This document shows, piece after piece, positions 1 through 53,949 of a DNA stretch of 53,949 nucleotides. The DNA is from an uncultured Gammaproteobacteria bacterium (GTDB taxonomy: Bacteria > Patescibacteriota > Patescibacteriia > UBA9934 > GWF2-40-263), in contig CAYHDY010000001.1 of assembly GCA_964355525.1 (NCBI GenBank), forward strand, positions 1-53,949. Direction: 5' to 3'. Below the pieces are notes generated by a model. It was not told the DNA's origin. It worked only from the letters and a program-made list of their open reading frames with translations, and searched no databases. The position numbers and the translations under genes are program-made. Positions within the stretch are counted from its first letter, which is position 1, and each line of letters starts with the position of its first letter.

Positions 1-1
1 C

Positions 2-55
2 GGAATCGTTCTCGTCGTCGGCGCGTTTGTGTTGTCACTCTTTCGACCGAAGTAA
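2..55 (+). CDS. 3' end of an upstream ORF (partial; hydrophobic C-terminus GIVLVVGAFVLSLFRPK*)
   Basis: Frame is open from the window edge to TAA at 53-55. A hairpin plus T-run follows at 91-123. Confidence 0.3.
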   Translation, partial: GIVLVVGAFVLSLFRPK

Positions 56-90
56 ACGGAACGATTGATGTGCTTGCATCTCGGCCAGCT

Positions 91-123
91 CTTACACTGC
101 GATTCTCTCGCAGTGTTTTTTTA
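91..123 (+). terminator. Intrinsic terminator (acactgcg-attctct-cgcagtgt + T7)
   Basis: 8-bp stem followed by tttttttat. Near-identical copy at 723-755. Confidence 0.6.
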
Positions 124-135
124 TGAATCACAAGA

Positions 136-164
136 TTGACAAATTGCGCAGAAGTCTGTAAAAA
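136..164 (+). promoter_or_regulatory. Sigma70-like promoter, TTGACA-17-TAAAAA, for cdd
   Basis: TTGACA at 136-141, 17-nt spacer, TAAAAA at 159-164. GAAGGAGGA RBS lies before the ATG at 197. Confidence 0.45.
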
Positions 165-196
165 AATCTCGTCTTCAACTCGAAGGAGGAACGTCT

Positions 197-673
197 ATGT
201 TGGAAGTGATTGGTTTAATCACACCGTTCGAGGAGGTCCTGTTGCAACTGATCGAGGAGGCCAAACGGATACGTCTCAATGCTTATGCGCCTTACTCGCG
301 CTTCCAGGTCGGGACGGCCATCTATACGAACCGTGAGAATATTTACGTCGGGTGCAACGTCGAGTCTGCTGATTATGATGGCACGCACGCCGAGGAATCA
401 GCAATGAGCGCGATGGTGGGCGCAGGCGAGCGTTCACCACTTATCTACGTCACCATGGGCGGACTTGAAGGTGCGGAGCCAACGCTTACGGCTGCATGCG
501 GAAAGTGTCGTCAGAAGATCATGGAGTTTGCTTCGCTCTCTGGAAGGGATGCCATAATCATTATGTCGGCACGAACGGGAGGCAGCCCCCGTCTCGTCCC
601 GATCTCGAAGCTCCTTCTCGATTCGTTCGGCCCGGCTGACATCGGGATCGACGTCGAAAAGTATCGTCGCTAG
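197..673 (+). CDS. cdd: Cytidine deaminase
   Basis: Zinc-ligand motifs H-A-E (THAEESAM) and C-x-x-C (ACGKCRQKIMEF). Size 158 aa. Strong RBS. Confidence 0.85.
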   Translation: MLEVIGLITPFEEVLLQLIEEAKRIRLNAYAPYSRFQVGTAIYTNRENIYVGCNVESADYDGTHAEESAMSAMVGAGERSPLIYVTMGGLEGAEPTLTAACGKCRQKIMEFASLSGRDAIIIMSARTGGSPRLVPISKLLLDSFGPADIGIDVEKYRR

Positions 674-722
674 ACAACCTCTGTTCCTTCAAGTCTTCTT
701 CAAAGAAGTTTAAATCCATTTC

Positions 723-755
723 CTTACACCGCAATTCTCTCGCGGTGTTTTTTTA
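723..755 (+). terminator. Intrinsic terminator of cdd (acaccgc-aattctct-gcggtgt + T7)
   Basis: Hairpin plus T-run. Paralogous to 91-123, with a compensatory stem change. Confidence 0.6.
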
Positions 756-782
756 TCGACAAGGATCATCGATCGTGATTCA

Positions 783-811
783 TTGACACTCATCTATTTC
801 CATGATTCAAT
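783..811 (+). promoter_or_regulatory. Candidate promoter TTGACA-17-TTCAAT for the Nudix gene
   Basis: TTGACA at 783-788 and TTCAAT at 806-811. This implies the real start is the ATG at 843, not the TTG at 783. Confidence 0.35.
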
Positions 812-842
812 CCTTCCGCATTTGTCACAACGGAGGAAAGCA

Positions 843-1586
843 ATGCTGATGAAACGAATCTTGGAACTCGGAACGCAGAAGCCGCACGAAAAAGAACCGC
901 CAAATGCTTGGTTGTTCCGCGTGCTTGAACTCGATCCCCTCAAACAGTCAGGACTCGAGCTTCGATCTGCGGATGGTTGTCTCTATTATGGAGAGAAGGA
1001 TAGAGTCAATCATGATTACGTGCGTCTTCGTGGCGTAGAAGAAGAAGTTCGTCTCGCTGTGGAATCGTGGATGAAGTTCGGTTTGAATCCGGATGATCTG
1101 AATCGCGCGGTTTCGATCGTAATCTGTAATGAAGATCGTACGGCGTTTCTGTTGCAACGCAAAGACGAGAAACATCCGAACGAGGCATGTCGCGGTCGAT
1201 ACTCGCTTTTCGGCGGATCGCCTCACGTGGATGAACGTTCTCGAATGGCGGCGTATCGAGAACTGCTTGAAGAAATTCGTTTCGCGGAATTACGACGGAA
1301 ATTGATTTTACTCGATCGTGTCGGCGAACTCACCCTTCCATCTGTCCAGTGGTCCGGCCAGTATCTCTGCGAGATTTCCATTCTCGCGCTCCCGAACGCC
1401 TCGTTCATGCGGTTCGTCGAGTCCATCGCGTTTCAAGACGACATCGCCGAATCGATCGGTGCAGTCATCACGCGAAAAGAATTCGAACAGATTCTCTTGC
1501 CGCAAGAAGTTGCAAACCCGGGCCGGCACTTCCTCGCCTCGCACCATGAAGCGATCCGGGTCGTTCTCGAAGGCCGCCTCATCTGA
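843..1586 (+). CDS. Nudix hydrolase family protein with an uncharacterised N-terminal region
   Basis: Nudix box GGSPHVDERSRMAAYRELLEEIRF (GX5EX7REUXEEXGU). ATG at 843 is preceded by GGAGGAAAG. Confidence 0.7.
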   Translation: MLMKRILELGTQKPHEKEPPNAWLFRVLELDPLKQSGLELRSADGCLYYGEKDRVNHDYVRLRGVEEEVRLAVESWMKFGLNPDDLNRAVSIVICNEDRTAFLLQRKDEKHPNEACRGRYSLFGGSPHVDERSRMAAYRELLEEIRFAELRRKLILLDRVGELTLPSVQWSGQYLCEISILALPNASFMRFVESIAFQDDIAESIGAVITRKEFEQILLPQEVANPGRHFLASHHEAIRVVLEGRLI

Positions 1587-1616
1587 CATCGTCATCTGTC
1601 CATCGAACGTATCGGT

Positions 1617-1658
1617 GGATTTTTTTGTTCAAATAAAAAATCCATTCGCGGGGAATGG
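1617..1658. terminator. Bidirectional terminator region between convergent genes
   Basis: Hairpins ggatttttt/aaaaaatcc and ccattc/gaatgg, with T-runs readable on both strands. Confidence 0.4.
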
Positions 1659-1659
1659 A

Positions 1660-2130
1660 TCAGCTGGGAGATTTGCTTGCGGCCGGTTCATCGGGTTTGC
1701 GAACCCAGATTTGTGCAGCACTTTCGGTGGAGAATGTTTTCAGGACACTGTGTCCCAAGTCGTGCTCGCGACTGGTCCGTCTCTCTTGTCCTGGAAGCAG
1801 GAAGGCGAGGAAGCGGTCACTCTCGGATTCCGCTTTGTGCCAGATGACGACCATCGGCTCGTCGAACGAAAGTTCTAGGAGATTGCTGGTCGGATGCACA
1901 CACAGGTGAACGATCGTGCTTTTTGGAATCGCATGGAACCAGTCTTCGAGAGGTTCTTGCAGTTCGATCGATTCCGCCGCCGGAAGATGTCGGCCAAAGT
2001 AGCCGTACTTCGCAGGACTGTTCGGATCGAACATTTCCAGTTTTCGAATCATCGTGATGAACGGAATCGTTTCGCCATGCTTGAATTGTTTGAACGCGAT
2101 CCAGACAGGATTCGTTGGCGATGTTGTCAT
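1660..2130 (-). CDS. Hypothetical protein (156 aa)
   Basis: Long ORF with normal amino-acid composition. Convergent terminator downstream. No motif recognised. Confidence 0.55.
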   Translation of the reverse strand: MTTSPTNPVWIAFKQFKHGETIPFITMIRKLEMFDPNSPAKYGYFGRHLPAAESIELQEPLEDWFHAIPKSTIVHLCVHPTSNLLELSFDEPMVVIWHKAESESDRFLAFLLPGQERRTSREHDLGHSVLKTFSTESAAQIWVRKPDEPAASKSPS

Positions 2131-2251
2131 CTCGTTCTCCTTTTTTTTCGTTGACGTTTTCGAATGGAGCGAGATGACAGTCTCATTTTATTTTGGGTTT
2201 GTCAATGAACTCGCGTAAATAAAAAATCCACTCGGCAAAGAGCGGAATGAG

Positions 2252-2746
2252 TCAGGACGATGTCGGGAGAGGGGAGAGTTCCCGTTTTTCGATCGGGGGC
2301 GGATTGCCCGGGACGAGAAAGAGATAGCCGATGATTAGGAGTATCGCGGCAATGCTGGCGTTCAAAAGGGGTAACGTTTCTTCGAAGATGCAATTGGTCA
2401 GTTGATAACACGCGACGAATTTGTAGATCCGAGCAACGCGCACCACGTACTGCGGAACCGAGTTGCCCAATCGCTCATTCAATCGATCTTGACGCTGCAC
2501 GACCCACTGAAGAAACCAGCTTAGGATGACGATGAACGCAATCAAATCTCCCATGACTGGTCTTTTTTGGATTTGCGCATGCAAGATTTCTTTGGTTGCT
2601 GCGCTGGCCGCGAAGAAAAACCAGACGACGTATCGCTGCATCGAAACCGTGAAGCCGAACTCGCGATGCAGGAAGTGCGATCCTCGCGTGATGTGCGTTT
2701 GAATCCACATGTCCGCATCGATGATGAATCGAACGAGTGATCTCAT
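2252..2746 (-). CDS. Hypothetical membrane protein (164 aa)
   Basis: Start trimmed to the ATG at 2746 (AAGGAT RBS; the promoter lies inside the longer ORF). Hydrophobic segments VVWFFFAASAA, LIAFIVILSWFL and IAAILLIIGYLFLV. Confidence 0.5.
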   Translation of the reverse strand: MRSLVRFIIDADMWIQTHITRGSHFLHREFGFTVSMQRYVVWFFFAASAATKEILHAQIQKRPVMGDLIAFIVILSWFLQWVVQRQDRLNERLGNSVPQYVVRVARIYKFVACYQLTNCIFEETLPLLNASIAAILLIIGYLFLVPGNPPPIEKRELSPLPTSS

Positions 2747-2783
2747 GTCATTCTTATCCTTCGTTCGAAGTGAACGCGTGAAA

Positions 2784-2812
2784 ACCCTATTCGATTTTTT
2801 CTTTTTTGTCAA
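2784..2812 (-). promoter_or_regulatory. Candidate promoter TTGACA-17-TAGGGT (minus strand) with an adjacent 18-nt perfect palindrome at 2812-2829
   Basis: The reverse complement reads TTGACA aaaaagaaaaaatcgaa TAGGGT. The palindrome acccggcagctgccgggt abuts the -35 element. Confidence 0.35.
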
Positions 2813-2831
2813 CCCGGCAGCTGCCGGGTCA

Positions 2832-2862
2832 ATACAAAACACCCGCCATTACTGACGGGTGC
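2832..2862 (-). terminator. Intrinsic terminator of the HU gene
   Basis: The minus strand reads cacccg-tcagtaatgg-cgggtg followed by ttttgtatt. Confidence 0.55.
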
Positions 2863-2873
2863 ACTTGTTTCGA

Positions 2874-3164
2874 TTAAATCGTGCGCTTGCCTTTCAACGT
2901 ATCTTTCAATGCTTTTCCCGCTTTAAATTTTGGGACAATTACGGATGGGATGTTGATTGGTTCGCTCGGTTTCTGTGGATTTACACCAATACGTCCTTTG
3001 CGCTCACGCGCACTGAACGTTCCGAATCCGGCGATAGTAACTTCGCCGCCTTTTGAGAGTTCACGTGTGACGATCTCTTCAAACAAGGCGATGAAATCAT
3101 CTCCCAATTTTTTTGAGATCTGCAATTTTTCCGCGATCTGCGTCGCGAGTTCAGCTTTGTTCAT
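2874..3164 (-). CDS. hup: HU family DNA-binding protein
   Basis: MNKAELATQIAEK..., GFGTFSARERKGRIGVNPQ and PKFKAGKALKD are typical HU/IHF motifs. Size 96 aa. Confidence 0.9.
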   Translation of the reverse strand: MNKAELATQIAEKLQISKKLGDDFIALFEEIVTRELSKGGEVTIAGFGTFSARERKGRIGVNPQKPSEPINIPSVIVPKFKAGKALKDTLKGKRTI

Positions 3165-3185
3165 ATTGCATTTATTCTACACGAT

Positions 3186-4745
3186 TTACCGTGCGTACTC
3201 AATAACACGTGTCTCTCGAATGATGGTGACTTTGATTTCACCTGGATAGCTGAGTTCAGATTCAATTTTATTCGCGATGTCTTTTGCAAGTTGGTATGAA
3301 GCGAGATCTGTAATTTTTTCTGGATGAATGAAGACACGCACTTCACGTCCGGCTTGAATCGCGTAGACTTTTTCCACGCCTTCAAATCCGCTCGCAGTGC
3401 GTTCCAATTCTTCCATGCGCTGAATAAAGTTTTCAAGGGATTGCTTGCGCGCTCCCGGCCGCGCACCACTGATCGCATCCGCCGCTTTCACAATCGAACC
3501 TTCGACGGTGCGTGGACGATCCTCATGATGGGCGATGGATTGATAACAAATTTCTTCCGGGAATCCGAATTTCTTCATGATGTTGTAGCCGATTTCTGGA
3601 TGTGCACCCTGCATATCGTGATCAACCGCTTTTCCAATGTCATGAAAGAGTCCTCCTTTTTTACAGACAAACACATCCGCACCGAGTTCTTCTGCCATCA
3701 TTCCCGCAAGGGTTCCAACTTCGATGGAGTGTTGCAAAGCGTTTTGTCCGTAACTGGTACGGAACTTCATGCGGCCTAAAATCGAAACGAGCTTCGGATC
3801 GATGGAAGAAACAGGAATTCCGAGTTGATACAACGCATCTTCTCCGGTCTTCTTAAGTTCTTGTGCGAGAGATTTCTTTGCCTCGGTAACAGATTCTTCG
3901 ATGCGGGCCGGATGAATGCGTCCGTCTTTGATGAGCGCATCAAGTGCGCGTTTCGCAACCTGGCGACGAATAGGGGAGAAACCGCTGATGGTAATAATCG
4001 ACGGTGTGTCATCCACAATGATTTCTGTTCCCGTCAAAAGTTCAATGGCTTTAATGTTACGTCCTTCTTTTCCGATGATGCGTCCTTTCATTTCATCGTT
4101 TGGAAGTTCAACAGCGGTTGTGGTTGTGTCGACGGACACGGACGAAGAGAATCGCGTGATCGCAAGGGAAAGTAATTTGCGTGATTTGATTTCCACTTCT
4201 TCTTCGGTGATCTCATCCATCTTACGCATGCGACTCATGAGCGCTTCTGAAGAATCCACTTCGATTTGTTTCATCAACTTTTCTTCCGCCTGTTCTTTTG
4301 TTAATTGAGCGACGGCTTGCAGTTTCAATTGTTGTTCGTGCTTCAATGTCTCGATGTTCGTTTTAACATCTTCGACTTGTTTCAATTGTTCTTCGAGACG
4401 TGTTTTCTTATCTTCAATCTCGATCAGTTTTTGATCGAACATCGTTTCACGTTTCTCTAATCGTTTCTGTTGTTCTTGGATGTCACGACGTTGAACTTGT
4501 TCTTCCTGCTTTGCGTCTTCAATGACTTTGAACGCTTTTTCTTTTGCCTCGATTAACAATTCTTGTTGCTTGCTTTTTGCCTCGTTCAGCATCTCTTGTT
4601 GTTTGGTTTTGGTCTCCGTCAGAATTTTTTCCGCCTTGTTCTCTGCGTCATCGGCCATGCGGGAGGCTTGTGCTTTTCTGTACACATACCCACCAACCGC
4701 ACCACCTCCGAGCCCGAGAACGAGCAGAAGGATCGAAATAAACAT
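3186..4745 (-). CDS. rny: Ribonuclease Y
   Basis: N-terminal TM helix, long coiled coil, KH region (GRIIGKEGRNIKAIE) and HD domain (LFHDIGKAVDH, HHEDRP). Size 519 aa. Confidence 0.9.
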   Translation of the reverse strand: MFISILLLVLGLGGGAVGGYVYRKAQASRMADDAENKAEKILTETKTKQQEMLNEAKSKQQELLIEAKEKAFKVIEDAKQEEQVQRRDIQEQQKRLEKRETMFDQKLIEIEDKKTRLEEQLKQVEDVKTNIETLKHEQQLKLQAVAQLTKEQAEEKLMKQIEVDSSEALMSRMRKMDEITEEEVEIKSRKLLSLAITRFSSSVSVDTTTTAVELPNDEMKGRIIGKEGRNIKAIELLTGTEIIVDDTPSIITISGFSPIRRQVAKRALDALIKDGRIHPARIEESVTEAKKSLAQELKKTGEDALYQLGIPVSSIDPKLVSILGRMKFRTSYGQNALQHSIEVGTLAGMMAEELGADVFVCKKGGLFHDIGKAVDHDMQGAHPEIGYNIMKKFGFPEEICYQSIAHHEDRPRTVEGSIVKAADAISGARPGARKQSLENFIQRMEELERTASGFEGVEKVYAIQAGREVRVFIHPEKITDLASYQLAKDIANKIESELSYPGEIKVTIIRETRVIEYAR

Positions 4746-4971
4746 AGATAAAAACTTCTCGAACTCCGAGAAGCTTGAAAGACGCGCTCGTCATGGACGA
4801 GGCAATGTATGTGATTGTTTGTCTAAATTATCGCAAAAACAATCCTGAAAACTTCAGGGAGTCGAGAGAAAGAGGAAACAGAAAGTTTTTTTGCAAATAA
4901 TCCATAAACAGTCAGACACAGGCGTCACAGGCTTCAAGGAAGAACAGTTACATCAATAATTACGTGTAAAC

Positions 4972-5000
4972 ACAGTATCAAAATCGAGAAGGAGTGTCAA
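4972..5000 (-). promoter_or_regulatory. Candidate rny promoter TTGACA-17-TACTGT (minus strand)
   Basis: The reverse complement of 4972-5000 reads TTGACA ctccttctcgattttga TACTGT. This implies a 5' UTR of roughly 220 nt. Confidence 0.4.
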
Positions 5001-5016
5001 AGACATGTGCACAGAA

Positions 5017-5044
5017 ATAAAAAACAGCGAATCGCTTCGCTGTT
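5017..5044 (-). terminator. Intrinsic terminator of the lemA-TPM operon
   Basis: The minus strand reads aacagcga-agcgat-tcgctgtt followed by tttttt. Confidence 0.6.
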
Positions 5045-5060
5045 GAGGAAAGAATTACTG

Positions 5061-5819
5061 TCAGTCGTCTCCGCCTCCGCCACCACCGCCGGAATCACCT
5101 CCGCCGAATCCGTCGAATGAGCTTCCGCCGGAATCACCTCCGCTGAACCATCCTCCGCCGCTTCCGCCTGATGAGTATCCACCACCTCTGTTTCTGCGCC
5201 GAGCGTCTATCCATGCGAGGAAAAAGACAACGACGATGAGCAGGATGAGGAAAACCAGAAGCCAAAGGGCAAGTGAAGTGGTTGGATCAACTTTCTTCTC
5301 TTTTGGCGTTGTGGGTCGCTGTGCCCACGGGGTGTCGCCGAGCTTTTCCATGATGGCCTGCACTCCGGCCACAACCGCTTCCGCACGTTTTTCTTGCTGA
5401 TTGAGTGGGTGCATGGCTTTCGCGATGATGTGTTTGCAATCCACATCCGTGAGCCAGCCTTGAATGCCATAACCGGTCGCGATCCACGCCTTTTTCTCGG
5501 GCGGGGGAACAACGAGGAGCAGAACGCCGTTGTCCTGACCTTGCTTGCCGATGCGCCATCGTTTCCAAATGCCCTGCGCGTAATCATTCGGTTCCTGACC
5601 TTGCAGACTCGGAACGATGAGCACGGCGATCTCGATCGATGTCGAGTCGCGGTAGATGCGGAGCGTTGCCTCGAGCTTTGCGGACATGTCCGGAGGAAGC
5701 AAGCCCGCGATGTCCGTGACCATTCCAGTCGGAAGCGGGTAGTCCGCGAACGCGGAAGGGACAACGAGGCAGGTGACGAGTGCGAGAAGCGCAATGATGT
5801 GTCGCATGGGTGACCTCAC
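5061..5819 (-). CDS. TPM-domain (YgcG-like) protein with a Gly-rich C-terminal tail
   Basis: Signal peptide. TPM-type segment VTDIAGLLPPDMSAKLEATLRIYRDSTSIEIAVLIVPSLQG. One TM helix, then a GGGYSSGGSGGGW...GGGGGGDD tail. Confidence 0.8.
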   Translation of the reverse strand: MRSPMRHIIALLALVTCLVVPSAFADYPLPTGMVTDIAGLLPPDMSAKLEATLRIYRDSTSIEIAVLIVPSLQGQEPNDYAQGIWKRWRIGKQGQDNGVLLLVVPPPEKKAWIATGYGIQGWLTDVDCKHIIAKAMHPLNQQEKRAEAVVAGVQAIMEKLGDTPWAQRPTTPKEKKVDPTTSLALWLLVFLILLIVVVFFLAWIDARRRNRGGGYSSGGSGGGWFSGGDSGGSSFDGFGGGDSGGGGGGGDD

Positions 5820-6409
5820 TTGAAGTCGATGGACGGAGCTTTCTCCGAACCGACGTCCGCTTGGAAGGGCTTGCGATCCGTTCGCCCGCCCGCGCCCATG
5901 CTTCCCGGGAACACATGGATGCTCGTGTTGTACGCGGCGACCGCATCGTTGTAGTCATGCCGCGCTTTCTGGATCCGGTTCTCGGTTCCTTCGAGCTGCG
6001 TCATGAAATCGCGATACGCTTCCGTTGCCTTCAGGTTCGGATAGTTCTCCGCGACCGCGAGCAGGCGACTCATCGAAGACTTCAGGCCGTCTTGCGCTTG
6101 CGCGAACGCCTTCATCTTCTCCGGATTGTCGAGGTCTGCGGCTTCGATCTTGATCGTGCTGATCTTGGCGCGTGCCTCCGTGATTTCCGTGAACACCTTT
6201 TCCTCGAACTGTGCCGCGCCCTTGACCGTCTTCACGAGATTCGGGATCAGATCGACGCGCCGTTGGTACGAAGTTTCGACATCGCCCCACTTGGCGCCGA
6301 CGACCTGTTCGTTTCGGACCATTGAGTTGCTGGCCGAGATCAGGACGAAGATGAAGATGATGACACCACCGATGACACCACCGATCAACCATTTTGCATT
6401 CATGAGCAT
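5816..6409 (-). CDS. lemA: LemA family protein
   Basis: N-terminal TM helix. LemA-type motifs ENYPNLKA and DYNDAVAAYNTSIHVFPG. ATGA-type overlap with the downstream TPM gene. Confidence 0.85.
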   Translation of the reverse strand: MLMNAKWLIGGVIGGVIIFIFVLISASNSMVRNEQVVGAKWGDVETSYQRRVDLIPNLVKTVKGAAQFEEKVFTEITEARAKISTIKIEAADLDNPEKMKAFAQAQDGLKSSMSRLLAVAENYPNLKATEAYRDFMTQLEGTENRIQKARHDYNDAVAAYNTSIHVFPGSMGAGGRTDRKPFQADVGSEKAPSIDFK

Positions 6410-6515
6410 CTCCTTAGGGTCGACACGTGTGTAAAACAGACCATCTGATCCACCTCACGTGTATCCAGGCATTCGTGCACTGGACGCGGAATTGTATGTT
6501 GAAAACCCCTTTGTG

Positions 6516-7220
6516 TCAAGGGAGTCGGGCGAGAAATGGTTCGATATTGATAAGATTTTTTGAAACGGAATCGGGATCAAGTTTATTGAGAATCAATGCT
6601 TCATCAACATGAAACGGTCCGATGGATGTCCGACGAAGTGTCTCAACATATCCGCCGGTTCCAAGTTTTACACCGAGATCGCGAGCGATAGATCGGATGT
6701 ATGTTCCCGAGGAACAGTGAATTGTAACTCCGATATGGGTGGGGTCTCCAGACCCCGCTTGATATTCAATCGAATAAATCGTCACATGCCGCGGCGCAAC
6801 CAACATCGGTTTCCCCTCGCGCGCAAGTTCATACAATTTTTTTCCTTGCACCTTGATCGCCGCATACGTCGGCGGCACCTGATCAATTTCTCCGACGAAT
6901 GATTTCAGTGCACTCGCCACTCCCTCCCCTGAGAGGGGGAGGGTCGGGGAGAGGGGTTGTGTAATCATTCCCGTCACATCATCCGTATCCGAACTCGCGC
7001 CCAACACAAACGTCGCTTCATATCGTTTATCAAGTCCAACCAGTTTCTGCATCTCTCGTGTCGCTTCACGCCCAACGCCAACCAAAAGCAATCCCGTTGC
7101 AAACGGATCGAGCGTGCCGGCGTGTCCGATGCGTTTCACACCCGTGATACGTCGCAATCGTGCGATCACATCGTGCGAGGTGATGCCGGCGGGTTTGTCG
7201 ATGAGAAGGAAACCGATCAT
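6516..7220 (-). CDS. truB: tRNA pseudouridine(55) synthase TruB
   Basis: GFLLIDKPAGITSHDV, HAGTLDPFATGLL and QVPPTYAAIKVQGKKLYELAREG. Start trimmed to MIGFLL. Contains a palindromic element at 6921-6956. Confidence 0.85.
   Translation of the reverse strand: MIGFLLIDKPAGITSHDVIARLRRITGVKRIGHAGTLDPFATGLLLVGVGREATREMQKLVGLDKRYEATFVLGASSDTDDVTGMITQPLSPTLPLSGEGVASALKSFVGEIDQVPPTYAAIKVQGKKLYELAREGKPMLVAPRHVTIYSIEYQAGSGDPTHIGVTIHCSSGTYIRSIARDLGVKLGTGGYVETLRRTSIGPFHVDEALILNKLDPDSVSKNLINIEPFLARLP
6921..6956. repeat. Palindromic element family C inside truB (translated on the minus strand as PLSPTLPLSGEG)
   Basis: tccctcccc-tgaga-gggggaggg-tcgg-ggagagggg. Same architecture as 24451-24486 and 32961-33030. 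Confidence 0.65.
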
Positions 7221-7227
7221 AACGTAT

Positions 7228-7253
7228 TCGTAGGGGCGGGTCTTGTGTCCGCC
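7228..7253. repeat. Hairpin element family D (tcgtaggggcggg-tcttgtgt-ccgccc)
   Basis: Shares the 5' motif TTCGTAGGGG plus a GC hairpin with 9855-9883. Confidence 0.5.
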
Positions 7254-7363
7254 CTTGTGAATGTGAATCGAATAATAATCCGATGATACGCGAGCGGGGA
7301 TCGTTTGACAAAAATGGGTGTATCGACAAGAATCATCATGCAACCAAATCATCTGGAGGTCAT

Positions 7364-7708
7364 ATGTTGCGTTTGCTCATTCTTCTGACGCTTTATCCCG
7401 AGGAAAAAAAGAGTAACCCTGATGGGTCTGTCGGGAACGGTCAAATTCAATATTCGATCGAAGGATTACTTCGTACGGTGAGGAAGGTCGTTGAAGAGAA
7501 TCTTTTGACTCTCGATCGAAAAATCCTTGACGATTTCGATTTGGTCATTCGAGAGATGCTTGAAAACGGAACGTTGAACGTTATGAACGGAACGGTTCGC
7601 ATCGCTCCTCTCGGAGAGGGTTTTCATAAACTCGAATCAAATCGGTTTTTGCGGTTTGTATGCGAACACGGGAAAGAAATTCAATTCAATGATGCTAAGA
7701 ATACGTAA
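7364..7708 (+). CDS. Hypothetical protein (114 aa)
   Basis: ATG at 7364 is preceded by GGAGG. Intrinsic terminator at 7723-7746. No motif recognised. Confidence 0.5.
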   Translation: MLRLLILLTLYPEEKKSNPDGSVGNGQIQYSIEGLLRTVRKVVEENLLTLDRKILDDFDLVIREMLENGTLNVMNGTVRIAPLGEGFHKLESNRFLRFVCEHGKEIQFNDAKNT

Positions 7709-7722
7709 TTTCATGCTTCTCA

Positions 7723-7746
7723 ATCTGCTCTCAAGCAGATTTTTTC
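7723..7746 (+). terminator. Intrinsic terminator
   Basis: atctgct-ctca-agcagat followed by ttttt. Confidence 0.6.
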
Positions 7747-7764
7747 TTTTCCAGCGGCTTTTCA

Positions 7765-7793
7765 TTGACCTCCCCGTCTTTTCCTTATATACT
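7765..7793 (+). promoter_or_regulatory. Promoter TTGACC-17-TATACT for infB (near-leaderless)
   Basis: TTGACC at 7765-7770 and TATACT at 7788-7793. The infB ATG at 7805 is only 11 nt after the -10 element, with no SD sequence. Confidence 0.5.
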
Positions 7794-7804
7794 CCCGATT
7801 AACT

Positions 7805-9847
7805 ATGAATATCACCGAACTAGCCCGACGTCTTCGTGTTCATCCAAACGAACTCCTGCTTAAATTGCCGGATCTCGGATTTGCGATTGGTGCACGTGCC
7901 ATCAAAGTGGATGACCGTCAGGCGCAAAAAATCATGGAAGCTTGGGCGGAAATGACCCGTAAGGATCGTTTGGCGCGAAAAGTGGAAATTCAAAAGGCAC
8001 AATCTGGTGTGCGTACAAGTGATGTTGCTGTTGCAGACAGAAAACCTGTCGTGCTTCCGGCGATGATGACGGTGCGAGATTTCGCGTCGCTTTTGAATCT
8101 TCCGGTTCCACGCATCATGCAAGAGTTGATGCGAAACGGAATTCTTGCGTCCATTAACGAACGCATCGATTTTGATACCGCATTGATTATCGCGGAAGAT
8201 TTAGGGTTTGCTCCAACGCTTGGAGAACAAAAACAAGCGGGTACGGAAGATACGGAAGGGATCGATAAAGTTCGTGAACGTGCGGAGAGTGAATCGAAAG
8301 ATAAAATGTTGCCGCGTCCGCCGGTTGTTGTTGTGATGGGACACGTTGATCATGGAAAAACAAAATTATTGGATGGCATTCGTAAAACAAACGTGATGGC
8401 GACGGAGGCGGGAGGAATCACACAACACATTGGTGCGTATCAAGTGGAACGTAACGGTCGTGCACTGACATTCATCGACACTCCAGGCCACGAAGCGTTT
8501 ACGGTCATGCGATCCCGCGGAGCAAAGGTTGCGGATATGGCGATTCTTGTTGTCGCAGCCGATGATGGTGTGCAGCCGCAAACACGTGAGGCCGTGAACA
8601 TTATTAAATCTGCAAACTTGCCGTTCATTGTCGCTCTCAACAAAATCGATCGCGCGGAAGCAAACATCGATCGTGTAAAAGGAGAACTCGCGGAACTTGG
8701 TTTGACTCCGGAAGATTGGGGTGGATCGACGGTTGTTGTCGGCGTCTCCGCAAAAGAGGGAACAAACATTGATGGTTTGCTCGACGTCTTGCTTTTGGTT
8801 GCGGATATTGAAAAAGACAACATCGTTGCAAATCCAAATCATCGCGCACTTGGAACCATTGTTGAATCTCATGTGGATACAACCATCGGTCCGGTCGCAA
8901 CCATGCTTGTTCAAAGCGGAACACTTCATGTCGGTGATGTTCTTGGTGTTCGTGGAACATTGTACGGACGTGTTCGTGCGATGAAAGATTGGAAAGGCGA
9001 TGCGGTTATCGATGCAACTCCATCTACTCCTGTTGAAATTATCGGCTGGAAAATCGCTCCTGCGGTTGGAGATGTTATGGATGTTCCTCTCGATGCAAAA
9101 GCATTGAAGCGCATTAAATCCACAGACAGCTCGATGAAAGCAACAGAATCGATGGCAATTCATCACGTGCAAACAGCTGTCGAAACGGAAGCAGAAGGGG
9201 ATCACAAGAAACGAACGCTTACACTGATCATTCGCGCCGACGTGCTCGGATCACTTGAAGCGATTCTCGGCATGATCGATAAAATCAAACACGATGAAGT
9301 TCAGGTGAAGGTGATGAAGAAAGGACTTGGAAACATTACGGACACCGATATTGGCGATGCGGAAGCGGCGGGTGCAATGGTCATGGCGTTTAACACACGC
9401 GTTGTTCCACGCGCAGAAGAACTCGCACGCGAAAAACATGTTACCGTTCGACGTTACGAGATTATCTATCGTTTGTTTGATGACGTCGTTGAAGAATTGC
9501 GTAAGTTGTTGCCGGCTGAATTGATTATTACAGAGCTCGGACAGTTTGAAATCATGAAAGTGTTTCGCAAGTCGGATCACGGTTGGATTGTCGGTGGTCG
9601 CGTAAAGAAATCCAAAATTTTACCAAAAGCAAAATTGCGTTTGAGTCGCAACGGTGAATATATCGGCGAAGGAGAAATTCTTGCACTTCAACTTGGTCCC
9701 GGAGAATTGAAAGAAGGACAACCCGGTCAAGAAATCGGATTGAGTTACAGAGGAAAAGTAAAACCAGAGGAAAAGGATATTTTCGAAGCCTACACGGAAG
9801 AAAAAATTACCAAGTTGTTCAAGCTCGAAGGAATTGAAACACGATAA
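7805..9847 (+). CDS. infB: Translation initiation factor IF-2
   Basis: IF2_N-like N-terminus. G-domain motifs [20 protein letters not shown] and NKID. Size 680 aa. Confidence 0.95.
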   Translation: MNITELARRLRVHPNELLLKLPDLGFAIGARAIKVDDRQAQKIMEAWAEMTRKDRLARKVEIQKAQSGVRTSDVAVADRKPVVLPAMMTVRDFASLLNLPVPRIMQELMRNGILASINERIDFDTALIIAEDLGFAPTLGEQKQAGTEDTEGIDKVRERAESESKDKMLPRPPVVVVMGHVDHGKTKLLDGIRKTNVMATEAGGITQHIGAYQVERNGRALTFIDTPGHEAFTVMRSRGAKVADMAILVVAADDGVQPQTREAVNIIKSANLPFIVALNKIDRAEANIDRVKGELAELGLTPEDWGGSTVVVGVSAKEGTNIDGLLDVLLLVADIEKDNIVANPNHRALGTIVESHVDTTIGPVATMLVQSGTLHVGDVLGVRGTLYGRVRAMKDWKGDAVIDATPSTPVEIIGWKIAPAVGDVMDVPLDAKALKRIKSTDSSMKATESMAIHHVQTAVETEAEGDHKKRTLTLIIRADVLGSLEAILGMIDKIKHDEVQVKVMKKGLGNITDTDIGDAEAAGAMVMAFNTRVVPRAEELAREKHVTVRRYEIIYRLFDDVVEELRKLLPAELIITELGQFEIMKVFRKSDHGWIVGGRVKKSKILPKAKLRLSRNGEYIGEGEILALQLGPGELKEGQPGQEIGLSYRGKVKPEEKDIFEAYTEEKITKLFKLEGIETR

Positions 9848-9854
9848 TTTATTT

Positions 9855-9883
9855 CGTAGGGGACGGTTGTGACCGTCCCTCGC
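9855..9883. repeat. Hairpin element family D (cgtaggggacgg-ttgtga-ccgtccctcgc)
   Basis: Located between infB and trxA. Sibling of 7228-7253. Confidence 0.5.
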
Positions 9884-9891
9884 ATCTATTT

Positions 9892-10212
9892 ATGTCCGAA
9901 TTGATTTTAACCGAAGAGAATTTTGACGCGTCCGTTTTGCAAGCCGACGGGCTTGTGCTCGTAGATTTTTGGGCGCCGTGGTGCGGACCGTGCCGAATGA
10001 TGGCTCCGATCATTGAAGAACTCGCACATGAACTTGAAGGAGTCATCATTGCAAAGTTGAACGTGGATGAGCATTCATCCATTGCACAGAGATTTAACAT
10101 TCTCTCCATCCCAACATTCATTTTATTTAAAAAAGGTCAGGTCGTTGATCAGTTCTCGGGCGGTATGGCAAAGGAAGCGTTTAAGGCACATATTCAAAAA
10201 CATCTTTCCTAA
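9892..10212 (+). CDS. trxA: Thioredoxin
   Basis: Active site WAPWCGPCR. Size 106 aa. Confidence 0.95.
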   Translation: MSELILTEENFDASVLQADGLVLVDFWAPWCGPCRMMAPIIEELAHELEGVIIAKLNVDEHSSIAQRFNILSIPTFILFKKGQVVDQFSGGMAKEAFKAHIQKHLS

Positions 10213-10214
10213 TT

Positions 10215-11153
10215 ATGGCAACCGAGAATCTCATCATCATTGGTTCCGGTCCTGCCGGATACACGGCCGCGATTTATGCAGCGCGTGCGGAATTGAAACC
10301 GGTGATGTTTGAAGGACAGTCGACGGGCGGACAACCGGGCGGACAGTTGATGCTCACGACAGATGTTGAAAACTTTCCTGGATTTCCAGAAGGGATTCAA
10401 GGGCCGGAACTCATGGAACAAATGAAAAAACAGGCTGTGCGTTTCGGAACAACGATTGTTTCGAAAGACGTAACGTTTGTGGATTTTTCCGTGAAGCCGT
10501 TTATTGTTCGAACAGGCGAGGAAGAATATTTTGCGAATAGTGTGATCGTCACAACTGGTGCGCAAGCAAAGTGGCTTGGCGTTCCCGGCGAACAAACGTA
10601 TCAAGGTCGTGGCGTTTCCGCGTGTGCAACCTGTGATGGATTTTTTTTCAAAGAGAAACATGTGGTCGTTGTCGGCGGGGGAGACGCAGCGATGGAAGAA
10701 GCGAATTTTCTGACACGCTTTGCATTGAAGTTGACGCTCCTTGTTCGATCGGACGCACTTCGCGCTTCGAAAATTATGCAGGATCGTGTAAAAGCAAATC
10801 CGAAAATTGAAATTCTGTGGAACACGGAAGTCGCGGAAGTTGTCGGTAATACTTCGAAGATGACCGGACTTACATTGAAAAATAATAAGACCGGTGAAAT
10901 GACGAACATGCAAGCAGATGGATTGTTCGTTGCCATCGGACACAAACCAAACACGGAAATTTTTGCGGGACAATTGGAACTCGATCCCGTCGGATATATC
11001 GTCACGAAAGATCATTCGTCGGCAACAAGCGTTGAGGGAGTCTTCGCAGGCGGAGACGTTGCGGATCACGTGTACCGTCAAGCGATCAGTGCTGCGGGAA
11101 CGGGATGTATGGCCGCGCTTGATGCGGAACGATATTTATCGAGACAATCATAA
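10215..11153 (+). CDS. trxB: Thioredoxin-disulfide reductase
   Basis: GSGPAGYTAAIYA FAD motif, redox centre CATCDG, GGGDAAMEEA NADPH motif, and GDV...QAISAAGTGCMAA. Confidence 0.95.
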   Translation: MATENLIIIGSGPAGYTAAIYAARAELKPVMFEGQSTGGQPGGQLMLTTDVENFPGFPEGIQGPELMEQMKKQAVRFGTTIVSKDVTFVDFSVKPFIVRTGEEEYFANSVIVTTGAQAKWLGVPGEQTYQGRGVSACATCDGFFFKEKHVVVVGGGDAAMEEANFLTRFALKLTLLVRSDALRASKIMQDRVKANPKIEILWNTEVAEVVGNTSKMTGLTLKNNKTGEMTNMQADGLFVAIGHKPNTEIFAGQLELDPVGYIVTKDHSSATSVEGVFAGGDVADHVYRQAISAAGTGCMAALDAERYLSRQS

Positions 11154-11166
11154 AATTTCAAATCGA

Positions 11167-11208
11167 AAAATCCCAACTTCCAAATTATTGGCGGTTGGGA
11201 TTTTTTAT
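11167..11208 (+). terminator. Intrinsic terminator of trxB
   Basis: aaatcccaac ... gttgggattt followed by a T-run. Confidence 0.55.
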
Positions 11209-11220
11209 TTGATGCATTTG

Positions 11221-11252
11221 AAAATAAAAAAGATACCTGTCGAAAGGTATCA
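11221..11252 (-). terminator. Intrinsic terminator of the 294-aa orphan gene
   Basis: The minus strand reads gatacct-ttcgac-aggtatc followed by ttttttatttt. Confidence 0.55.
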
Positions 11253-11258
11253 GTGTGT

Positions 11259-12143
11259 TCAGGCAGCCGCGTCTTTCTTTGGTTGAAGAGCCGCTTCGCC
11301 ACGAGTGAGGAAATCCTTGATGATGCGCAGATCTTGCGGATAGAAGCTGAAGTCGATTGCCTCACCGTTCGTCTGTCCGACAATTGCGCGACATGGAACG
11401 AATTCTTCTTTGAACGCTGTGTTGAACTGTTGCGTTCCGCCGTAGATGGCTCGACGAGAGATCGTGCCAAGACTCGGATCGTTCGAGCGGGGACACTTGT
11501 GTACTTGCTCGATGTAGAACGCTCCGTTCTGTTTTCCTGGATTGACGGTCACACACAGGTTGTAGCCGGTTTCGGTGATGACGATCAGATCCATGTTCCA
11601 GTTCATGTTTTCTTCCACGCTCGGAAGGAACACATAACAATTTGTTGCGGAGAGGAAATTGACGATCGTACGGGCACGCGAGGATGCGTCCGTCACGGAT
11701 TTTTTCCACAGGCGAACGCTTGTTGCGTTTCCATGGCCGAGCGCGAAAATTTCCATCCCGTCCCTTGGATCGAGATCCAAGAAAAAACGGGTGAGGCGAT
11801 GTTGTAGCATTGTGCCGATCACTTCGATCATCCATTGCTCTTTCACGGACGTGTTCGGGTGATAGAGCTGACTTTGCAACTTGTACAGGGCGAGGATGGT
11901 GCAGACTTCGCGTTCGATCGGAGAGATTTGCGCGAAGTAACTTGAAAGCGCTGAACGCACCTGCAGCTCGATCGCGTGCACAGCCATCACGATATCTTTC
12001 GACAGATCGAACAGATATGGATGAAGCTTCGCGACTGGATAGCGTGCGAACTCTTGGATGCGTTTCCGTTCATCTTCCGACAAGCGGATTCGTTTGCTGT
12101 CGACTTGAATTTCCCGATGTTCTTCAAACAATCGATCCCACAT
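11259..12143 (-). CDS. Hypothetical protein (294 aa), orphan
   Basis: Start trimmed to MWDRLFEEH (GGAGG RBS on the minus strand at 12150-12154). It has its own terminator. No motif recognised. Confidence 0.55.
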   Translation of the reverse strand: MWDRLFEEHREIQVDSKRIRLSEDERKRIQEFARYPVAKLHPYLFDLSKDIVMAVHAIELQVRSALSSYFAQISPIEREVCTILALYKLQSQLYHPNTSVKEQWMIEVIGTMLQHRLTRFFLDLDPRDGMEIFALGHGNATSVRLWKKSVTDASSRARTIVNFLSATNCYVFLPSVEENMNWNMDLIVITETGYNLCVTVNPGKQNGAFYIEQVHKCPRSNDPSLGTISRRAIYGGTQQFNTAFKEEFVPCRAIVGQTNGEAIDFSFYPQDLRIIKDFLTRGEAALQPKKDAAA

Positions 12144-12261
12144 GGTGAACCTCCTCTGGTGGTACCAGTGAGAGAATCTATCAGAGATTCTGAGATTCGT
12201 CAAGGTTATCTTCCTCTTTTTCTCGACGAGTTTGCCTATCCTTTGATAGGATACGGTCACT

Positions 12262-15200
12262 ATGAGTTACAATCATCAAGAAATTGAAAAGAAATGGCAG
12301 GCTCGATGGGAAGCCGACCAACACGGGCGTGTCGTCGAAACTGATTCGAACGAAAATGCCTTGTATTACCTCATCATGTTTCCGTATCCGTCCGGATCCG
12401 GTCTGCATGTAGGCCACGTGGAATCGCAAGCCGCGATTGATATTTTGGCACGCATGGAGCGTATGCGCGGAAAAAATGTGTTGTGTCCGATCGGATACGA
12501 TGCGTTTGGTTTGCCTGCGGAGAATTACGCGATTAAGACGGGTGTGCATCCTTCGGTCACAACGAAACAAGCGATTGAGAATTTTCACAAACAGATGCAA
12601 TCCCTCGGCCTCTCGTTCGATTGGTCACGCGAAATTTCTACGGCGGATCCGGAATACTACAAATGGACACAATGGTTGTTTCTCTTGTTTTATAAAAACG
12701 GTTTGGCATACAGAAAAAAATCTCCCGTGAACTGGTGTGACGGTTGTCATACCGTTCTCGCAAACGAACAAGTCGTCGCCGGCGCCTGCGAACGTTGCGG
12801 CACCATTGTGATCCAAAAAGATTTGGAACAATGGTTTTTCAATATCACAAAATACGCGGATCGTTTACTCGCAGGTCTCGACACAATCGATTGGCCGGAG
12901 AAGATTAAGTCGATGCAGCGGAATTGGATTGGCAAATCGGTTGGAGCGGAAGTCATCTTTCAACTCGCTGATGCGTCATCCCGAGCGAAGTCCGACGAAG
13001 TCGAGGGATCTTCGATTCGCATGGAAGTTGTATTCGCATCGAACAATAAAGCGAAGAAGGCGCGTATGCAGAAATTGGTTGATGCCGCTGGACTCTCGAT
13101 TCAACTGAAGACGCCCGAGGAAATCGGTATTCTTGATTTCGATGTTGTAGAGGATGGTTTGACACTCACGGAGAATTCGGAAAAGAAAGCGCGAGCGCTT
13201 TCGCATCTCACGTCACTGCCGATTCTTGCAGATGATTCCGGATTTTTTATTGAGAACAGTAAATTGGATCCGGTGAAGGTAAAACGAAATGCTCTCGACG
13301 GCGTTGACGAAAAAGAATTTTCAACGGAAGAGATCGGAAACAAGATGCTCACATATTATCAACGCATCGCCACAGATCATGGCGGTCGTGTGGATGCGGA
13401 ATGGCGAAGTTCTTTGTGTTTGATGTCGTCCGCGAAGATATTGAAACAAGAAGAAGCAATCAGACCGACGATTCTGACGAACGAACCGCACGGCATCATG
13501 GATCCGTTTATGCCGCTTCGTCCATTGTATATTTCGAAAGATACAAATAAATACGTTCTCGATCAGACGGATGAAGAAGAATTGATCGAGTTAAAACCGA
13601 TCATGGACGCACTCACACGTTTGTTCCGTCCATCGATTCGTGTTTTTACGACGCGCCCCGACACACTCTTCGGTGCAACGTATCTTGTTCTCGCACCTGA
13701 ACATCAACTTGTTGATTCAATCGTGACCGTTGAACATCGCGCAGAAGTCGAGGTGTATCGCGTCGCTGCGTCGAAGAAATCCGCGCTTGAGCGAACGGAA
13801 TTGCAGAAAGAAAAGACCGGTGTGTTTACGGGTGCGTATGCAATCAATCCTGTGAACGGTGAAGCGATTCCTGTTTGGATCGCAGATTATGTCATCACGA
13901 CATACGGAACCGGAGCGATCATGGCCGTCCCAGCACACGATGAACGAGATTTTGAATTCGCAAAAAAATATCAGTTGCCGACGAAGATTGTTGTCGCATC
14001 AAAAAGTGGGGAAGAGATCGAAGGTTTTTTTGAAGAGGGAGTCGCTGTCCATTCCGAATTTCTTAGTGGACTTTCGACAAGCGGAGCAAAACAAAAAATG
14101 ATTCAGTGGCTCGAGGAGAATCATGTCGGAAATGCGAAGACGACATTTCGTTTGCGCGATTGGCTCGTTTCACGACAACGTTACTGGGGAGCGCCGATTC
14201 CAATTATTTGGTGTGAGGAACATGGGGCACAGGCCGTCGAAGAATCACAACTTCCTGTCGAACTTCCGACCGATGTCGACTTCAAACCGACCGGCGAATC
14301 GCCACTTGTCGATTCAAAAACATTTCACGATGTGAAATGTCCGAAGTGTGGCAAAGATGCGCGTCGCGAGTCTGACACGATGGATACGTTCGTCGACTCG
14401 TCGTGGTACTACTTGCGCTATACAGATCCGCACAACGCGAAGGCGTTCGCGGATAAATCGAAAATCGATTATTGGTGTCCGGTGGATTTGTATCTCGGCG
14501 GCGCGGAACACGCGGTCATGCATTTGTTGTACGCACGCTTTTTCGCATACGCACTTCACGATCTCGGCTATCTGAATTTCTCCGCCAGAGGCGGATCCGC
14601 CTCTGGCGGAGAAGAGCCATTCTTAAAATTGAAAAATCAGGGACTCATCCTCGGACCCGACGGAGACAAGATGTCGAAGTCAAAAGGGAACGTCGTGAAT
14701 CCGGATGAAATCGTTTCCGAGTACGGGGCGGATTCGATTCGTCTCTATGAAATGTTCATGGGGCCGCTTGAAGATGCAAAACCATGGGACACAAAAGGAG
14801 TCGTCGGCGTTCGTCGTTTTCTCGATAAGGTTTGGAAATTGAAAGAAAAAGTCGCCGCCTCTGCGTCATCCCGAGCGCAGCGAAGCGAAGCCGAGGGATC
14901 TTCGAGCGAGGGGGAGATCCTTCGGGTACCTCAGGATGACGCATATGTGAACCGTCTCCTTCACAAAACCATCAAGAAAGTCACGAAGGATCTTGAAGAT
15001 CTGAAATTCAACACGGCGATCTCACAACTCATGATCGCGACGAATGAATTTTCGAGTGTGACATCGATCGAAGAGCAATCACTCGAATCATTGTTGAAAT
15101 TGCTCGCACCGTTCGCGCCGCACATTGCGGAAGAACTCTGGGGACAACTTGGACACACAACATCGATCTTCAAAGAATCATGGCCGACGTTTGATCCGAC

Positions 15201-15402
15201 ACTCATTGTCGACGACGTCATTGAAATGGGTGTGCAAGTGAATGGAAAAGTTCGCGCGACGATTCACATCGCACCGAATGCGGATGAAGCGTCGGCAAAA
15301 GAACTCGCGTTGTCTGAACCGAATGTTTTGAAATGGATTGAAGGAAAAGACATTGTAAAAATTATTTACGTTCCGGGGAAAATTTTTAACATTGTTGTAT
15401 GA
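12262..15402 (+). CDS. leuS: Leucine--tRNA ligase carrying an in-frame Ham1/RdgB-like insertion and three palindromic-element insertions
   Basis: HIGH (GLHVGHVES), Zn module CDGC...CERCG, QRNWIGKS, CP1 editing motifs TTRPDTLFGATY and GTGAIMAVPAHDERD, and KMSKS. At 1046 aa it is much longer than typical bacterial LeuRS. Confidence 0.9.
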   Translation: MSYNHQEIEKKWQARWEADQHGRVVETDSNENALYYLIMFPYPSGSGLHVGHVESQAAIDILARMERMRGKNVLCPIGYDAFGLPAENYAIKTGVHPSVTTKQAIENFHKQMQSLGLSFDWSREISTADPEYYKWTQWLFLLFYKNGLAYRKKSPVNWCDGCHTVLANEQVVAGACERCGTIVIQKDLEQWFFNITKYADRLLAGLDTIDWPEKIKSMQRNWIGKSVGAEVIFQLADASSRAKSDEVEGSSIRMEVVFASNNKAKKARMQKLVDAAGLSIQLKTPEEIGILDFDVVEDGLTLTENSEKKARALSHLTSLPILADDSGFFIENSKLDPVKVKRNALDGVDEKEFSTEEIGNKMLTYYQRIATDHGGRVDAEWRSSLCLMSSAKILKQEEAIRPTILTNEPHGIMDPFMPLRPLYISKDTNKYVLDQTDEEELIELKPIMDALTRLFRPSIRVFTTRPDTLFGATYLVLAPEHQLVDSIVTVEHRAEVEVYRVAASKKSALERTELQKEKTGVFTGAYAINPVNGEAIPVWIADYVITTYGTGAIMAVPAHDERDFEFAKKYQLPTKIVVASKSGEEIEGFFEEGVAVHSEFLSGLSTSGAKQKMIQWLEENHVGNAKTTFRLRDWLVSRQRYWGAPIPIIWCEEHGAQAVEESQLPVELPTDVDFKPTGESPLVDSKTFHDVKCPKCGKDARRESDTMDTFVDSSWYYLRYTDPHNAKAFADKSKIDYWCPVDLYLGGAEHAVMHLLYARFFAYALHDLGYLNFSARGGSASGGEEPFLKLKNQGLILGPDGDKMSKSKGNVVNPDEIVSEYGADSIRLYEMFMGPLEDAKPWDTKGVVGVRRFLDKVWKLKEKVAASASSRAQRSEAEGSSSEGEILRVPQDDAYVNRLLHKTIKKVTKDLEDLKFNTAISQLMIATNEFSSVTSIEEQSLESLLKLLAPFAPHIAEELWGQLGHTTSIFKESWPTFDPTLIVDDVIEMGVQVNGKVRATIHIAPNADEASAKELALSEPNVLKWIEGKDIVKIIYVPGKIFNIVV
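12972..13014. repeat. Palindromic element family A, left-half copy inside leuS (translated as ASSRAKSDEVEGSS)
   Basis: tgcgtcatcccgagcgaag...gagggatcttcg matches the left ends of the copies at 14862 and 28016. Confidence 0.6.
14581..14610. repeat. Palindromic element family B: 30-nt perfect palindrome tccgccagaggcggatccgcctctggcgga inside leuS
   Basis: Perfect self-complementarity. Identical copy at 39646-39675. Exactly 10 codons (SARGGSASGG). Confidence 0.9.
14862..14943. repeat. Palindromic element family A, full copy inside leuS
   Basis: Termini tgcgtcatcccgag / ctcaggatgacgca are inverted repeats (one mismatch). Internal gagggatcttcg / gagatccttcg arms. Translated as SASSRAQRSEAEGSSSEGEILRVPQDDA. 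Confidence 0.8.
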
Positions 15403-16724
15403 ACATCGTGATCATCGGCACGGGATACGTGGGACTGACATCGGGGATTGGATATGCGAAATTGGGGAATCGTGTCGCGTGTGTTGATATCGATGCGGAA
15501 AAAATTGCAAAGCTTGATTTGGGTCAGGTGCCGTTTTTCGAAGCTGGGATGACGGAAGCGCTGCATCAAGAACAAGAAATGGGTTCGATCGTTTTTACGA
15601 CGGATCTCTCATCTGTCCTCGGTGAAGCGGAGGTGATCTTGCTCGCGGTTGGAACGCCGTCGAATTCAAGCGGGGAAGCGAATCTTTCTTTTTTATTTCA
15701 AGCAGCAAAACAAATCGGACAACATCTTGATCACGAAGTTGTGATTGTTACGAAAAGTACGGTGCCGGTCGGAACGAATCGTCGTGTCCTTGCTGCGATT
15801 CAAGAATCGATGGTCGTATCGGGGCGATCGGATCTCACGAGTTTGATTCAGATCGCAAGCGTGCCGGAATTTTTGCGAGAGGGAAGCGCGTTGAGAGATT
15901 TCATGGAACCGGAACGGATCGTGGTTGGAGCGGAAGATGAAATTGTTTTTGCGGTTGTCGAAGCAATGCATCACGGGATTAAAACAACGTGGGTGAAAAC
16001 ATCAATCGAGACAGCCGAGCTCACAAAGTACGCGGCGAACGCGATGCTTGCGACAAAGATTTCGTTCATCAATGAGATTGCAAACATCGCGGATCGCACG
16101 GGTGCGAATGTGCGCGACATTGCGTACGCGATCGGGCTCGACTCGCGGATCGGTCCGCATTTTTTGCAGGCAGGCATCGGATACGGAGGATCGTGTTTTC
16201 CGAAAGACGTTTCTGCATTGCATCAAATCGCCGGCACAAACGGATATGATTTCAAATTATTGACCGCAGTGATCGAAGTGAATAATCGTCAGCGCGATGT
16301 GTTTATCAAAAAAATTCAGGATGTACTCGGCACGTTGAAGGGGCGACGGATTGCTGTGTGGGGACTTGCGTTTAAAGCGGGAACGGATGATGTCAGAGAG
16401 TCTGCATCGATCGATATTGTTCGCCGATTGTACGCACTTGGTGCCGACATTTGTGCATTTGATCCGAAGGCGGAAGTTTCTGCGAAACGTCTATTGCCGG
16501 ACGCTCTTTCATTCGCGTCGACCGCGATCGATGCAGCGGATGGGGCGGAAGCCCTTGTTGTACTCACAGAGTGGCCGGAGTTTCGCGACGTTTCGTTTTC
16601 AACTGTGAAAGCACGCATGCTCGATCCGATTATTTTTGACGGACGCAATCATCTCGCAGATTTATCACTCGCGAAATTTGGATTTCAGTATCACGGCATC
16701 GGTGTATGTTCTTCCGATCGATAA
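15399..16724 (+). CDS. ugd: UDP-glucose 6-dehydrogenase
   Basis: GTGYVGL Rossmann motif and catalytic GGSCFPKD. Size 441 aa. ATGA overlap with leuS. Confidence 0.9.
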   Translation: MNIVIIGTGYVGLTSGIGYAKLGNRVACVDIDAEKIAKLDLGQVPFFEAGMTEALHQEQEMGSIVFTTDLSSVLGEAEVILLAVGTPSNSSGEANLSFLFQAAKQIGQHLDHEVVIVTKSTVPVGTNRRVLAAIQESMVVSGRSDLTSLIQIASVPEFLREGSALRDFMEPERIVVGAEDEIVFAVVEAMHHGIKTTWVKTSIETAELTKYAANAMLATKISFINEIANIADRTGANVRDIAYAIGLDSRIGPHFLQAGIGYGGSCFPKDVSALHQIAGTNGYDFKLLTAVIEVNNRQRDVFIKKIQDVLGTLKGRRIAVWGLAFKAGTDDVRESASIDIVRRLYALGADICAFDPKAEVSAKRLLPDALSFASTAIDAADGAEALVVLTEWPEFRDVSFSTVKARMLDPIIFDGRNHLADLSLAKFGFQYHGIGVCSSDR

Positions 16725-18196
16725 TGGTATCGCCGTCAAAAACATTCGCCGCCCTCGCGGCGATGTTTTGTTTTGGTATTCTCCTCGGTCCATTGTTCAT
16801 TTCTGTTCCGACGAATGTGTACCTCGTTCTTCTGATCGTTTGCGTTTTAATCGTTTCGTTCTCCCCTCCTTCACAAGGAGGGGTAGATGGTGGTCGCGCA
16901 AAGTGGTTCGGTCTTTTTATCCTGATGTTCATCTTCGGATTATTTCGTTACGCACAAAGCGAGATCCCAAAAAATATTCCGACCGTGCGAGAACGCACCG
17001 GTTCGATGCTTCGCATTGAAGGAGATGTGATTGCCGAACCAGCCATCAGTTCGAAATCGCAACAAGTCACGATTGGTCATGTACGTGTTGTCGATGAGTC
17101 TCTTTTTGGAAACGTTCTCGTTTCCATTTCGAAAGATCAATCGATCGTGTACGGGGATCACCTCACGTTCGCGTGCTCGATGCAGATTCCTCGACCGTTC
17201 AGCGGATTTGCTTACGATCGATTTCTTCAAGCGAAAGGTGTCTTTGCTCTTTGTCGATTTCCGCACAATCTTGATCGTGTTGCGTCGAAACAGTTCTCAA
17301 TCGCCGGATCGATTCTTTCTTTCAAACATCAAATCATCACAAAAATGAAACAGATTTTTCCCGAACCGCACGCGTCGTTTCTCTTCGGTCTCGTGTTCGG
17401 CGGAAACATCGGACTCGATAAAGATATTCAAAATGATTTTGCGAAGACAGGAACATCGCACATTCTTGCCGCATCCGGTTTCAATGTTTCGTTGTTTACG
17501 TTCGTCTTCTTCGGCTGGGTGATTCAATATCTCGGTCGAAAGCGCGGAGCGATCGCGACACTCATTCTTCTCGGTGCATATGTGATCATGGCTGGTGCGA
17601 CGGCGGCTGTCGTTCGAGCTGCTGTGTTTGGAGTCGTACTGCTTACTGGTTCTGTGATCGGTCGGCGTGCACATGTTTTGAATGCATTATTGTTCACAGC
17701 ATCGCTCATGTTGTTTTACAATCCGCGTTGGCTTCTTGATGATGTTGGGTTTCAACTTTCTTTCGTTGCCTTCGCGGCAATCATGTTTGTCGCACCGCGA
17801 ATCGAAGAGCGACTCGAATTTATTCCTGATCGATTCGGAATCCGCGATGCACTCGCCGGTTCTCTCTCGGCGATTCTCCTCACGCTTCCGATCATGCTCT
17901 GGCAATTCGGTTCCGTCTCGCTCACCGCCCCGTTTGCAAACGTTTTCGTTTTGCCGCTCCTTCCGTTTCTGATGTTGTATACGATCGCGATTCTTCCGAT
18001 CGCATGGATCTCAACGATCGTCGGAACATACATTGCCCTTCCGTCACTCATCGGATCTAGATACGTTCTTACGATCATTGGGATTTTCGCGTCACCGACA
18101 TTCGCCTACGTTCCCGTTCCGTTTGCGCATGCCGCCGCGATCATCTCAGCGATCGCAATCATCATCGGATGCGTTGTCTTTTTTCGACGGTCGTGA
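16724..18196 (+). CDS. comEC: ComEC/Rec2-family competence channel protein (no metallo-beta-lactamase domain)
   Basis: Polytopic membrane protein. Competence-domain segment FAKTGTSHILAASGFNVS. TAATG overlap with ugd. Element at 16861-16896 lies in an early loop. Confidence 0.75.
   Translation: MVSPSKTFAALAAMFCFGILLGPLFISVPTNVYLVLLIVCVLIVSFSPPSQGGVDGGRAKWFGLFILMFIFGLFRYAQSEIPKNIPTVRERTGSMLRIEGDVIAEPAISSKSQQVTIGHVRVVDESLFGNVLVSISKDQSIVYGDHLTFACSMQIPRPFSGFAYDRFLQAKGVFALCRFPHNLDRVASKQFSIAGSILSFKHQIITKMKQIFPEPHASFLFGLVFGGNIGLDKDIQNDFAKTGTSHILAASGFNVSLFTFVFFGWVIQYLGRKRGAIATLILLGAYVIMAGATAAVVRAAVFGVVLLTGSVIGRRAHVLNALLFTASLMLFYNPRWLLDDVGFQLSFVAFAAIMFVAPRIEERLEFIPDRFGIRDALAGSLSAILLTLPIMLWQFGSVSLTAPFANVFVLPLLPFLMLYTIAILPIAWISTIVGTYIALPSLIGSRYVLTIIGIFASPTFAYVPVPFAHAAAIISAIAIIIGCVVFFRRS
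16861..16896. repeat. Palindromic element family C' inside comEC (translated as SPPSQGGVDGGR)
   Basis: ctcccctcctt-caca-aggagggg...ggtggtcg. Sibling at 18733-18769 with the same ggtggtcg tail. Confidence 0.7.
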
Positions 18197-18226
18197 TATC
18201 TTTTTCTCGAATTAACATATTTTCTT

Positions 18227-18685
18227 ATGGCTGACGTACAACGCACCCTCGTTCTTCTGAAACCGGACGCCCTTCAGCGCGATTTACTCGGAGAGATCCT
18301 TACACGCTTTGAACGCAAAGGTCTTAAGATCATCGGACTCAAATTGTTTCAACTCTCAGACGAGCAACTCGATGTTCATTACGCCCACCTCACAGAAAAA
18401 TCTTTCTTCGGCGACTTGAAAAAATTCATGAAGCACACACCAGTCGTTGGAATCGTGCTTGAAGGTATGGAAGCGGTCGCGGAAGTTCGCAAGATGATTG
18501 GATCGACAAATCCATTGCAAGCAGATGCAGGAACGGTTCGTGCAGATTTTTCGATGAATGTTTCTTCGAACTTGGTGCACGCATCTGATTCACTCGAGAA
18601 TGCAGCTGCGGAAGTGAAACGATTTTTCAAAGACGATGAATTGTTCTCCTACGCAAAAATCACAGATCAATATATTTTCGGCTAA
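18227..18685 (+). CDS. ndk: Nucleoside-diphosphate kinase
   Basis: RTLVLLKPDA, GSTNPLQADAGTVRADF and NLVHASDS (active-site His). Confidence 0.95.
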   Translation: MADVQRTLVLLKPDALQRDLLGEILTRFERKGLKIIGLKLFQLSDEQLDVHYAHLTEKSFFGDLKKFMKHTPVVGIVLEGMEAVAEVRKMIGSTNPLQADAGTVRADFSMNVSSNLVHASDSLENAAAEVKRFFKDDELFSYAKITDQYIFG

Positions 18686-18693
18686 CGATTTGA

Positions 18694-18720
18694 AACAGCC
18701 TCCGAACGAGGCTGTTTTTG
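18694..18720 (+). terminator. Intrinsic terminator of ndk
   Basis: aacagcctc-cgaac-gaggctgtt followed by tttg ttttt. Confidence 0.65.
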
Positions 18721-18732
18721 TTTTTCGAGGAA

Positions 18733-18769
18733 CCCCCTCCTTCTTTGAGGAGGGAGCAGGGGGTGGTCG
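18733..18769. repeat. Palindromic element family C', intergenic copy
   Basis: ccccctcctt-cttt-gaggaggg-agcaggg-ggtggtcg. Confidence 0.7.
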
Positions 18770-18910
18770 TTTTGTAGCCGCTTCGATGGAAAAGATGAGA
18801 TACATCGGTAACACTCCAAGATTCGGAAAAGAAATCCGGTGCGAGGGTTGCAAGTTAATCGAACACATCTTAAGGACGTTTGTGCAACGAAGCACATCGT
18901 CCTTTTTTCT

Positions 18911-18938
18911 TTGACAAACTCGTTCAATCTGCTACTCT
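18911..18938 (+). promoter_or_regulatory. Promoter TTGACA-16-TACTCT for the RSH-like gene
   Basis: TTGACA at 18911-18916 and TACTCT at 18933-18938. It lies inside the longer 18880 ORF, which argues for the ATG at 18997. Confidence 0.45.
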
Positions 18939-18996
18939 GCACATTCCATTCAGTAGGAATGGATATCCGAAACCAACAGAACACGCAGGAGGCGCG

Positions 18997-20142
18997 ATGA
19001 TTCCTTGGAAGATGTTTCTTGAGTGGCAGCATGATTGGCTTGAGATTGATCCGAAAGCCATCGAACGGCGAAGAACGTTTCTCAAGCAAGTTCCGTTTCT
19101 TCGACAAGTGCAGTTCAAACATGCACTTGATACAGTTCGTTTCGGTCGGCGAGCGCTTGTGAAAGATTATGCGTATGCATACGCGGCGCAACTCGCGCTT
19201 GATTCATCGGTCGCAACCACTCCGCATCGTAAGCGATTGCTTGATCTTGCCGAAACACACGAAGAAGGAGAGTTGCCGGATCGACAGCGGTGGTTCGAAT
19301 GTTTGAGTCTGTTTGATCAGGCCATCGTCATTGCGTACATCGAAGCGTATGATCCGGTGGAGACGATCAGCGCGGACATTAATCAGATGATTACATTTCT
19401 CAAAGCTCGATTGTTCGTCGGGGGATTCCGGCGAATCGAGGCGTATTCCTATCACGATCCGAAAAACGGGTATGTCGTGACGAAAGAGAATGTGTCCATT
19501 GATCGTACGCTCCATCGATTGGGACTCGACGAACGTGTAACGCCGTTCACGTGTCGACAAATCGCTGGCGATGGATTTACGTACATGGATCATCGCATCA
19601 AAGATCCGTTCGAAGTGTTTTTGAAGGTTTGTCGTCAGGTGGAAGAAGATCTACTGGAAGATCCTTTTATCATTTTCGATCGCTGCGGTCTCGTGTTTGC
19701 TGCCGAATCGTTCGATGAGATGTATCATTTTGCGAATCGTCTCACGGATGCGCTGGTGGCAGACGGAGCAGAGGTCATCTTACCGCTTCGATGGAATAAA
19801 ACGGATTCAACCATGAATCCCACGAATCGTTCCTCCTCTCCTAATTACAAGGCGGCGAAAACGTTGATCATGTGGCGCGGACGTGCGTTTGAATTCCAAT
19901 TCGTCACGATCGCGGATTTTCTGAACGGATCTCTTTCGCTCACGGATGCGAATCACGAATTGTATAAACTGCGTCAAGCGGAAACGTATTCGTTGCCGCT
20001 CCTGTGGCCGGATACTCTGTACGGGATCCGTTGGAGTGACCCGGCAATCAGTGATCGATTGCGTGTGTGCAAAGAATCACAACTCGGGTGGCGCGTGCAG
20101 CGGCAAGAAGTGAAGACGTCTGTGTTTGACGCGAATGGTTGA
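18997..20142 (+). CDS. Divergent RelA/SpoT-like (small-alarmone-synthetase fold) nucleotidyltransferase with an unknown N-terminal half
   Basis: By-eye match to SAS motifs: HRIKDPFEVFLKV (cf. HRVKSPESIKEKM), IFDRCGLVF (cf. DIAGIRV), NYKAAKTLIMW...AFEFQFVTIADFLN...NHELYK (cf. GYRSYH...VEIQIRT...FWA..H..YK). GCAGGAGG RBS. Confidence 0.45.
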   Translation: MIPWKMFLEWQHDWLEIDPKAIERRRTFLKQVPFLRQVQFKHALDTVRFGRRALVKDYAYAYAAQLALDSSVATTPHRKRLLDLAETHEEGELPDRQRWFECLSLFDQAIVIAYIEAYDPVETISADINQMITFLKARLFVGGFRRIEAYSYHDPKNGYVVTKENVSIDRTLHRLGLDERVTPFTCRQIAGDGFTYMDHRIKDPFEVFLKVCRQVEEDLLEDPFIIFDRCGLVFAAESFDEMYHFANRLTDALVADGAEVILPLRWNKTDSTMNPTNRSSSPNYKAAKTLIMWRGRAFEFQFVTIADFLNGSLSLTDANHELYKLRQAETYSLPLLWPDTLYGIRWSDPAISDRLRVCKESQLGWRVQRQEVKTSVFDANG

Positions 20143-20167
20143 CAGGAGACCATTCATCCATTATATT
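20139..20167 (+). promoter_or_regulatory. Promoter TTGACA-17-TATATT
   Basis: TTGACA at 20139-20144 overlaps the upstream stop codon. TATATT at 20162-20167. Confidence 0.45.
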
Positions 20168-20244
20168 CACCGTTGCGTTTCCGACCGTGTCGGATTCGGT
20201 CCTGTCAGATTTTCTGACGCATCTTCCACAAAGAGGCTTACAAC

Positions 20245-20730
20245 ATGCCCACCGTTCCAATGTTAATGAAGTTTTACGAGGGGTTCCATGCTCTCAGGCC
20301 CAAGGGGAAAAAGCTTTTTCTCGCGGGTCATGTCACGTTCTCCGAAGCGCAGCAGTTCTCCGCGTTTTCGAAGCCGGAGAAAAAGCGCGCGAAGACGCAG
20401 CTCCATCAGATGCATCTCCGCCGGCACAGTCCGATCTTGCGCGAACATGAGAATATCGGCGAGCCCGTGGAATCGATCTACGCGTTCGGCGAAGAACTCG
20501 ACGCCATGCCTGTGCACATCTCGCATCAGGTCCTCGAGGGGTCGATGACGCTCATCCAGGCTCGGTTCGCGAAGCAGCGTCAGTTCGGCAAGAAGCCGGT
20601 GATGGAACTCTGTCGCGCGAATGTGCCGAAGGTTCCCAACCGCGATCGCATGCGCCCCGCGTCCTCTGAAGTGTCGGTGCACGCGGTGAATGTCCGTGTC
20701 CGTCCCAGTCTCCCATCCCCGCGTCGCTGA
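20245..20730 (+). CDS. Hypothetical basic protein (161 aa)
   Basis: It has its own promoter (20139-20167) and terminator (20741-20770). The antisense 252-aa ORF is R/H-rich shadow. Confidence 0.55.
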   Translation: MPTVPMLMKFYEGFHALRPKGKKLFLAGHVTFSEAQQFSAFSKPEKKRAKTQLHQMHLRRHSPILREHENIGEPVESIYAFGEELDAMPVHISHQVLEGSMTLIQARFAKQRQFGKKPVMELCRANVPKVPNRDRMRPASSEVSVHAVNVRVRPSLPSPRR

Positions 20731-20740
20731 CGCGTCTCTG

Positions 20741-20770
20741 ACCTCTTTATCCACAAGAGGTTTTTTATTT
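20741..20770 (+). terminator. Intrinsic terminator
   Basis: acctctt-tatccac-aagaggt followed by tttttatt. Confidence 0.6.
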
Positions 20771-20776
20771 GATCTT

Positions 20777-20814
20777 TGAAATGATTTGACAATCATTTCA
20801 AGACCCGATACTCT
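20777..20814 (+). promoter_or_regulatory. Promoter TTGACA-17-TACTCT with a 24-nt palindromic operator over the -35 element
   Basis: TGAAATGATT-TGAC-AATCATTTCA (20777-20800) has perfect 10-bp arms. TTGACA at 20786-20791 and TACTCT at 20809-20814. Confidence 0.5.
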
Positions 20815-20824
20815 CAATAAAGAT

Positions 20825-20932
20825 ATGCAAACATTTTCTGCCACCACGATTACAAGTACATATACACAGATTTGGCTCTGTGTTGTTTTGTTTATGTTGC
20901 TTGCGCTCTCGGTGGTTTTTACGTGTTCATGA
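20825..20932 (+). CDS. Candidate leaderless micro-ORF, 35-aa hydrophobic peptide MQTFSATTITSTYTQIWLCVVLFMLLALSVVFTCS
   Basis: ATG lies 10 nt after the -10 element, with no SD. A single predicted TM segment. Terminator at 20962-20991. It could equally be a non-coding sRNA. Confidence 0.35.
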   Translation: MQTFSATTITSTYTQIWLCVVLFMLLALSVVFTCS

Positions 20933-20961
20933 TTGAACATTCTTTGAAAAAAGATTTTGTA

Positions 20962-20991
20962 AACCACCCTGAATTTCACGGGTGGTTTTTT
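20962..20991 (+). terminator. Intrinsic terminator of the micro-gene
   Basis: ccaccc-tgaatttcac-gggtgg followed by tttttt. Confidence 0.6.
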
Positions 20992-21004
20992 GTGAAGCTG
21001 TTTT

Positions 21005-21037
21005 TTCATGATTCGAAACACAAGATCGAATCATGAA
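21005..21037. promoter_or_regulatory. 12-bp perfect inverted repeat ttcatgattcga-N9-tcgaatcatgaa
   Basis: Seen directly in the sequence. It lies about 60 nt upstream of the ATG at 21097. It may be an operator or an RNA hairpin. Confidence 0.35.
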
Positions 21038-21096
21038 TCACTGCTTCACGACGACGTTTTCAGACGTTTGACGCAAGCCTTAACAAGGAGAATGCC

Positions 21097-22239
21097 ATGC
21101 CCTTTTCCGTTATCGCACGCACCGATCTATCTCTGCACAATCTTCATGCGATGTATCGTTCTGGCGGATCGGTTATGAAAACGCCGCATGTCGGCAACAT
21201 CTATCCCTGTAATTTGGGTGTCGCCCAGGTCGGAATCCCGATGGTATTCTATGATCGTACGTTTGGAAGTCGCGATCGCAATTTTCATCCGCACGGGGTG
21301 ATTCGCGGCGGGAAGTTTGAAGTGCTTTCTGAAGATCATTTGCTCACGACGCATGCAACGTCACAGCAAATGTCTTCTCTTGCGCCGGAATGGTTTTCTG
21401 TCGGCGCTTCGATGAAGCATGGACATATGCGTGCATTGCGCGCAGCGATTCCGGATATGGAAGGTGACCTGTACACGGATATTCTGCTCAAACAGGCAAA
21501 TGATTTGCTTCCGATGCTCGAAATCGCGTTTCGTGCGATGCCGTCTTTGTGGGAACGTGCGGTGAGTGAAGATGGGATCGTGGAATCTGTCTCGTTTGAT
21601 ACGTGGGATACACTTCTCAAGACCGGTATTTTTGGAGTGACGCATCCGAATGCGGGAGTGCTCATTCCGAACACGCTCAACATTCTCCTTCTTACCATTC
21701 TGGATGCGAAGGAGAAGGGGATTGTGGAAGCGTATCATTTGTCAGGCCCTGACATGATCACGTACATCAATCGTCTCGAGAAAGATCTACACTTTTTGTA
21801 TGACACGATTCGTTTGGCATTGTCTGATTGGCGGTTGCCGGAAACGCTTTCGTTGCACATCGTGCCGGTTGCGGACATGCGTTTTGCTGTGGTGAAGACT
21901 CGACAGAATGCACTCGATACGCTCGTGGACGCCTATCTTGCCTACACGAACAACAATCGCTTGCACGGTGAACGGATGCGAAGCGCGTCTGCGACCGATC
22001 AAGCGCGTGTAAAGTCGGAAGTCGTGCTTTTGCGACGGGCGGAGCGCGAACATCTCATCCGTGCCGTGCACGAATGCCCGGACGTGCTTTACAGCATCTA
22101 TGATCGCAACGCGCCATCGCAATATGATGTGCTCGATGCGGGCGGGTTGTATGTACATCCATGGGCCATTCACGCTCAGATGAGTGAACTCATGGCGGCG
22201 ATGCGTCAATTTGAACGCTTCGCAACCGTTTCTTTGTGA
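21097..22239 (+). CDS. Hypothetical protein (380 aa), orphan
   Basis: AAGGAG RBS 7 nt before the ATG. Balanced composition. No motif recognised. Confidence 0.6.
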   Translation: MPFSVIARTDLSLHNLHAMYRSGGSVMKTPHVGNIYPCNLGVAQVGIPMVFYDRTFGSRDRNFHPHGVIRGGKFEVLSEDHLLTTHATSQQMSSLAPEWFSVGASMKHGHMRALRAAIPDMEGDLYTDILLKQANDLLPMLEIAFRAMPSLWERAVSEDGIVESVSFDTWDTLLKTGIFGVTHPNAGVLIPNTLNILLLTILDAKEKGIVEAYHLSGPDMITYINRLEKDLHFLYDTIRLALSDWRLPETLSLHIVPVADMRFAVVKTRQNALDTLVDAYLAYTNNNRLHGERMRSASATDQARVKSEVVLLRRAEREHLIRAVHECPDVLYSIYDRNAPSQYDVLDAGGLYVHPWAIHAQMSELMAAMRQFERFATVSL

Positions 22240-22289
22240 GAGCTTGTTTGATAACAGGCAAGCTCTCACTCTTTTTTAAAAAAAAATCT

Positions 22290-23255
22290 ATGTTCATATA
22301 TTCATTTCCCATTATCGATCTGCATCAAGATCTTTTATTGCACCTGACGCGTCGGGATTTTTTTCCTGACCAATCGTTACAAACCAGTTTTGAAATGATT
22401 CAAAAAAATAATTTTAAGTTGGTGGTTTCAACAGCATTTCCGGTTCCACCAAAAGAGAATTATTTTGATCCGATTTCGAATCACATGATCGAACAAGAAT
22501 TTTTAACGTATCAACAAAAGACGATTGATGATCCATCATGGACTCTTGTTAAAACCGCACGAGACGTCGATCGTGTCTTGTCAGAGAATCAACAACATGG
22601 ACTTTTGTTGCATATTGAAGGGTTGAATGTATTTCCGGAAGATGGATTTGCAACGTTGGATCGATGGTATGACATCGGCCTGAGATCGCTTGGTATTGTT
22701 TGGAATTTGACGAATCAACTTGGCGGAGGAACAAAAGATCCATCGCAGGGACTCACAGCACTTGGGGCGGATGTGATTGAATGGTGTAAAGAAAAAAACG
22801 TCGTGACGGATTTTGCCCACATGAATGAACCGACGTTTTGGGATGTCGCGAAGCTCGTAAAAAAACCCATTTACATCAGTCATGGAAACTGCCGATCTCT
22901 TTGTGAAAGTCCGCGTAACTATTCGGACGCACAATTGCGAGCTGTTGCAGAAACAAATGGCGTCGTTGGAATGATGTTTGCAAAAACGTATGTCACAGGA
23001 AGGGAACTCACGGGAACAATTACAGACGTCATTCAACACGTTGATCATCTTGTTCAAACGATCGGTGAGGATCACATCGCTCTTGGGACAGATTTGGGTG
23101 GAGTTATTACGGGGTTTGTAACCGGACTTGAATCGATTGATAAGCTTGCTTCATTTTTCGATGCACTGCATGCACATGGATATTCTGATGCCATGATTGA
23201 AAAACTTTGTTACAAAAATGCGGCGCGCGTTATAAAAGAACATTTACCTGTATGA
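22290..23255 (+). CDS. Membrane dipeptidase (peptidase M19 family)-like
   Basis: IIDLHQDLL, LRSLGIVWN, FAHMNEPTFWD and HGNCR resemble renal-dipeptidase family blocks. Start trimmed to MFIYSFPIIDLH. Confidence 0.6.
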   Translation: MFIYSFPIIDLHQDLLLHLTRRDFFPDQSLQTSFEMIQKNNFKLVVSTAFPVPPKENYFDPISNHMIEQEFLTYQQKTIDDPSWTLVKTARDVDRVLSENQQHGLLLHIEGLNVFPEDGFATLDRWYDIGLRSLGIVWNLTNQLGGGTKDPSQGLTALGADVIEWCKEKNVVTDFAHMNEPTFWDVAKLVKKPIYISHGNCRSLCESPRNYSDAQLRAVAETNGVVGMMFAKTYVTGRELTGTITDVIQHVDHLVQTIGEDHIALGTDLGGVITGFVTGLESIDKLASFFDALHAHGYSDAMIEKLCYKNAARVIKEHLPV

Positions 23256-24013
23256 TTGGAATTTTTGACTCTGGAGTCGGAGGTTTAAACGTTGCTTCCG
23301 CGATTCGGAAACATGCACCGCGTGCAGATTTTGTGTACTTTGGAGATTTGGCAAATGCTCCGTTTGGTCCAAAATCATCCGATGAATTATTTGGAATCAC
23401 TCTTCGTGCCATGCAATTTTTGCGTGAGCAAGGTGCAGATGAAATCGTTGCAGCATGTAACAGTGTTTCCGTTTCTGTCATTCGTCCGCTCATGGATGCC
23501 TTTGGAATTCAAGGGACGAAGGTGATCGAAATGGTCGGACCGGCTGCGCGCGCTCTCGCATACCAACATCCAAAAAAGATCTTAGTGATTGCGACAGAAG
23601 CGACCGTGCGATCCGGGATGTATGAACAGACATTTCATCGTCATGCCTTGAAACCAACAATGATGGCAATTCCGGATCTTGCGAGCGCGATTGAACAGGG
23701 GAAACCTCTCACCGATATTCAACAGATGATTGCTCCGGTCGTAGATCGTATCGTCGCAGAACAATTCGACACGCTTGTGTTTGGATGTACACATTATCCG
23801 TTTGTGCGAGACGTATTTGATTCCGCACTTCTTTCTTGCGGAGTACACGTGAATTTATTTGATCCATCGGATGCGGTTGCAATGGATGTTGTTTCTTCTT
23901 TTTTTGTTCAAGGACATGGCGCACAAACATTTTTTGTTTCGAAACCATCCGATGTTTTTGATCATCATGTGCGATCTTTTTTTGGATCCTCACAATCCAT
24001 TCAGATTGTTTAA
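23252..24013 (+). CDS. murI: Glutamate racemase
   Basis: IGIFDSGVGGL, ACNSVS and FGCTHYP. ATGA overlap with the upstream gene. Confidence 0.9.
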   Translation: MIGIFDSGVGGLNVASAIRKHAPRADFVYFGDLANAPFGPKSSDELFGITLRAMQFLREQGADEIVAACNSVSVSVIRPLMDAFGIQGTKVIEMVGPAARALAYQHPKKILVIATEATVRSGMYEQTFHRHALKPTMMAIPDLASAIEQGKPLTDIQQMIAPVVDRIVAEQFDTLVFGCTHYPFVRDVFDSALLSCGVHVNLFDPSDAVAMDVVSSFFVQGHGAQTFFVSKPSDVFDHHVRSFFGSSQSIQIV

Positions 24014-24034
24014 CCTCACGTGTGGATACTTTAC

Positions 24035-24063
24035 TTGACTAAAGTATTTCAATCCTGTATCCT
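24035..24063 (+). promoter_or_regulatory. Promoter TTGACT-17-TATCCT placing the TSS on the ATG at 24070 (leaderless)
   Basis: TTGACT at 24035-24040 and TATCCT at 24058-24063. The ATG starts 7 nt after the -10 element. Confidence 0.45.
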
Positions 24064-24069
24064 TCCTGT

Positions 24070-24381
24070 ATGAACCTGAATACTCGCGATATCACCGATT
24101 TGTTTGAGACGATTCTTTCACTCGTTTCGCTTCCCGAAGCGAAAGCATTTTTTCGGGATTTGCTGACAGAAACAGAGATTCGCGAGTTTAGTCTTCGTTT
24201 TAAAGCGGCACGCATGCTCGAACTCGGCATCCCGTATGTCGAGATTCAAAAACAAACAGGATTAAGTTCAACAACCGTCGCTCGTATTTCTAAATGGCTC
24301 ACTTCCGGTATGAAAGGATATAAAATCATGATCAATCGCAGCGCACATACACACCCTTCAACCAAGAAGGTGCGGTCTTAA
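24070..24381 (+). CDS. TrpR-like YerC/YecD family DNA-binding protein
   Basis: FFRDLLTETEIREFSLRFKAARML and QKQTGLSSTTVARISKWL (HTH motif). Size 103 aa. Confidence 0.75.
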   Translation: MNLNTRDITDLFETILSLVSLPEAKAFFRDLLTETEIREFSLRFKAARMLELGIPYVEIQKQTGLSSTTVARISKWLTSGMKGYKIMINRSAHTHPSTKKVRS

Positions 24382-24402
24382 CGTTTCATTTTTCGAAGCA
24401 AG

Positions 24403-24432
24403 ACACCCTTCTCGGTTGAAGGGTGTTTTTTT
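24403..24432 (+). terminator. Intrinsic terminator
   Basis: acaccctt-ctcggttg-aagggtgt followed by tttttt. Confidence 0.65.
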
Positions 24433-24450
24433 AATTTTAATTCCCTACGC

Positions 24451-24486
24451 TCCCTCCCCATGGACACAGGGGGAGTCGGAGGGGGA
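24451..24486. repeat. Palindromic element family C, intergenic copy
   Basis: tccctcccc-atggacaca-gggggag-tcgg-aggggga. Same architecture as 6921-6956. Confidence 0.65.
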
Positions 24487-24496
24487 CGTGAATCAT

Positions 24497-25183
24497 ATGA
24501 AAAAGAAAATTTTATTTATCGGAGCAACACATGGAGACGAACCGATCGGTGTTCGTACGCTTGAATCGTTGGAGAAAAGACGAACGGACTTTGATTGGAT
24601 TGTGGGAAATGTTCCAGCATTTGAGCGTGGAACGCGCTGTTTCGAAGGCGACTTAAATCGCAGTGCACCCGGAAACATCGAAGCGACAACCTATACATCT
24701 CGTCGCGCTGCGGAAATTCTCGTGCAGTCGAAACGATACGATGTCACCATCGATTTGCACGGCGCGATTCAGAACACGGGAATCTTTTTAATCGTTACGA
24801 ATCCAAAAAAAGAAAATGTGGCGCTTGCAAAAACATTGGACGTGCGTCGTGTCGTCGTGTGGCCGAGTTTTTCTCCGGAGCTTTCGGGGCCAATGAGTGA
24901 ATTCTTTCCGTGCGGATTCGAGATCGAATGCGGACCGAAGAATGATCCGAATGTGCAAGCGGAACTCGAGTGTGTCCTTGCGAATTTTCTCGATGGAGTT
25001 TCGTTGAGTGAACCGCAAGAGTGGTTCGAAGTGTATGGTGCACTTCGTGAATCGACGGATATCACATTGAAAGAATTCGAAGAAGCAATCGTGAACGGGG
25101 AAACATTTTTTCCGTTGCTTGTCGGAACGTATACGGAAATGAATGGAGTGGTCTGTTACAAAATGCGTTGCACTTCGAAATAA
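24497..25183 (+). CDS. AstE/AspA (succinylglutamate desuccinylase/aspartoacylase)-like zinc carboxypeptidase-fold protein
   Basis: ILFIGATHGDEPIG (H-x-x-E zinc motif), DLNR and DLHG. Start trimmed to MKKKILF, past the repeat element. Confidence 0.6.
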   Translation: MKKKILFIGATHGDEPIGVRTLESLEKRRTDFDWIVGNVPAFERGTRCFEGDLNRSAPGNIEATTYTSRRAAEILVQSKRYDVTIDLHGAIQNTGIFLIVTNPKKENVALAKTLDVRRVVVWPSFSPELSGPMSEFFPCGFEIECGPKNDPNVQAELECVLANFLDGVSLSEPQEWFEVYGALRESTDITLKEFEEAIVNGETFFPLLVGTYTEMNGVVCYKMRCTSK

Positions 25184-25251
25184 TTGTGAATTCCTCTCTC
25201 GCGTTTTATTGACGCGAGCATGGAGCGCGCAACAGCTCCCGCAGGTGTGTC

Positions 25252-25836
25252 ATGAACATTCGCCGGTTTCGAATGAGGGACATGAAAGAAACGATCACAC
25301 TCTATCAAAAGTGTTTCGCCGAGGCGCCGTGGTTCGAAGTGTTTGACCCGAAAGAACTGAGCGATGATTTTTGGGTGAAAATGAGAGATTCGACGGGAGT
25401 TTTTCTCGTGTGCGAACGTGACGGAAAGATTGTCGGGGGAGCGATCGGGTTCGATCTTGTCTGCAAAGAAGATGTTCGGATGCGTCTCATCGATTATTCA
25501 ATCGATCATCACTCCTTCGAGATTTCGACGGGGCATGCGTTCTACATCGCCGAGTTGTTCGTCGATTCGTCCTTGCGCGGACAGGGAATTGCGAAACGGA
25601 TGGCTGGAGTGTGTTTGGAATTTGCGCGTGACAATGGATATCGCATGGCGGTCGTCCGCACGTCGCTCGAGCAAACGATCATCCAGCATCTCTTCATCGA
25701 CGGATTCGGTTTCAAGCCCGTTGCGCGTCAGGCGATCCTCGCAACGAAGTGCATCGATGGTGTGACCGAGGAATTGGCGTATACGAGTGTCATCATGGCC
25801 GGAGCGATCGCTTCGAAATCCATGTGCGAACACTGA
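25252..25836 (+). CDS. GNAT family N-acetyltransferase
   Basis: Acetyl-CoA motif LFVDSSLRGQGIAKRM. Confidence 0.75.
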   Translation: MNIRRFRMRDMKETITLYQKCFAEAPWFEVFDPKELSDDFWVKMRDSTGVFLVCERDGKIVGGAIGFDLVCKEDVRMRLIDYSIDHHSFEISTGHAFYIAELFVDSSLRGQGIAKRMAGVCLEFARDNGYRMAVVRTSLEQTIIQHLFIDGFGFKPVARQAILATKCIDGVTEELAYTSVIMAGAIASKSMCEH

Positions 25837-25842
25837 TCTCTT

Positions 25843-25873
25843 ACAGACACAACTTTATGTGTCTGTTTTTTTG
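25843..25873 (+). terminator. Intrinsic terminator
   Basis: acagacac-aactttat-gtgtctgt followed by ttttttt. Confidence 0.65.
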
Positions 25874-25988
25874 TTAGTACTATTTTTTTTGCGAACAACC
25901 CTCCGTAGCCGTAGCGAAGGACGGGTATGAATCGATTTAGTAGCAAAAAGACCCGAATCGACGTATACTGACGCAAACGTTGAATTCT

Positions 25989-26402
25989 ATGAAATATCGC
26001 CAAGAAGAGAATCGGAATCCATGGATGATCGTGCGGCACCTTGCGTCCGCGCCGTTTATTTACGCGCAAATCATCCCGCTCGTTGTGTTCGATGTGTTTC
26101 TCGAAGTGTATCATCGCATTTGTTTTCCATTATACGGATTGCCATGCATTCGACGTCGGGATTATATTCGCATCGATCGTCAAAAGCTGTCGTACTTGCG
26201 ATGGTATGAAAAAATTAATTGCATGTATTGCGGGTATGCAAACGGATGGATGCATTACGCGTCGACGATTGCAGGCGAGACGGAAAAATATTGGTGCGGG
26301 ATCATGCACAAAAAAGACAACGGATTCAAACCGTCGAAACACCATAAAGATTTTTTGCCGTATGGTGATGAAAAAGCGTTTGATGAATTCGTAAACAAAT
26401 AA
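25989..26402 (+). CDS. Hypothetical membrane protein with Cys/His-rich segment (CMYCGYANGWMHY...YWCGIMH)
   Basis: ORF with one hydrophobic helix and a putative metal-binding pattern. No family assigned. Confidence 0.5.
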   Translation: MKYRQEENRNPWMIVRHLASAPFIYAQIIPLVVFDVFLEVYHRICFPLYGLPCIRRRDYIRIDRQKLSYLRWYEKINCMYCGYANGWMHYASTIAGETEKYWCGIMHKKDNGFKPSKHHKDFLPYGDEKAFDEFVNK

Positions 26403-26403
26403 T

Positions 26404-26703
26404 ATGGATCGAGAAAAACCTCCGTATGTTCCGCCGATGAGCGGGGAAGAAGCGTTCGCCATGTTTGGTGATCGTCGTTTGCTTACGCTTGAAGAGCAAC
26501 TTGTGCGACTGCAACATCAAATGAAAGATCTGACGAATCGTATTGCAGAAGCGGAATCGAATCCAGATCAGGATCCAGAAGAAACAGAAAAGATGCGATT
26601 GGAATGGAACGTTGTTCATGAAATGATGAAGGAACACAATAAAATTATTCGTAGATCGCAAAAAGAATTCGGAGAAAAACGCGGACCGGTCACCTTGCAT
26701 TAA
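26404..26703 (+). CDS. Hypothetical coiled-coil protein (99 aa)
   Basis: Its start directly follows the previous stop codon. Charged helical sequence. Confidence 0.45.
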   Translation: MDREKPPYVPPMSGEEAFAMFGDRRLLTLEEQLVRLQHQMKDLTNRIAEAESNPDQDPEETEKMRLEWNVVHEMMKEHNKIIRRSQKEFGEKRGPVTLH

Positions 26704-26712
26704 TTTTTTGCT

Positions 26713-28011
26713 ATGGATGTATTCAAGATCACGGGAGGGAAACCTCTTCGCGGAGAAATTGCTGTGTCTGGTGCAAAGAATGCTGCATCAAAAATGATGA
26801 TTGCAAGTTTGCTCACGGCAGATCCGGTTATTCTTAAAAATGTTCCTCGACAACAAGAGACCGCCATCACGGAAGAAATCATTACCGATGTCGGCGCAAA
26901 GCCCATCTGGTTGGATGAACATACGCTCTCGACGCAAACGTCCGAAATTATTTCCACGAACGTTTCTTCTCTCACCAGAAAAAATCGCATCAGCATTCTT
27001 GCACTCGCGCCGATGTTGCATCGCCGGGGTGAAGCATTCGTTCCCCGTGTCGGCGGAGATTTGATCGGACCGCGTCCGACGAATTTTCATATTGATGCGC
27101 TTCGAAAAATGGGAGCGTTGATCGAAGAAACGAATGAAGGCTATCGCGCGACCGTGAAGAATCGATTGAAAGGTGCATTGATCGAATTACCATATCCATC
27201 TGTCGGTGCAACAGAGACAGCGATTCTTGCAGGTGTTCTTGCAGATGGTCGGACAACGATTCGCAATGCGGCCGGCGAGCCGGAAGTGAAAGCGCTCATC
27301 ATGATGTTGCAAAACATGGGGGCGATCATTCAAGTTAATTCCGGAAGATCGATTGAAATTTTCGGCGTGGAAAAATTGCATGGCACAACCGCAACGGTGA
27401 TGCCAGATCGCATCGAAGCGGCATCATATGGATCGATGGCGATCGGAACGCGTGGGGAAATTTTTGTGCGCGGCGCGCAACATCAACAGATGATGACGTT
27501 CCTGAACGCGGTGCGTCGCATCGGTGGAGAATACGAAGTACGCGAAGACGGAATTTTGTTTCGAGGAACTCGTCCGCTTAAAGGTATTGAACTTGAAACG
27601 GAACCGCATCCTGGATTTATGACAGACTGGCAACAACCATTCGTTGTCGTGTTGACTCAAGCCGAGGGAACATCCGTTGTACACGAAACAGTTTACGAAG
27701 AACGATTCGGGTATACGGAGGCGTTGAAAAAAATGGGTGCGGACATTACCTTGTTTTCGAACTGTCTTGGTGAAACGGAATGTCGATTCAAAGGTCAAAA
27801 TTATAAACACTCCGCCGTCATCAACGGTCCGAAACAATTGCACGCGGCGGATGTGGAAGTTCCGGACATTCGCGCCGGTCTCGCATTCGTTGTTGCCGCG
27901 CTTGTTGCGGATGGTGTTTCGACATTGTCCGGAATCGAACATCTTGATCGCGGATACGAAAATTTGGAAGCGAAGTTAAAAGGAGTCGGTGCGGATATTA
28001 AACGCGAATAA
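26713..28011 (+). CDS. murA: UDP-N-acetylglucosamine 1-carboxyvinyltransferase
   Basis: ITGGKPLRGEIAVSGAKNAA, RPTNFHIDALRKMGA and DIRAGLAFVVAAL. Size 432 aa. Confidence 0.9.
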   Translation: MDVFKITGGKPLRGEIAVSGAKNAASKMMIASLLTADPVILKNVPRQQETAITEEIITDVGAKPIWLDEHTLSTQTSEIISTNVSSLTRKNRISILALAPMLHRRGEAFVPRVGGDLIGPRPTNFHIDALRKMGALIEETNEGYRATVKNRLKGALIELPYPSVGATETAILAGVLADGRTTIRNAAGEPEVKALIMMLQNMGAIIQVNSGRSIEIFGVEKLHGTTATVMPDRIEAASYGSMAIGTRGEIFVRGAQHQQMMTFLNAVRRIGGEYEVREDGILFRGTRPLKGIELETEPHPGFMTDWQQPFVVVLTQAEGTSVVHETVYEERFGYTEALKKMGADITLFSNCLGETECRFKGQNYKHSAVINGPKQLHAADVEVPDIRAGLAFVVAALVADGVSTLSGIEHLDRGYENLEAKLKGVGADIKRE

Positions 28012-28015
28012 AAAT

Positions 28016-28121
28016 TGCGTCATCCTGAACGAAGGTTGGTGATCTGTCACAACCGAAGCTGAAGGATCTCTGTGCGAATTCGATTCGCCCGAAGATCCTT
28101 CGGCAAGCTCAGGATGACGCA
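28016..28121. repeat. Palindromic element family A, full-length intergenic copy (106 nt)
   Basis: Termini tgcgtcatcctgaacgaagg / ...caagctcaggatgacgca. Internal gaaggatct / agatccttc arms. Confidence 0.8.
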
Positions 28122-28132
28122 TGTAAAAAATT

Positions 28133-28816
28133 ATGTTCCTAACGTTATTATTTTCCTCCCTCCCTCTCGCTCTCGCCTGGATCATCGCGATTCTCTTTTC
28201 GCTTTCCGCACATGAATTTTCGCACGGGCTCATTGCAAAATTTCGCGGCGATCCGACCGCTGAGCGCGAAGGACGATTGACACTTAATCCGCTCGCGCAC
28301 TTGGATCTGTTCGGATTCATTCCGCTTTTGCTTTTCGGATTCGGTTGGGCGAAACCGGTTCCATTTAATCCGTATAATCTAAAAAATCCGAAATGGGATT
28401 CTGTTTTGATCGCGCTTGCAGGACCATTTGCAAACTTGATCATCGCAACCATTTCGGCAATCGCGTTTCGATTTCTTGTTGTGAACGGATCTCTCCCTGC
28501 AGATAATTTGCTCACGGCATTTTTATTTTTTCTCATCCTCCTCAATTTATTTCTCATGCTTTTCAACGTCATCCCGATCGCTCCGCTTGATGGATCAAAA
28601 TTATTCTTTGCGCTCTTCGATGCACCGAAGTATGAAGATCTTCGCCGTTTCGTTGCCATTCGTGGTCCGCAAATTCTGATGTTCGCGGTCCTAATTTCTC
28701 TTTTTACAAACTTTGACATCTTCTTCTTTATCAGTCGACCGGCTTATGCGGTGTGTCACGCACTGTCCGGAACAAGTTGTGAAGCCTATCAAAGTTTGTT
28801 GTTCTCTTCATTGTAA
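28133..28816 (+). CDS. Site-2 protease (peptidase M50) family protein
   Basis: HEFSHGL zinc motif, LNPLAHLD and NLIPIAPLDGSK-like NVIPIAPLDGSK. Multi-pass membrane protein. Confidence 0.85.
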   Translation: MFLTLLFSSLPLALAWIIAILFSLSAHEFSHGLIAKFRGDPTAEREGRLTLNPLAHLDLFGFIPLLLFGFGWAKPVPFNPYNLKNPKWDSVLIALAGPFANLIIATISAIAFRFLVVNGSLPADNLLTAFLFFLILLNLFLMLFNVIPIAPLDGSKLFFALFDAPKYEDLRRFVAIRGPQILMFAVLISLFTNFDIFFFISRPAYAVCHALSGTSCEAYQSLLFSSL

Positions 28817-28892
28817 TTTATAACTGTTTTAACTCGTGATATAATCTTTGAATGATTCAACCTGGTCTTGTATTTACTGGTCGTTTAATTAA

Positions 28893-29225
28893 GTGAAGAA
28901 GTATTATATGATGGAAAATAGGGGATGGATGCCGAGTTCTTTCAAAAAAGTTCTCATGGGACTTGGTGCTATTACGGCGATAACACATGGAGCACACGAA
29001 ATACAAGAAAGAAATGCCGATCAGTGGATGGCAGAACATCCTATTGATAAAGATCCAGATTTTCAAAAATTCCTCGCAAAGGAAATCAAGAGAGAAATTG
29101 AAAATAAGGAAACGGTTGAGGAAAATCCAGATCTTAGAATAAGATCTCTTCTCTACAAATTTTACATGGAAAAAGCACAGTTTTTTGACGAGCAAGCAAA
29201 AAAGTTAAATGCCAAAAAAGAATAA
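28893..29225 (+). CDS. Hypothetical protein (about 105-110 aa) in an AT-rich pocket
   Basis: ORF with one hydrophobic helix. Terminator at 29255-29283. Start uncertain (GTG 28893 or ATG 28908). Confidence 0.4.
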   Translation: MKKYYMMENRGWMPSSFKKVLMGLGAITAITHGAHEIQERNADQWMAEHPIDKDPDFQKFLAKEIKREIENKETVEENPDLRIRSLLYKFYMEKAQFFDEQAKKLNAKKE

Positions 29226-29254
29226 GGTTCTTGTAGATTAGATGAATCAAAAAA

Positions 29255-29283
29255 CTGAACATTACCAATGTTCGGTTTTTTGA
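29255..29283 (+). terminator. Intrinsic terminator
   Basis: ctgaacatt-acc-aatgttcgg followed by tttttt. Confidence 0.6.
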
Positions 29284-29314
29284 TTGAAAAATGCAGAATT
29301 ATCCTTTAAAACAC

Positions 29315-29343
29315 TTGACAAAATCGCATTTTTGTGGTATTGT
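29315..29343 (+). promoter_or_regulatory. Promoter TTGACA-17-TATTGT (with TGg extended -10) for the helicase gene
   Basis: TTGACA at 29315-29320 and TATTGT at 29338-29343. Confidence 0.5.
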
Positions 29344-29423
29344 GCTCCGTCAAAAATAAGGCGAAGTCCGCCTTGTTTTTCGGCGATTGCTCAATACAAT
29401 CGAATGTTCAATGTATGCGTTGC

Positions 29424-29454
29424 GAGGAGATTCTTCGCTGCGTTCAGAATGACA
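29424..29454. repeat. Family A-related right-half fragment (gagattcttcgctgcgttcagaatgaca)
   Basis: Aligns to gagatccttcgggtacctcaggatgacgca of the 14862 copy, with several substitutions. Confidence 0.4.
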
Positions 29455-29476
29455 ATCAAAGAAGGAAGGAGTTGAA

Positions 29477-32400
29477 ATGAAAAACGGAATCACAGTGAAA
29501 AATAATCGCATCTTCGACGAAGTGGGTTGTGACATCACAGATCATGTTCTGTTGATCAATTCGATGTTGCCCGAGGATAAGCGGCACTTGCCGTTCGTCG
29601 ATTCGGGCGTTGAGTTCATCCGCCTTGTTGCGGAGAACCCGGTCATCATTGTCTCCGCCGAACCCGGCACGGGGAAGTCGACCATGGCTCCGCTCGCTCT
29701 GTTGCGTGCAGGATTCGGCGATCGTCGCAGGATTGCGGTGACTGAACCTCGCCGCATGGCCGCGACGCTCCTGTCGCACTGGGTTTCACAATTGAATGAC
29801 TCAGCTCTCGGAGATGATGTCGGCTATCACATCGGAAAAGAACGGGAACTGTCGGATGCGACAAGACTCGTTTACATGACGGAAGGTGTGTTGCTTCGGC
29901 AACTGCAATCCGATCCGATGCTGATGAATTACGACGTCATTGTCGTCGATGAAGCGCACGAACGCGGATTGCTGCAAGATCTGCTGCTCGCGTTTCTGAA
30001 AGAGATACTCGCAAAGCGGTCCGATCTCAAAGTCGTGATTACTTCGGCGACGATCGACGAGGAGAAGTTCTCGATGTTCTTCGACGGCGCTCCGGTGCTC
30101 AAGATTCCCGGACGGATGTTTCCGGTCGATGTGTATTATGCGGAAGTGACGCCGGACGACATGAATGTTGCGGCGGTGATGCAGATTGATGCATTGTTGG
30201 CCGCCGGCGAGCGCGGGGATTTCCTCGTGTTCATGCCGGACCAAGTGTCTATCCAGACCGTGATTCGCGGGCTCGAAAAACAATTGGGGAATCGCGCAAA
30301 AGATCTGCGTATCTTGCCGCTCTACGGCACACAGACCAAGGAAGAACAGTCGGAAGCATTCAAGCGCGACGGACGTCAACGCATCATTGTGGCGACGAAC
30401 ATCGCGGAGACATCGGTGACAATCGACGGCGTTCAATGCGTCATCGATTCGGGTCTCATCAAGGTTTCGGTGCGTGTGGACTCATCGGTGTCCGCATTGC
30501 AAGTGGTCGAACACTCGCGTGCCGGTTGCGATCAGCGCAAAGGGCGTGCGGGACGGACACAAGCCGGAAAGTGCTATCGGCTGTACAGTCAGAAAGATTA
30601 CGAAAATCGAGACGCATTCTTGCTGCCGGAAATTCTGCGCGTCTCGCTTGACCAGACTCTGCTGAATTTGCGGTGCAAGGGTTATCCGATGGAGAACGTG
30701 ATCAAACTCGATCTGCCGGACAAGCCGGAGAAAGAGCAGTGGGTGGAAGCGCAATCGCGTCTGCAATTGCTCGGAGCTCTGACAAAGACGGGGAAGGTTA
30801 CGCAAGACGGCGCAAAGATGGATCGGTTCCACATGGACCCGATGCTCGGGCGCATGATTCTGGAAGGCATCAAGCATGAATGCTTGGACGAAACAGTGAT
30901 CATCGCGGCATGCCTTTCGGTGACGCGGCCCATCTTCGTTCGTCCGACGGCGAAAGCGGAAGAAGCGGACGCGTCGAAACTGCGGTTCAATAAGGATTCT
31001 TCCGACCTGATCGCTCTGTTTTCCGCGTGGGAAGGTTGGTACAAATCGGACATGGATTATCGGTGGGCACACGATAACTTTCTTTCCTCGCGCGCGCTTA
31101 CGCAGGTCGATCGCATCCGCGGCGATCTGCTCGATTACTTCTTTCGTGAGGGGATCGAGATTACGCGCTCGCAAGACATGACGGCCATTCGAAAAGCGGT
31201 TGCTTCCGGGTTGATGATCAATCTTGCGCGGTTGCAGGGTGAGTACAACTACTTCTGCAATGATCGTACGACGTTCATTTATCCGGGTTCGGTCATGATG
31301 AAAGTGGTGCCACCGCTTGCGGTGTGCACGAAGATCGTTCAGTCAAGCAGAGAGGTCGATGGCAAGTACGGAAAAAAGATCATCACCCGATCGTTCATGC
31401 ATGGTGTGCACGCGATCGAGGAGTCGTGGCTTCCGGAACTCGTGCCTGCGGATGCGTGTAAGGTTACGTACACGATCGAGAAAGACTATGATACGCAGCA
31501 ATGCAATCTGGTTACGACTCGCACGTGGAACGGAGTCTTCATCGAGCGGAAATGTTCGAAGACGATTTCGGAAACGGAAATGGCACATGTGAACGCGCTT
31601 ATCGCAAGTCAAATTGCGAATGAGTACGATCAGGTGAGTATGCACGCCCCCTCGCTTCATGTGTTGTGGGAGAAATTGGTTCCGGAAAACGTGCGATACG
31701 CGTACGGAGAGGAACGTCTCACGATGACAGCACCGCTTCGCGAGAAGTTTGCTGCCGCCATCGCAAAGAAAACCGCGGGCTTGTCCACGATCGAACAGGT
31801 GTTCGAAGTGATCGGGGTCATGACCGTGGAAGATGTTCTGATCGGCGAGGAACTCGAGATCTTCAAGACAATGGAAATCGAAAAAGCCAGACAGGAAGCG
31901 GAAAAACGTGCGCGCGAGACGGAACGAGATGCGACGTATCGTGCGACGATGGAAGCGGAAACGGAAGCGCGTCGAAAGAGGAATGAAGTGTATCTTCAAC
32001 AGGAAGCGCTTCGTCAGGCCGAACAGGCTCCGCTTCGCGCAGAACTTGCCGAGCTCAAAGTACGAGAACGCGCATTCCTTGCGGCTGGTAGTTATTCGAA
32101 AGCTTCCGATGTGGAATACAAGTTCAGTTACGGAACAACAGCAGAAATTCAGGCGAGTCTTGACTCGTATCGCTTTCATGTCGAACGGACGGAACGCGAA
32201 AACGAATCGAAGTTCGAGATGGCACGGAAAATCTACGCGGACGTGCTCGAGCAAGTCCCCGTGTGTCCGCTTTGCAGCGGCATATGGAATGACGCGTTCG
32301 TGTGCGACGGCGTGCATGATCTGAATCGTCTGATTGCAAAGGGCACGAAGAGTATGCGGCAATTGATCGAATTTCGAACCAACAAGGACGAGCAGGTCGC

Positions 32401-32908
32401 CGAGGTTCTCGTGAAAGGGAACCGAATCGAATTGCAATTCCGTGTCGGGAAGAACAGTCCGTGGATGTACGGTGCGTTCAAGTCGATCGTTCGCACAACA
32501 CACGTCACGATTTTGCCGGAAGCGCTTGCAGAGAATCGCGAGATGATCCTCGGATTTCTCGCGGAACTCGACAACGTGAAGAAAGCACTCGAGACCGAAC
32601 TTGCGTGGGTGGAAACGCTCAAGCAAGGTGTGGCGAGCGGCGAAATCATTCGTCTGACGTTCAAAGCCAATGCTCGCACAGGACTCTCCTATGCCGAGTA
32701 CAACAAGGAAGAGATCAAAGCGCCCTCCGACGATCTCAGTCGGTATCCGGAAGATGGTCAGTCCTGGTGGTGTCATGTGATTCCGGGAAATGGTCCGACC
32801 AAAATCGCTCTTTGCCGCAAGGTGGGAACGACGACGATCGACATCGACCAAACGGTCGCGGACATCCTCGACCTCTTCCCGGATCTCCCACGCCAGCTCC
32901 TTCAGTAA
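29477..32908 (+). CDS. DEAH-box ATP-dependent helicase, HrpA-like, with an approximately 500-aa C-terminal extension
   Basis: Motif I AEPGTGKST, II VDEAHER, III SATID, V TNIAETSVTIDG, VI QRKGRAGR. HA2-like LGALTKTGKVTQDGAKMDRFHMDPMLGRM. AGGAG RBS. Confidence 0.8.
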   Translation: MKNGITVKNNRIFDEVGCDITDHVLLINSMLPEDKRHLPFVDSGVEFIRLVAENPVIIVSAEPGTGKSTMAPLALLRAGFGDRRRIAVTEPRRMAATLLSHWVSQLNDSALGDDVGYHIGKERELSDATRLVYMTEGVLLRQLQSDPMLMNYDVIVVDEAHERGLLQDLLLAFLKEILAKRSDLKVVITSATIDEEKFSMFFDGAPVLKIPGRMFPVDVYYAEVTPDDMNVAAVMQIDALLAAGERGDFLVFMPDQVSIQTVIRGLEKQLGNRAKDLRILPLYGTQTKEEQSEAFKRDGRQRIIVATNIAETSVTIDGVQCVIDSGLIKVSVRVDSSVSALQVVEHSRAGCDQRKGRAGRTQAGKCYRLYSQKDYENRDAFLLPEILRVSLDQTLLNLRCKGYPMENVIKLDLPDKPEKEQWVEAQSRLQLLGALTKTGKVTQDGAKMDRFHMDPMLGRMILEGIKHECLDETVIIAACLSVTRPIFVRPTAKAEEADASKLRFNKDSSDLIALFSAWEGWYKSDMDYRWAHDNFLSSRALTQVDRIRGDLLDYFFREGIEITRSQDMTAIRKAVASGLMINLARLQGEYNYFCNDRTTFIYPGSVMMKVVPPLAVCTKIVQSSREVDGKYGKKIITRSFMHGVHAIEESWLPELVPADACKVTYTIEKDYDTQQCNLVTTRTWNGVFIERKCSKTISETEMAHVNALIASQIANEYDQVSMHAPSLHVLWEKLVPENVRYAYGEERLTMTAPLREKFAAAIAKKTAGLSTIEQVFEVIGVMTVEDVLIGEELEIFKTMEIEKARQEAEKRARETERDATYRATMEAETEARRKRNEVYLQQEALRQAEQAPLRAELAELKVRERAFLAAGSYSKASDVEYKFSYGTTAEIQASLDSYRFHVERTERENESKFEMARKIYADVLEQVPVCPLCSGIWNDAFVCDGVHDLNRLIAKGTKSMRQLIEFRTNKDEQVAEVLVKGNRIELQFRVGKNSPWMYGAFKSIVRTTHVTILPEALAENREMILGFLAELDNVKKALETELAWVETLKQGVASGEIIRLTFKANARTGLSYAEYNKEEIKAPSDDLSRYPEDGQSWWCHVIPGNGPTKIALCRKVGTTTIDIDQTVADILDLFPDLPRQLLQ

Positions 32909-32915
32909 GTTTCTC

Positions 32916-32950
32916 AGCCCCGAGCGTCTTCCACGCCCGGGGCTTTTTCT
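32916..32950 (+). terminator. Intrinsic terminator of the helicase gene
   Basis: agccccg-agcgtcttccacgc-ccggggct followed by ttttc ttttt. Confidence 0.6.
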
Positions 32951-32960
32951 TTTTACGTGT

Positions 32961-33030
32961 TCCTCCCTCTCCCTTCGAGGGAGAGGGTCGGCCTGCCCTC
33001 CGAAGCCTAGGCGAAGGCGGGGGAGAGGGG
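32961..33030. repeat. Palindromic element family C, composite copy with a nested insertion
   Basis: tcctccctctccc-ttcga-gggagaggg-tcgg-[cctgccctccgaagcctaggcgaaggcgg]-gggagagggg. Confidence 0.65.
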
Positions 33031-33044
33031 TCTCGCCTGTTTCA

Positions 33045-33073
33045 TTGACGATTCACATAGATTCGCGTAGTTT
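33045..33073 (+). promoter_or_regulatory. Promoter TTGACG-17-TAGTTT
   Basis: TTGACG at 33045-33050 and TAGTTT at 33068-33073. GGAGG RBS before the ATG at 33112. Confidence 0.4.
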
Positions 33074-33111
33074 GTCGAAACATTCGCAATGCAGCGAATC
33101 GGAGGTCAGCA

Positions 33112-33978
33112 ATGTTGGTGATGGATTTCGATGGCAATGTGACGAGCGTGGATGAAGAAGCGGGACCGTACACGGAAGGGTGGTTGAAAGATCTCGCTGT
33201 GCTTCTCGGAGTTCCGATCGAGGTCGTACGGGAACGCGCCCGCGTGACGTACGAAGAAATCGCCAAAGATCCGGCGAAGTACGGCTGGCGGTTCGGCGGA
33301 GAAAACATGGCGCCGTCGACCGTGGATCCGTATCTGCGGGCGAATGCAATTGGACGGAAATTGCTCTGTGAAGATTCTGGTCTCATTTCGGATGCATTTT
33401 TCGATCGGTTGTCGCAGGTTCTTTACGCACACCACTACCAGAAAACGCTCGACGCACCGAAGCCGGGACTCGAAGCGTTTCTGACAAATTGCTTTGTGGA
33501 CAACATTCAAGTTCGTTTCGTGACGAATTCGGGCACGGATCCTGTCTGCAAGAAAATTCAACGCGTTTTGCACGGGCGACCGGGCATACAAGACTGGTGG
33601 AATGCTCGTGTGATTGGGAATGCTCGAAAGTATGATCCGAATGGCAATGATGAGGGTGTTCTGTGGCCATTCATCCGACCCGCACGGACTCGTTTCGATG
33701 ATTTTCCCCGAGATACTGTGCTCAAGCGCCCGCACTACCTCAAGATTTTGAATGATCTGCAAGTTAACTGGGCGCGGAAACATTGCTTGGTCGTCGGCGA
33801 CATCTTCGAACTCGACCTTGCCTTGCCGCTCTGGCTCGGCTGTCACATCGGCCTCATGGTGAACGAACACACACCCGCATGGGAAATCAAGTTCGTTACC
33901 GAACATCCTCGCGGCCGCATCCTCCACTCAGTCGACGAAGTCCTCCCGTACTACGAGCAGGTTCAGACCCAAACTTGA
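33112..33978 (+). CDS. HAD-superfamily hydrolase-like protein
   Basis: Motif I MDFDGNVT (DxDxT/V), motif II VTNSG, motif IV VVGDIFELD. Confidence 0.55.
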   Translation: MLVMDFDGNVTSVDEEAGPYTEGWLKDLAVLLGVPIEVVRERARVTYEEIAKDPAKYGWRFGGENMAPSTVDPYLRANAIGRKLLCEDSGLISDAFFDRLSQVLYAHHYQKTLDAPKPGLEAFLTNCFVDNIQVRFVTNSGTDPVCKKIQRVLHGRPGIQDWWNARVIGNARKYDPNGNDEGVLWPFIRPARTRFDDFPRDTVLKRPHYLKILNDLQVNWARKHCLVVGDIFELDLALPLWLGCHIGLMVNEHTPAWEIKFVTEHPRGRILHSVDEVLPYYEQVQTQT

Positions 33979-33984
33979 TCCTTG

Positions 33985-34009
33985 CCGCCTTTCTGAAAGG
34001 CGGTTTTTC
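33985..34009 (+). terminator. Intrinsic terminator
   Basis: ccgccttt-ctg-aaaggcgg followed by ttttt. Confidence 0.65.
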
Positions 34010-34024
34010 TTTTCCCCCGATTTC

Positions 34025-34053
34025 TTGACGCTTTTCCCCTCACATGTTATCTT
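34025..34053 (+). promoter_or_regulatory. Promoter TTGACG-17-TATCTT for the str operon
   Basis: TTGACG at 34025-34030 and TATCTT at 34048-34053. Confidence 0.45.
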
Positions 34054-34164
34054 TTTGTCACATAAAACGCTGCTCGCACAAGTCAAAAGAGGACCCGACG
34101 AAATCAAGCGTTTTTTATTTTACCCCTAACTACGAACTGCTAACTTCGAACTACTTCGATTCTT

Positions 34165-34593
34165 ATGCCAACGATCAATCAATTGATTCGCAAACCGCGA
34201 ACAACCAAGAAAGCAAAATCAAAGTCACCTGCCATGCAGTTCACTTTGGATTCTCTTCATCGCAAAAAAACCATCTTCCGAAAAGGAAGTCCGTTTAAAC
34301 GCGGCGTGTGTGTAAAAGTTGCAACCATGACCCCAAAGAAACCGAACTCTGCTATTCGTAAGATTGCTCGTGTTCGTCTTTCAAATGGAATGGAAGTCAA
34401 CGCATACATCTGTGGAGAAGGACACAACTTGCAAGAGCACTCAATCGTCATGATCCGCGGTGGTCGTGTGAAAGATCTTCCGGGTGTGCGTTATCACATC
34501 GTTCGCGGTGTGTACGATACACAAGGAGTTTCCGGCCGCATGCAAAGTCGTTCAAAGTACGGAGCGAAGCGTCCAAAGGCAAAGAAAAAATAA
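34165..34593 (+). CDS. rpsL: 30S ribosomal protein S12
   Basis: [22 protein letters not shown] and [17 protein letters not shown]. Confidence 0.97.
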
Positions 34594-34719
34594 AGATCAA
34601 CAGAAATAACCCGCGTGTAAAAACGTCGGTTCTTTCTTTTATCGAAACATCTTATTTATGAGCGGAGTACCTCGTGTTATCGCGGGGGAAGAAAATCCGT
34701 TCGATAACGTCATAACACT

Positions 34720-35187
34720 ATGCGCGGAAAAAAAGCGGTTAAACGAGAAATTACCCCAGACCCAAAGTTCGCAAGTGCAACGGTTGCAAAATTCATCAAC
34801 TACATCATGTTGAACGGAAAGAAAACGGTTGCGCAAGGAATTGTGTACGATGCGTTTGAATTGATGAACAAAAAAACAAAAGAAGATCCAATGGAAACAT
34901 TTGAAAAAGCATTGAAGAACGTCATGCCTTCTTTGGAAGTGAAGAGTAAACGCGTCGGAGGAGCCAACTATCAAGTTCCAATGCCAGTTCGTGGCGATCG
35001 CCGTTACGTTTTGACATTTCGTTGGATTATCAATGCGGCTCGATCAAAAAAGGGTCGTCGTATGGCGGAAAAATTGTCGGATGAATTATGTGCAGCGGCA
35101 ATCGGAGAAGGGGATGCGGTGAAAAAGAAATTGGATGTTCAACGCATGGCCGAGGCAAACCGTGCATTTGCTCACTTCGCAAAGTAG
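34720..35187 (+). CDS. rpsG: 30S ribosomal protein S7
   Basis: PDPKFASATVAKFINYIMLNGKK and GGANYQVPMPV. Confidence 0.95.
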   Translation: MRGKKAVKREITPDPKFASATVAKFINYIMLNGKKTVAQGIVYDAFELMNKKTKEDPMETFEKALKNVMPSLEVKSKRVGGANYQVPMPVRGDRRYVLTFRWIINAARSKKGRRMAEKLSDELCAAAIGEGDAVKKKLDVQRMAEANRAFAHFAK

Positions 35188-35217
35188 TTCTTTTCACTCT
35201 TTACCCATTTACATTTT

Positions 35218-37320
35218 ATGTCCCGAGAATACCCAATAGAAAAAATTCGTAACTTTGGAATTTTTGCCCACATCGATGCGGGAAAAACAACGGTGTCCGA
35301 GCGTGTGCTTTTTTACACGGGAAAGAAACACAAGATTGGTGAAGTGCACGAGGGTGCGGCAACCATGGACTGGATGGAACAAGAAAAGGAACGCGGAATC
35401 ACCATCACAGCCGCAGCGACAACCTGTTTTTGGAAAGATCACCAAATGAACTTGATCGATACTCCGGGTCACATCGACTTTACCGTTGAGGTAAAGCGTT
35501 CGATGCGTGTGCTTGATGGAGGAGTCGCCGTGTTCGATGGTGTTGCGGGAGTGGAACCACAGTCTGAAACCAACTGGCGTTATGCGGATGACTTTAAAGT
35601 TCCTCGCATCGTATTTATCAACAAATTAGATCGAACGGGTGCAGATTTTTATAAAGATCTTCTTTCGATTCACACACGTCTCACAAAAAAGGCTTACTGT
35701 ATTCAATTGCCAATCGGAACAGAAGGTGGATTCAACGGAATCATCGATCTTTTGCGCATGAAAGCTTTCATGTATCGAGATGATCTTGGACGTGATGTCG
35801 AAGAAATCGAAATTCCTGAAGAGTATAAAGCAAAAGCAAACGAGTATCACCTCAAAATGATTGAAGCGATCTGTGAGAACGATGAAAAATTGATGGAGAA
35901 ATATCTCGGCGGAGAAGAGCCAAGCATTGAGGAATTGAAACCAGTTATTCGTCGCGCAACGATCTCGAACGATTTTATTCCGGTGATGTGCGGTTCCGCG
36001 CTCAAAAATAAAGGTGTTCAATTATTGCTCGACGCGATCGTTGATTTTCTTCCAAGCCCAGTCGAGATGCCTCACATTACAGGAATGGATCCAGATGATC
36101 ACGATAAAGTTCTTGAGCGTGAAGCTTCTGATGAGGCTCCGTTCGCAGCACTTGCATTTAAGATCGCGGCGGATCCGTTCGTTGGAAAGCTCGCCTTCTT
36201 TCGTGTGTATTCCGGAACGGTGAAAGCAGGATCTTACATTTTGAACTCTTCTACCGGTGGAAAAGAACGTGTCAGCCGCATCGTGCGTTTGCATGCAAAC
36301 ATCCGTGAAGAAATTCAAGAAGTTCATGCAGGAGAAATCGCGGCGATGGTTGGACTCAAAGAAACATTTACCGGTCACACACTTTGTGATCCTGAAAACC
36401 CAATCATTCTTGAATCCATTGTCTTCCCAGAACCGGTTATCTCGATCGCGATCGAACCAAAGACAAAAGTGGATCAAGAAAAAATGGGTGTTGCTTTGCA
36501 AAAACTTGCAGAAGAAGATCCAACCTTCCGTGTGCGCACGGATGAAGAAACAAACCAAATTATTATTTCCGGAATGGGAGAACTTCACCTCGACATTATC
36601 GTCGATCGTATGAAACGCGAGTTCTCTGTGGAATGTAATGTTGGAACACCACAAGTTTCTTACCGTGAAACAATCAAAGCCCAAACAGCAGACGGAGAAG
36701 GAAAGTACATCCGTCAAACAGGTGGAAAAGGTCAGTATGGTCACTGTGTCCTTACGATCGAAAAACTTCCTCCTGGAACCGGTGTCGAATTTGAAGAAAA
36801 AGTTAAAGGTGGAACCGTTCCAAAAGAATATTTCAACCCAATCGAAAAAGGATGTCGCGAAGCCGCAGAACGCGGAGTCCTCGCAGGATATCCATTGCTC
36901 GATGTTAAAATTACTCTTACAGACGGAAGCTATCATGAAGTCGACTCCTCTGAAGCGGCATTTAAAATCGCCGGTTCGATGGCCTTCCAAGATGCGGCAA
37001 AGAAAGCCGGACTTGAATTGCTTGAGCCTGTCATGAAAGTAGAATCTGTAACACCAGAAGAATTTATGGGATCCGTGGTTGGAGACTTGAACGCAAAACG
37101 CGGACAAATCCAAAGCATGGAAGACCGTTCCGGTGCAAAGGTTATTACCGCATACGTTCCGCTCGCCGAAATGTTCGGCTACGCAACAACATTGCGTTCG
37201 ATGACCCAAGGTCGCGCAAGTTACTCCATGGAATTCATTCATTACGATGCGGTTCCAAGTAACGTCGCAAAAGAAATCATTGAAAAACGCGGAGGTCAAA
37301 CACGTCGCGTGGGGGCTTAA
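35218..37320 (+). CDS. fusA: Elongation factor G
   Basis: [24 protein letters not shown] and NKLDR. Size 700 aa. Confidence 0.97.
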
Positions 37321-37336
37321 GCGAATTGAAAAGAAA

Positions 37337-37366
37337 AATCACTGGCACTGTGCCGGTGATTTTTTG
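37337..37366 (+). terminator. Intrinsic terminator after fusA
   Basis: aatcactggca-ctg-tgccggtgatt followed by ttttt. Confidence 0.65.
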
Positions 37367-37377
37367 TTGCGTCATTA

Positions 37378-37406
37378 TTGACAACAACCCCGTTTTTGTT
37401 TAGAGT
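37378..37406 (+). promoter_or_regulatory. Promoter TTGACA-17-TAGAGT
   Basis: TTGACA at 37378-37383 and TAGAGT at 37401-37406. It lies inside the long ORF prediction, so the start moves to the ATG at 37465. Confidence 0.45.
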
Positions 37407-37464
37407 CTTTTCTTGCCATGAAGGGGTCTTGGCAAAGAACGTTCATTTTATTGCGGGGGTCACG

Positions 37465-38457
37465 ATGAAAAGTACATCCATTCGAACCATCGAGCGTCAG
37501 GCTCAAGTGAGTGTTCGGAAACAGATCTGGGTGAGTCGACGAAGTGAATTACGAAAGGCTGTTCGAGGTGCCATTGATGAATCCGTAGCATCATTTGCTC
37601 CTCTTGGTATCATTGGTTTTTTGGTTATGGGCTTCATTCGTTGGTTGGCTTGGTCGGAGGAATTCAATTCTGCGAAATGGCCGCCCCAACATCTTCTGCC
37701 TGTTCCGAATTGGTTTGTCTATACCAGTTACGGTTTCATAGGACTCTACGTGTTACTCGTTTCTACGCATCTTGTGAAATTTGTTTTCCGAAGCTACAAG
37801 AAGGCAATGGCAACTTCTTTGAAAAGCTTCAACATGGAACCAAGTCATATCATCCCAAAGTTTTTGGAAGAACAACTTCTGGCAGTCGAAGCGGAGTATC
37901 TTGGAGATGTATCTGTGTTCGCGATCGATAAACAATTTGTTCTAGATGAGTTGAGGGGTTCACGTGTTTTGTCCGAACGCATCCGCTTTCACAGAATACA
38001 TCAGTACGGTCTTAAGCCGGGGCAAGGTCCTGATTATCTGACTGAAGCACAGGAAATGCTCGATGCATCTATCCAGAAATTGGAATTGATGCGGGCAGAA
38101 TCTGAAGGATTTGAAGCACGTGTCCGCGCGAGCTTGTGTGAATGTCGTACGTACGTTGAAAAACTCCTTCCGTCGCTCAAGGATATTGAGTTGATTCGGG
38201 AAGTTCACGCTCGTGTCAAACGAGCGAATGCTCTCGAGAGTGTCATCTACACCCATCTTGATCAGTCGATTGCGAACTTTGGACAATCTCTTGCGAACTT
38301 ACATGCGGAAGTGGCGGCACATCAAAACGCACGAGCACTCACCGTTGTCCGTCTTGCGGATTCAGGAAACGTGTTGCGAGATTTGGGAATGATTGATTCG
38401 ACATTCAGTGTCGTGGCAAATCAACAGGTGGTACTTGAACAAACCAAGCAGTCTTGA
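37465..38457 (+). CDS. Hypothetical membrane protein: two TM helices plus a long coiled-coil (330 aa)
   Basis: TM segments FAPLGIIGFLVMGFIRWLAW and FVYTSYGFIGLYVLLVSTHLV. Helical C-terminal half. No family recognised. Confidence 0.55.
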   Translation: MKSTSIRTIERQAQVSVRKQIWVSRRSELRKAVRGAIDESVASFAPLGIIGFLVMGFIRWLAWSEEFNSAKWPPQHLLPVPNWFVYTSYGFIGLYVLLVSTHLVKFVFRSYKKAMATSLKSFNMEPSHIIPKFLEEQLLAVEAEYLGDVSVFAIDKQFVLDELRGSRVLSERIRFHRIHQYGLKPGQGPDYLTEAQEMLDASIQKLELMRAESEGFEARVRASLCECRTYVEKLLPSLKDIELIREVHARVKRANALESVIYTHLDQSIANFGQSLANLHAEVAAHQNARALTVVRLADSGNVLRDLGMIDSTFSVVANQQVVLEQTKQS

Positions 38458-38484
38458 GTCGAAATTTCTTCGACTCTTTTTTTA
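38456..38484. terminator. Intrinsic terminator between convergent genes
   Basis: gagtcgaa-atttc-ttcgactc followed by ttttttt on the plus strand. Confidence 0.6.
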
Positions 38485-39027
38485 TTAAGTTTTGATATAT
38501 AATCGCGTATTTTCAATCGTTTTTTCTGGTTTCCAATTTGGAAACTTAAATCCATGTGCAACGACGCGAGTGCCAACCGGAAGTTCTTCAAGAAGTTTTT
38601 TCTCGAGGTGTTTCATGGCGTAAGAAATTTGATAGAGCGTCACAATGGTTGCGTTTGAAACATCTGCGTGCCAAAATGATTTGTGATGAATGTGAATTTT
38701 ATTTTCGAGATGAGCGTTTCGAGCGAGTCGTCGCGACAATCGAACGAGTCCGGGATGAATTTCAAAACCAATCGCTTCATGTGCACCTGCTTGTACGGCT
38801 GCGATAAGTAATCTTCCATCGCCGGAACCAAGATCTATCATTCTATCTTTCGGTTTGATCGAGGCAAGTTCCATGACGGTTTTGATATGATGTTTTGGGA
38901 TTGGGACATAGGGGCCGCCTCCTGCAAAAAATGAAAGAAGGATGTGCGCCACCCACCATAGTAACCATACGTTGATAACAATAAGTGTGGCGGCAACAAT
39001 CAACAAGAAAAAGATAGCGTATTCCAT
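38485..39027 (-). CDS. Class I SAM-dependent methyltransferase with an N-terminal membrane anchor
   Basis: TM helix, then PYVP and the SAM motif I MIDLGSGDGRLL. Confidence 0.65.
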   Translation of the reverse strand: MEYAIFFLLIVAATLIVINVWLLWWVAHILLSFFAGGGPYVPIPKHHIKTVMELASIKPKDRMIDLGSGDGRLLIAAVQAGAHEAIGFEIHPGLVRLSRRLARNAHLENKIHIHHKSFWHADVSNATIVTLYQISYAMKHLEKKLLEELPVGTRVVAHGFKFPNWKPEKTIENTRLYIKT

Positions 39028-39033
39028 ATTATT

Positions 39034-40086
39034 ATGAAAAAAGATTTGATTCCAAAAAAAGTTTTAGCAGCATTTGGTTTATCTTCACCACGATCTGTAA
39101 TCATGATTGCATCCGGTTTGATTCACCAAACGTATTGTGTTGATTCGGGCAAAGATAAGTATATCATCCAGCGATTACATCCCGTCCTTGCAAGCGAGGA
39201 AATCGCGGAGGATTTTCTTGCGGTGACAAAATTTTTACACGAACAAAAATTTTTAGCGCCACAGTGCGTTCTGTCAAAAAATGGGAGCGTGTTGGTGCAT
39301 ATTAATGATTTTTCTTGGCGTGCGCAAACATTTATCGCGGGGAAAACGGTTCATCGATTGAAAAATGTGGCGATGGCAAAAGAAGCAGGAATGATTTATG
39401 CGCAATTTCATAAAACGCTTGCAGTGATTCCATATCAATTCAAATCAAAAAAAGTTTTGCACGATACGGAAAAAATTTTTGACACATTTCGAAAAACAGT
39501 TGATTCATACCGTGATTCTGAATTAATGACGGAGGTTCATTCGGAAGTTGAATTTCTTTTAAAACAGACGCCAAAGTATTTTTTACCAAAGTCACTGCCT
39601 CTCCGTGTGATTCACGGTGATCCGAAAATATCGAACATTCTTTTTTCCGCCAGAGGCGGATCCGCCTCTGGCGGAGATCGAAATGGAAAAGCGAAAGCGA
39701 TTGTTGATCTCGATACATGCAATCGACGTCCACTTCTTGTTGAACTCGGCGATGCATTTCGGTCGTGGTGTGGAGGTGTTGAGGACGATTCAAAAAATAC
39801 ATTTTCGATTCCATTATTTCGTGCTGCATGGAAAGGGTATGAATCGATTGCGAAATCATTGATAACAAAAAAAGAAAAACAACAGGTTCCGAAAAGTATC
39901 GGAACGATTACGCTTGAACTCGCATGTCGATTTATGACAGATTATTTTGCGGATACATATTTCGGTTGGGATTCAACAAGATATTCATCGCGTCGTTTGC
40001 AGAATCTTGCGCGTGTACGAGGACAGATTGCGGAGTTCAAAGATTATCAAAAAAAACAGAAGGAGATCCAAAAGATTGTTTCTTGA
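39034..40086 (+). CDS. Phosphotransferase (APH/choline-kinase family) protein carrying the family B palindrome
   Basis: Catalytic loop VIHGDPKISNILF and metal loop AIVDLDT. Confidence 0.65.
   Translation: MKKDLIPKKVLAAFGLSSPRSVIMIASGLIHQTYCVDSGKDKYIIQRLHPVLASEEIAEDFLAVTKFLHEQKFLAPQCVLSKNGSVLVHINDFSWRAQTFIAGKTVHRLKNVAMAKEAGMIYAQFHKTLAVIPYQFKSKKVLHDTEKIFDTFRKTVDSYRDSELMTEVHSEVEFLLKQTPKYFLPKSLPLRVIHGDPKISNILFSARGGSASGGDRNGKAKAIVDLDTCNRRPLLVELGDAFRSWCGGVEDDSKNTFSIPLFRAAWKGYESIAKSLITKKEKQQVPKSIGTITLELACRFMTDYFADTYFGWDSTRYSSRRLQNLARVRGQIAEFKDYQKKQKEIQKIVS
39646..39675. repeat. Palindromic element family B: identical 30-nt perfect palindrome inside the kinase gene
   Basis: tccgccagaggcggatccgcctctggcgga, 30/30 identical to 14581-14610. 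Same reading frame (SARGGSASGG). Confidence 0.9.
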
Positions 40087-40110
40087 CATGAGTCCAAAAT
40101 CCGCTAAAAT
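40083..40110 (+). promoter_or_regulatory. Promoter TTGACA-16-TAAAAT placing the TSS within about 3 nt of the ATG at 40120
   Basis: TTGACA at 40083-40088 overlaps the kinase stop codon. TAAAAT at 40105-40110. Confidence 0.45.
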
Positions 40111-40119
40111 GCCAGCACT

Positions 40120-40620
40120 ATGATCGATCAGATGAAACGTATTTTGAAACTGGTTCGTCGCACAGGCGATACCATGGTTGTCACAGATCCAAATGGAGAG
40201 GATGTTTATGTTGTCATGAATCTGGATCAGTACGAAAATCTGCTTGGTCTTAATGAATTATCTTCGGAACAGGAAGAATCAGACAGGTTCAATGAAAAAA
40301 ATGAGGACTTTTCATGGATGGAATCTGAAATTTCAAATAAATCAGAGATATCCACAGATTCTGCACCGGACATTTGGGAAACAATGAAACCAGCTGGAGA
40401 AGTGGGGGAAACATGGGATACTTCAATCATGTCTGAGGAAGAACTGGCTAATCTGGAACGACAATACAAAGAATTCGCAGAAAAATCGATTTCAGACGTA
40501 ATTTCAAGTGCTCCAGATTCAAACATTGATCAAAAGCCGGAAGAACCAAAAATACCAGAAATAAAGGCAAATGATGATGATTTTGGAGAGGAACAGTTTT
40601 ATCTCGAGCCAATCGACTAA
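40120..40620 (+). CDS. Acidic protein with a Phd/YefM-antitoxin-like N-terminal segment (166 aa)
   Basis: TMVVTDPNGEDVYVVMNLDQYENLL resembles the Phd/YefM core. The remainder is a highly acidic, probably disordered tail. Confidence 0.45.
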   Translation: MIDQMKRILKLVRRTGDTMVVTDPNGEDVYVVMNLDQYENLLGLNELSSEQEESDRFNEKNEDFSWMESEISNKSEISTDSAPDIWETMKPAGEVGETWDTSIMSEEELANLERQYKEFAEKSISDVISSAPDSNIDQKPEEPKIPEIKANDDDFGEEQFYLEPID

Positions 40621-40634
40621 CGACGAACGAACAC

Positions 40635-40663
40635 TTGCGTAATTTCAAGGGGTTTGCTATACT
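40635..40663 (+). promoter_or_regulatory. Promoter TTGCGT-17-TATACT (TGc extended -10) for tuf
   Basis: TTGCGT at 40635-40640 and TATACT at 40658-40663. Confidence 0.45.
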
Positions 40664-40741
40664 TTCGCGGTCTCGAAAGATCATATCAATCGATAAAAAT
40701 AAATTAATTTTTGGGCACTCTCGCCCTCGATCATTTTTCAT

Positions 40742-41935
40742 ATGGCTGAAGCATTTATTCGCAACAAACCGCACGTCAACGTCGGTACAATCGGTCACGT
40801 TGACCACGGAAAGACCACGACAACAGCTGCTCTTCTTGCCGTTTTGAACGCGCACGGAATGACCGCTCAAAAGAAGGGTATTGATGATTTGGACAACGCT
40901 CCAGAGTCAAAATCCCGTGGAATTACAATCGCGACAGCTCACTGTGAATATGAGTCTGAAAAGCGTCACTATGCTCACGTTGACTGTCCAGGACACGCCG
41001 ATTACATCAAAAACATGATCACAGGTGCCGCTCAGATGGACGGTGCGATCTTGGTTGTATCTGCAACAGACGGTCCGATGCCACAAACACGTGAACATAT
41101 TTTGCTCGCTCACCAAGTTGGTGTGAACGCAATCGTTGTGTTTTTGAACAAAGTTGACATGGTGGATGATCCAGAACTTATTGACCTCGTTGAAGAAGAA
41201 GTTCGCGATCTTTTGAAAAAATACAAATTCCCTGGAGACGAAGTGCCTGTGATTCGCGGATCTGCGCTCAAAGCTCTTCAAAATCCTTCGGATCCAGCTG
41301 CATCAAAATGTATCTTGGATATCGTGGATGCTCTTGATAACTACATCCCGGAACCTGTTCGTGATACAGACAAACCACTCCTTTTGCCTATTGAAGACGT
41401 CTTCTCTATTGAAGGTCGTGGAACAGTGGTAACAGGCCGTATCGAACGTGGAATTGTCCATGTAAACGATGAAGTCATGTTGGTCGGTATTCATGAAGAA
41501 CCAACAAAAACAGTCGTTACAGGAATCGAAATGTTTAACAAATCATTGGACGAAGGTCGTGCTGGTGATAACGCAGGTATCTTGCTCCGCGGAGTTAAAA
41601 AAGAAGATGTTGAGCGTGGAATGGTCCTTGCAAAACCTGGATCCATTACTCCTCACACAGAATTCGAAGCAGAAGTTTACGCCCTCACAAAAGAAGAAGG
41701 AGGACGTCACAAACCATTCTTCAAAGGGTATAAACCACAATTCTACATTCGTACGACAGATGTAACAGGTGAAGTCATTTTGCCAGAAGGTGTTGAAATG
41801 GTGATGCCTGGAGATACACTTACAGTAACAATCAAATTGATTCAGCCTGTTGCTCTCGAAGAAAAGATGAACTTCGCAATTCGTGAAGGTGGAAAAACAG
41901 TTGGTGCCGGAATCGCAACAAAAATCATTAAATAA
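40742..41935 (+). CDS. tuf: Elongation factor Tu
   Basis: [17 protein letters not shown] and NKVD. Size 397 aa. Confidence 0.98.
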
Positions 41936-41967
41936 TTATTGATTCCAATCGTTCTTTCTTCATCCTT

Positions 41968-42306
41968 GTGACTGATACAACAACAAAAAAAGAACAGGAA
42001 GATAAGCCACGTCTTCGTATCAAGATTCGTGCGTACGATAGCAAGATCATTGATCAAGCTACGGAAACAATCTTGAAAACAGTTGAGCGTTCCGGTGCGA
42101 AAGTGATTGGTCCGATTCCTCTTCCAACAGAGAAGAAAAAATACACGGTCAATCGTTCAACCTTCGTTCATAAAGATTCACGTGATCAGTTTGAAATGCG
42201 CGTTCATAAGCGCATCATCGACATTACGGAAACAACCGACAAAACAATTGATGCTCTTATGAGTCTCAATTTGCCAGCGGGTGTGGATGTGGAAATCAAA
42301 ACATAA
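41968..42306 (+). CDS. rpsJ: 30S ribosomal protein S10
   Basis: [30 protein letters not shown] and [18 protein letters not shown] start and a short N-terminal extension. Confidence 0.9.
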
Positions 42307-42314
42307 ATAATAGA

Positions 42315-42370
42315 TGTGGGACGGATCGCAGACGATAGAAAATCTTCTCTCGTGTGTGATCCGTCCCACA
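42315..42370 (+). ncRNA. Strong stem-loop (13-bp perfect stem tgtgggacggatc / gatccgtcccaca, 30-nt loop) in the rpsJ-rplC spacer
   Basis: Perfect inverted repeat seen directly in the sequence. No T-run follows it, so it is not a classical terminator. Confidence 0.4.
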
Positions 42371-42534
42371 AAACACAATTTAAGGAACAGAGAAGAAAGA
42401 TCTGCGCATAACAGTTGCATCTTGAAGAAAACCTTCTCTCGGCTTCCAAAAATTGTCACGGAGATTACTTACATCATTGATTCATTTACCTTTGTAACAA
42501 GTTAATCCTCATTCGAGGAAATTTTGTAACATAG

Positions 42535-42588
42535 GCTAGAAGCTGCTTGCGATTCAGTATTCATCGCGATCAACTTCTAGCTTTTGTG
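42535..42588 (+). promoter_or_regulatory. Terminator/attenuator-like hairpin immediately upstream of rplC
   Basis: gctagaag ... (inner gcgat/atcgc stem) ... cttctagc followed by ttttgtg. It ends 17 nt before the rplC ATG. Confidence 0.4.
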
Positions 42589-42604
42589 CTAGTTGATAGA
42601 AAAT

Positions 42605-43234
42605 ATGCCATTTATCATCGGACGAAAAATTGAAATGACACAACAGTTTAAGGAAGACGGAACCGTCGTTCCTGTTACGCTTATCAAAGCGGAACCAAAC
42701 GTTGTTACCCAAATTCGCGACGAAGCCTGTGATGGTTACATTGCTGTGCAAGTCGGATCTGAAACCCCAAAACATCTCACAAAAAGTGAAGTGGGGCACC
42801 TTCATGATTTACCGCAAGTGAAAACACTGCGCGAATTTCGTGTCGCAAGTGTTCCTGCTGAATTAACACGAGGAGCAACTATTCTTGTAACGGATTTTAT
42901 TCCGGGAACAAAAGTGGATGTTGTTGGTGATTCTAAAGGACGTGGATTTGCTGGTGTGATGAAACGTCATCATTTTAAATGTGGCCAAGCAACACACGGA
43001 AACAAAGACCAACAACGTATGGGTGGATCTATTGGATCACAGCGTCAAGGAAAGGTTATCAAGGGTCAGCGCATGGGTGGTCATATGGGTGACGAACGTG
43101 TAACTGTGAAAAACCTTGAAGTTGTTTCTGTTGATTTGGAAAATAATATCATTGCCGTCAAAGGAGCTGTTCCGGGTGCACGCGGTGGTTTGATTTTGAT
43201 TCGTTCACATGAGAGAAAACAATTATGGCATTAA
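42605..43234 (+). CDS. rplC: 50S ribosomal protein L3
   Basis: IIGRKIEMTQ, GKGFAGVMKRH-like GRGFAGVMKRHHF. Start is the ATG at 42605 (alternative TTG at 42593). Confidence 0.93.
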   Translation: MPFIIGRKIEMTQQFKEDGTVVPVTLIKAEPNVVTQIRDEACDGYIAVQVGSETPKHLTKSEVGHLHDLPQVKTLREFRVASVPAELTRGATILVTDFIPGTKVDVVGDSKGRGFAGVMKRHHFKCGQATHGNKDQQRMGGSIGSQRQGKVIKGQRMGGHMGDERVTVKNLEVVSVDLENNIIAVKGAVPGARGGLILIRSHERKQLWH

Positions 43235-43869
43235 TTTCCGTCTACAACATGCAAGGCGATAAAGTCGGATCTCTTGAACTTTCAAAGAGTTTGTTCGATG
43301 TGCCTGTTAATGATGCATTGATTCATGAAGCTGTCACTGCACAACAAGCAAATTCTCGTGAAGCAATTGCTCACACAAAAACACGTGGAGAAGTTGCTGG
43401 ATCAAGCAAGAAACCATGGAAACAAAAGGGAACAGGTCGTGCACGTCACGGATCCACAAAATCACCGATTTGGATTGGTGGAGGAATCACGTTCGGACCA
43501 AGAAATGATCGTAACTTTACATTGAAGATTAACAAGAAAGCAAAACGCAAAGCTCTTGCAATGGTCTTGTCAGATAAAGTTGCTAACGATCGTTTCATTG
43601 CTATCGATGATTTCCGTCTTACAGATGGAAAAACAAAAGAATTGATACGTATTTTGAAAAAATTGCCTTCCCCAACAAAAAAATCTGGAAAAACACTCAT
43701 TATTTTGCCTCCTGATGAAAAGGTTATTGCAAAGGCTGCAAAGAACTTGAGTGGAATTGAAACCATGCCAGCAAATACACTGAACGTGGTTGATCTTCTG
43801 AAGATGGACACGATCCTGGTCTCAAAAGCTGCTATTGAAATGATCATGCAAACTTACAAGCGAGCATAG
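43225..43869 (+). CDS. rplD: 50S ribosomal protein L4
   Basis: KKPWKQKGTGRARHGS and GGGITFGP. Confidence 0.95.
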   Translation: MALISVYNMQGDKVGSLELSKSLFDVPVNDALIHEAVTAQQANSREAIAHTKTRGEVAGSSKKPWKQKGTGRARHGSTKSPIWIGGGITFGPRNDRNFTLKINKKAKRKALAMVLSDKVANDRFIAIDDFRLTDGKTKELIRILKKLPSPTKKSGKTLIILPPDEKVIAKAAKNLSGIETMPANTLNVVDLLKMDTILVSKAAIEMIMQTYKRA

Positions 43870-43873
43870 TCCT

Positions 43874-44251
43874 ATGGGAATTTTTAAAAAGAAAAATTTA
43901 ACGGCAAAGTCGGAAACCAAAGTGGAATCAAAAAGCGTAAATGTTTCTAAAGAAACAAAGAGCGTTGCTTTTGTTCCCTCCGTCATTGTCAAACCACTCG
44001 TTACCGAAAAGAGCGCAATTCTTGCTTCAAAGAATATGTACGTCTTTGTGGTAAAGAACGATGCAAATAGTATCCAGGTTTCTGCGGCTGTACAGAAGAT
44101 GTATGACGTGAAACCGCTTTCTGTAAACATGATCAATGTTCGCGGGAAAATCGTTCGACGTGGGCGTGTGTCCGGAAAACGAAAGGCTTGGAAAAAAGCG
44201 ATCGTCACACTTCCAAAAGGTAAATCCTTGAATATCTACGAAGGGGTATAA
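43874..44251 (+). CDS. rplW: 50S ribosomal protein L23 (with an approximately 25-aa N-terminal extension)
   Basis: [24 protein letters not shown] and KKAIVTL. Confidence 0.9.
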
Positions 44252-44252
44252 T

Positions 44253-45104
44253 ATGCCAGTTAAACGATATAAACCAACGACTAACGGCCGCCGCATCTCG
44301 AGTGTGGATACGTTTGAAGATATAACATCTTCAACGCCTTTGAAATCTCTCACGATTCACAAAAAGAAATTTGCTGGTCGTAACAATCAAGGGAAAATCA
44401 CGGTGCGTCACCAAGGCGGTGGAGCAAAACAGCGTATTCGTATGATCGACGCCAAGCGTGATAAATTCGATGTTCCAGCGAAAGTCGCAACACTCGAATA
44501 TGATCCAAATCGTGGTGCTCGCATTGCACTTCTCTATTACAAGGACGGAGAAAAACGTTACATGATTGCACCGATTGGCCTCAAAGTTGGAGATTCTGTT
44601 GTTTCTTCAAAGCAAAAAGGAGAAATTCAATTGGGAAATCGATTCTGTCTTGAACATATTCCCGTTGGAATGCAAATCTACGATCTCGAACTTCAACCAG
44701 GAAAGGGTGCTCAGATGGTTCGTGGAGCAGGAGCAACAGCTCAATTGATGGCTGTTGAAGGTCCTTACGCTACTGTTAAACTTCCTTCTGGTGAAATTCG
44801 TCTTCTCTTTAAACAGTGCATGGCAACAATCGGTCAGTCATCCAATCCGGATCGTAGATTGATTCGTTGGGGAAAGGCCGGACGTTCACGTCATCGTGGT
44901 ATTCGTCCAACGGTTCGTGGAAAAGCGATGAACCCAGTGGATCACCCACACGGAGGTGGAGAAGGAAGAAACTCAATCGGTCTTAAACATCCAAAAACTC
45001 CAACAGGAAAACCAGCGCTCGGTGTGAAAACACGTCGAAAACAGGCATCCGATCGCATGATTATTCAACGTCGCAAGAAGGGACGATTTGTCGGAGGTAA
45101 ATAA
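44253..45104 (+). CDS. rplB: 50S ribosomal protein L2
   Basis: [16 protein letters not shown] and [13 protein letters not shown]. Confidence 0.97.
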
Positions 45105-45106
45105 TT

Positions 45107-45442
45107 ATGTCACGAAGTCTTAAAAAAGGTCACTACGTTCATCCAAAACTCTTGAAAAAGATTGGAAAGATGAAAGCAGGGGATCTCACACCAATTAAAA
45201 CTTGGGCACGCGCCTCTACAATCACTCCGGAAATGGTCGGCTTCAATTTCGCTGTACATAACGGAAAGGATTTCATCAAAGTGCGGGCCGTTGAAAACAT
45301 GGTTGGACATAAACTCGGTGAATTTTCTCCTACGCGTCGATTTGTTCGTCATGGTGGAAAGCTTCAGAAAGAAGCGGAAACAGGTTCTGCGTCTTCTTCC
45401 GCTTCGAAACCAGCGACAAAATCGGCTCCGAAAAAGAAATAG
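45107..45442 (+). CDS. rpsS: 30S ribosomal protein S19 (Ser/Ala/Lys-rich C-terminal tail)
   Basis: [19 protein letters not shown] and [11 protein letters not shown]. Confidence 0.95.
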
Positions 45443-45456
45443 TCAATTGAAAATGT

Positions 45457-45873
45457 ATGCAAGTAAAAGCTAAAGCTCGCTTTATCCGTATGTCTGCTCG
45501 AAAAGTTCGACTCGTAATCGATCTTATTCGCGGAGCACATGTCTTAAAAGCGCAAACACAATTACGTTTTGCTAACAAAGCGGCCGCAGAGCCTGTGCTG
45601 AAGCTTTTAAATTCTGCGATTGCGAATGCTACAAACAATTTTCATTTGAATAAGGATGACCTCATGATCACATCAATCATGGCAGATGAAGGTCCAACAT
45701 TGGACCGATTCCATCCTCGTGCTCATGGTCGTGCTATGCCGATCAGAAAACGATCCACACATATCTCTATCATCCTTGAAAATATTGAACCGAAGGAGAC
45801 AATAAAAGAAAAGGTTGAAACAGAGGTGAAGACAAAAAAAGCAAAAAAAATTGTAACTGCTAAGACCAACTAA
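45457..45873 (+). CDS. rplV: 50S ribosomal protein L22
   Basis: ARFIRMSARKVRLVIDLIRG and RAHGRAMPIRKRSTHI. Confidence 0.95.
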   Translation: MQVKAKARFIRMSARKVRLVIDLIRGAHVLKAQTQLRFANKAAAEPVLKLLNSAIANATNNFHLNKDDLMITSIMADEGPTLDRFHPRAHGRAMPIRKRSTHISIILENIEPKETIKEKVETEVKTKKAKKIVTAKTN

Positions 45874-45882
45874 TTCTCACCT

Positions 45883-46539
45883 ATGGGACGAAAGGTACAT
45901 CCAATTGGATTCAGAATTGCAGTCACCCGCGGGTGGGATAGTCTTTGGTATGCGGATCCGAAACGCTTTACTGCGCTGCTTGAGGAGGATGTAAAAATTC
46001 GATCCTTTCTCAAGACACTCTTGAAAGAAGCTCTCATTGATCGTGTTGAGATAGATCGTACACGTCAGGAGCTTAAGATCTTGATTCATTCTGCAAAACC
46101 AGGTATCATTATTGGTCGTGGTGGAACAGGAATTGAGGATCTTTCGAAAAAGATCAAGACCAAATTTTTTCCTGGTAAGCGCGTCAAACTTTCGATTAAT
46201 GTGAAAGAGGTGCAAAATGCATCACTCAGCGCACATGTCGTTGGATTGCAAGTTGCAGCAGATATTGAAAAACGTATGCCATTTCGTCGTGTGATGAAGG
46301 GGACAATCGAACGCGTTTTGAAAGCTGGTGCACTTGGAGTCAAAGTTTCTATCAGTGGACGCTTAAACGGTTCAGAAATTGCAAGACGAGAAATGATTGC
46401 AAGTGGAAAAATTCCGCTGCATACACTTCGTTCCGATATCGACTTCGCTTCCGTTACAGCTCGAACTATTTGGGGAGCGATCGGAATTAAAGTGTGGATT
46501 AATCGTGGTGAGGTTTTCGACAAAGAGAAAAAAGCATAA
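45883..46539 (+). CDS. rpsC: 30S ribosomal protein S3
   Basis: [21 protein letters not shown] and [10 protein letters not shown]. Confidence 0.97.
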
Positions 46540-46541
46540 AT

Positions 46542-46961
46542 ATGTTGATGCCTAAAAAAGTAAAACATCGCAAGTCACATAAAGGTCGTGGACGCGGAAA
46601 ACGTGTCGCAACCCGTATGACAACGATTGCCTTTGGTGATTATGCGATTAAAGCGACAACAGAAGCGTGGGTCACATCCCGTCAGATTGAGGCTGCTCGT
46701 CGCGCGATGACTCGTGCGATTAAACGTGGTGGAAAAGTCTGGATTCGTATTTTCCCAGACAAACCAGTCACGTCAAAAGGTTCGGAAATGCCTATGGGAA
46801 AAGGAAAAGGAGCTGTGGATCATTATGTTGCTGTTATTCGTCCTGGAACTGTCATGTTTGAAATGGGTGGAATTTCGAAAGAACTCGCTCATCTTGCACT
46901 GACACTTGCCGCACATAAGCTTCCGGTTAAAACGAAAATCGTTTCTCGCGAATTCGAATAA
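46542..46961 (+). CDS. rplP: 50S ribosomal protein L16
   Basis: [23 protein letters not shown] and MGKGKG. Confidence 0.97.
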
Positions 46962-46966
46962 ATCTT

Positions 46967-47158
46967 ATGGATATTCAGACTCTTAAGCAGCAAACACCTG
47001 ATGATCTTAAACGAGATCTTCGAGAATCCATGGATCAATTGAAAGCGCTTGAATTTAAGCTTTCTTCACATCAAGTAAAAAATGTGAGAGAAGTTCGCCT
47101 TCTTAAAAAGACTATTGCACGCATTCAAACACTTCTTCAAACAAAACCTTCCGTATAA
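46967..47158 (+). CDS. rpmC: 50S ribosomal protein L29
   Basis: Operon position. Size 63 aa. LKALEFKLSSHQVKNVREVRLLKKTIARI. Confidence 0.9.
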   Translation: MDIQTLKQQTPDDLKRDLRESMDQLKALEFKLSSHQVKNVREVRLLKKTIARIQTLLQTKPSV

Positions 47159-47161
47159 AAT

Positions 47162-47404
47162 ATGAAAACTTCTGAACGAACAATTCGACGAACATTCACT
47201 GGAATTGTTGAATCCAATAAAATGGAAAAAACAATCGTTGTTCGTGTTGATCGCACACTCGTGCATCCAAAATATGGAAAGCGTTATGTGCGTAGTCACA
47301 AGTTTCATGTGCATACGGAAGGAAAACATGAAATCGGCGACAAGGTCACGTTTCGTGAATGTCGACCCTTTTCTAAAACGGTTCGTTGGATCGTTGCTAA
47401 GTAA
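47162..47404 (+). CDS. rpsQ: 30S ribosomal protein S17
   Basis: FTGIVESNKMEKTIVVRV, HPKYGK and KFHVH. Confidence 0.95.
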   Translation: MKTSERTIRRTFTGIVESNKMEKTIVVRVDRTLVHPKYGKRYVRSHKFHVHTEGKHEIGDKVTFRECRPFSKTVRWIVAK

Positions 47405-47434
47405 TCACGACGCGATCAAACTTTAACTTTCCAT

Positions 47435-47806
47435 ATGGTTCAAGAACAATCAATGCTCAAGGTGGCCGATAATTCTGGGGCAAAAAAGCTCATGGTTATT
47501 CGAGTACTCGGTGGCTATCAAAAACGCTATGCGTTTTTGGGCGAGCTTGTTGTATGTGCAGTGAAAGAAGCCGTTCCTCATGCTGTTGTGAAAAAGAGTG
47601 ATGTGGTAACAGCTGTTCTTGTTCGAACACACAAGGAAACACGTCGAAAGGACGGAACATACATTCGTTTCGATGAAAACGCAGCTGTGATCGTTGATAA
47701 AAAAACAAAAGAACCAAAAGGAACACGTATTTTCGGGCCAGTGGCTCGCGAATTACGTGCGGCAGGATATACAAAAATTATTTCACTCGCTCCGGAAGTT
47801 TTATAA
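47435..47806 (+). CDS. rplN: 50S ribosomal protein L14
   Basis: [11 protein letters not shown]. Size 123 aa. Confidence 0.97.
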
Positions 47807-47813
47807 GACTTTT

Positions 47814-48137
47814 ATGAAAATCAAAACAGGTGACAATATCCGCGTGATCGCGGGAAAAGACAAGGGTAAAGAAGGAAAAGTCCTTCAAGTTTTTCCTGTC
47901 CTCGAACGTGTGGTTGTAGAAGGGTTAAACCTAATGACCAAACATTTGAAGAAACACGGATCACAACCTGGGCAAAAAATTCAATTTCCATCTCCGCTCC
48001 ATATTTCAAATGTCCAACTGATCTCTTCTAAGACGGGAACAAAAGGACGTGTGGGATATAAGGTGATAGAAAATGAAGGAGTCAAATCTAAAATTCGCGT
48101 AATGCGAAAAAAAGGTGCAGTTGAGGATATTGAATAA
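47814..48137 (+). CDS. rplX: 50S ribosomal protein L24
   Basis: KIKTGDNIRVIAGKDKGKEGKVLQV. Start trimmed to the ATG at 47814, after the rplN stop. Confidence 0.93.
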   Translation: MKIKTGDNIRVIAGKDKGKEGKVLQVFPVLERVVVEGLNLMTKHLKKHGSQPGQKIQFPSPLHISNVQLISSKTGTKGRVGYKVIENEGVKSKIRVMRKKGAVEDIE

Positions 48138-48142
48138 AACTT

Positions 48143-48685
48143 ATGTCACTTAAGGAAACATACAAAACAACCGTTATTCCAGAACTGATGAAAGAGTTCG
48201 GATATAAAAATGTGAATGCTGTACCAATAGTACAGACAATCACGTTGAATATTGGAATTGGTCCTGGAATAAAGGATGCAAAGTTTTTGGAAACGGCGCA
48301 AAATACATTGAAGCGGATAACAGGTCAAAGACCTGTTACAACAAAAGCGCGTAAGGCCATTGCTGGATTTAAAATTCGTCAAGGGAATGTGGTCGGAGTG
48401 ATGGTGACCTTGCGCGGAAAGCGAATGTGGGACTTTCTTGAAAAGCTGATTTACATCTCTCTTCCACGAGTTCGTGATTTTCGCGGATTAGCACCTTCCT
48501 CATTTGATGGAAATGGAAATTATTCCATCGGATTCAAAGAGCATATGGCTTTTCCAGAAATTTCAAGTGAAGAGATGGAATTAACACATGGAGTTCAGGT
48601 GACCATCTCAACTTCGGCAAAAACTGATAGTGAAGCAAAGGCTCTCCTTACACACTTGAGACTTCCACTCAAAAAAGACGTATAA
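48143..48685 (+). CDS. rplE: 50S ribosomal protein L5
   Basis: GQRPVTTKARKAIAGFKIRQG, RDFRGL and GNYSIGFKE. Confidence 0.97.
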   Translation: MSLKETYKTTVIPELMKEFGYKNVNAVPIVQTITLNIGIGPGIKDAKFLETAQNTLKRITGQRPVTTKARKAIAGFKIRQGNVVGVMVTLRGKRMWDFLEKLIYISLPRVRDFRGLAPSSFDGNGNYSIGFKEHMAFPEISSEEMELTHGVQVTISTSAKTDSEAKALLTHLRLPLKKDV

Positions 48686-48687
48686 AT

Positions 48688-48873
48688 ATGGCAACAGAAA
48701 ATCAAATTGCGAAATCGAAAAAGCGAGCGAAGTTTACCACGCGTGTGGTTCGTCGTTGCTGGCGCTGTGGAAGAACCCGCGGCTTTATGCGTGCATTTAA
48801 TATGTGCCGTATCTGTTTTCGAGAGCTCGCCAACCGAGGGGAAATTCCCGGAATAAGAAAATCAAGCTGGTAA
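48688..48873 (+). CDS. rpsZ: 30S ribosomal protein S14, type Z (zinc-binding)
   Basis: 61 aa. CWRCGRTRGF...CRICFRE (CxxC...CxxC). Confidence 0.95.
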   Translation: MATENQIAKSKKRAKFTTRVVRRCWRCGRTRGFMRAFNMCRICFRELANRGEIPGIRKSSW

Positions 48874-48874
48874 T

Positions 48875-49267
48875 ATGATGACTGATCCAATCTCAGACAT
48901 GCTCACACGCATCCGCAATGCACAGGCCGTTAAAAAGGCTGAGCTTGCTTTGCCATACTCGCGTGTGAAGTTTGCTCTCGCAAAAATTCTTGAAAAAGAA
49001 GGTTTTGTGGAACGTGTAACACAGGTTACAGAAACGAAATTTCCAACGATTCAAATCGTTCTGAAATACAACAATCATCTCCCAGCCATTCAATCTATTC
49101 AACGTATAAGTACTCCTGGTAGACGTGTCTATTCAAAATCAGAGGATCTTCGATCTGTTCTTTCTGGTCTTGGAATTTCAATTCTTTCGACGTCGAATGG
49201 ACTTATGACGAACAAGGAAGCACACATGCGTCATCTGGGTGGAGAAATCCTTTGTCAAGTCTATTAA
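48875..49267 (+). CDS. rpsH: 30S ribosomal protein S8
   Basis: DPISDMLTRIRNA and GGEILCQVY. Confidence 0.97.
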   Translation: MMTDPISDMLTRIRNAQAVKKAELALPYSRVKFALAKILEKEGFVERVTQVTETKFPTIQIVLKYNNHLPAIQSIQRISTPGRRVYSKSEDLRSVLSGLGISILSTSNGLMTNKEAHMRHLGGEILCQVY

Positions 49268-49276
49268 AAAAACGAT

Positions 49277-49834
49277 ATGTCACGTGTAGGAAAAAAACTT
49301 ATTAACATTCCACAGGGCGTTGAAGTCAATCTTATTGGCCAAGTTGTTGAAGTTCGCGGACCAAAAGGAATGTTGTCTGCGACTATGCATCCGCTCGTGG
49401 CTGTTCATGCAACAGAAGATGCTGAAGGAAAACATCTTTCCGTTTCTGTTGAAGATGAGGAAGAAAAGGTGAATCGTTCACAGTGGGGAACGGCTCGCAC
49501 TCTTATTGCTAACATGATTATGGGAGTTACTCAAGGTTTTTCAAAAAAACTTGAAGTGAATGGAGTCGGTTATCGTGTGAATCTTTCCGGACGAAACTTG
49601 AATTTAATTGTTGGTTATTCACATGATGTTGTTTATCCTCTTCCAGAAGGAATTGATGCACTGGTTGAAGGAAATACCATCACGATCATGGGACGTGATA
49701 ACCAATTGGTTGGAGAAGTTGCTGCTCAGATCCGAAAAGTACGCAAACCTGAACCGTATAAAGGAAAAGGAATTAAATATAGCAATGAAGTTATTCGTCG
49801 TAAGGCTGGTAAATCACAAAAGGCTGCCGCTTAA
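49277..49834 (+). CDS. rplF: 50S ribosomal protein L6
   Basis: MSRVGKK, LEVNGVGYR and PEPYKGKGIKY. Confidence 0.97.
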   Translation: MSRVGKKLINIPQGVEVNLIGQVVEVRGPKGMLSATMHPLVAVHATEDAEGKHLSVSVEDEEEKVNRSQWGTARTLIANMIMGVTQGFSKKLEVNGVGYRVNLSGRNLNLIVGYSHDVVYPLPEGIDALVEGNTITIMGRDNQLVGEVAAQIRKVRKPEPYKGKGIKYSNEVIRRKAGKSQKAAA

Positions 49835-49843
49835 GACTCACGT

Positions 49844-50194
49844 ATGAACGCTATCAAAAAACAATTGGGACGTGCACGACGTGCACACCGTACACGCATT
49901 AACATGCATGGGACTGCAGTGAAGCCTCGTTTGAGTGTTGCACGTAGTTTGAAACATATTTATGCTCAACTCATTAATGATGAGAAAGGTGTTACGATCG
50001 CTTCCGCTTCCGACAAGGATGTGAAAACTGATTCTAAACCTCTTGAGACAGCTCATGAGGTTGGAAAAATTCTTGCCGAAAAAGCGAAAGCTGTCGGTGT
50101 TGAAACGGTTGTGTTCGATCGCGGATCTTTTAGATATCATGGTCGCGTCGCATCCCTTGCGGAAGGCGCGCGTGAAGGCGGTTTGAAGTTTTAA
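49844..50194 (+). CDS. rplR: 50S ribosomal protein L18
   Basis: [28 protein letters not shown] and [12 protein letters not shown]. Confidence 0.97.
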
Positions 50195-50202
50195 TCTTTG
50201 CT

Positions 50203-50793
50203 ATGACTAACGCACAGACACAATCACGACCTAAAACACCTTCCGGAGATACACGGAAACCTGGCTCATCTGCTGGAAAATCTTTTGGTTCAAAAGATGG
50301 CGCACGCGGTGGTCGTGGTGGAAAGAAACCCGGAAAACAGGAAGTTGTTCGTGAATTCGAACAAAAAATTCTTGATCTTGCACGTGTCACACGTGTGACA
50401 GCTGGTGGAAAACGCATGTCGTTTCGCTGTGCGCTTATCATCGGAGATCGTAAGGGTCGTGTTGGACTCGGTGTAGCAAAAGGAGCAGACGTTCAGATTG
50501 CTGTTGATAAAGCTTACCGTCAAGCAAAAAAGAATTTGGTGATTGTTCCGATTGTGGATGAAACATTTCCGCATGCAACAAGCATGAAATTTGGTTCCGC
50601 AATGGTTATTTTGAAACCAGCTCCAAAAGGAACTGGGTTGAAATCAGGTGGAGCAATGCGTGTCGTCTTGGAATATGCTGGAGTTCCCAATGCTGTTACA
50701 AAAATTCTCAATTCAAATAATAAAATCAACATTGCTCAAGCGACATTGAACGCAATTGCACACTTGAACGATGTTAAAAAGAAAACAGCTTAA
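50203..50793 (+). CDS. rpsE: 30S ribosomal protein S5 (basic N-terminal extension)
   Basis: RVTRVTAGGKRMSFRCALIIGDRKGRVGLGVAKG. Confidence 0.95.
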   Translation: MTNAQTQSRPKTPSGDTRKPGSSAGKSFGSKDGARGGRGGKKPGKQEVVREFEQKILDLARVTRVTAGGKRMSFRCALIIGDRKGRVGLGVAKGADVQIAVDKAYRQAKKNLVIVPIVDETFPHATSMKFGSAMVILKPAPKGTGLKSGGAMRVVLEYAGVPNAVTKILNSNNKINIAQATLNAIAHLNDVKKKTA

Positions 50794-50804
50794 TACTCGC
50801 CTGT

Positions 50805-51239
50805 ATGTCTCTTTCTCTTCACACCCTTAAACCAAGTAAACACTCCAAAAAAGGCAAAAAACGTGTCGGTCGTGGTTTGGGTTCAAAAGGAACTTATTCC
50901 GGTCGTGGAGTTAAAGGACAAGGTGCCCGTTCTGGTATTTCTGGTTTGAAATTGAAAGGATTTCGCAAAATTTTGCTTTCCACTCCAAAGAATCGTGGAT
51001 TTAAAAGTTTGAATGAAAAACCACAAATTGTTCAGATTGGTGATTTAGGAACACATTTTGTTGATGGATCTAAAGTGACTCCAAAACAACTTTTCAAAAA
51101 ACAATTGATCGCAAGCGAGACATCTGAGGTCAAGATTTTATCGATGGGAGATATCTCTGTTAAAATCATCCTTTCTGGTTGTCTTGTTTCTGCAGCAGCA
51201 AAGGAAAAAATCGAGAAAGCAGGCGGATCCGTCGTCTAA
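50805..51239 (+). CDS. rplO: 50S ribosomal protein L15
   Basis: LHTLKPSKHSKKGKKRVGRGLGS and GRGVKGQGARSG. Confidence 0.95.
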   Translation: MSLSLHTLKPSKHSKKGKKRVGRGLGSKGTYSGRGVKGQGARSGISGLKLKGFRKILLSTPKNRGFKSLNEKPQIVQIGDLGTHFVDGSKVTPKQLFKKQLIASETSEVKILSMGDISVKIILSGCLVSAAAKEKIEKAGGSVV

Positions 51240-51278
51240 TTTTCGCGGGTATCCGCAGGGGGCACCCCTACAATCATT

Positions 51279-52541
51279 ATGAATACCCTTCTTCGCATTT
51301 GGAAAACAAAAGAATTGCGCAACAGTTTGCTTTTCGTTCTCCTCATGCTTGTGATTTTTCGTATCGCTGCACATATTCCAGCTCCTGGTATTGATGCAAA
51401 AGCACTAGAGACAGTGTTCTCTAAAAATCAATTTCTGGGACTTTTGAATATTTTTTCTGGTGGAACATTGAAAAACTTTTCCGTTGTTGCGATGGGGGTC
51501 ATGCCATACATCACTTCTTCCATTATTTTTCAGTTGCTTGGAATGATTGTTCCTTCTCTTGAAGAGATGCAAAAGGAAGAATCTGGACGACAAAAAATTA
51601 ATCAATGGACACGTTTACTTACGGTTCCACTTGGATTTTTTCAAGCGTACGGTCTCATTTTGCTTCTTTCCCGCCAAGGACAATTTTTTGTCGGATCACA
51701 AACATCTACGATTTTGTTCGCTATGGTTAGTATGACCGCAGGAACAGTTTTTCTTATGTGGCTCGGTGAATTGATTTCCGAAAAAAAAGTTGGAAATGGA
51801 GTTTCTATTTTGATTCTTGCCGGAATCGTTGCGGGACTCCCAACGACACTTAGTCAGTCACTTGCTGTTTATGACAAAAGTCAGATGGTAACATTGATTT
51901 TGTTTGTTGCAGTTGTGATTGCAACAGTGATTGGTATCGTTATCATGAATGAGGCACAGCGCAACGTTCCCGTGCAGTACGCGCGTCATAATCAGGGATC
52001 TAGACTAGGTGCTGGATCATCCACTCATATTCCTCTTCGTCTTAATATGGGCGGAGTGATTCCGATCATCTTTGCTATCTCGATCATTTTGTTTCCAACC
52101 GTTCTTGCACAGTTTTTTATCAATGCAAAAACACCCTTTTTGAGACAAGCTGCAACAATGATCTTACAACTTTTTCAAAACCAATTGTTCTACGGTATCG
52201 CGTACTTTGTCTTGGTTTTTCTCTTCACCTATTTCTATTCCGCTGTAATCTTCCATCCAGAACAGGTTGCAGAAAACATTCAGAAACAAGGTGGATTTAT
52301 CCCAGGAATCAGACCGGGTAAACATACGGCAGACTTCCTTGCCTGGGTCACGAATCGTTTACTTCTCCTCGGAGCATCATTTCTCTCGATTATCGCCGTG
52401 CTTCCGCTTCTCGTTCAGCACTTTACAGGTAACGCCAGTCTCGTGATTGGCGGAACGTCCGTTCTCATTATCGTCGCGGTTGTGATCGATAGTGTAAAGC
52501 AGATCGAGGCACAGTTGACTATGCGTGAATACGACCTCTAA
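51279..52541 (+). CDS. secY: Preprotein translocase subunit SecY
   Basis: LRNSLLFVLLMLVIFRI, MGVMPYITSSIIFQLL, GISILI-like GVSILILAGI and GGFIPGIRPG. Confidence 0.97.
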   Translation: MNTLLRIWKTKELRNSLLFVLLMLVIFRIAAHIPAPGIDAKALETVFSKNQFLGLLNIFSGGTLKNFSVVAMGVMPYITSSIIFQLLGMIVPSLEEMQKEESGRQKINQWTRLLTVPLGFFQAYGLILLLSRQGQFFVGSQTSTILFAMVSMTAGTVFLMWLGELISEKKVGNGVSILILAGIVAGLPTTLSQSLAVYDKSQMVTLILFVAVVIATVIGIVIMNEAQRNVPVQYARHNQGSRLGAGSSTHIPLRLNMGGVIPIIFAISIILFPTVLAQFFINAKTPFLRQAATMILQLFQNQLFYGIAYFVLVFLFTYFYSAVIFHPEQVAENIQKQGGFIPGIRPGKHTADFLAWVTNRLLLLGASFLSIIAVLPLLVQHFTGNASLVIGGTSVLIIVAVVIDSVKQIEAQLTMREYDL

Positions 52542-52550
52542 ACAAACAAA

Positions 52551-52575
52551 AAGAACCCATTACTGGGTTCTTTTG
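52551..52575 (+). terminator. Intrinsic terminator after secY
   Basis: agaaccca-ttac-tgggttct followed by ttt. Confidence 0.5.
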
Positions 52576-52607
52576 AATTAAGGCTTAACTTGCTATACTC
52601 TGTGCGT

Positions 52608-53285
52608 ATGATGCATCAACTCACTGCAAAACCCTACAAGGTGATTTTGTTCGGTCCACAAGGAAGTGGAAAGGGAACTCAAGCACATCTTCTCGCCGAA
52701 GCATTTGGAATTCCGACATTCAGTATGGGTCAGTTGATTCGTGATGAGATTGCAACGGGATCGGATATGGGGAAACGATTTGCTCCGATTGTCGCAGAAG
52801 GGAAATTGATTGGGGATGCGGATGCAGCCGCACTTTTAAAAAGACGATTATCTAGTTTAGACGTAAAAGATGGATACATTCTTGATGGTTTTCCACGTGA
52901 TCGTGCACAAGCAAAGGCTTTTGATTTTGATCGTCCAACGCATTTGATCATCATCCATATTCCACACGATGAATCTCTTTCACGATTGAAAGGTCGTTTG
53001 ACCGATGATAAAACCGGAAAGATTTACAGTATGAAAGATGGTCATGTCGCCGGCGAAAAAATTCCGGAAGGTGGAACATTGTTTGTTCGTGCGGATGATG
53101 TGCCAGAAGCAATCGAAAAACGATTGCAAATTTACCAAACAGAGACGTTTGCTGTCGTTGATGAATATGTGAGCACGGGTATTCCTATCTGTCATGTCGA
53201 TGGAGTGGGTTCTGTGGAACAAGTTCATGAACGTTTAGTCAATGCCGTTGAATCTTTTTGCTATGTCCCTCGTGAAAACACCTAA
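52608..53285 (+). CDS. adk: Adenylate kinase
   Basis: P-loop GPQGSGKGTQ, DGFPR and a long LID without Cys ligands. Start is the ATG at 52608, since TATACT at 52594-52599 lies inside the longer ORF. Confidence 0.9.
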   Translation: MMHQLTAKPYKVILFGPQGSGKGTQAHLLAEAFGIPTFSMGQLIRDEIATGSDMGKRFAPIVAEGKLIGDADAAALLKRRLSSLDVKDGYILDGFPRDRAQAKAFDFDRPTHLIIIHIPHDESLSRLKGRLTDDKTGKIYSMKDGHVAGEKIPEGGTLFVRADDVPEAIEKRLQIYQTETFAVVDEYVSTGIPICHVDGVGSVEQVHERLVNAVESFCYVPRENT

Positions 53286-53949
53286 AGAAATTGATGCGAT
53301 GCGCGAAGGTGGTCACATTCTTTCGCGAGCGTTGAAAGCAGCGGTTGATTCGATTCGTCCGGGTATCACGCTTCGTGAGATTGATGCGATTGGTGAAGCA
53401 AGTATGCGAGCTGAGGGTGCGACGCCATCGTTCTTGCATTACAAATCCTCGCCATCGGATACGCCGTTTCCAAGCACGATTTGTCTTTCGGTTAATGAAG
53501 AAATCGTACATGGACTTGGTAATCGCGATCGTATACTTCACGAAGGCGATGTTCTTGGACTCGACATCGGATGTTGGTACAAAGGATTGTGTACGGACAT
53601 GGCCGTAAGCGTTTATGTCGGTTCGAATTGTCCGCCGAAAATAAAACAGTTACTCGGGGTTACAAAAGAAGCGTTGCTCGCAGGAGTTGCAGCGGCTCAT
53701 GTCGGAGGTGACGTTCGAGATATCAGCAAGGCAATCGAAGAAGTCGTCACACCGTACAAATATGGAAATGTCCGTGCACTCGTCGGGCACGGCGTCGGCC
53801 ACGAGGTTCACGAAAACCCGCACGTTCCGAATTACACCGACCCGCGATACCCATCCGTCAAACTCGTTGATGGAATGTGTCTTGCTCTCGAGCCAATGTT
53901 CGGACTCGGCGGAGATTATCATGTCGACACCGCACCGGACGGTTGGGCG
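53263..53949 (+). CDS. map: Methionine aminopeptidase type I (partial; runs off the window)
   Basis: Not in the ORF track because no stop is reached. Translation from the ATG at 53263 reads MSLVKTPKEIDAMREGG...GDVLGLDIG...HGVGHEVHE...LALEPM. Confidence 0.9.
   Translation, partial: MSLVKTPKEIDAMREGGHILSRALKAAVDSIRPGITLREIDAIGEASMRAEGATPSFLHYKSSPSDTPFPSTICLSVNEEIVHGLGNRDRILHEGDVLGLDIGCWYKGLCTDMAVSVYVGSNCPPKIKQLLGVTKEALLAGVAAAHVGGDVRDISKAIEEVVTPYKYGNVRALVGHGVGHEVHENPHVPNYTDPRYPSVKLVDGMCLALEPMFGLGGDYHVDTAPDGWA

Follow-up and report, generated by a model that had tools for sequence, protein, structure and literature searches.

A BoxC/PIT/TMECO-type repeat in place of native codons in the truB gene of a patescibacterial genome

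The truB locus and its repeats

The stretch of DNA analysed here, 53,949 nucleotides in length and called the window below, is contig C1 of a genome of 1.03 Mb (71 contigs, 45.8% GC; G000), whose TruB relatives are named as Candidatus Uhrbacteria (Patescibacteria). [quoted passage not shown] The sole long open frame over the repeat described below spans 6516-7352 on the minus strand, and because relatives begin at M-x-G-F-L-L-I-D-K-P, the start of the protein was placed at 7220, which gives 234 residues. Both Pfam (TruB_N, PF01509, E 5e-46) and the TruB of M. tuberculosis (1sgv, E 3.7e-52) identify the product, in which the catalytic Asp38 and all invariant residues are retained.

Inside this gene, at 6921..6956, there is a triplex-motif repeat unit of the BoxC/PIT/TMECO type, with its C-G-G orientation on the plus strand, the template strand of truB. 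The letters of 6921-6956 read TCCCTCCCC TGAGA GGGGGAGGG TCGG GGAGAGGGG, and they can be parsed, always on the plus strand, into a pyrimidine block CCCTCCCCT (arm 1, 6922..6930), a GAGA stretch (6931-6934), a purine block GGGGGAGGG that pairs with arm 1 (arm 2, 6935..6943), a TCG linker (6944-6946) and a last purine block GGGAGAGGG, which follows the linker as a mirror-type third strand (arm 3, 6947..6955). The core of the hairpin is a perfect 8-bp inverted repeat, CCCTCCCC / GGGGAGGG (6922-6929 / 6936-6943), unique in the window, of which 0 are expected from 100 dinucleotide-preserving shuffles. Arm 3 matches the mirror of arm 2 at 7 of 8 positions, and a direct-repeat reading ties with it in this particular copy. 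The element is a solo unit, with neither a nuclease gene nor a GTAG head. Its reverse complement, CCC CTC TCC CCG ACC CTC CCC CTC TCA GGG GAG GGA, makes up 12 codons for PLSPTLPLSGEG, residues 89-100 of TruB, located between the invariant T79-D80-D81-x-x-G84 and G110-x-x-x-Q114-x-P116 within the stretch ...ITQPLSPTLPLSGEGVASALK... of the protein.

An AlphaFold model of the query TruB (pLDDT 92.7 overall, 83 at residues 91-100) predicts coil for residues 88-97 and a helix for residues 98-106. The model matches the structures 2ab4/1r3e (TM 0.91), and its superposition with the TruB of T. maritima (TM 0.91, rmsd 2.0 A) is ungapped, with 234 columns for 234 residues. Among 120 TruBs, just two sites tolerate insertions and deletions, one after residues 88-97 and the other after 157-158. 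The second of them is occupied by an unrelated hairpin repeat, GGGGTCTCCAGACCCC (6741..6756, plus strand), read as AGSGDPT at residues 155-161, which belongs to a family of 30 copies and is common to the query truB and its nearest relatives. A third kind of repeat, a GTAG-type REP (GTAG GGGCGGG TCTTGTG TCCGCCC; 7230..7254, plus strand), precedes the start codon of truB by 10 nt. A search with Rfam gave no family match anywhere in the window.

A dispersed family of hairpins

The genome was scanned for hairpins whose 8-nt arms consist of pyrimidines only, with up to one mismatch and loops of 3-12 nt, and 103 of them were found, compared with 1-4 in each of five genomes simulated with a third-order Markov model. 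Nearly all the 103 hairpins adjoin a third block, and they fall into several subfamilies, where the sequences of the three blocks differ yet co-vary. The closest copy to the truB element lies in tsaD (G000:C39:8568) and is identical at 38 out of 38 nucleotides (window positions 6920 to 6957; cTCCC...GGGGt), being read in the same frame to give the same peptide PLSPTLPLSGEG. Because of both this twin and the excess of 103 copies over the simulated 1-4, the truB hairpin is beyond chance.

Sister copies also occur in the window itself, those given here all on the plus strand. One is in frame in comEC (16862..16897, encoding FSPPSQGGVDGG) and a second lies towards the end of an open frame of 173 codons (18733..18769). 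A third, intergenic and slightly degenerate, is located immediately upstream of a start codon (24451..24489), and a fourth is an intergenic composite in which a second hairpin is nested between arms 2 and 3 (32961..33030).

The preliminary description of this DNA had placed a three-arm palindromic element at 6921-6956, translated from the minus strand in the frame of truB, and its coordinates, parse and translation agree with ours. The architecture that it had ascribed to the intergenic copies at 24451 and 32961 is indeed that of the truB copy, with the same three arms, save for the extra nested hairpin of the latter. Likewise, its view of repeat DNA lying in frame within the gene of a conserved enzyme holds, here for a single-copy truB and in the most length-variable segment of TruB, and the copies that it proposed to count across the genome come to 103 hairpins. 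It did not identify the family as BoxC/PIT/TMECO, which had already been published.

A known repeat with a wide distribution

Repeats of this design have been described before in proteobacteria, first as BoxC, then as PIT (potential intrastrand triplex) elements and later as TMECO (PMC4666352, which cites the earlier work of Bergler, Bachellier, and Hoyne & Maher on BoxC/PIT). TMECO is a class II (C-G-G) purine-motif intrastrand triplex of 37 nt with the pattern 5'-CCCTCNCCC N3-6 GGGNGAGGG N3 GGGNGAGGG-3', where one mismatched position is allowed (Holder 2015, PMC4666352). In class II motifs the third block mirrors the second, through G*G:C, A*A:T or T*A:T triplets (PMC4666352). A total of 3610 copies were reported from 262 proteobacterial genomes. 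E. coli K-12 has 23, all intergenic, and the E. coli motif showed no promoter or terminator activity, no triplex footprint in vivo and no linked mobility gene (PMC4666352). Small deletions and flank changes accompany the motif, which points to local instability (PMC4666352).

The truB element (6922-6955) fits the published pattern with a single substitution, and the genome contains 7 exact matches to it and 14 with at most one substitution. The mirror rule is followed by 82 of the 103 copies (no more than one bad triplet, with T accepted opposite A), and a comparison of mirror and direct repeats favours the mirror in 78 copies and the direct repeat in 6. Judged by these features of its sequence, the truB stretch is a member of the BoxC/PIT/TMECO family.

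The same repeat can be followed far from Patescibacteria. A copy within recQ (C11:402) is 37/38 identical to copies present in 5091 out of 5426 complete E. coli genomes, at a median of 8 places per genome, and among the best matches listed no annotated feature lies beneath them, as in the alx-sstT spacer. Compared with those loci of E. coli, the truB copy itself shows 84-86% identity across 36 nt, at a weak E-value. The three-arm pattern occurs at least in Pseudomonas, Xanthomonas, Enterobacter, Sphingomonas, Chloroflexota, Planctomycetota, Bacteroidota, Acidobacteriota, cyanobacteria and others. A crude open-frame census of 120 loci, unreliable at high GC, suggests that the copies of other phyla are mostly in intergenic DNA, with some in-gene copies in low-GC Bacteroidota. 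Among 301 evenly sampled Patescibacteria, 48 carry the hairpin, with up to 89 copies and a patchy distribution, and a control with the reversed pattern stayed near zero.

Replacement of native codons in truB

HMMER alignments with TruBs of solved structure leave a gap of one residue at the element segment for M. tuberculosis and of two for E. coli. Among 120 homologues, the 11 nearest (79-69% identity) have 11 residues, PVSTEHLTEEQ / PISTxHLTKEQ, opposite the 12 of PLSPTLPLSGEG, and the same native segment stands there in 6 of 7 same-genus genomes, so that the net change in truB with respect to its relatives is +1 residue (+3 nt). Codon alignments with the seven same-genus genomes and the nearest relative (P0003, locus L214) keep both flanks in register. 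The palindrome is absent from this site in six of the seven, and in the seventh (L008) a C-rich tract is present, but the G-rich arm is missing. Because the net change is of one residue only while the full 36-nt unit is present, the element is a replacement, for which 33 native nucleotides (11 residues) are gone, and not an extra loop.

These alignments depart from the preliminary description, where the 12 residues were taken as a possible insertion on a surface loop. A coil is indeed predicted for residues 88-97, but the last three element-coded residues (GEG) form, in the AlphaFold model, the first turn of helix 98-106, so that on the predicted structure the element is more than a loop and adds none. 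The same description had raised the case of a segment homologous and conserved in length in relatives that lack the palindrome. With regard to length this is what we find, within one residue, but not with regard to homology, the segment being a 38/38 copy of a dispersed repeat that the relatives lack. An intron-like excision of the element from the RNA is also ruled out, as its residues fill the positions of 11 native ones and start a helix.

Could the native sequence of TruB just resemble the repeat by chance or convergence? The repeat peptide does retain the native P..S......L-S/T-x-E pattern, with its P, S, L, S/T and E positions common to both segments, and the native DNA of one same-genus relative is identical to the repeat at 19 out of 33 positions (a hand count on the alignment). 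However, neither the 38/38 identity with the tsaD copy nor a perfect 8-bp hairpin, for which the shuffles predict 0 occurrences, would follow from such a resemblance. Moreover, relatives have no palindrome at the site, where the predicted fold energy goes from -25.9 kcal/mol in the query to between -4 and -14 in them. Its identity to dispersed copies effectively refutes this explanation, to which we leave practically no probability.

Per 12-codon block, the DNA of truB is about 67-86% identical along the gene, but no more than 18/36 and 14/36 positions agree in the pair of blocks covering the element plus a few codons at each side, and raised divergence reaches some 5 codons upstream of the element and 3 codons downstream of it. 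With no known relative closer than 79% identity, there is no recent empty site for comparison. The population may also be heterogeneous at this site, the assembly being one of 71 contigs.

Repeated occupation of the same site

In a set of 30 related genomes, three-arm elements were found at the very same site of truB, in two cases with the C-rich strand as the sense one (L001 and L009) and in two others with the opposite orientation (L011 and L017), all four with different arm sequences. At the protein level, repeat-type peptides such as SLPLAKGELEGV, NHPQPLLEKEGG, PFEGEGRGG, RSFSEGG and others occupy the site in at least 20 of 120 TruBs. In a tree of the 120 TruBs, calculated with the element segment masked, the query belongs to a clade of 31 rows with support 97/88, where a peptide-motif screen, which missed some carriers elsewhere in the tree, detected one other row with an element. 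Element carriers are scattered over the tree, which needs at least five changes, and P0047 shows a recent gain with respect to its near-identical sisters P0038 and P0041. The presence of several subfamilies and both orientations at one truB site indicates that it has been colonised repeatedly and independently in other Uhrbacteria. A single ancient colonisation as the only story is ruled out by those subfamilies and orientations, together with the scattered carriers and the one other carrier that the peptide-motif screen found in the query clade.

These data also bear on a trivial explanation, in which a mis-assembly of the metagenome bin at a repeat would have put the element into truB. A genome in 71 contigs with about 100 repeat copies is a plausible setting for such an error, but a 36-nt repeat is shorter than any read, and both flanks of the element are truB in the same frame, within a contig of 53.9 kb. 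Independent assemblies of Uhrbacteria carrying elements at this site, and 64 other copies that preserve the frame of conserved genes, make such an artefact very improbable.

Copies within other conserved genes

The behaviour of the truB element can be set against that of the rest of the family. Of the 103 copies, 85% fall within open frames of 120 codons or more, compared with 93% of random 24-nt windows, and the copies are thus barely excluded from coding sequence. We compared every element-bearing frame with a genome of the same genus (G006; 1.2 Mb, 4 contigs, 56 hairpins), and found at least 64 copies inside conserved genes, where one tblastn alignment spans both flanks. The commonest net difference between the two genomes is +13 residues, and codon alignments reveal that 12 or 13 codons have been cleanly added where the flanks on both sides are well conserved, as in the genes of GlyRS, a GT2 glycosyltransferase, MurC, a U5-methyltransferase, Dus, RecQ and MiaA. 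All of these are host genes confirmed by Pfam, as are those of TsaD, LigA and ComEC. Within a subfamily the reading frame is nearly always the same, giving TPSSFEEGAGGGR, PSPFEGEGRGE, PPPLQGGVGGG or PLSPTLPLSGEG. The codon alignments of clean insertions display no target-site duplication or target motif, with flanks too diverged (60-85% amino acid identity) to fix the junctions to the base. Our literature search found no paper describing BoxC/triplex-motif repeats inside genes or in Patescibacteria.

Because most other copies are clean additions, the replacement in truB needs a special history. One such history is overwriting in a single step, wherein 33 native nucleotides would have been swapped for a 36-nt patch from another copy, for instance the tsaD twin, through break repair, template switching or short-patch gene conversion, for which a nick by DUF559 (see below) could have been the trigger. 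The 38/38 identity with the tsaD copy suggests a young element, yet the length of truB changed by only 3 nt, as would be expected from a swap, and a second truB lineage (L011) is also at net +1 residue with an element in the opposite orientation. At some sites both G000 and G006 carry elements, which differ in subfamily or orientation and leave hardly any net change (C18:9379, C5:3720, C26:10422 and C51:2256), which again is suggestive of the swapping of elements for sequence. Nevertheless, the genome-wide mode of +13 clean codons tells us that the usual event adds sequence, no homology to donor flanks is visible beyond the 38 nt, and the raised divergence around the truB element would fit a later remodelling equally well. 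We therefore keep one-step overwriting as a tentative alternative, on balance rather unlikely.

A different question is whether the element is kept for a useful DNA structure, such as a hairpin, a triplex or a G-quadruplex-prone tract that would act as a signal in replication, transcription or recombination, or as a generator of local variation. The three arms co-vary across subfamilies, keeping both complementarity and mirror symmetry, which speaks for such a role, but the same conservation is equally expected if the structure is recognised by a mobilising enzyme. The comEC copy is orthologous in G000 and G006 and identical at 35 of 37 nucleotides, in a protein whose flanks are about 63% identical. 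Such conservation is suggestive of constraint, or of gene conversion, at the level of the DNA itself, and would be unexpected for a purely neutral passenger. There is also a bias of orientation, the C-G-G strand being the sense one in 40 copies and the antisense one in 16, although truB carries the minority orientation. In G006, the 56 copies on four large contigs follow no consistent replication-strand pattern with respect to the cumulative GC skew. The link of the motif with local instability (PMC4666352) speaks for such a function, but in E. coli it gave no promoter, terminator or in vivo triplex signal (PMC4666352), and here the host genes and positions have no common function and presence among close relatives is patchy. 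Altogether, a function of this kind seems improbable to us.

A likely mover

Two genes of the DUF559 (Vsr-like) nuclease family are encoded in the genome (99 and 98 bits; G000:C15:10905-11219 and C9:13633-13953), and both of them carry triplex-motif units directly at their ends. In the case of C9, an inverted pair of units brackets the gene, a further unit precedes the start codon by 8 nt, and the stop codon falls inside the repeat loop. Across 300 Patescibacteria, the hairpin and DUF559 occur together in 33 genomes, the hairpin only in 14, DUF559 only in 29 and neither in 224, an odds ratio of 18 among genomes that are kin and not independent, so that the p-value overstates the association. 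DUF559 was found in 19 of the 21 genomes with at least five hairpins and in 43 of the 279 others, and adjacent hairpin-DUF559 pairs exist in at least six unrelated genomes (G335, G307, G174, G135, G147 and G059). We infer from this co-occurrence and adjacency, which speak of association and not of mechanism, that a DUF559 nuclease is the likely mover of the repeat.

The genome also codes for a RAYT-like tyrosine transposase, on C64 (NF047646, E 1.3e-11, below the curated cut-off). This gene is preceded by, and contains in frame, a GTAG-headed REP (GGGCGGG-TCTTGTG-CCCGCCC) of the same family as the one at 7230..7254. The pairing of the RAYT-like gene with that different REP speaks against RAYT as the mover of the triplex motif, and we make no such assignment.

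A model for the origin of the truB element

The account that we regard as quite probable is that the truB stretch is a genuine BoxC/PIT/TMECO copy, read through, that has replaced native codons at a permissive site as a selfish or neutral passenger, without giving TruB any new module. The unit, of 36-39 nt, amounts to 12-13 codons without stops in the frames used, and therefore it would be read through as a peptide rich in Pro, Ser, Leu, Gly and Glu. Translation of the element segment is presumed here from the open frame. Copies would spread in trans by means of DUF559 (Vsr-like) nucleases, and a unit identical to the tsaD copy would have become fixed where a strand meets helix 98-106, at the site of TruB that best tolerates insertions and deletions. 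The loss of 33 native nucleotides there would have kept the length (+1 residue) and the fold of the enzyme, with the repeat-coded L-S-x-E mimicking the native L-T-x-E helix cap. The nearly unchanged length would be best explained by an insertion with a later trimming of the adjacent native codons, a sequence of events that would fit the flanking deletions described around these motifs (PMC4666352).

Comparison with known systems

The elements of this genome resemble BoxC/PIT/TMECO in their three-block class II C-G-G layout, their size of 36-37 nt, their multiple copies, their patchy presence among relatives and the changes in their flanks. They differ in that the copies of E. coli K-12 are all intergenic, whereas here most of them are in genes and in frame, and in truB the element has even replaced coding sequence. 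Moreover, no mobility gene was linked to the motif in PMC4666352, in contrast to the two repeat-flanked DUF559 genes found here. What is new is thus not the family, which is published, but the finding of its copies mostly in conserved genes, the clean insertions of 12/13 codons, the replacement in truB and the occupation of that truB site by other subfamilies, in both orientations, in other Uhrbacteria.

Other palindromes are known to live in coding frames. As summarised in PMC3184786, Rickettsia palindromic elements (RPE; Ogata et al. 2000), of about 105-146 bp, lie in frame in genes and add a peptide module, and a Betaproteobacterial repeat element of Bordetella (Hot et al. 2011) is another in-frame repeat. 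The likeness of our repeats to both, as they are described there, is that of dispersed palindromes in frame in protein genes, including essential ones, read through as extra peptide, a translation that in our case is presumptive. Nonetheless, the size described for RPE sets them apart from the 36-39 nt of this unit, which belongs to an unrelated pan-bacterial family, and RPE, as described, add residues, whereas the truB element substitutes native ones. REP/REPIN-RAYT systems share with it the short GC-rich hairpins in many copies, in a genome that encodes a RAYT-like protein, but the triplex motif possesses a third arm and lacks the GTAG head, and it is another REP that flanks the RAYT-like gene. 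Another parallel would be that of DUF559 cassettes with BoxC-type ends, given that units bracket both DUF559 genes of this genome, although the truB copy is solo.

Following this parallel, the triplex units could be the non-autonomous ends of DUF559-nuclease cassettes. They would spread by nuclease-triggered, copy-templated repair that either overwrites or adds sequence, rewriting the loops of essential enzymes over and over at permissive sites in the gene-dense Patescibacteria. We put this forward as a speculation, and an unlikely one for the moment. If it were true, truB would be a caught example of overwriting, and the exact target rules of BoxC, missing since the 1990s, would be obtained from coding sites with and without the element.

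Implications

BoxC/triplex repeats have a history of three decades with no known mover or function, and their descriptions place them between genes. The genome analysed here shows an element 37/38 identical to the E. coli copies living mostly inside essential genes, where it inserts as exact units of 12-13 codons and can take the place of native structural residues in an enzyme. For the annotation of Patescibacteria, peptides such as PLSPTLPLSGEG, PSPFEGEGRGE and TPSSFEEGAGGGR in their proteins are to be regarded as repeat DNA and not as lineage-specific protein motifs. For the family itself, coding sites that can be aligned in their filled and empty states make the rules of insertion, the turnover at hot spots and the link with DUF559 testable.

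The truB gene and its surroundings

The truB protein recorded in the window (P0002, 278 aa; 6516-7352) starts at position 7352 and reads through an upstream REP. This start is probably wrong, judging from the protein comparison, because all TruB relatives begin at the Met encoded at 7220. Solved bacterial TruBs have 300-310 residues and a C-terminal PUA domain, whereas the latter is absent from the window TruB (6516-7220), whose match to TruB_C_2 is confined to positions 1-38 of 66. The PUA domain is also absent from its relatives of ~220-290 residues.

The triplex motif embedded in truB (6921-6956) is flanked by an 11-nt inverted repeat with 91% complementarity (GAATGATTTCA at 6897-6907 and TGTAATCATTC at 6960-6970), which may be due to chance. 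The fold energy of the 72-nt mRNA stretch at this place is -25.9 kcal/mol, versus -4 to -14 kcal/mol in same-genus relatives. Ten nucleotides upstream of the truB start, at 7230-7254, there is a GTAG-headed REP (GTAG GGGCGGG TCTTGTG CCCGCCC), a repeat with about 8 copies. Two of them form a perfect 33-nt inverted pair at a RAYT-like transposase gene (L031 1674-1706 and 1973-2005, on G000:C64 of the source genome), one just upstream of the gene and the other in frame within it (RAGTRPAPT).

Repeat units in and around other genes

A further GTAG-REP copy is read in frame in tsaD (GQAQDLPLR; G000:C39), where it adds to two triplex motifs (DLDPSTLSKGGDGLSTEALAKVEGG and RPLSPTLPLSGEG) to give three in-frame units, and two units apiece occur in MiaA, LigA and a U5-methyltransferase. 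The triplex motif in comEC (window 16862-16897) is orthologous to a copy in a same-genus genome (G006:C2:152393-152539): 35 of 37 nt are identical, loop included, while the flanking protein is ~63% identical. From these identities, the DNA of the motif would be either constrained or homogenised by gene conversion. In the source genome (G000), the third arm of the comEC copy has already begun to decay.

On another contig, a DUF559 gene is bracketed by an inverted pair of triplex units (L216 1355-1873; G000:C9:13487-14005). An additional unit lies 8 nt ahead of the start codon, and the TGA stop codon falls inside the loop of the downstream unit.

Repeat families at the variable sites of TruB

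Composite triplex-motif copies (window 32961-33030; G000:C4:11546; G000:C19:17113) carry a second hairpin, GCCTGCCC(A/T)CCGAAGCCTTGGCGAAGGCGGG, nested exactly between arms 2 and 3. A matching peptide, PARQPVHRSFSEGG, is present at the truB site of the TruB relative P0107.

A second hairpin repeat in truB, GGGGTCTCCAGACCCC (6741-6756), unrelated to the triplex motif, corresponds to residues 155-161 of the protein (AGSGDPT). It belongs to the family (a/t)ggg(t/c)GGGGTCCCCAGACCCCgc, of which the genome contains 30 copies, and the truB copy is common to the nearest relatives (AGSWDPTH, AGSGDPTH). At this second site, the peptides of other TruBs are also repeat-like but different (LSNLSDLSNLS, SPNPSFAGGALRE, VPTRGTPTS). 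The relatives P0112 and P0079 have ERLLRSARNDEV and RRPQANEAISTLRLLRPV at the two variable sites, which are characteristic of additional hairpin repeats in Patescibacteria. Thus, several repeat families occupy the same two loops of TruB.

Follow-up and report, generated by a model that had tools for sequence, protein, structure and literature searches.

The leuS gene of the window (the whole stretch of DNA analysed, 53,949 nucleotides) encodes a leucyl-tRNA synthetase (LeuRS) that carries a Ham1/ITPase-fold domain at the tip of the first β-hairpin of its CP1 editing domain. We lean towards the explanation that a single polypeptide is made from the gene, namely a functional LeuRS of bacterial type from a Patescibacteria (Uhrbacteria-like) bacterium, and that the nested domain is a hydrolase of altered specificity gained secondarily. 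As far as the sequences tell, a LeuRS with a Ham1/ITPase domain in the entry hairpin of CP1 is common in Patescibacteria and new to the literature that we found.

The LeuRS host and its nested domain

The neighbours of leuS code for a hypothetical protein, thioredoxin reductase, UDP-glucose dehydrogenase, and ComEC. The leuS product scores 1037.9 bits against the TIGR00396 leuS_bact model (cut-off 548.4), which places it among the bacterial LeuRSs. Its full-length structural model (pTM 0.76) resembles the LeuRSs of T. thermophilus, E. coli, and N. gonorrhoeae with target-normalised TM-scores of 0.80–0.87. The features of the host and the nested domain are as follows.

12262–15402, + strand: leuS, a single uninterrupted ORF of 1046 aa, bacterial-type LeuRS with nested domain (ORF, TIGR00396, structure matches)
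12406–12417, + strand: HVGH (HIGH) signature, residues 49–52 (translation; H49 and G51 invariant in a 68-sequence alignment)
12949–12969, + strand: outgoing strand of the first CP1 β-hairpin (EVIFQLA, residues 230–236), the last native residues before the insert (predicted strand E225–235)
13021–13629, + strand: nested Ham1/ITPase-fold domain, residues 254–456, ca. 205 aa (PF01725, AF2, Foldseek, conservation, hhalign)
13630–13665, + strand: return strand of the hairpin and threonine-rich CP1 editing motif (PSIRVF-TTRPDT, residues 457–468; TTRPDT, 463–468) (alignment)
13633–14115, + strand: CP1 editing domain (Pfam tRNA-synt_1_2, residues 458–618), including VPAHDERD (197 bits)
14668–14682, + strand: KMSKS signature, residues 803–807 (K803, M804, S805, and K806 invariant in the 68-sequence alignment)

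The HIGH signature, the zinc module, the editing motifs, and KMSKS, all of which the sequence-only reading had called intact, are indeed present, the four zinc cysteines being residues 159, 162, 176, and 179. Aside from the HIGH and KMSKS positions, T463, T464, R465, D467, and T468 of the threonine-rich motif and H559 and D563 of CP1 are invariant among the 68 aligned LeuRSs. The CP1 editing residues are invariant regardless of the presence of the insert, and the idea that the domain compensates for a degenerate editing site was rejected on that ground.

RNWIG and TTRPDT are 243 residues apart here, compared with 24–46 residues in 69 insert-less relatives. Hence, the extra segment comprises approximately residues 237–456 (nucleotides 12970–13629, ca. 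220 codons), in line with the ca. 220 codons that had been placed at 12967–13635 from the letters alone. The junctions read SSIR/MEVV and LFRPS/IRVF. The GC content of the insert is 0.44–0.47 vs 0.45–0.53 in the rest of leuS, and by this measure the insert is no compositional anomaly.

The insert alone matches Pfam PF01725 (Ham1p_like) over profile positions 1–125 of 186 with an E-value of 6.8e-12 and 46.1 bits, and within the whole protein the score is 42.2 bits, both above the gathering cut-off of 22.5. Its AlphaFold (AF2) model has a pLDDT of 94 and a pTM of 0.86. In Foldseek comparisons, the model matches 3TQU, 1K7K, 4BNQ, and 6WWD over the full length (204–214 aligned columns, targets of 190–207 aa) with a probability of 1.00 and TM-scores of 0.68–0.77. 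The insert as modelled is an independently folding ITPase-fold domain nested in LeuRS, which agrees with the earlier proposal of a complete in-frame Ham1/RdgB-like module. The Met that this proposal assigned to the insert is present but, as the domain is not followed by a stop codon, it is no sign of separate translation. A GAGGGA located 12 nt before the ATG is part of a palindromic element, and separate translation was rejected. An intein or otherwise spliced insert was rejected as well, because the segment has no intein or Hint match in Pfam, lacks junction nucleophiles, and folds as Ham1; nor did the Pfam search find a mobility gene in it. A family HMM run over the six-frame ORFs found no second Ham1-like gene in the window. 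An independent SPAdes contig from ENA (L004) carries the same ORF, with 16 of 5351 nt differing (99.70% identity), all of them outside the insert.

Active site, distribution, and synteny of the Ham1-like clade

Residues N262, K265, E297, N305, K309, D325, K341-R342-N343, R401, D414, and P418 of the nested domain are conserved among 25–50 family members. In insert numbering, N10, K13, E45, N53, K57, D73, V88–L93, R149, D162, and P166 are invariant in 25 sequences, and the active-site positions are at least 95% conserved across 50, with G or T replacing the first Asp of the ADD motif in several of them. N262, K265, E297, K309, and D324/D325 align to N10, K13, E41, K53, and D68/D69 of E. coli RdgB, the triphosphate/Mg2+ residues as assigned from RdgB and ITPA structures. 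The insert shares the full-length fold of the RdgB/Ham1/ITPA family (PF01725; PDB 1K7K, 2Q16, 3TQU, 4BNQ, 2J4E) and its N-terminal motifs (S/T)xNxxK, E-x-G, ENAxxKA, and ADDSG, which serve Mg2+/triphosphate binding and catalysis. The C-terminal half is different. HMMER aligns only the first ca. 80 residues, up to ADDSG, to the RdgB/Ham1 structures. The hhalign comparison with E. coli RdgB (probability 97.8%) sets MPLRPLY opposite FGYDPIF; L-K-P comes opposite S-H-R by extension by hand, as this alignment ends at RdgB residue 177. In the RdgB query, residues 2–75 and a 22-residue stretch with the S and H of SHR are corroborated, and FGYDPI and the R of SHR are presumably correct. The profile alignment bears out the suspicion that SHR is lost and the C-terminal half diverged, and FGYDP is gone too. 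E. coli RdgB was used for this comparison because set A4, initially regarded as canonical Ham1, proved to be a further divergent Ham1-like group without a name.

The replacements of the two base-specificity motifs, FGYDP to (Y/F/M)PLRxLY and SHR to L-x-P, are themselves conserved, and DPVxVKRNAL, PLRxLY, and ELxP are hallmarks of the clade. The insert scores far below the cut-offs of all NCBIfam RdgB equivalog models (TIGR00042, 36.9 vs 145.35 bits; NF011397, 45.6 vs 234 bits). The domain belongs to a clade of its own within the Ham1 family, as yet uncharacterised. The retention of the triphosphate/Mg2+ residues together with the replacement of FGYDP and SHR points to an active nucleotide pyrophosphohydrolase whose substrate would be other than ITP or XTP, a reading that extrapolates catalysis across an extensively remodelled C-terminal pocket.

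The same hairpin holds the same domain in 43 of 119 other best-scoring LeuRSs, with RNWIG–TTRPDT gaps of 227–252 residues. The domain is embedded in the hairpin at 16 of 21 GTDB loci (16 GTDB species) and at all three close metagenome loci. All or nearly all of the insert-bearing LeuRSs are from Patescibacteria, and some public entries among them are automatically named non-canonical purine NTP pyrophosphatase. The insert is hence not the one-off that it had first appeared to be, recurring in dozens of LeuRSs across many Patescibacteria. The clade is also nested at two further LeuRS positions (three in total, mostly the CP1 hairpin), in DNA topoisomerase I (TopA), and, more distantly, in AlaRS. 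These nests adjoin NUDIX, Ser-hydrolase, HAD, and guanylate-kinase inserts, and NUDIX domains often co-occur with the Ham1-like domain in the same LeuRS. This spread over hosts and sites speaks for an autonomous module, as do the CP1 editing residues that stay constant with or without it. Elsewhere, the CP1 hairpin accepts ASCH domains, Ser-hydrolase domains, or bare palindromic elements. The insert is 55–60% identical to the inserts of LeuRSs whose cores are 51–58% identical to that of the window; conserved as well as the core, it is probably under purifying selection. One metagenomic homologue (L032) has a frameshift within the insert. In the searchable literature we found no description of a Ham1/ITPase domain nested in an aminoacyl-tRNA synthetase (aaRS), as the sequence-only reading had presumed. 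The text of AARS Online mentions neither Ham1 nor Patescibacteria (PMC11580382).

RdgB is encoded by a stand-alone housekeeping gene, whereas members of the clade are nested or lie beside leuS. Among the free-standing close relatives with readable context, five of six are directly upstream of leuS. Three of them (P0001, P0002, L010) lie tens of nucleotides (ca. 20–60) upstream of an archaeal-type leuS of DPANN archaea, the LeuRSs of two such genomes being 44% identical to each other, and two (P0003 and P0136) are upstream of a bacterial leuS. Where a Ser-hydrolase fills site 1 of LeuRS, a Ham1-like gene is found upstream of leuS instead. P0144 and a branch of 30–35% identity are not near leuS. 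The clade is thus tied to LeuRS in two ways, being either nested in it, mostly in the CP1 hairpin, or encoded immediately upstream of its gene. The upstream placement even with an archaeal-type LeuRS is a 'Rosetta stone plus synteny' signal of a functional link. Such synteny in both bacteria and archaea exceeds what mere convenience of co-expression would lead one to expect; it counts against the explanation favoured here, and the substrate could be a product of LeuRS.

Palindromic elements and origin of the insert

Three in-frame repeat insertions are present in the leuS gene of the window.

12972–13015, + strand: half-copy (left) of a palindromic repeat element, encoding an in-frame disordered linker (ASSRAKSDEVEGSSI) (84% identical to 14862–14905)
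14578–14613, + strand: second, unrelated 36-nt perfect palindrome, in frame (SARGGSASGGEE, residues ca. 773–784) (repeat search)
14862–14943, + strand: full-length copy of the first element, in frame, residues ca. 867–894 in the C-terminal part of LeuRS (repeat comparison)

The half-element that had been noticed on the 5′ side of the insert is real. It extends no further than the apex of the hairpin that the full element forms, and the right half is absent from the 3′ junction of the insert. The terminal inverted repeat of the element reads TGCGTCATCC(C/T)GAG...CTCAGGATGACGCA, and copies start at 12972 (the half), 14862, and 28016; a 16-mer of the element occurs four times in the window vs 0.04 expected. 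Residues 241–250, in the linker, have a pLDDT below 50, and residues 871–880 and 881–890, in the full copy, have mean values of 52 and 49. One of the 16 SNPs relative to L004 falls within the full copy. A near-identical copy of the 36-nt palindrome is at 39642–39677. Homologous elements occupy the same LeuRS loop in P0012 and P0024, the former having the full element in the same frame. Rickettsia palindromic elements (RPEs) are short repeats of palindromic structure whose insertion into protein-coding genes keeps the reading frame. The RPE-like traits, i.e. terminal inverted repeats, dispersed copies, an in-frame position, and disorder, are found in the flanking element and not in the Ham1 insert. 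Like RPEs, the elements of the window are translated in frame inside leuS as disordered surface segments; unlike RPEs, they belong to a different sequence family and phylum, and one of the copies breaks off right at the edge of a nested domain.

In a neighbour-joining tree, the LeuRS of the window is nested deep in an insert-less clade, and ASCH-bearing and insert-less LeuRSs are interleaved, which marks the hairpin as a hotspot of gain and loss. Identity to the closest insert-less LeuRS is 0.9–1.0 up to the left junction and returns to 1.00 from residue 461. The flanks match the insert-less clade up to both junctions, and a gene-conversion tract from an insert-bearing leuS was not seen. No donor closer than ca. 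60% identity was found. P0004 was dismissed as a close donor; it is 77% identical over 36% of the query, but is 75% identical to P0066 over the same 81 conserved residues. On the evidence of the distance tree, the module would most parsimoniously have been gained secondarily from a different insert-bearing leuS outside the sample. Its left junction lies at the palindrome apex, in a loop where sister LeuRSs carry the element intact, and the right one in the ultra-conserved DNA coding for TTRPDT; the acquisition looks like homology-facilitated illegitimate recombination. The turnover at the hairpin and the lack of a closer donor weigh against this scenario. Element-mediated capture, the origin first suggested, does not hold in general, as no such element is at the junctions of the other insert-bearing LeuRSs examined. 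Here, the palindrome can account for no more than the left breakpoint of a secondary gain.

Function of the nested domain

In the explanation that we favour, the putative pyrophosphohydrolase would be made 1:1 with LeuRS and remain tethered to it as a separate catalytic module, leaving the chemistry of aminoacylation and editing unchanged. A serious rival, although we consider it clearly a minority possibility, is a module dedicated to the reaction cycle of LeuRS, acting on mis-activated or leaked aminoacyl-adenylates, Ap4A-type by-products of Leu-AMP and ATP, or adenylate-mimic inhibitors. This would imply a new proofreading or protection domain that is fused in Patescibacteria and a separate subunit in DPANN archaea. 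The rival draws on the five of six free-standing relatives upstream of leuS, including those beside the archaeal-type gene in two DPANN genomes, on the Ham1-like gene upstream of leuS when a Ser-hydrolase takes site 1, and on the three LeuRS positions of the clade. Replaced base-recognition motifs beside a preserved phosphoanhydride-cleaving half are what a different AMP-X substrate would lead one to expect, and the frequent NUDIX domain in the same LeuRS is suggestive too, as the NUDIX family includes Ap4A hydrolases. The presence of the clade in TopA and, more distantly, in AlaRS nevertheless argues against leucine-specific chemistry. P0144 and the branch of 30–35% identity are not near leuS, many close LeuRS relatives lack the domain with CP1 motifs equally intact, and we know of no Ham1-family enzyme that acts on acyl-adenylates. 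We regard it as rather unlikely, and worth stating, that the clade is an unrecognised functional partner of LeuRS across ultra-small bacteria (Patescibacteria, fused) and ultra-small archaea (DPANN, in an operon), acting on a LeuRS-linked nucleotide such as a mis-activated aminoacyl-adenylate, an Ap4A-type by-product, or an adenylate-mimic toxin. If true, this would add a class of module to those known for aaRS quality control or protection, one that has passed between the two domains of life.

It is improbable that the domain lacks catalysis and serves as a nucleotide sensor or a structural appendage, in which the binding of, e.g., a damaged or signalling purine nucleotide would influence how the CP1 hinge moves or how LeuRS oligomerises (canonical Ham1/ITPA proteins form homodimers). 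This reading draws on the location of the insert in the entry hairpin of CP1, a mobile domain, and on the remodelled specificity motifs. A dITP sensor with the Ham1 fold, KomB of the Kongming anti-phage system (PDB 9XVC, 8ZSG; PMC13454610), matches the insert in structure (TM 0.65–0.73 by Foldseek, 14–16% identity) and is likewise a Ham1 fold recruited to a partner protein. The likeness is at the level of fold only, with the Kongming context (SIR2 effector KomC, deaminase KomA) absent near leuS, where no effector partner such as SIR2 was found. A pure binder would not need the Mg2+, triphosphate, and catalytic residues that are invariant in 25 sequences, and the variable position in LeuRS (three sites) and the free-standing forms also disfavour a sensor.

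We give little credence to the idea that the insert is a passenger, neutral or selfish, i.e. a gene fragment that palindrome-associated recombination placed in a permissive loop, where it is merely tolerated, which is close to the tolerated selfish gene-in-gene that the sequence-only reading had allowed for. The loop is permissive, as its ASCH, Ser-hydrolase, and bare palindromic occupants show, the window leuS has three in-frame repeat insertions, and L032 is frameshifted within the insert. Against this, the insert has not outpaced the LeuRS core in evolution, keeps a coherent active-site set in 25 sequences that is at least 95% conserved across 50, folds confidently, is syntenic with leuS when free-standing, and has no mobility gene or intein features. 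We attach next to no weight to an assembly or gene-calling artefact that joined leuS and a Ham1 gene: the metagenomic data are of low coverage (the L004 contig name gives cov 2.2), but an independent assembly differing by 16 SNPs carries the same ORF, dozens more assemblies (ENA, JGI, NCBI, Logan) share the architecture, the reading frame is continuous, and the full-length model folds, and a chimera was thus rejected.

Whatever its substrate, the putative hydrolase resides in an ordinary host by comparison with known LeuRSs (CP1, ZN1, leucine-specific domain; PDB 2BTE, 4AQ7, 7NU8). CP1 itself is classed as an obligate inserted domain (PMC13114784), and domain-in-domain nesting is the norm for this enzyme family. 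Among the structure matches, no solved LeuRS (chains of up to 876 aa) has a catalytic domain of another family in the CP1 entry hairpin. Appended domains are known from other aaRSs, e.g. the MetRS of Mycoplasma penetrans, which carries ancillary domains (PMC13215547), and an IleRS described as 'isoleucine-tRNA ligase, N-acetyltransferase domain-containing' (NCBIfam NF040702). As in these two, an essential synthetase of a reduced-genome organism serves here as the scaffold for an extra domain. The extra domains of that IleRS and MetRS are, we assume, terminal appendages, whereas the Ham1-like domain lies within the chain, is found repeatedly at one loop, where ASCH or Ser-hydrolase domains can take its place, and has a syntenic free-standing form.

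The aaRSs are among the best-studied enzymes, yet a nested domain of the ITPase family is without description in the literature that we found. The CP1 entry hairpin and a second CP1 site are landing pads for small domains (Ham1-like, ASCH, Ser-hydrolase, NUDIX, HAD), and AlaRS and topoisomerase I of the same organisms carry similar nests. The LeuRS hairpin is a clean natural system for domain insertion and turnover, and the link to LeuRS could reveal a means of translation protection in full nucleotide scavengers, or a new aaRS quality-control activity.

The nested domain in leuS

The window leuS is a single uninterrupted ORF, and its product scores 1037.9 bits against TIGR00396 (cut-off 548.4) and contains the Pfam tRNA-synt_1, LeuRS editing, and anticodon-binding domains. 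The AlphaFold model of the full-length protein (pLDDT 88.7, pTM 0.76) matches the LeuRS of T. thermophilus, E. coli, and N. gonorrhoeae with target-normalised TM scores of 0.80–0.87. The sequence-only reading held that the host enzyme's motifs are intact; indeed, all signature motifs are found, and every one occupies invariant columns when 68 sequences are aligned. The spacing between RNWIG and TTRPDT is 243 residues, versus 24–46 in 69 insert-less relatives. The extra segment mapped from this spacing agrees with the coordinates first proposed for the insert (12967–13635).

Features of the window leuS and of the palindromic elements
12262–15402, + strand: leuS, 1046 aa, bacterial-type leucyl-tRNA synthetase (translation and TIGR00396), predicted polypeptide ~120 kDa
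LeuRS motifs: HVGH (49–52), four Zn cysteines, TTRPDT (463–468), VPAHDERD, and KMSKS (803–807)
12970–13629, + strand: extra segment, residues ~237–456, with the Ham1-like domain at residues 254–456
Left-junction peptide: FQLADASSR
Right-junction peptide: LFRPSIRVFTTR
12972–13015: 44-nt half copy of the family A palindromic element at the insert's left junction, ending where the full 82-nt element has its hairpin apex
14578–14613: second palindrome, 36 nt, perfect, unrelated to family A, TTCTCCGCCAGAGGCGGATCCGCCTCTGGCGGAGAA, in frame in leuS
14862–14943: full family A element, 82 nt, TIR TGCGTCATCCCGAG...CTCAGGATGACGCA, in frame in the C-terminal part of LeuRS, residues ~867–894
28016–28121: longer family A relative, 106 nt, ~5 nt past the stop of an EPSP-synthase/MurA-like ORF (26713–28011)
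39642–39677: near-identical copy of the 36-nt palindrome inside an APH-like ORF (39034–40086)

L004, a 5351-bp ENA SPAdes contig obtained from a different sample, is 99.70% identical to the window along its entire length, and none of its 16 SNPs lies within the insert. It carries the same leuS ORF followed by the same downstream gene, which makes an artefact hardly credible. No intein signature was found in the insert by Pfam domains or junction residues, and no stop codon lies 3' of the Ham1-like domain within the ORF. The nested Ham1-like domain is real. Two of the SNPs are in leuS, and the one within the full family A element is apparently the only non-synonymous one. The LeuRS segment encoded by this element is predicted to be disordered (mean pLDDT of ~50 by 10-residue block), and the 36-nt palindrome contributes SARGGSASGGE just ahead of the KMSKS region. 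leuS and a UDP-glucose dehydrogenase gene share the sequence ATGA (15399–15402), in which the stop codon of the former overlaps the start of the latter. A ComEC competence-channel gene (16706–18196) lies 1.3 kb 3' of leuS, which fits DNA uptake without proving it.

Fold and active-site residues of the insert

The Pfam Ham1p_like search called for by the sequence-only reading was positive, the isolated insert scoring 46.1 bits (cut-off 22.5) over profile positions 1–125 of 186 only. Likewise, its HMMER likeness to solved Ham1/RdgB proteins ends past the ADDSG motif. The insert model, predicted from a 25-sequence family alignment with a pLDDT of 94, matches the Ham1/RdgB/ITPA crystal structures 3TQU, 6WWD, 1K7K, 4BNQ, and 2Q16 over the whole length (probability 1.00, TM 0.68–0.77). 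The Pfam match and these full-length matches of the predicted model uphold the proposal of a complete Ham1/RdgB-fold module inside LeuRS. Profile alignment with E. coli RdgB (hhalign probability 97.8%) pairs Asn262, Lys265, Glu297, Lys309, and Asp324/Asp325 of the insert with Asn10, Lys13, Glu41, Lys53, and Asp68/Asp69 of RdgB, which we take to be its triphosphate/Mg2+ and catalytic residues. The equivalents of Asn262, Lys265, Glu297, Lys309, and Asp325 are invariant in the 25-sequence alignment. Over 50 family members, the paired triphosphate/Mg2+ residues are at least 95% conserved, and the first Asp of the ADD motif is replaced by Gly or Thr in several of them.

The SHR motif, which had appeared to be lost, is indeed replaced: hhalign sets MPLRPLY opposite FGYDPIF of RdgB, and when the alignment is extended by hand, Leu-Lys-Pro lies opposite SHR. 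The family has strongly conserved motifs of its own, namely DPVxVKRNAL, GGxVDAEW, PLRxLY, and ELxP. By these alignments, the catalytic half is intact and the specificity half remodelled. All NCBIfam RdgB equivalog models score far below threshold on the insert. As the fold and N-terminal residues are kept while FGYDP and SHR are replaced and the equivalog scores fail, the insert is placed in the Ham1 superfamily, outside the RdgB/ITPA equivalog group. Another divergent Ham1-like group comprises many unnamed metagenomic proteins of ~200 aa (P0179–P0269). Its consensus motifs are QPGxxVRR, EMLEYY, and LQIDPxxGKY; the group also has the non-canonical C-terminal half and falls below all NCBIfam RdgB cut-offs.

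Distribution and history of the insert

The insert sits at the tip of the first β-hairpin of the CP1 editing domain. It is absent from the 69 insert-less relatives and is nevertheless not unique to this lineage: a homologous domain of ~205 aa occupies the identical hairpin in 43 of 119 other best-scoring LeuRS, a set enriched for insert-bearers because the query carried the insert. A clade-motif scan in which each GTDB species was represented by one genome returned 21 loci; in 16 of them the domain lies within bacterial LeuRS at this hairpin. These 16 carry Kaiserbacteria, Paceibacterota, Dojkabacteria, and Saccharibacteria labels (Patescibacteria), aside from two Gammaproteobacteria-labelled records whose labels may be wrong. 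JGI/ENA metagenomes added three embedded copies. Of 1.84 billion cluster representatives searched, 36 matched with E ≤ 1e-30 and 430 with E ≤ 1e-10; about half of the best matches are proteins of 1000–1350 aa matching at residues ~240–260, and the others are free proteins of ~205–215 aa. P0081 and P0094 are auto-named 'non-canonical purine NTP pyrophosphatase' in databases. In one metagenomic leuS (L032, 4001–4601), the match is split by a frameshift inside the insert (4001–4519 and 4491–4601), which may reflect either an error in sequencing or an insert in decay. Our literature search found no paper describing a Ham1-like domain nested in LeuRS; the architecture, already in sequence databases, is a variation on the known theme of aminoacyl-tRNA synthetases with nested or appended domains.

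The CP1 entry hairpin is an insertion hotspot among the window enzyme's closest relatives. It holds an ASCH domain in P0010 (residues 247–350), an α/β Ser-hydrolase in P0123 (residues 254–417), and a palindromic element alone in P0012 and P0024. P0012, a sister of the window enzyme, contains a complete copy of a related element, placed in the same loop with the same orientation and reading frame; P0024 has an element-like peptide there. ASCH domains also occur at this hairpin in P0014, P0018, P0019, and P0023, and, judging from loop length and peptide alone, palindromic peptides in the loop of P0015, P0114, and P0124. On the tree, enzymes with an ASCH domain intermingle with insert-less ones, implying frequent gain and loss.

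In a LeuRS-core distance tree, which is neighbour-joining only and concerns a gain/loss hotspot, the window enzyme lies deep within a large insert-less (Uhrbacteria-like) clade as sister to P0009 and P0013 (core identity 86%), and every other Ham1-bearing LeuRS lies outside this clade. In place of residues 237–456, P0009 has an SSDEQ turn. Identity to the clade is 0.9–1.0 up to both junctions. The right junction, PSIRVF-TTRPDT, resembles PSIKVF of embedded copies, unlike the C-termini of free genes. Most parsimoniously, the insert would have been acquired secondarily from an unsampled insert-bearing leuS, with one end illegitimate at the palindrome apex and the other probably anchored in the highly conserved TTRPDT-coding DNA. 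No donor above ~60% identity was found among the homologues searched. Element-mediated capture was first suggested from the half element at the insert's left junction; no other insert-bearing LeuRS examined has such an element at its junction, and such capture is therefore at most a local detail.

Linkage to leuS and possible function

In five of six cases whose context could be read, a free-standing close relative (40–60% identity) lies directly 5' of leuS. P0002 (Pacearchaeota), P0001, and L010 (both Nanoarchaeota) precede an archaeal-type leuS, the gene 3' of P0002 scoring 984 bits against NF008957; the two archaeal LeuRS share only 44% identity. P0003 and P0136 precede a bacterial leuS with a Ser-hydrolase match recorded upstream of the editing domain, and P0144 has no leuS nearby. 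A distant branch (30–35% identity) is without leuS linkage. In DPANN MAGs of Pacearchaeota and Nanoarchaeota (L002, 6001–9373; L008, 964–1996; L010, 5001–8313), a free-standing protein that shares ~60% identity with the bacterial insert is encoded directly 5' of an archaeal-type leuS, which suggests that the gene moved between domains of life with its leuS linkage kept. The tie of this clade to LeuRS thus exceeds fusion alone. This cross-domain synteny motivates the main rival to our preferred reading, namely an activity dedicated to LeuRS, on adenylates, Ap4A, or adenylate mimics, which we consider the less likely of the two. The free-standing P0134 ends a gene string of LexA, DinB (IMS), and Peptidase_S66 (LdcA/MccF family). 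MccF-type enzymes detoxify aminoacyl-adenylate mimics, and this may or may not be relevant.

A nucleotide sensor like KomB of the Kongming defence system has a precedent in the Ham1 fold (PMC13454610) and is an unlikely reading of the insert. The window insert shares 55–60% identity with inserts of other LeuRS, while their cores share only 51–58% with the window core, so the insert is under no less constraint than the synthetase; we give still less credence to a neutral passenger. Compensation for a dead editing site is ruled out, since LeuRS that have the insert and LeuRS that lack it carry the same invariant CP1 editing motifs.

On balance, we predict that the insert is an active nucleotide pyrophosphohydrolase with non-ITP specificity, which would be produced 1:1 with LeuRS and act as a separate, tethered module. 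Other guests are found at a second CP1 site, where LeuRS including P0035, P0063, and P0215 have a NUDIX domain or a Ser-hydrolase (P0215 has a HAD domain in addition), and same-clade Ham1-like domains occupy two further positions in LeuRS. The DNA topoisomerase I P0148 contains a NUDIX domain, a Ham1-like domain of the same clade, and an intein, and the AlaRS P0209 contains a guanylate kinase, a more distant Ham1-like domain, and a Ser-hydrolase. As every guest is a small hydrolase or kinase, and most come from families acting on nucleotides or phosphate esters, an autonomous house-cleaning or salvage role, for which the essential protein serves as a scaffold, is favoured. Patescibacteria seem in general to nest small nucleotide-metabolism enzymes inside essential proteins.

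Follow-up and report, generated by a model that had tools for sequence, protein, structure and literature searches.

The question raised by this locus is why the leucyl-tRNA synthetase (LeuRS) gene leuS contains, within its reading frame, a palindrome that recurs letter for letter in an unrelated gene. The window (the whole 53,949-nt stretch of DNA that was analyzed) carries the 30-mer TCCGCCAGAGGCGGATCCGCCTCTGGCGGA at 14581-14610, in frame on the + strand of leuS, and a second exact copy at 39646-39675, in frame on the + strand of a NahK-like kinase gene. The original prediction of a 30-nt perfect palindrome in leuS encoding SARGGSASGG agrees with both sequence and ORF, and its second site in an unrelated gene proved to be an exact match inside a kinase ORF, where the encoded peptide is again SARGGSASGG. 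Both copies are fully self-complementary, so that the 30-mer has no orientation of its own; a GGATCC (BamHI) site lies at the centre of the palindrome, which in the leuS copy reaches 3 nt further on each side (14578-14613, TTC...GAA). Each 15-nt half forms its own hairpin, in which a stem of 6 bp encloses a loop of 3 nt (TCCGCC-NNN-GGCGGA). In the leuS copy, module 1 (14581-14595) is TCCGCC-AGA-GGCGGA, with a folding energy of -5.9 kcal/mol as single-stranded DNA (z = -4.6), and module 2 (14596-14610), supported by folding and stem covariation, is TCCGCC-TCT-GGCGGA. No match to the 30-mer arose in 100 dinucleotide-preserving shuffles, even at up to 3 mismatches, and with one mismatch allowed the window beyond the two 30-mers held no extra copy and no single module.

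The first host gene (12262-15402, + strand) encodes the 1046-aa LeuRS of a Patescibacteria genome that is Candidatus Uhrbacteria-like; in this protein copy 1 supplies aa 774-783 (...HDLGYLNF[SARGGSASGG]EEPFLKLKNQGLILG). The second (39034-40086, + strand) encodes an APH-fold sugar kinase of 350 aa whose fold is nearest to N-acetylhexosamine 1-kinase (NahK; Foldseek against 4ocv, TM 0.86, E = 6e-22) and whose homologues carry Pfam PF01636; copy 2 is read in the same frame as copy 1 and supplies aa 205-214 (...HGDPKISNILF[SARGGSASGG]DRNGKAKAIVDLD). The decapeptide is absent from 120/120 kinase homologues and from all ~110 aligned LeuRS homologues, so the possibility that distant LeuRS orthologues carry a homologous decapeptide found no example. 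Once it is removed, the LeuRS takes on the spacing of these ~110 homologues and of Thermus thermophilus LeuRS (1h3n/2v0c, HDLGMVKV^EEPFQGLFTQGMVL, with ^ marking the junction), as had been predicted. ComEC is encoded 1.3 kb downstream of leuS. Scanning 20 window ORFs against Pfam gave no transposase, and the window ORFs included no GIY-YIG protein.

Empty sites were available for both insertions. DNA of close relatives (L122/L123) reads aatttc^gaggaa at the leuS position, and a near-identical contig (L125; 92.6% identity to the window upstream of the kinase site and 98.2% downstream) reads attcttttt^gatcta. Compared with these, the window has exactly 30 nt more at each site and the flanks are not duplicated (TTC^GA, TTT^GA). 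The left target half, TTC (Phe773 codon, 14578-14580, + strand), predates the insertion as judged by the orthologue sequence aatttc^gag and the flank logo described below; the right half, GAA (Glu codon, 14611-14613, + strand), does so by homologues, flank logo and empty site. The leuS insert is not an artefact, because an independent assembly (L124), which differs by 16 SNPs in 5351 nt with one amino acid changed, carries it too. We concluded that the 30-mer landed recently in leuS and in the kinase gene of this Uhrbacteria-like genome.

Outside the window, a genome scan found at least 119 stretches in at least 106 genome assemblies, all of them MAGs, from at least 12 phyla; Patescibacteria (many classes), Omnitrophota, Planctomycetota, Ignavibacteriota and Chloroflexota are among them. 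A metagenome scan with the exact 30-mer added at least 120 contigs. Copies come from short-read and long-read assemblies of many laboratories and occupy hundreds of unrelated sites in other genomes, essential genes included; other host genes encode RpoB, RpoC, DnaE, PheT, RecG, Mfd, HsdR and a class I aminoacyl-tRNA synthetase. Some MAG taxon labels (e.g., 'uncultured Gammaproteobacteria') derive from automated pipelines; copies on contigs of 0.15-1.65 Mb (Ignavibacteriota, Omnitrophota and others) argue that the cross-phylum spread is not a binning error. The same loop variant was shared by 11 of 24 within-genome copy pairs vs. 5% of random pairs. We concluded that the element is common to many phyla of uncultured bacteria and has multiplied within genomes. 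The view of the 30-mer as a mobile or copy-pasted element is thus upheld by the exact 30-nt insertions relative to empty sites together with the hundreds of unrelated sites elsewhere, and the fear that it might be confined to two sites, or be artefactual, is met by those same sites and by the filled independent assembly. Its attribution to this one lineage was too narrow, since many classes of Patescibacteria and at least 11 other phyla carry it. The 30-mer was absent from 72,556 plasmids (PLSDB) and 50,697 phage records (INPHARED), and IMG/VR gave 2 matches among 2.9 million contigs; with so few IMG/VR contigs and no true PLSDB or INPHARED match, a phage or plasmid vector was rejected. A known RNA family was likewise rejected on the Rfam result, which was zero matches at gathering thresholds and noise alone at a permissive threshold. 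Full-text literature searches by DNA strings, peptide strings and topic did not find a description of the element, which is apparently undescribed so far.

The palindrome in the window is perfect, and the original prediction of a palindromic element needs a correction: by covariation the unit that is conserved is two 15-nt hairpins. The main scans fixed either the stems or the exact 30-mer, so that 'conserved stems' in both main scan sets are there by construction and only 42 diverged copies inform conservation. In diverged copies not selected by the search, changed stem positions were compensated within the 15-nt half in 80 of 164 cases and across the long palindrome in only 6. The two-hairpin structure was 96.9% paired, with 8 of 12 pairs changed on both sides, and its observed score was reached by 0/500 shuffles. 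The long 30-nt hairpin was no better than shuffles and was rejected as a selected structure for want of covariation. These results support a tandem pair of 15-nt hairpins, rather than a 30-nt palindrome, as the conserved unit. We named it the double-hairpin element; in each module a 3-nt loop caps a 6-bp stem whose GCC...GGC core is conserved.

In the flank logo of 254 half-sites, T is found at -3/-2/-1 in 59/82/61%, and flank complementarity exceeds background at ±1 to ±3 only; the idea that the target sits at the tip of some larger hairpin or palindrome was rejected because complementarity ends beyond ±3. The sites of insertion fit a short palindromic target, approximately TTY^RA(A). TTY stands directly 5' of the element on both strands without duplication, which is a trait of the IS200/IS605 type. 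The 30-mer stands, unchanged, at the same F^K codon junction (TTT^AAA) of two RecG orthologues that agree in only 49-57% of their flanking DNA, which is evidence of parallel insertion. Solved RecG structures show a 10-residue gap there, and neither of these two inferred sites has a target duplication. We concluded that each insertion adds exactly 30 bp, the whole element, with neither target-site duplication nor deletion. On either strand, the hairpins come after a run of T and before a run of A. The hairpins therefore form no terminators; a GC-rich hairpin followed by a T run, the feature of intrinsic terminators, occurs on neither strand.

Open frames of 120 codons or more, by which 'genic' is defined here rather than by a gene call, contain about three quarters of the copies (187/246). 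Frames 0/1/2 are used by 152/20/15 of these copies; the frame that reads SAxGGSAxGG accounts for 81% of them vs. 45% predicted (p = 6e-25), the expectation for the three frames (0.45, 0.43, 0.12) being taken from TTYRAA sites in long ORFs. When TGA appears in one loop on a given strand, the host ORF either runs on the opposite strand or stops at that point. The proposed tabulation of genic copies and reading frames thus yielded a strong Gly/Ser/Ala frame bias, and the statistics show that genic copies survive mainly in the frame giving the flexible Ser-Ala-x-Gly-Gly-Ser-Ala-x-Gly-Gly.

Placing the inserts on structures, which had also been suggested, gave the same picture in both proteins modelled with AlphaFold2. 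The LeuRS model has a mean pLDDT of 86.9, falling below 50 at aa 778-781 inside the insert; three segments in all have pLDDT <50, namely the SARGGSASGG insert and two further hairpin-element inserts. With a mean pLDDT of 92, the kinase model has a sole segment below 50, aa 208-216 at the insert, which lies between strands 202-204 and 220-223. Both modelled inserts are accordingly predicted to be disordered surface loops. From the frame bias, on which translation of the insert is judged, and the surface-loop position of both modelled inserts, we infer 'selfish DNA' that is translated and tolerated, is essentially neutral and adds no function to LeuRS.

We consider it probable that the 30-mer represents a mobile element, very small and non-autonomous, made of two tandem 15-nt hairpins; in this reading the element is selfish and spreads horizontally. 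For its movement, a trans-acting enzyme would recognize both hairpins, extruded in single-stranded or cruciform DNA, and would cut and join at TTY^RAA without staggered cuts, perhaps in the manner of the HUH/Y1 transposases that move REP/IS200-type hairpin elements. A cis-linked transposase was rejected on the basis of all-against-all ORF clustering of the first 121 loci, in which no family occurred in more than 5 loci and none recurred beside the copies. The genes between paired copies are ordinary, except for one GIY-YIG ORF. Of 15 distinct GIY-YIG ORFs, 6 have a copy no more than 200 nt away, and around these GIY-YIG ORFs non-ascertained hairpin modules show a ~9-fold enrichment, with most of the count from one locus; a shared build-up in permissive intergenic DNA may explain the proximity. 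The small GIY-YIG nuclease (candidates of about 80-125 aa, COG2827/YhbQ-like) is the only supported mobilizer candidate here, and with a modest association it is only a lead. The more specific proposal, that the double-hairpin element and other GC-rich hairpin families are non-autonomous partners of small free-standing GIY-YIG nuclease cassettes, appears doubtful to us. Such a nuclease would recognize extruded hairpins or loops with TTY^RAA, including the T-loops and anticodon-loops of tRNA genes, and its cut, followed by repair or ligation, would install the 30-bp unit. If true, bacteria would have a new class of mobile element that is driven by a nuclease and is smaller than any other known; it would pass from phylum to phylum within communities of groundwater and sediment and continuously write Gly/Ser-rich loops into essential proteins.

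Four other explanations were weighed against the mobile double-hairpin element. The first is a minimal DDE-type MITE, left by an insertion sequence that lost its interior; the 15-bp halves would be its terminal inverted repeats, and a conventional transposase would account for the movement. Exactly such a palindrome would arise if two terminal inverted repeats abutted, and the element is indeed high-copy and non-autonomous; however, the halves covary as separate hairpins rather than as mirror images of each other, no transposase family recurs near the copies in the first 121 loci, and terminal inverted repeats with a target-site duplication, typical of MITEs, were seen neither in the two filled-vs.-empty comparisons nor at the two inferred RecG sites, all of which makes a MITE improbable.

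The second is a host-beneficial signal, for DNA uptake or recognition or as a regulatory or structural hairpin, which has accumulated by biased uptake or selection and not by transposition. The uptake signals DUS/USS are short over-represented motifs, frame-biased in genes and often paired as inverted repeats, and the double-hairpin element is like them in all three respects; the ComEC gene near leuS would fit uptake, and the T 5' and A 3' of the hairpins on both strands, which mark them as non-terminators, would fit a host signal. DUS/USS arise by substitution and recombination within one lineage, whereas the double-hairpin element consists of discrete 30-nt insertions into conserved codons, not point mutations, and crosses phyla with the same sequence in at least 12 of them; moreover, most copies are inside genes and the two modelled inserts are predicted disordered loops. 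We regard a host signal as very improbable.

Intron-like removal from the RNA, for instance by hairpin cleavage and ligation, would leave the proteins unaffected. The RNA would fold into a very stable hairpin, and some copies sit at anticodon-loop and T-loop positions of tRNA-gene fragments; yet deletion of the 30-mer in silico restored an intact tRNA at 0/259 copies, and the duplicates that hold the tRNA-loop copies are degraded and stand next to intact tRNA genes, results on which the tRNA-intron idea was rejected. The strong single-frame bias would not be expected of an insert that is spliced out, TGA-reading loops are placed opposite or at the end of host ORFs, and RNA removal is scarcely plausible. 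An assembly, linker or sequencing artefact, to which a perfect palindrome with a central GGATCC (BamHI) and the origin of all of the at least 119 genome matches in MAGs might point, has a negligible chance in view of the independent strain-level assembly that is filled at leuS, the many laboratories and platforms (megabase long-read contigs included), the absence of the 30-mer from the plasmid and phage records, and the frame bias, target preference, within-genome loop variants and compensatory stem changes that it leaves unexplained.

The mobile double-hairpin element can be compared with several known systems. The Rickettsia palindromic elements (RPE), reportedly described by Ogata and colleagues in 2000, are said to be selfish palindromic repeats inserted in frame into protein genes, housekeeping genes included. 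The double-hairpin element resembles them in its in-frame insertion at tolerated (surface) positions of coding genes, housekeeping genes among them, with a predicted surface-exposed peptide that would not destroy the protein, and in its presence also in non-coding DNA. RPE are ~100-150 bp long, confined to Rickettsia and have a CGTC tag at one end (PMC3733652). The double-hairpin element, in contrast, is exactly 30 bp, is a tandem double hairpin, occurs in at least 12 phyla, and has ends TCCG.../...CGGA with TTT/AAA flanks in place of the tag; sequence similarity was not seen either, as judged from Rfam, which gave no match above noise. The predicted RPE analogy is therefore sound for an in-frame mobile palindromic insert and does not extend to RPE membership (size, tag and sequence). 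REP/REPIN elements are mobilized by RAYT (Y1 HUH) transposases. A GTAG (or CGTC) tetranucleotide marks one end of REP sequences, which lie mostly outside genes and on either side of a RAYT gene (PMC3733652). REP/REPIN and the double-hairpin element are both short GC-rich hairpin repeats (20-40 nt; imperfect palindromes) in inverted doublets, non-autonomous, high-copy, without target duplication and with presumed recognition of a single-stranded DNA hairpin; covariation within each 15-nt module agrees with this. The double-hairpin element differs in its TTT/AAA flanks without a GTAG/CGTC tag and in having 187/246 copies within long open frames (120 codons or more) instead of an extragenic bias; ORF clustering of the first 121 loci gave no gene family recurring beside its copies. 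Overall, the element is analogous to RPE and lacks the tested defining features of the RPE, REP and MITE families.

The ends of IS200/IS605 elements are asymmetric and much longer than 30 bp, their insertion is strand-specific, and they depend on TnpA. IS200/IS605-derived palindrome-associated elements (PATE) share with the double-hairpin element the lack of target-site duplication, a short specific flank and hairpin dependence; the double-hairpin element is two-fold symmetric and only 30 bp. Mitochondrial double-hairpin elements, GC clusters and repetitive hairpin-forming elements are described in fungi, sponges and algae (PMC2800124; PMC4478555). They too are short mobile (double-)hairpins that are repeatedly acquired, settle in intergenic DNA and rRNA genes and now and then in protein genes, and, like the element here, have no known enzyme; they belong to eukaryote organelle genomes, their sequences are unrelated, and none is reported as one identical unit across bacterial phyla.

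At 30 bp, scarless and without coding capacity, the double-hairpin element would rank among the smallest mobile DNA units known to us, and it would widen 'selfish DNA inside protein genes' from Rickettsia, one intracellular genus, to much of uncultured bacterial diversity. One identical 30-mer across co-living phyla directly marks gene flow between them, or a mobilizing agent that they share, and the element offers a precise substrate for finding a hairpin-specific DNA-processing enzyme. As a natural experiment, it marks where RpoB, RpoC, DnaE, LeuRS and RecG tolerate 10-residue flexible loops. The inserts can be expected to lengthen and split protein alignments, give rise to spurious ORFs and interrupt assemblies, and recognizing them would improve MAG annotation. 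Further GC-rich hairpin families pepper these genomes, and nested insertions into other hairpins occur (L025, L074).

The exact 30-mer TCCGCCAGAGGCGGATCCGCCTCTGGCGGA was found at two sites in the window, 14581-14610 (copy 1) and 39646-39675 (copy 2); none of 100 dinucleotide-preserving shuffles contained a match with up to 3 mismatches permitted. The 30-mer is perfectly self-complementary, and at copy 1 the palindrome is widened by 3 nt on each side (TTC...GAA; 14578-14613). Both 15-nt halves form hairpins in their own right (TCCGCC-AGA-GGCGGA and TCCGCC-TCT-GGCGGA), the stem being 6 bp long and the loop 3 nt. The folding energy of the 30-mer as single-stranded DNA was -17.5 kcal/mol (z = -6.7), and that of each half alone -5.9 kcal/mol. 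Copy 1 lies in the LeuRS ORF (1046 aa; 12262-15402, + strand) and copy 2 in a kinase ORF (350 aa; 39034-40086, + strand), and in both the shared reading frame gives SARGGSASGG. The original prediction of an identical self-complementary 30-mer in leuS and a second, unrelated gene, with an in-frame decapeptide in LeuRS, was correct. No further copy or single hairpin module was found in the window with 1 mismatch permitted.

Removal of the decapeptide gives back the canonical LeuRS spacing, as predicted: all ~110 LeuRS homologues aligned, the nearest being from Candidatus Uhrbacteria and related Patescibacteria, carry ...HDLGYLNF/EEPF... without it, and the distant Thermus thermophilus LeuRS (1h3n/2v0c) likewise lacks a homologous decapeptide. 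The nearest leuS orthologue reads aatttc/gaggaa and the window aatttc[30-mer]gaagag; the window is longer by exactly 30 bases, with the flank neither duplicated nor deleted. An artefact had been considered, but the identical leuS insert is present in an independent assembly (L124; 16 SNPs in 5351 nt relative to the window, one residue change, R871Q). The insert is thus passed on within a natural population and is no assembly accident. The kinase matched Pfam PF01636, and its AlphaFold2 model resembled N-acetylhexosamine 1-kinase 4ocv (TM 0.86). The decapeptide is missing from 120/120 kinase homologues, and a locus covering the kinase region (L125; identity to the window 92.6% on the upstream side of the site and 98.2% on the downstream side) holds the empty site attcttttt/gatcta. 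By these alignments, both window copies are recent, clean insertions.

The 30-mer is not confined to these two sites. A scan in which the loops could vary (TCCGCCNNNGGCGGATCCGCCNNNGGCGGA), run on a single genome for each GTDB species, gave at least 119 stretches in at least 106 genome assemblies, with ~0.004 matches expected by chance; a metagenome scan for the exact perfect palindrome only gave at least 120 contigs, some of them from groundwater samples as judged by contig names. All counts from both scans are lower bounds. The genome matches listed are all MAGs, some with automated taxon labels, and include many Patescibacteria classes, Omnitrophota, Planctomycetota, Ignavibacteriota, Kiritimatiellota/Verrucomicrobiota, Lentisphaerota, Chloroflexota, Firmicutes, Margulisbacteria, Firestonebacteria and Auribacterota, as well as MAGs labelled Gamma- or Deltaproteobacteria. 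A phenomenon of this lineage had been proposed; Patescibacteria are indeed hosts, but the element is not restricted to them. Some copies are located on long-read contigs of 0.7-1.65 Mb. The 30-mer is nearly missing from IMG/VR (2 matches), none of 72,556 plasmids and 50,697 phage genomes contained the element, and full-text literature searches brought up no published description of it.

Since the large scans fixed the stems, stem conservation cannot be demonstrated from them, and diverged copies were therefore gathered from the same loci (42 copies with 1-6 mismatches, unselected by search). Among their 164 changed stem positions, 80 were Watson-Crick compensated within the same 15-nt half and just 6 across the 30-nt palindrome. 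Recurring variant modules were TCAGCC..GGCTGA, CCCGCC..GGCGGG, TGCGCC..GGCGCA and TTCGCC..GGCGAA, and different modules can occur mixed. In a 32-sequence alignment the two-hairpin structure was 96.9% paired and 8/12 pairs varied on both sides (35 cells), values matched by 0/500 shuffles. The long 30-nt hairpin, tried as the conserved structure on the same alignment, was no different from shuffles. At L025 (7415-7473) a 30-mer is nested in the loop of a 15-nt module (TCCGCC-TTG-[30-mer]-GGCGGA) that adjoins a CCCGCC..GGCGGG module, so module arrays can accumulate. Copies from one genome shared the loop variant in 11/24 pairs, versus 5% in random pairs, as would be expected if lineage-specific master copies had been amplified; the identity of the two window copies fits this pattern as well.

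Flanks were analyzed at 254 half-sites. The three bases outside the element were T in 59, 82 and 61%, with C in 22% at position -1, and there was no conservation beyond them; left and right flanks were complementary at ±1 to ±3 only. Both empty sites hold the flanking T's/A's, which were thus present before insertion and reflect target preference, not element sequence. The preference is roughly TTY^RA(A). Two RecG orthologues with just 49-57% identical flanking DNA (L171, 11797; L179, 2081) are interrupted by the identical 30-mer at one and the same F^K junction (TTT^AAA) of a conserved helicase motif, ...RF/K..IDILV.T.VIEVG; at exactly this point, structures of Thermotoga and E. coli-type RecG have a gap of 10 residues. 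These copies are best read as parallel insertions at a shared preferred target. In none of four cases (leuS, kinase and the two RecG sites) was a target-site duplication found.

Copies were counted as genic when located in an open frame of at least 120 codons, a criterion of open-frame length and not of gene calls. Frames 0, 1 and 2 (SAxGGSAxGG, PPxADPPxAE and RxRRIRxxRK) held 80, 9 and 7 copies in the genome set, both window copies included, and 72, 11 and 8 in the metagenome set. Expected shares, taken from the codon phase of TTYRAA sites within long ORFs at these loci, were 0.45, 0.43 and 0.12, against a pooled 152:20:15 observed (p = 6e-25). Target preference alone is insufficient for this bias, so insertions read in the Pro-rich or Arg-rich frame are purged; we infer that the insert is translated into the host protein. 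Frame-0 hosts include RpoC, RpoB, DnaE, PheT (two copies), another class I aminoacyl-tRNA synthetase, Mfd, ArsA, HsdR and an amylase. In three Ignavibacteria MAG loci (L028, 6021; L041, 390; L071, 2838) the insert occupies the same relative position near the C-terminal end of the protein, ...(V/I)(Q/E)F[insert](D/N)...(A/S)SG(V/I)Y, a context resembling a type IX secretion sorting domain. These copies may have been passed down in a family of paralogous domains or result from repeated insertion into one target.

In the kinase model (mean pLDDT 92.1) pLDDT drops below 50 only at residues 208-216, within the insert; they lie in the turn between strands 202-204 and 220-223 that joins the HGD...N catalytic loop to the DLD motif. 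Other GC-rich inserts occur in this loop in L126 (P0142), P0137, P0143, P0154, P0156, P0191 and P0194, for example GPPPARGGARGGGSLV (encoded by cccccccctgcccgagggggggctaggggggg) and SPFGKGGSRGV-type peptides; the loop has repeatedly received different inserts, of which at least one forms a hairpin. The LeuRS model (mean pLDDT 86.9) has just three segments below 50, namely 778-781 (the 30-mer insert), 239-251 and 868-889. The latter two are peptides (SSRAKSDEVEGSS and ASSRAQRSEAEGSSSEGEILRVPQDD) of a second hairpin-repeat family unrelated to the 30-mer, TGCGTCATCCCGAGCG...GGGATCTTCGA / ...CTCAGGATGACGCAT, in frame in leuS at 12972-13015 and 14862-14944, with a related intergenic copy at 28058-28122. 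Both peptides are missing from the closest homologues, and in relatives these loops contain other peptides derived from hairpins. LeuRS also contains a Ham1/ITPase-like domain (PF01725; ~13015-13626, aa ~252-455) just ahead of the CP1 editing domain, between ...GAEVIF and ...VFTTRPDT. The closest relatives (73-80% identical by best local alignment) contain either an ASCH domain or no domain at this point, and more distant Patescibacteria LeuRS have NUDIX or alpha/beta-hydrolase domains somewhere in the protein; the site resembles a hot spot for domain swapping.

Among known systems, Rickettsia palindromic elements (RPE) are functionally the closest parallel, as had been suggested, but their length and CGTC tag are missing here, and their sequence is not matched either, judged from the lack of a matching Rfam family. 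The GTAG tag and extragenic bias that define REP/REPIN (PMC3733652) are absent and no RAYT link is visible; MITE target duplication is also absent. Structural analogues are found in organelles: mitochondrial double-hairpin elements, GC clusters and repetitive hairpin-forming elements (PMC2800124). We filed the double-hairpin element with hairpin-type selfish repeats colonising coding sequence, among which its 30-bp size, scarless symmetric insertion, tandem-hairpin architecture and cross-phylum identity are unusual.

The element inserts as a discrete 30-bp unit without target duplication into a short, symmetric target, depends on two short hairpins, has multiplied within genomes and is common to several phyla, in agreement with the predicted mobile or copy-pasted element. 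ORF clustering of the first 121 loci found no cis-linked transposase. A trans-acting enzyme, functionally akin to the HUH/Y1 systems responsible for moving REP and IS200/IS605 elements, may recognise the extruded hairpins and would cut and join at TTY^RAA. The sole candidate mobiliser found, a small GIY-YIG nuclease, is suggestive only. The loci (1.7 Mb) contain 17 GIY-YIG ORFs (15 distinct), 6 of the 15 within 200 nt of an element copy, with loci counted as if independent. The density of non-ascertained hairpin modules is 0.55 per kb around these ORFs versus 0.06 per kb overall, more than half of the nearby count coming from one locus. GIY-YIG genes and element copies may just gather in permissive intergenic DNA. 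In a groundwater study, Patescibacteria were predicted donors of GIY-YIG-domain genes to other bacteria (PMC12455944).

In L135/L190 (~4100-4760), L158 (~990-1500) and L025 (~7370-7860), the GIY-YIG gene is preceded by a degraded tRNA copy, whose anticodon loop or T-loop contains double hairpins, and followed by the same tRNA in intact form. The insertion points are cccTTTT^AAgg (anticodon loop) and ggTTC^GAtcc (T-loop), and the T-loop sequence TTCGAA is the target found in leuS. A GIY-YIG/tRNA layout also occurs in L204/L211; the order in L204 is GIY-YIG gene, intact tRNA and T-arm fragment with the 30-mer. In L156 (4745-5400) the GIY-YIG gene lies between two direct copies of a ~85-nt segment that includes the 30-mer, which looks like a cassette insertion with long duplication; its 96-aa ORF is bounded by its own inverted repeats, GTCATCCCCG.../...CGGGGATGAC.

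Elsewhere in the window, a ComEC/competence gene (16706-18196) is located 1.3 kb downstream of leuS, and the closest Uhrbacteria relative keeps the gene order leuS, UDP-glucose dehydrogenase, ComEC, NDK; this proximity is relevant only to a reading of the 30-mer as a host-beneficial DNA-uptake signal instead of a transposed element. Two 91%-identical hairpin and T-run copies, CTTACAC(T/C)GC(G/A)ATTCTCTCGC(A/G)GTGTTTTTTTAT, flank the cytidine-deaminase gene (197-673) at 91-124 and 723-756 and look like a duplicated intrinsic terminator.

Follow-up and report, generated by a model that had tools for sequence, protein, structure and literature searches.

A CGTC-headed palindromic element in frame within the leuS gene of a CPR bacterium

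How does an essential gene come to carry a nested palindrome inside its reading frame, and what does the encoded segment do in the protein? The question is raised by leuS of a CPR bacterium, in a window of 53,949 nucleotides (the whole stretch of DNA analysed here). A first-pass annotation, made from the sequence, had described several palindromic insertions in this gene and further copies of one of them nearby. The features discussed below are as follows.

leuS, 12262..15402, plus strand: encodes LeuRS (1046 aa) and carries copies A1 and A3, the family B palindrome and a Ham1 domain insertion
Copy A1, 14862..14943, plus strand: 82-nt nested palindrome, in frame within leuS
Copy A3, 12972-13015, plus strand: lone left arm (singleton), in frame in leuS
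Family B palindrome, 14578-14613: perfect palindrome encoding SARGGSASGG
Ham1 domain (PF01725), about aa 254-455 of LeuRS: domain insertion
Copy A2, 28016-28121: full 106-nt intergenic copy with the CCTGA variant at its left end
Proposed degenerate half copy, 29424-29454: 18 of 21 positions agree with the reverse complement of the A1 left arm
55-nt palindrome, 2125..2179: TGTC head (TGTCATCTCGTTC / GAGCGAGATGACA), possibly related

Anatomy of the element and its setting in LeuRS

A1 reads tgcgtcatcccgag...ctcaggatgacgca. Arm alignment confirms the initial description of 14-nt terminal inverted repeats with one mismatch and a further pair of internal arms: the outer arms (14862-14875 and 14930-14943) are 93% complementary and the inner arms (14891-14901 and 14915-14925; 11 nt) 91% complementary. 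As first proposed, it sits in frame within the variable linker of LeuRS, and the open reading frame reads through it. The encoded peptide is S-ASSRAQRSEAEGSSSEGEILRVPQDDA (aa 867-894; ASSRAQRSEAEGSSSEGEILRVPQDDA alone spans aa 868-894), flanked by RFLDKVWKL and LHKTIKKVT. Folding of the RNA, a check proposed in the first reading, gives stable hairpins for the two full copies, at -45 kcal/mol for A1 (z -5.5, with none of 200 shuffles as stable) and -57 kcal/mol for A2 (z -8.2); as single-stranded DNA they fold at -23.1 kcal/mol (z -4.0) and -33.1 kcal/mol (z -7.4), respectively. The lone A3 arm has no significant fold.

With up to two mismatches allowed, the terminal 14-mer occurs five times in the window against 0.49 expected, a number reached in none of 100 shuffles. 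The full intergenic copy A2 and the half copy A3, both noted at the outset, were confirmed. A2 begins 4 nt 3' of the murA stop codon (28011) and upstream of ORF 28133-28816, which has an HExxH motif and looks M50 peptidase-like by eye, and its right arm agrees with that of A1 at 26 of 29 positions. A3 encodes ASSRAKSDEVEGSS (aa 238-251), where the LeuRS body gives way to the Ham1 insertion. The degenerate half copy proposed at 29424-29454 is not supported: with local alignment scores of 19-27 it does not stand out from the window background of 22-26, and the arm profile misses the region. A concerted-evolution test gave only a modest excess of arm identity within copies (0.68) over that between copies (0.54). 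The palindrome at 2125..2179 covers the first codons of the minus-strand ORF 1660-2130 and runs into the spacer before ORF 2252-2842; its head resembles that of a TGTC-headed copy at the CP1 junction of LeuRS in a related locus (L123).

No target-site duplication surrounds A1, A2 or the copies in relatives; A1 is flanked by CTC and TAT and A2 by AAT and TGT, without a direct repeat. Alignment to an empty allele (L118) defines neither base-exact insertion boundaries nor an empty site for A1, because the linker DNA of the two is too diverged. Searches with the inserted peptide returned nothing: phmmer with a 33-aa query found no match among 1.84 billion representatives, and a 41-aa query shared no words with any entry and missed its own cluster too. 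A literature search by sequence string retrieved unrelated primers only.

The family B palindrome and the domain insertion, identified here as Ham1, were likewise correctly placed in leuS. The AlphaFold model drops to a pLDDT of less than 50 precisely where the three peptides derived from repeats lie (residues 238-252, 775-786 and 867-891), the last of which stands between the confidently predicted helices 848-863 and 891-912. The first-pass annotation regarded this load as unusual for a single essential gene; that is true for bacteria in general, but among CPR LeuRS it is typical. The ancestral 19-residue linker is kept in only 25 of the 61 relatives that could be parsed, and many other LeuRS relatives carry repeat-derived peptides at the linker or the CP1 junction, encoded by related or different hairpins. 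Hairpin families unrelated to A1, such as the GGVPRP and VIASEAKQS types, occupy the same linker site. The linker and the CP1 junction are two permissive LeuRS loops that act as recurrent insertion sinks for several repeat families, and the site of A1 is a permissive loop, predicted to be disordered.

Presence/absence variation, which the first reading had looked to among orthologous alleles, is clear. In the closest LeuRS relatives, from Candidatus Uhrbacteria-like CPR bacteria (sisters P0003 and P0007), the 19-residue linker is empty, and an ancestral linker of 18-19 residues is found in P0002, P0003, P0007, P0010, P0013 and more distant lineages. P0004, an allele with an element, has a 92%-identical sister, P0013, that is empty. 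In P0015 this linker holds an element of the P0004 type, followed by a right flank that differs. Relative to the empty alleles the net change in A1 is +84 nt, and the reading frame is therefore kept.

Frame and stop codons are compatible with translation throughout: all genic copies examined preserve the frame and contain no stop codon, although frame preservation is partly an ascertainment effect since relatives were sought as full-length ORFs. Of the genic copies in frame 1, the five whose DNA was read all have TC[C/T] CGA, and a sixth (P0018) is deduced from its SSR peptide; CCTGA copies are read in the other frame, giving CHPE or RHPE. The left end of A1 has the CGA variant; the commoner TGA variant, the T form seen at 84% of the 240 ends compared from other genomes, would be a stop in the A1 frame. 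The C (CGA) form may simply be fixed in the subfamily rather than selected after insertion, and the gene-bearing loci L248 and L227, described below, share it. Long open stretches hold 13 of 120 copies from GTDB, a count that says little because those genomes are high-GC. Taken together, A1 is a real, tolerated in-frame insertion in the essential leuS gene of a CPR bacterium.

Kinship with CGTC-tagged repeats and GIY-YIG units

Both ends of A1 start with G-CGTC-AT. This suggests a place in the CGTC-tagged REP superfamily, to which Rickettsia RPE-4/6 and Neisseria dRS3/NTS belong. Published members have a CGTC (or TGTC/CCTC) head and an AT stem start, and occur mostly as head-to-head dimers with some singletons; each unit pairs over 8-9 bp around a 4-5-nt loop and carries a short single-stranded tail that is mostly CCA (PMC3733652). 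They usually lie just downstream of ORFs, are associated with no Y1 or DDE transposase and, when intragenic, form dimers that encode 20-30 aa, including cases in IleRS and GlyRS-beta of Erythrobacter litoralis (PMC3733652). Their published hosts belong to five phyla, mostly Alphaproteobacteria, and no dedicated enzyme had been reported for them in 2013 (PMC3733652; Di Nocera, De Gregorio and Rocco 2013, BMC Genomics 14:522).

A1 and A2 share with these repeats the CGTC-AT start, the inverted dimer within a larger hairpin and the lack of a Y1 or DDE transposase; A1 also shares the in-frame intragenic setting, and A2 the position just 3' of an ORF. A1, A2 and A3 all start with T-G-CGTC, and the right ends of A1 and A2 are the reverse complement; A1 and A2 each consist of two inverted units with their heads outward, and A3 of a single unit. 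Copies in relatives are headed by CGTC or TGTC, and in all copies AT directly follows the head (CGTC-AT-CCCGAG or CGTC-AT-CCTGA). In contrast to the self-contained 8-9-bp hairpins with a CCA tail of the published repeats, each A1 arm alone has a 5-bp local stem (ATCCC/GGGAT) with a 17-22-nt loop; folded singly as single-stranded DNA, the arms reach -6.1 and -2.3 kcal/mol (z +0.5 and +0.1), no significant hairpin. Nor does A1 have the CCA tail, since the arms run on as CTTCG or CTCC after GGGAT or AGGAT. A canonical arm, with an 8-bp stem and 4-nt loop (z -3.0), is found in L245, and Sphingomonas copies from the same scan do carry CCA. The notion of a dispersed palindromic repeat family stands, with copies in the window and at least 237 public loci, whereas a private 'family A' does not, the repeats being related to the published CGTC-tagged REP and Ssn-related repeats.

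The A1-type subfamily is present in records from approximately 12 phyla, among them Acidobacteriota, Gemmatimonadota, Bacteroidota, Bacillota, Planctomycetota, CPR and other groups. The metagenome scan used a pattern tuned to the CCCGAG...GAGGGATCT arm and was swamped by matches from a high-GC soil subfamily whose spacer is 23 nt long (GC below 52% in only 5 of 120 loci), so that it is little informative on copy number in CPR bacteria. In this soil-metagenome subfamily a right end follows within approximately 130 nt in 34 of 82 matches, and the others look like singletons. Viral contigs gave no match, leaving phage carriage without support.

The Neisseria branch of the superfamily is tied to a nuclease. 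SsnA, a 94-aa GIY-YIG protein, binds and cuts the NTS repeat (CGTCATTCCC...) as single-stranded DNA, and its gene is laid out as NTS-ssnA-NTS; in the published system the gene between the repeats codes for a single-domain GIY-YIG protein of the cd10448 type, and the mobility of the repeats was left as a hypothesis (Nat Commun 2025;16:2388; PMC11893778). We find a corresponding arm-gene-arm arrangement in nine related loci, eight of them independent (L184, L139, L212, L227, L010 and L245-L248), three of which come from CPR genomes. The gene between the arms encodes a putative Ssn-like, single-domain GIY-YIG protein of approximately 95 aa, assigned by Pfam (PF01541); the PF01541 cut-off is reached by four of five translated matches, with the truncated L139 below it. 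In the element-centred loci, covering most of the 1.65 Mb searched, family arms lie within approximately 130 nt of five of six GIY-YIG matches, and wherever both sides are seen the arms are inverted. Homologues found by protein similarity alone, including proteins from Parcubacteria and Moranbacteria, also sit between TGTC-headed arms. A PDB search with the L227 protein returned only a weak match, to UPF0213 protein BH0048 (E 0.005), and NCBIfam holds no model for these proteins.

The gene-bearing unit closest to A1 is L248 (45% GC), the arms of which, with the gene left out, are 83% identical to P0004, 88% to P0015 and 88% to the A1 element. These loci thus share with the Ssn/NTS system CGTCAT-headed hairpins on both sides of a gene for a GIY-YIG protein of approximately 95 aa, as well as repeats that far outnumber the genes. 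The window itself differs. It contains no Ssn-like GIY-YIG gene and no transposase gene across its 54 kb, nor do the leuS-centred loci of relatives (L118-L123 and L244), and a regular expression for the published degenerate SRM motif, HGTCWYN(0-2)YYVSBRHN(0-5)WNVSBRGN(0-2)RNCYNB (PMC11893778), has no match on either strand. Gene-less dimers as in-frame protein insertions are not described in the Ssn/NTS paper (PMC11893778).

Two other systems offer close parallels. Rickettsia palindromic elements are palindromic repeats that lie in frame within unrelated and often essential genes (Ogata et al. 2000, Science 290:347, as cited in PMC10969869 and PMC3733652), with a length of about 150 nt as first reported (as quoted in PMC10969869); RPE-4 and RPE-6 carry the CGTC head, and RPE-bearing proteins have been reported as expressed (PMC3733652). 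A1 resembles them in lying in frame within an essential gene of a reduced-genome bacterium and in a manner compatible with the fold and function of the protein, and like an RPE-type insertion it stands at a permissive position, with a stop-free frame, absence from sister alleles and pLDDT below 50 at residues 867-891. It differs in host (CPR against Rickettsia) and in length (82-106 nt for A1 and A2 against about 150 nt), and the two were compared by their shared CGTC head only. REPINs consist of two inverted units in a long hairpin and are non-autonomous, relying on a RAYT (Y1 HUH) transposase (Bertels and Rainey 2011; PMC3116915). The A1 family is likewise built of inverted units, non-autonomous and accompanied by a single-copy gene between repeats as the presumed driver, but it has a CGTC rather than a GTAG head and a GIY-YIG nuclease in place of the transposase; REPINs are described as vertically inherited, whereas the distribution of the A1 family crosses phyla.

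Two classifications were rejected. Membership among the REPIN/RAYT elements is contradicted by the CGTC head and by the absence of Y1_Tnp, as of all transposase Pfam families, from the 30 window ORFs scanned. A classical DDE-derived MITE fits neither the lack of a target-site duplication nor gene-bearing units that encode a GIY-YIG nuclease instead of a transposase. At the gathering threshold Rfam has no family, self-splicing introns included, in the window or ten related loci, and at E up to 10 it yields only weak, chance-level matches on A2.

Origin and fate of the insertion

We consider A1 to be probably a gene-less miniature of the arm-nuclease-arm unit that landed in the LeuRS linker, was tolerated there and is probably translated as a functionless loop. 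In its full-length form the unit would hold, framed by this pair of inverted arms, a small gene for a single-domain GIY-YIG (Ssn-like) nuclease, and A1 would be its counterpart without the gene. After divergence from the lineage of P0003 and P0007, one copy would have inserted, or been brought in by recombination, at the variable linker on the LeuRS surface that joins the catalytic body to the anticodon-binding domain. It would have survived because it kept the frame, brought no stop in the frame used (owing to the CGA left end) and fell in a permissive loop. These same properties make translation as a hydrophilic, disordered loop of 27-28 residues most likely, and the frame and stop-codon evidence suggests that the peptide is made. 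The loop would have no required function, an outcome like that of the Rickettsia elements and of the intragenic REP dimers in other aminoacyl-tRNA synthetases. The single-stranded hairpin would be recognised by a cognate Ssn-like nuclease, and the spread may have been driven by that nuclease or by some other activity. We know of no transposition chemistry for arm-ssn-arm units. Ssn proteins have been shown to cut single-stranded DNA, not to transpose DNA (PMC11893778).

Alternatively, the linker segment may have arrived with the element already in it, by homologous recombination or allele exchange among CPR leuS genes, with the repeats perhaps as the substrates and without transposition in this lineage. 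The window and P0004 share the same right flank, V-x-R-(T/L)-LHK, directly after the element; the LeuRS of the window, P0004 and P0015 are not sisters and are patchy on the tree; and the Ham1 domain, present in the window LeuRS and missing from its closest relatives, implies a mosaic ancestry. Recombination substrates are, moreover, what dRS3/NTS have been proposed to be (PMC11893778). On the other hand, the left flanks differ in length (10, 2 and 3 residues after FLDKV), and the right arm of A1 matches that of A2 and not those of P0004 or P0015, which points to a source within this genome. We regard such a transfer as unlikely.

The hairpin could also be kept for a function at the level of nucleic acid, be it as an Ssn site for uptake or recombination of leuS, as a pause for ribosomes between domains or as an RNase target that tunes expression. 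Its pairing is almost perfect even though the DNA is coding, LeuRS has been struck repeatedly at two recurring sites in many lineages, and NTS modulate natural transformation in Neisseria (PMC11893778). However, NTS are seldom genic there (2%; PMC11893778), and the element is missing from the closest relatives, which show nothing that would compensate for it. The unrelated hairpin families at the same site fit a permissive site better than a specific function, and we find this explanation improbable.

A broader scenario, in which CGTC hairpins driven by Ssn-like GIY-YIG nucleases are actively mobile in CPR bacteria, enter both LeuRS loops (CP1 junction and linker) time and again and serve as landing pads or recombination joints for the capture of Ham1, NUDIX, ASCH and alpha/beta-hydrolase domains, would make A3, just before the start of Ham1, a scar of such an event; we put it forward as a speculation that is probably wrong.

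That the element escapes translation or is lost afterwards, whether it is cut out of the mRNA, skipped by the ribosome or taken out of the finished protein, is highly improbable. Its RNA hairpin is very stable and insertions in rRNA genes are familiar in CPR bacteria, yet the genic copies examined are in frame and stop-free (CCTGA copies using the other frame), no Rfam intron or ribozyme matches and 27 residues are far below the size of an intein; RPE-bearing proteins, as noted, are reported as expressed (PMC3733652). Template switching can create palindromes and palindromes can mislead assemblers, but a chance palindrome, local quasi-palindrome or assembly artefact is effectively refuted by the copy number found in none of 100 shuffles, by the same arms at other loci and in other phyla, and by a second assembly, an independent 5351-bp ENA contig that encodes the same LeuRS with the element (allele P0001) and differs solely by R871Q, inside the element.

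In-frame repeats in the genomes of CPR bacteria

In-frame palindromic repeats in essential genes, known from Rickettsia since 2000, now extend to the CPR/Patescibacteria, where a coding density of approximately 92% means that most insertions must fall in genes. A widespread subfamily is captured neither by the SRM motif nor by the four CGTC families as published. The identity of 83-88% between the gene-less LeuRS insertions and the arms of a GIY-YIG unit is that of a miniature and its autonomous parent, and argues indirectly for mobility of the arm-ssn-arm units, now or in the past. The A1 family is a variation on the known CGTC REP and RPE phenomenon, to which the CPR host and the insertion sinks in LeuRS are added.

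A palindromic repeat in the leuS reading frame

The 82-nt palindrome A1 (window positions 14862-14943; TGCGTCATCCCGAG...CTCAGGATGACGCA) consists of 14-nt outer arms that are 93% complementary and 11-nt inner arms (14891-14901 and 14915-14925) that are 91% complementary. As RNA it is predicted to form a single long branched hairpin of 82 nt (-45 kcal/mol, z -5.5), and as single-stranded DNA its predicted fold reaches -23.1 kcal/mol (z -4.0). A 14-mer of the element, allowing up to two mismatches, has five occurrences in the window (0.49 expected), a count that none of 100 shuffles produced. A1 lies in frame and free of stop codons within the 1,046-aa LeuRS ORF (12262..15402), where it encodes ASSRAQRSEAEGSSSEGEILRVPQDDA (aa 868-894). 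Arms, copy number, fold and ORF agree that the in-frame palindromic element proposed in the first-pass annotation is real. An arm profile made from public copies detects exactly three sites in the window.

Window sites detected by the arm profile (forward-strand positions)
14862-14943: A1, both arms, in leuS
28016-28121: A2, both arms, intergenic
12972-13015: A3, left arm only, in leuS

The scan thus recovers the full copy and the leuS half copy that had been placed at 28016-28121 and 12972, and the original reading is supported except for another half copy at 29424-29454, which is indistinguishable from background. A2 starts 4 nt past the murA stop codon, just after a gene end as is usual for REP-type repeats, and upstream of an HExxH-motif ORF resembling an M50 peptidase. 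The window has a GC content of 46.6%, is approximately 92% coding and contains neither tRNA genes nor Rfam families; no transposase family was found among the 30 window ORFs scanned.

In the AlphaFold model of LeuRS (25-sequence alignment; mean pLDDT 70), segments with pLDDT below 50 include residues 238-252 (A3), 775-786 (a separate palindrome family, B) and 867-891 (A1). The A1 loop, flanked by predicted helices 848-863 and 891-912, is predicted to be disordered. Solved LeuRS sequences can be aligned across this region, where the linker varies in length. A1 is presumably translated, and probably neutral or near-neutral.

The family B core, CCGCCAGAGGCGGATCCGCCTCTGGCGG, is a perfect palindrome with two exact copies, one in leuS (14578-14613) and one (39646-39675) in an APH-family phosphotransferase ORF (39034-40086), directly after GDPKISNILF. 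Both are genic and encode the same peptide, SARGGSASGG, in the same frame; the LeuRS of relative P0012 carries SAIGGSASGG at another site. The window also holds a 55-nt TGTC-headed palindrome at 2125-2179 (TGTCATCTCGTTC / GAGCGAGATGACA), overlapping the start of minus-strand ORF 1660-2130; it is possibly another, more diverged member of the superfamily to which A1 belongs. Two other strong inverted repeats, unrelated to family A, look like terminators: one at 42315-42370 follows the EF-Tu gene and has 26-nt arms, and one at 24351-24426 has 20-nt arms and lies between ORFs 24070-24381 and 24416-25183.

Presence and absence among LeuRS relatives

The closest LeuRS relatives carry the names Candidatus Uhrbacteria, Parcubacteria or Patescibacteria. 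Among 25 aligned LeuRS sequences, many lineages (P0002, P0003, P0007, P0010, P0013 and, at approximately 72% identity, P0020/P0022) have 18-19 residues between RFLDKV and LHK, and this empty linker is the ancestral state. On a neighbour-joining tree of 734 ungapped columns, the sisters of the window LeuRS, P0003 and P0007, have it. P0004 carries an element, P0013 (92% identical to P0004) and P0010 are both empty, and P0015, on a deeper branch, carries an element of the P0004 type; the distribution is patchy. DNA of the relatives confirms the element peptides: the P0004 locus reads TGCGTCATCCCGAG...GAGGGATCTCA...GAGATTCCTCC...TCGGAATGACAC (L121), and P0015 has a close variant (L122). In the window and P0004 the element ends immediately 5' of the conserved V-x-R-(T/L)-LHK; the right flank in P0015 is different. 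P0001, an independent allele from another assembly (5,351-bp ENA contig), carries this insertion too and differs from the window LeuRS solely by R871Q, inside the element (window 14872-14874, implied CGA to CAA, in the left terminal repeat of A1).

Insertions of this kind recur at two LeuRS sites. A 19-residue linker is kept in only 25 of 61 parsable relatives, and the linkers of others hold peptides typical of translated hairpin repeats, for example VIASEAKQS...PRNDK, RHPELVEGS and CHSEPAEES. The same holds for the CP1 junction: P0006 (L123) has a full TGTC-headed element there (segment fold -69 kcal/mol) along with a small linker hairpin, GGGGTC...GACCCC, and P0118 (L244) has a family copy read in the other frame (peptide CHPEGAQRLKDLSSDPSPAAQDDK). 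Linker and CP1 junction are recurrent sinks for hairpin repeats.

The CP1 junction of the window LeuRS also holds a Ham1/ITPase-like domain (PF01725; 13021-13626, aa ~254-455) that is absent from the nearest relatives (79-86% identity). In more distant CPR LeuRS this point is occupied by a Ham1, NUDIX, ASCH or alpha/beta-hydrolase domain, suggesting a hotspot of domain swapping. The single arm of A3 sits between the LeuRS body and the Ham1 start; no repeat was found at the Ham1 junction in the Ham1-bearing LeuRS of other lineages P0029, P0056 and P0060. Upstream, leuS adjoins a 333-aa minus-strand ORF (11259-12260) without a Pfam match, and most fetched relatives (L118, L119/L120, L121, L122, L123) have a similar-sized gene in this position, with no Pfam hit recorded.

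Family affiliation and reading frame

CGTC-tagged REPs have a CGTC head, an 8-9 bp stem starting with AT, a 4-5-nt loop and a CCA tail, occur mostly as head-to-head dimers in five phyla, and form a superfamily that takes in RPE-4/RPE-6 of R. conorii and dRS3 of Neisseria (Di Nocera et al. 2013, PMC3733652). No dedicated transposase was found for them, and intragenic dimers code for 20-30 aa, including in IleRS and GlyRS-beta of E. litoralis (PMC3733652). A1, A2 and A3 share the head, the AT start and the dimer or singleton organization, but neither the canonical local hairpin nor a CCA tail is present in their arms. A1 is a variant of the known in-frame repeats of CGTC-tagged REP, Ssn-related or RPE-like kind.

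Across GTDB species genomes, a two-end pattern (GCGTCATCCYGA, 52-82 nt, TCRGGATGACGC) matched at least 117 loci. By record titles, the matches listed include Acidobacteriota, Gemmatimonadota, several alphaproteobacterial orders, a gammaproteobacterial MAG, Bacteroidota, Clostridia, Verrucomicrobiota, Pirellulales, Hydrogenedentota, Abditibacteriota, Gastranaerophilales, Doudnabacteria and Saccharibacteria. Outside the bases required by the pattern, many copies have GAGCG-AGCGAAGGATC and its complement in common, and Sphingomonas and Rhodospirillales copies read CGTC-ATCCTGAA-CTCG-TTCAGGAT-CCA. Metagenome matches (L124-L243) contain a very abundant high-GC soil subfamily with a constant 23-nt spacer (GCGTCATCCCGAGCG.AGCCG.T.TTCAGGCGGAGCGAGGGATCTC), in which single arms are common (right end absent within approximately 130 nt in 48 of 82 copies).

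At the DNA level, five genic copies (A1, A3 and those of P0004, P0015 and P0006) read GCG/NTG TCA TC[C/T] CGA, giving (A)SSR, and P0018 probably uses the same frame, judging from its SSR peptide. The commoner CCTGA variant would place a TGA stop in this frame, and all of these copies have C; the T variant is found in intergenic A2 and in 84% of 240 element ends from other genomes. Genic CCTGA copies are read one base over, giving (C/R/S)HPE. The lone mismatch of the A1 terminal repeat falls exactly at this C/T position. Gene-bearing units L248 and L227 have C as well, so the C variant may characterize the subfamily and need not result from selection.

GIY-YIG nuclease units and the origin of the insertion

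The Neisseria NTS (CGTCATTCCCGCG...GCGGGAATC) contains dRS3 and is bound and cut, only as single-stranded DNA, by SsnA, a 94-aa single-domain GIY-YIG protein whose gene shows an IS-like NTS-ssnA-NTS layout across many bacteria (PMC11893778). A tblastn search of 245 sequences (1.65 Mb) with a GIY-YIG consensus, used only as a lead, gave six matches. Four of five translated matches scanned reached the Pfam cut-off for PF01541; the shortened L139 match fell below it (18.9 versus 22.6 bits), and the sixth, L184, is interrupted by a stop codon and may represent a unit in decay. Family arms lie within approximately 130 nt of the gene in L184, L139, L212, L227 and L010, loci fetched via the repeat and not via the gene, and are inverted wherever both sides are seen. 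A second set was fetched by similarity to the L227 protein, whose homologues are all single-domain (~95-140 aa), some named Parcubacteria group bacterium or Candidatus Moranbacteria.

Small single-domain GIY-YIG genes between inverted CGTC/TGTC-headed arms (locus, positions)
L184, 2543-3032
L139, 1909-2387
L212, 6345-6954
L227, 1364-1788
L010, 3639-4109
L245, ~3948-4375
L246/L247
L248, 1727-2098

L245 and L246/L247 (33% GC) read TGTCATCCTCGCGAATGCGGGGATCTCC, gene, GAGATCCCCG...CGAGGATGACA; in L245-L247 the unit lies directly 3' of thrS. L248 (45% GC) reads TGTCATCCCGAGCGGAGTCGAGGGATCTCA, gene, TGAGATTTCTCC...GGTCGAAACGACA. With the gene taken out, the L248 arms share 83% identity with the element of P0004 and 88% with that of P0015; for A1 the figure is likewise 88%, over 67 columns. 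No small GIY-YIG gene was found by tblastn in the window or in the relatives' leuS loci, and nothing in the window matches the published SRM motif. Given that family arms flank GIY-YIG genes and that gene-less L248 is 83-88% identical to the LeuRS elements, the best reading of these insertions, from sequence, is that they are miniatures of an arm-GIY-YIG-arm unit that lack the gene.

A1 may have arrived by recombination between leuS alleles, perhaps alongside transposition. Its right arm, however, matches A2 of the same genome at 26 of 29 positions, a similarity that favours a source within this genome. For such a miniature, an Ssn-like nuclease would recognize the single-stranded A1 hairpin, and this recognition would underlie the spread of the element. 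GIY-YIG enzymes cut DNA; strand transfer is not a known activity of theirs.

A1 extends a known kind of repeat to CPR bacteria, points to hot spots for repeats in LeuRS, and offers a putative tie between a miniature and its GIY-YIG parent unit.
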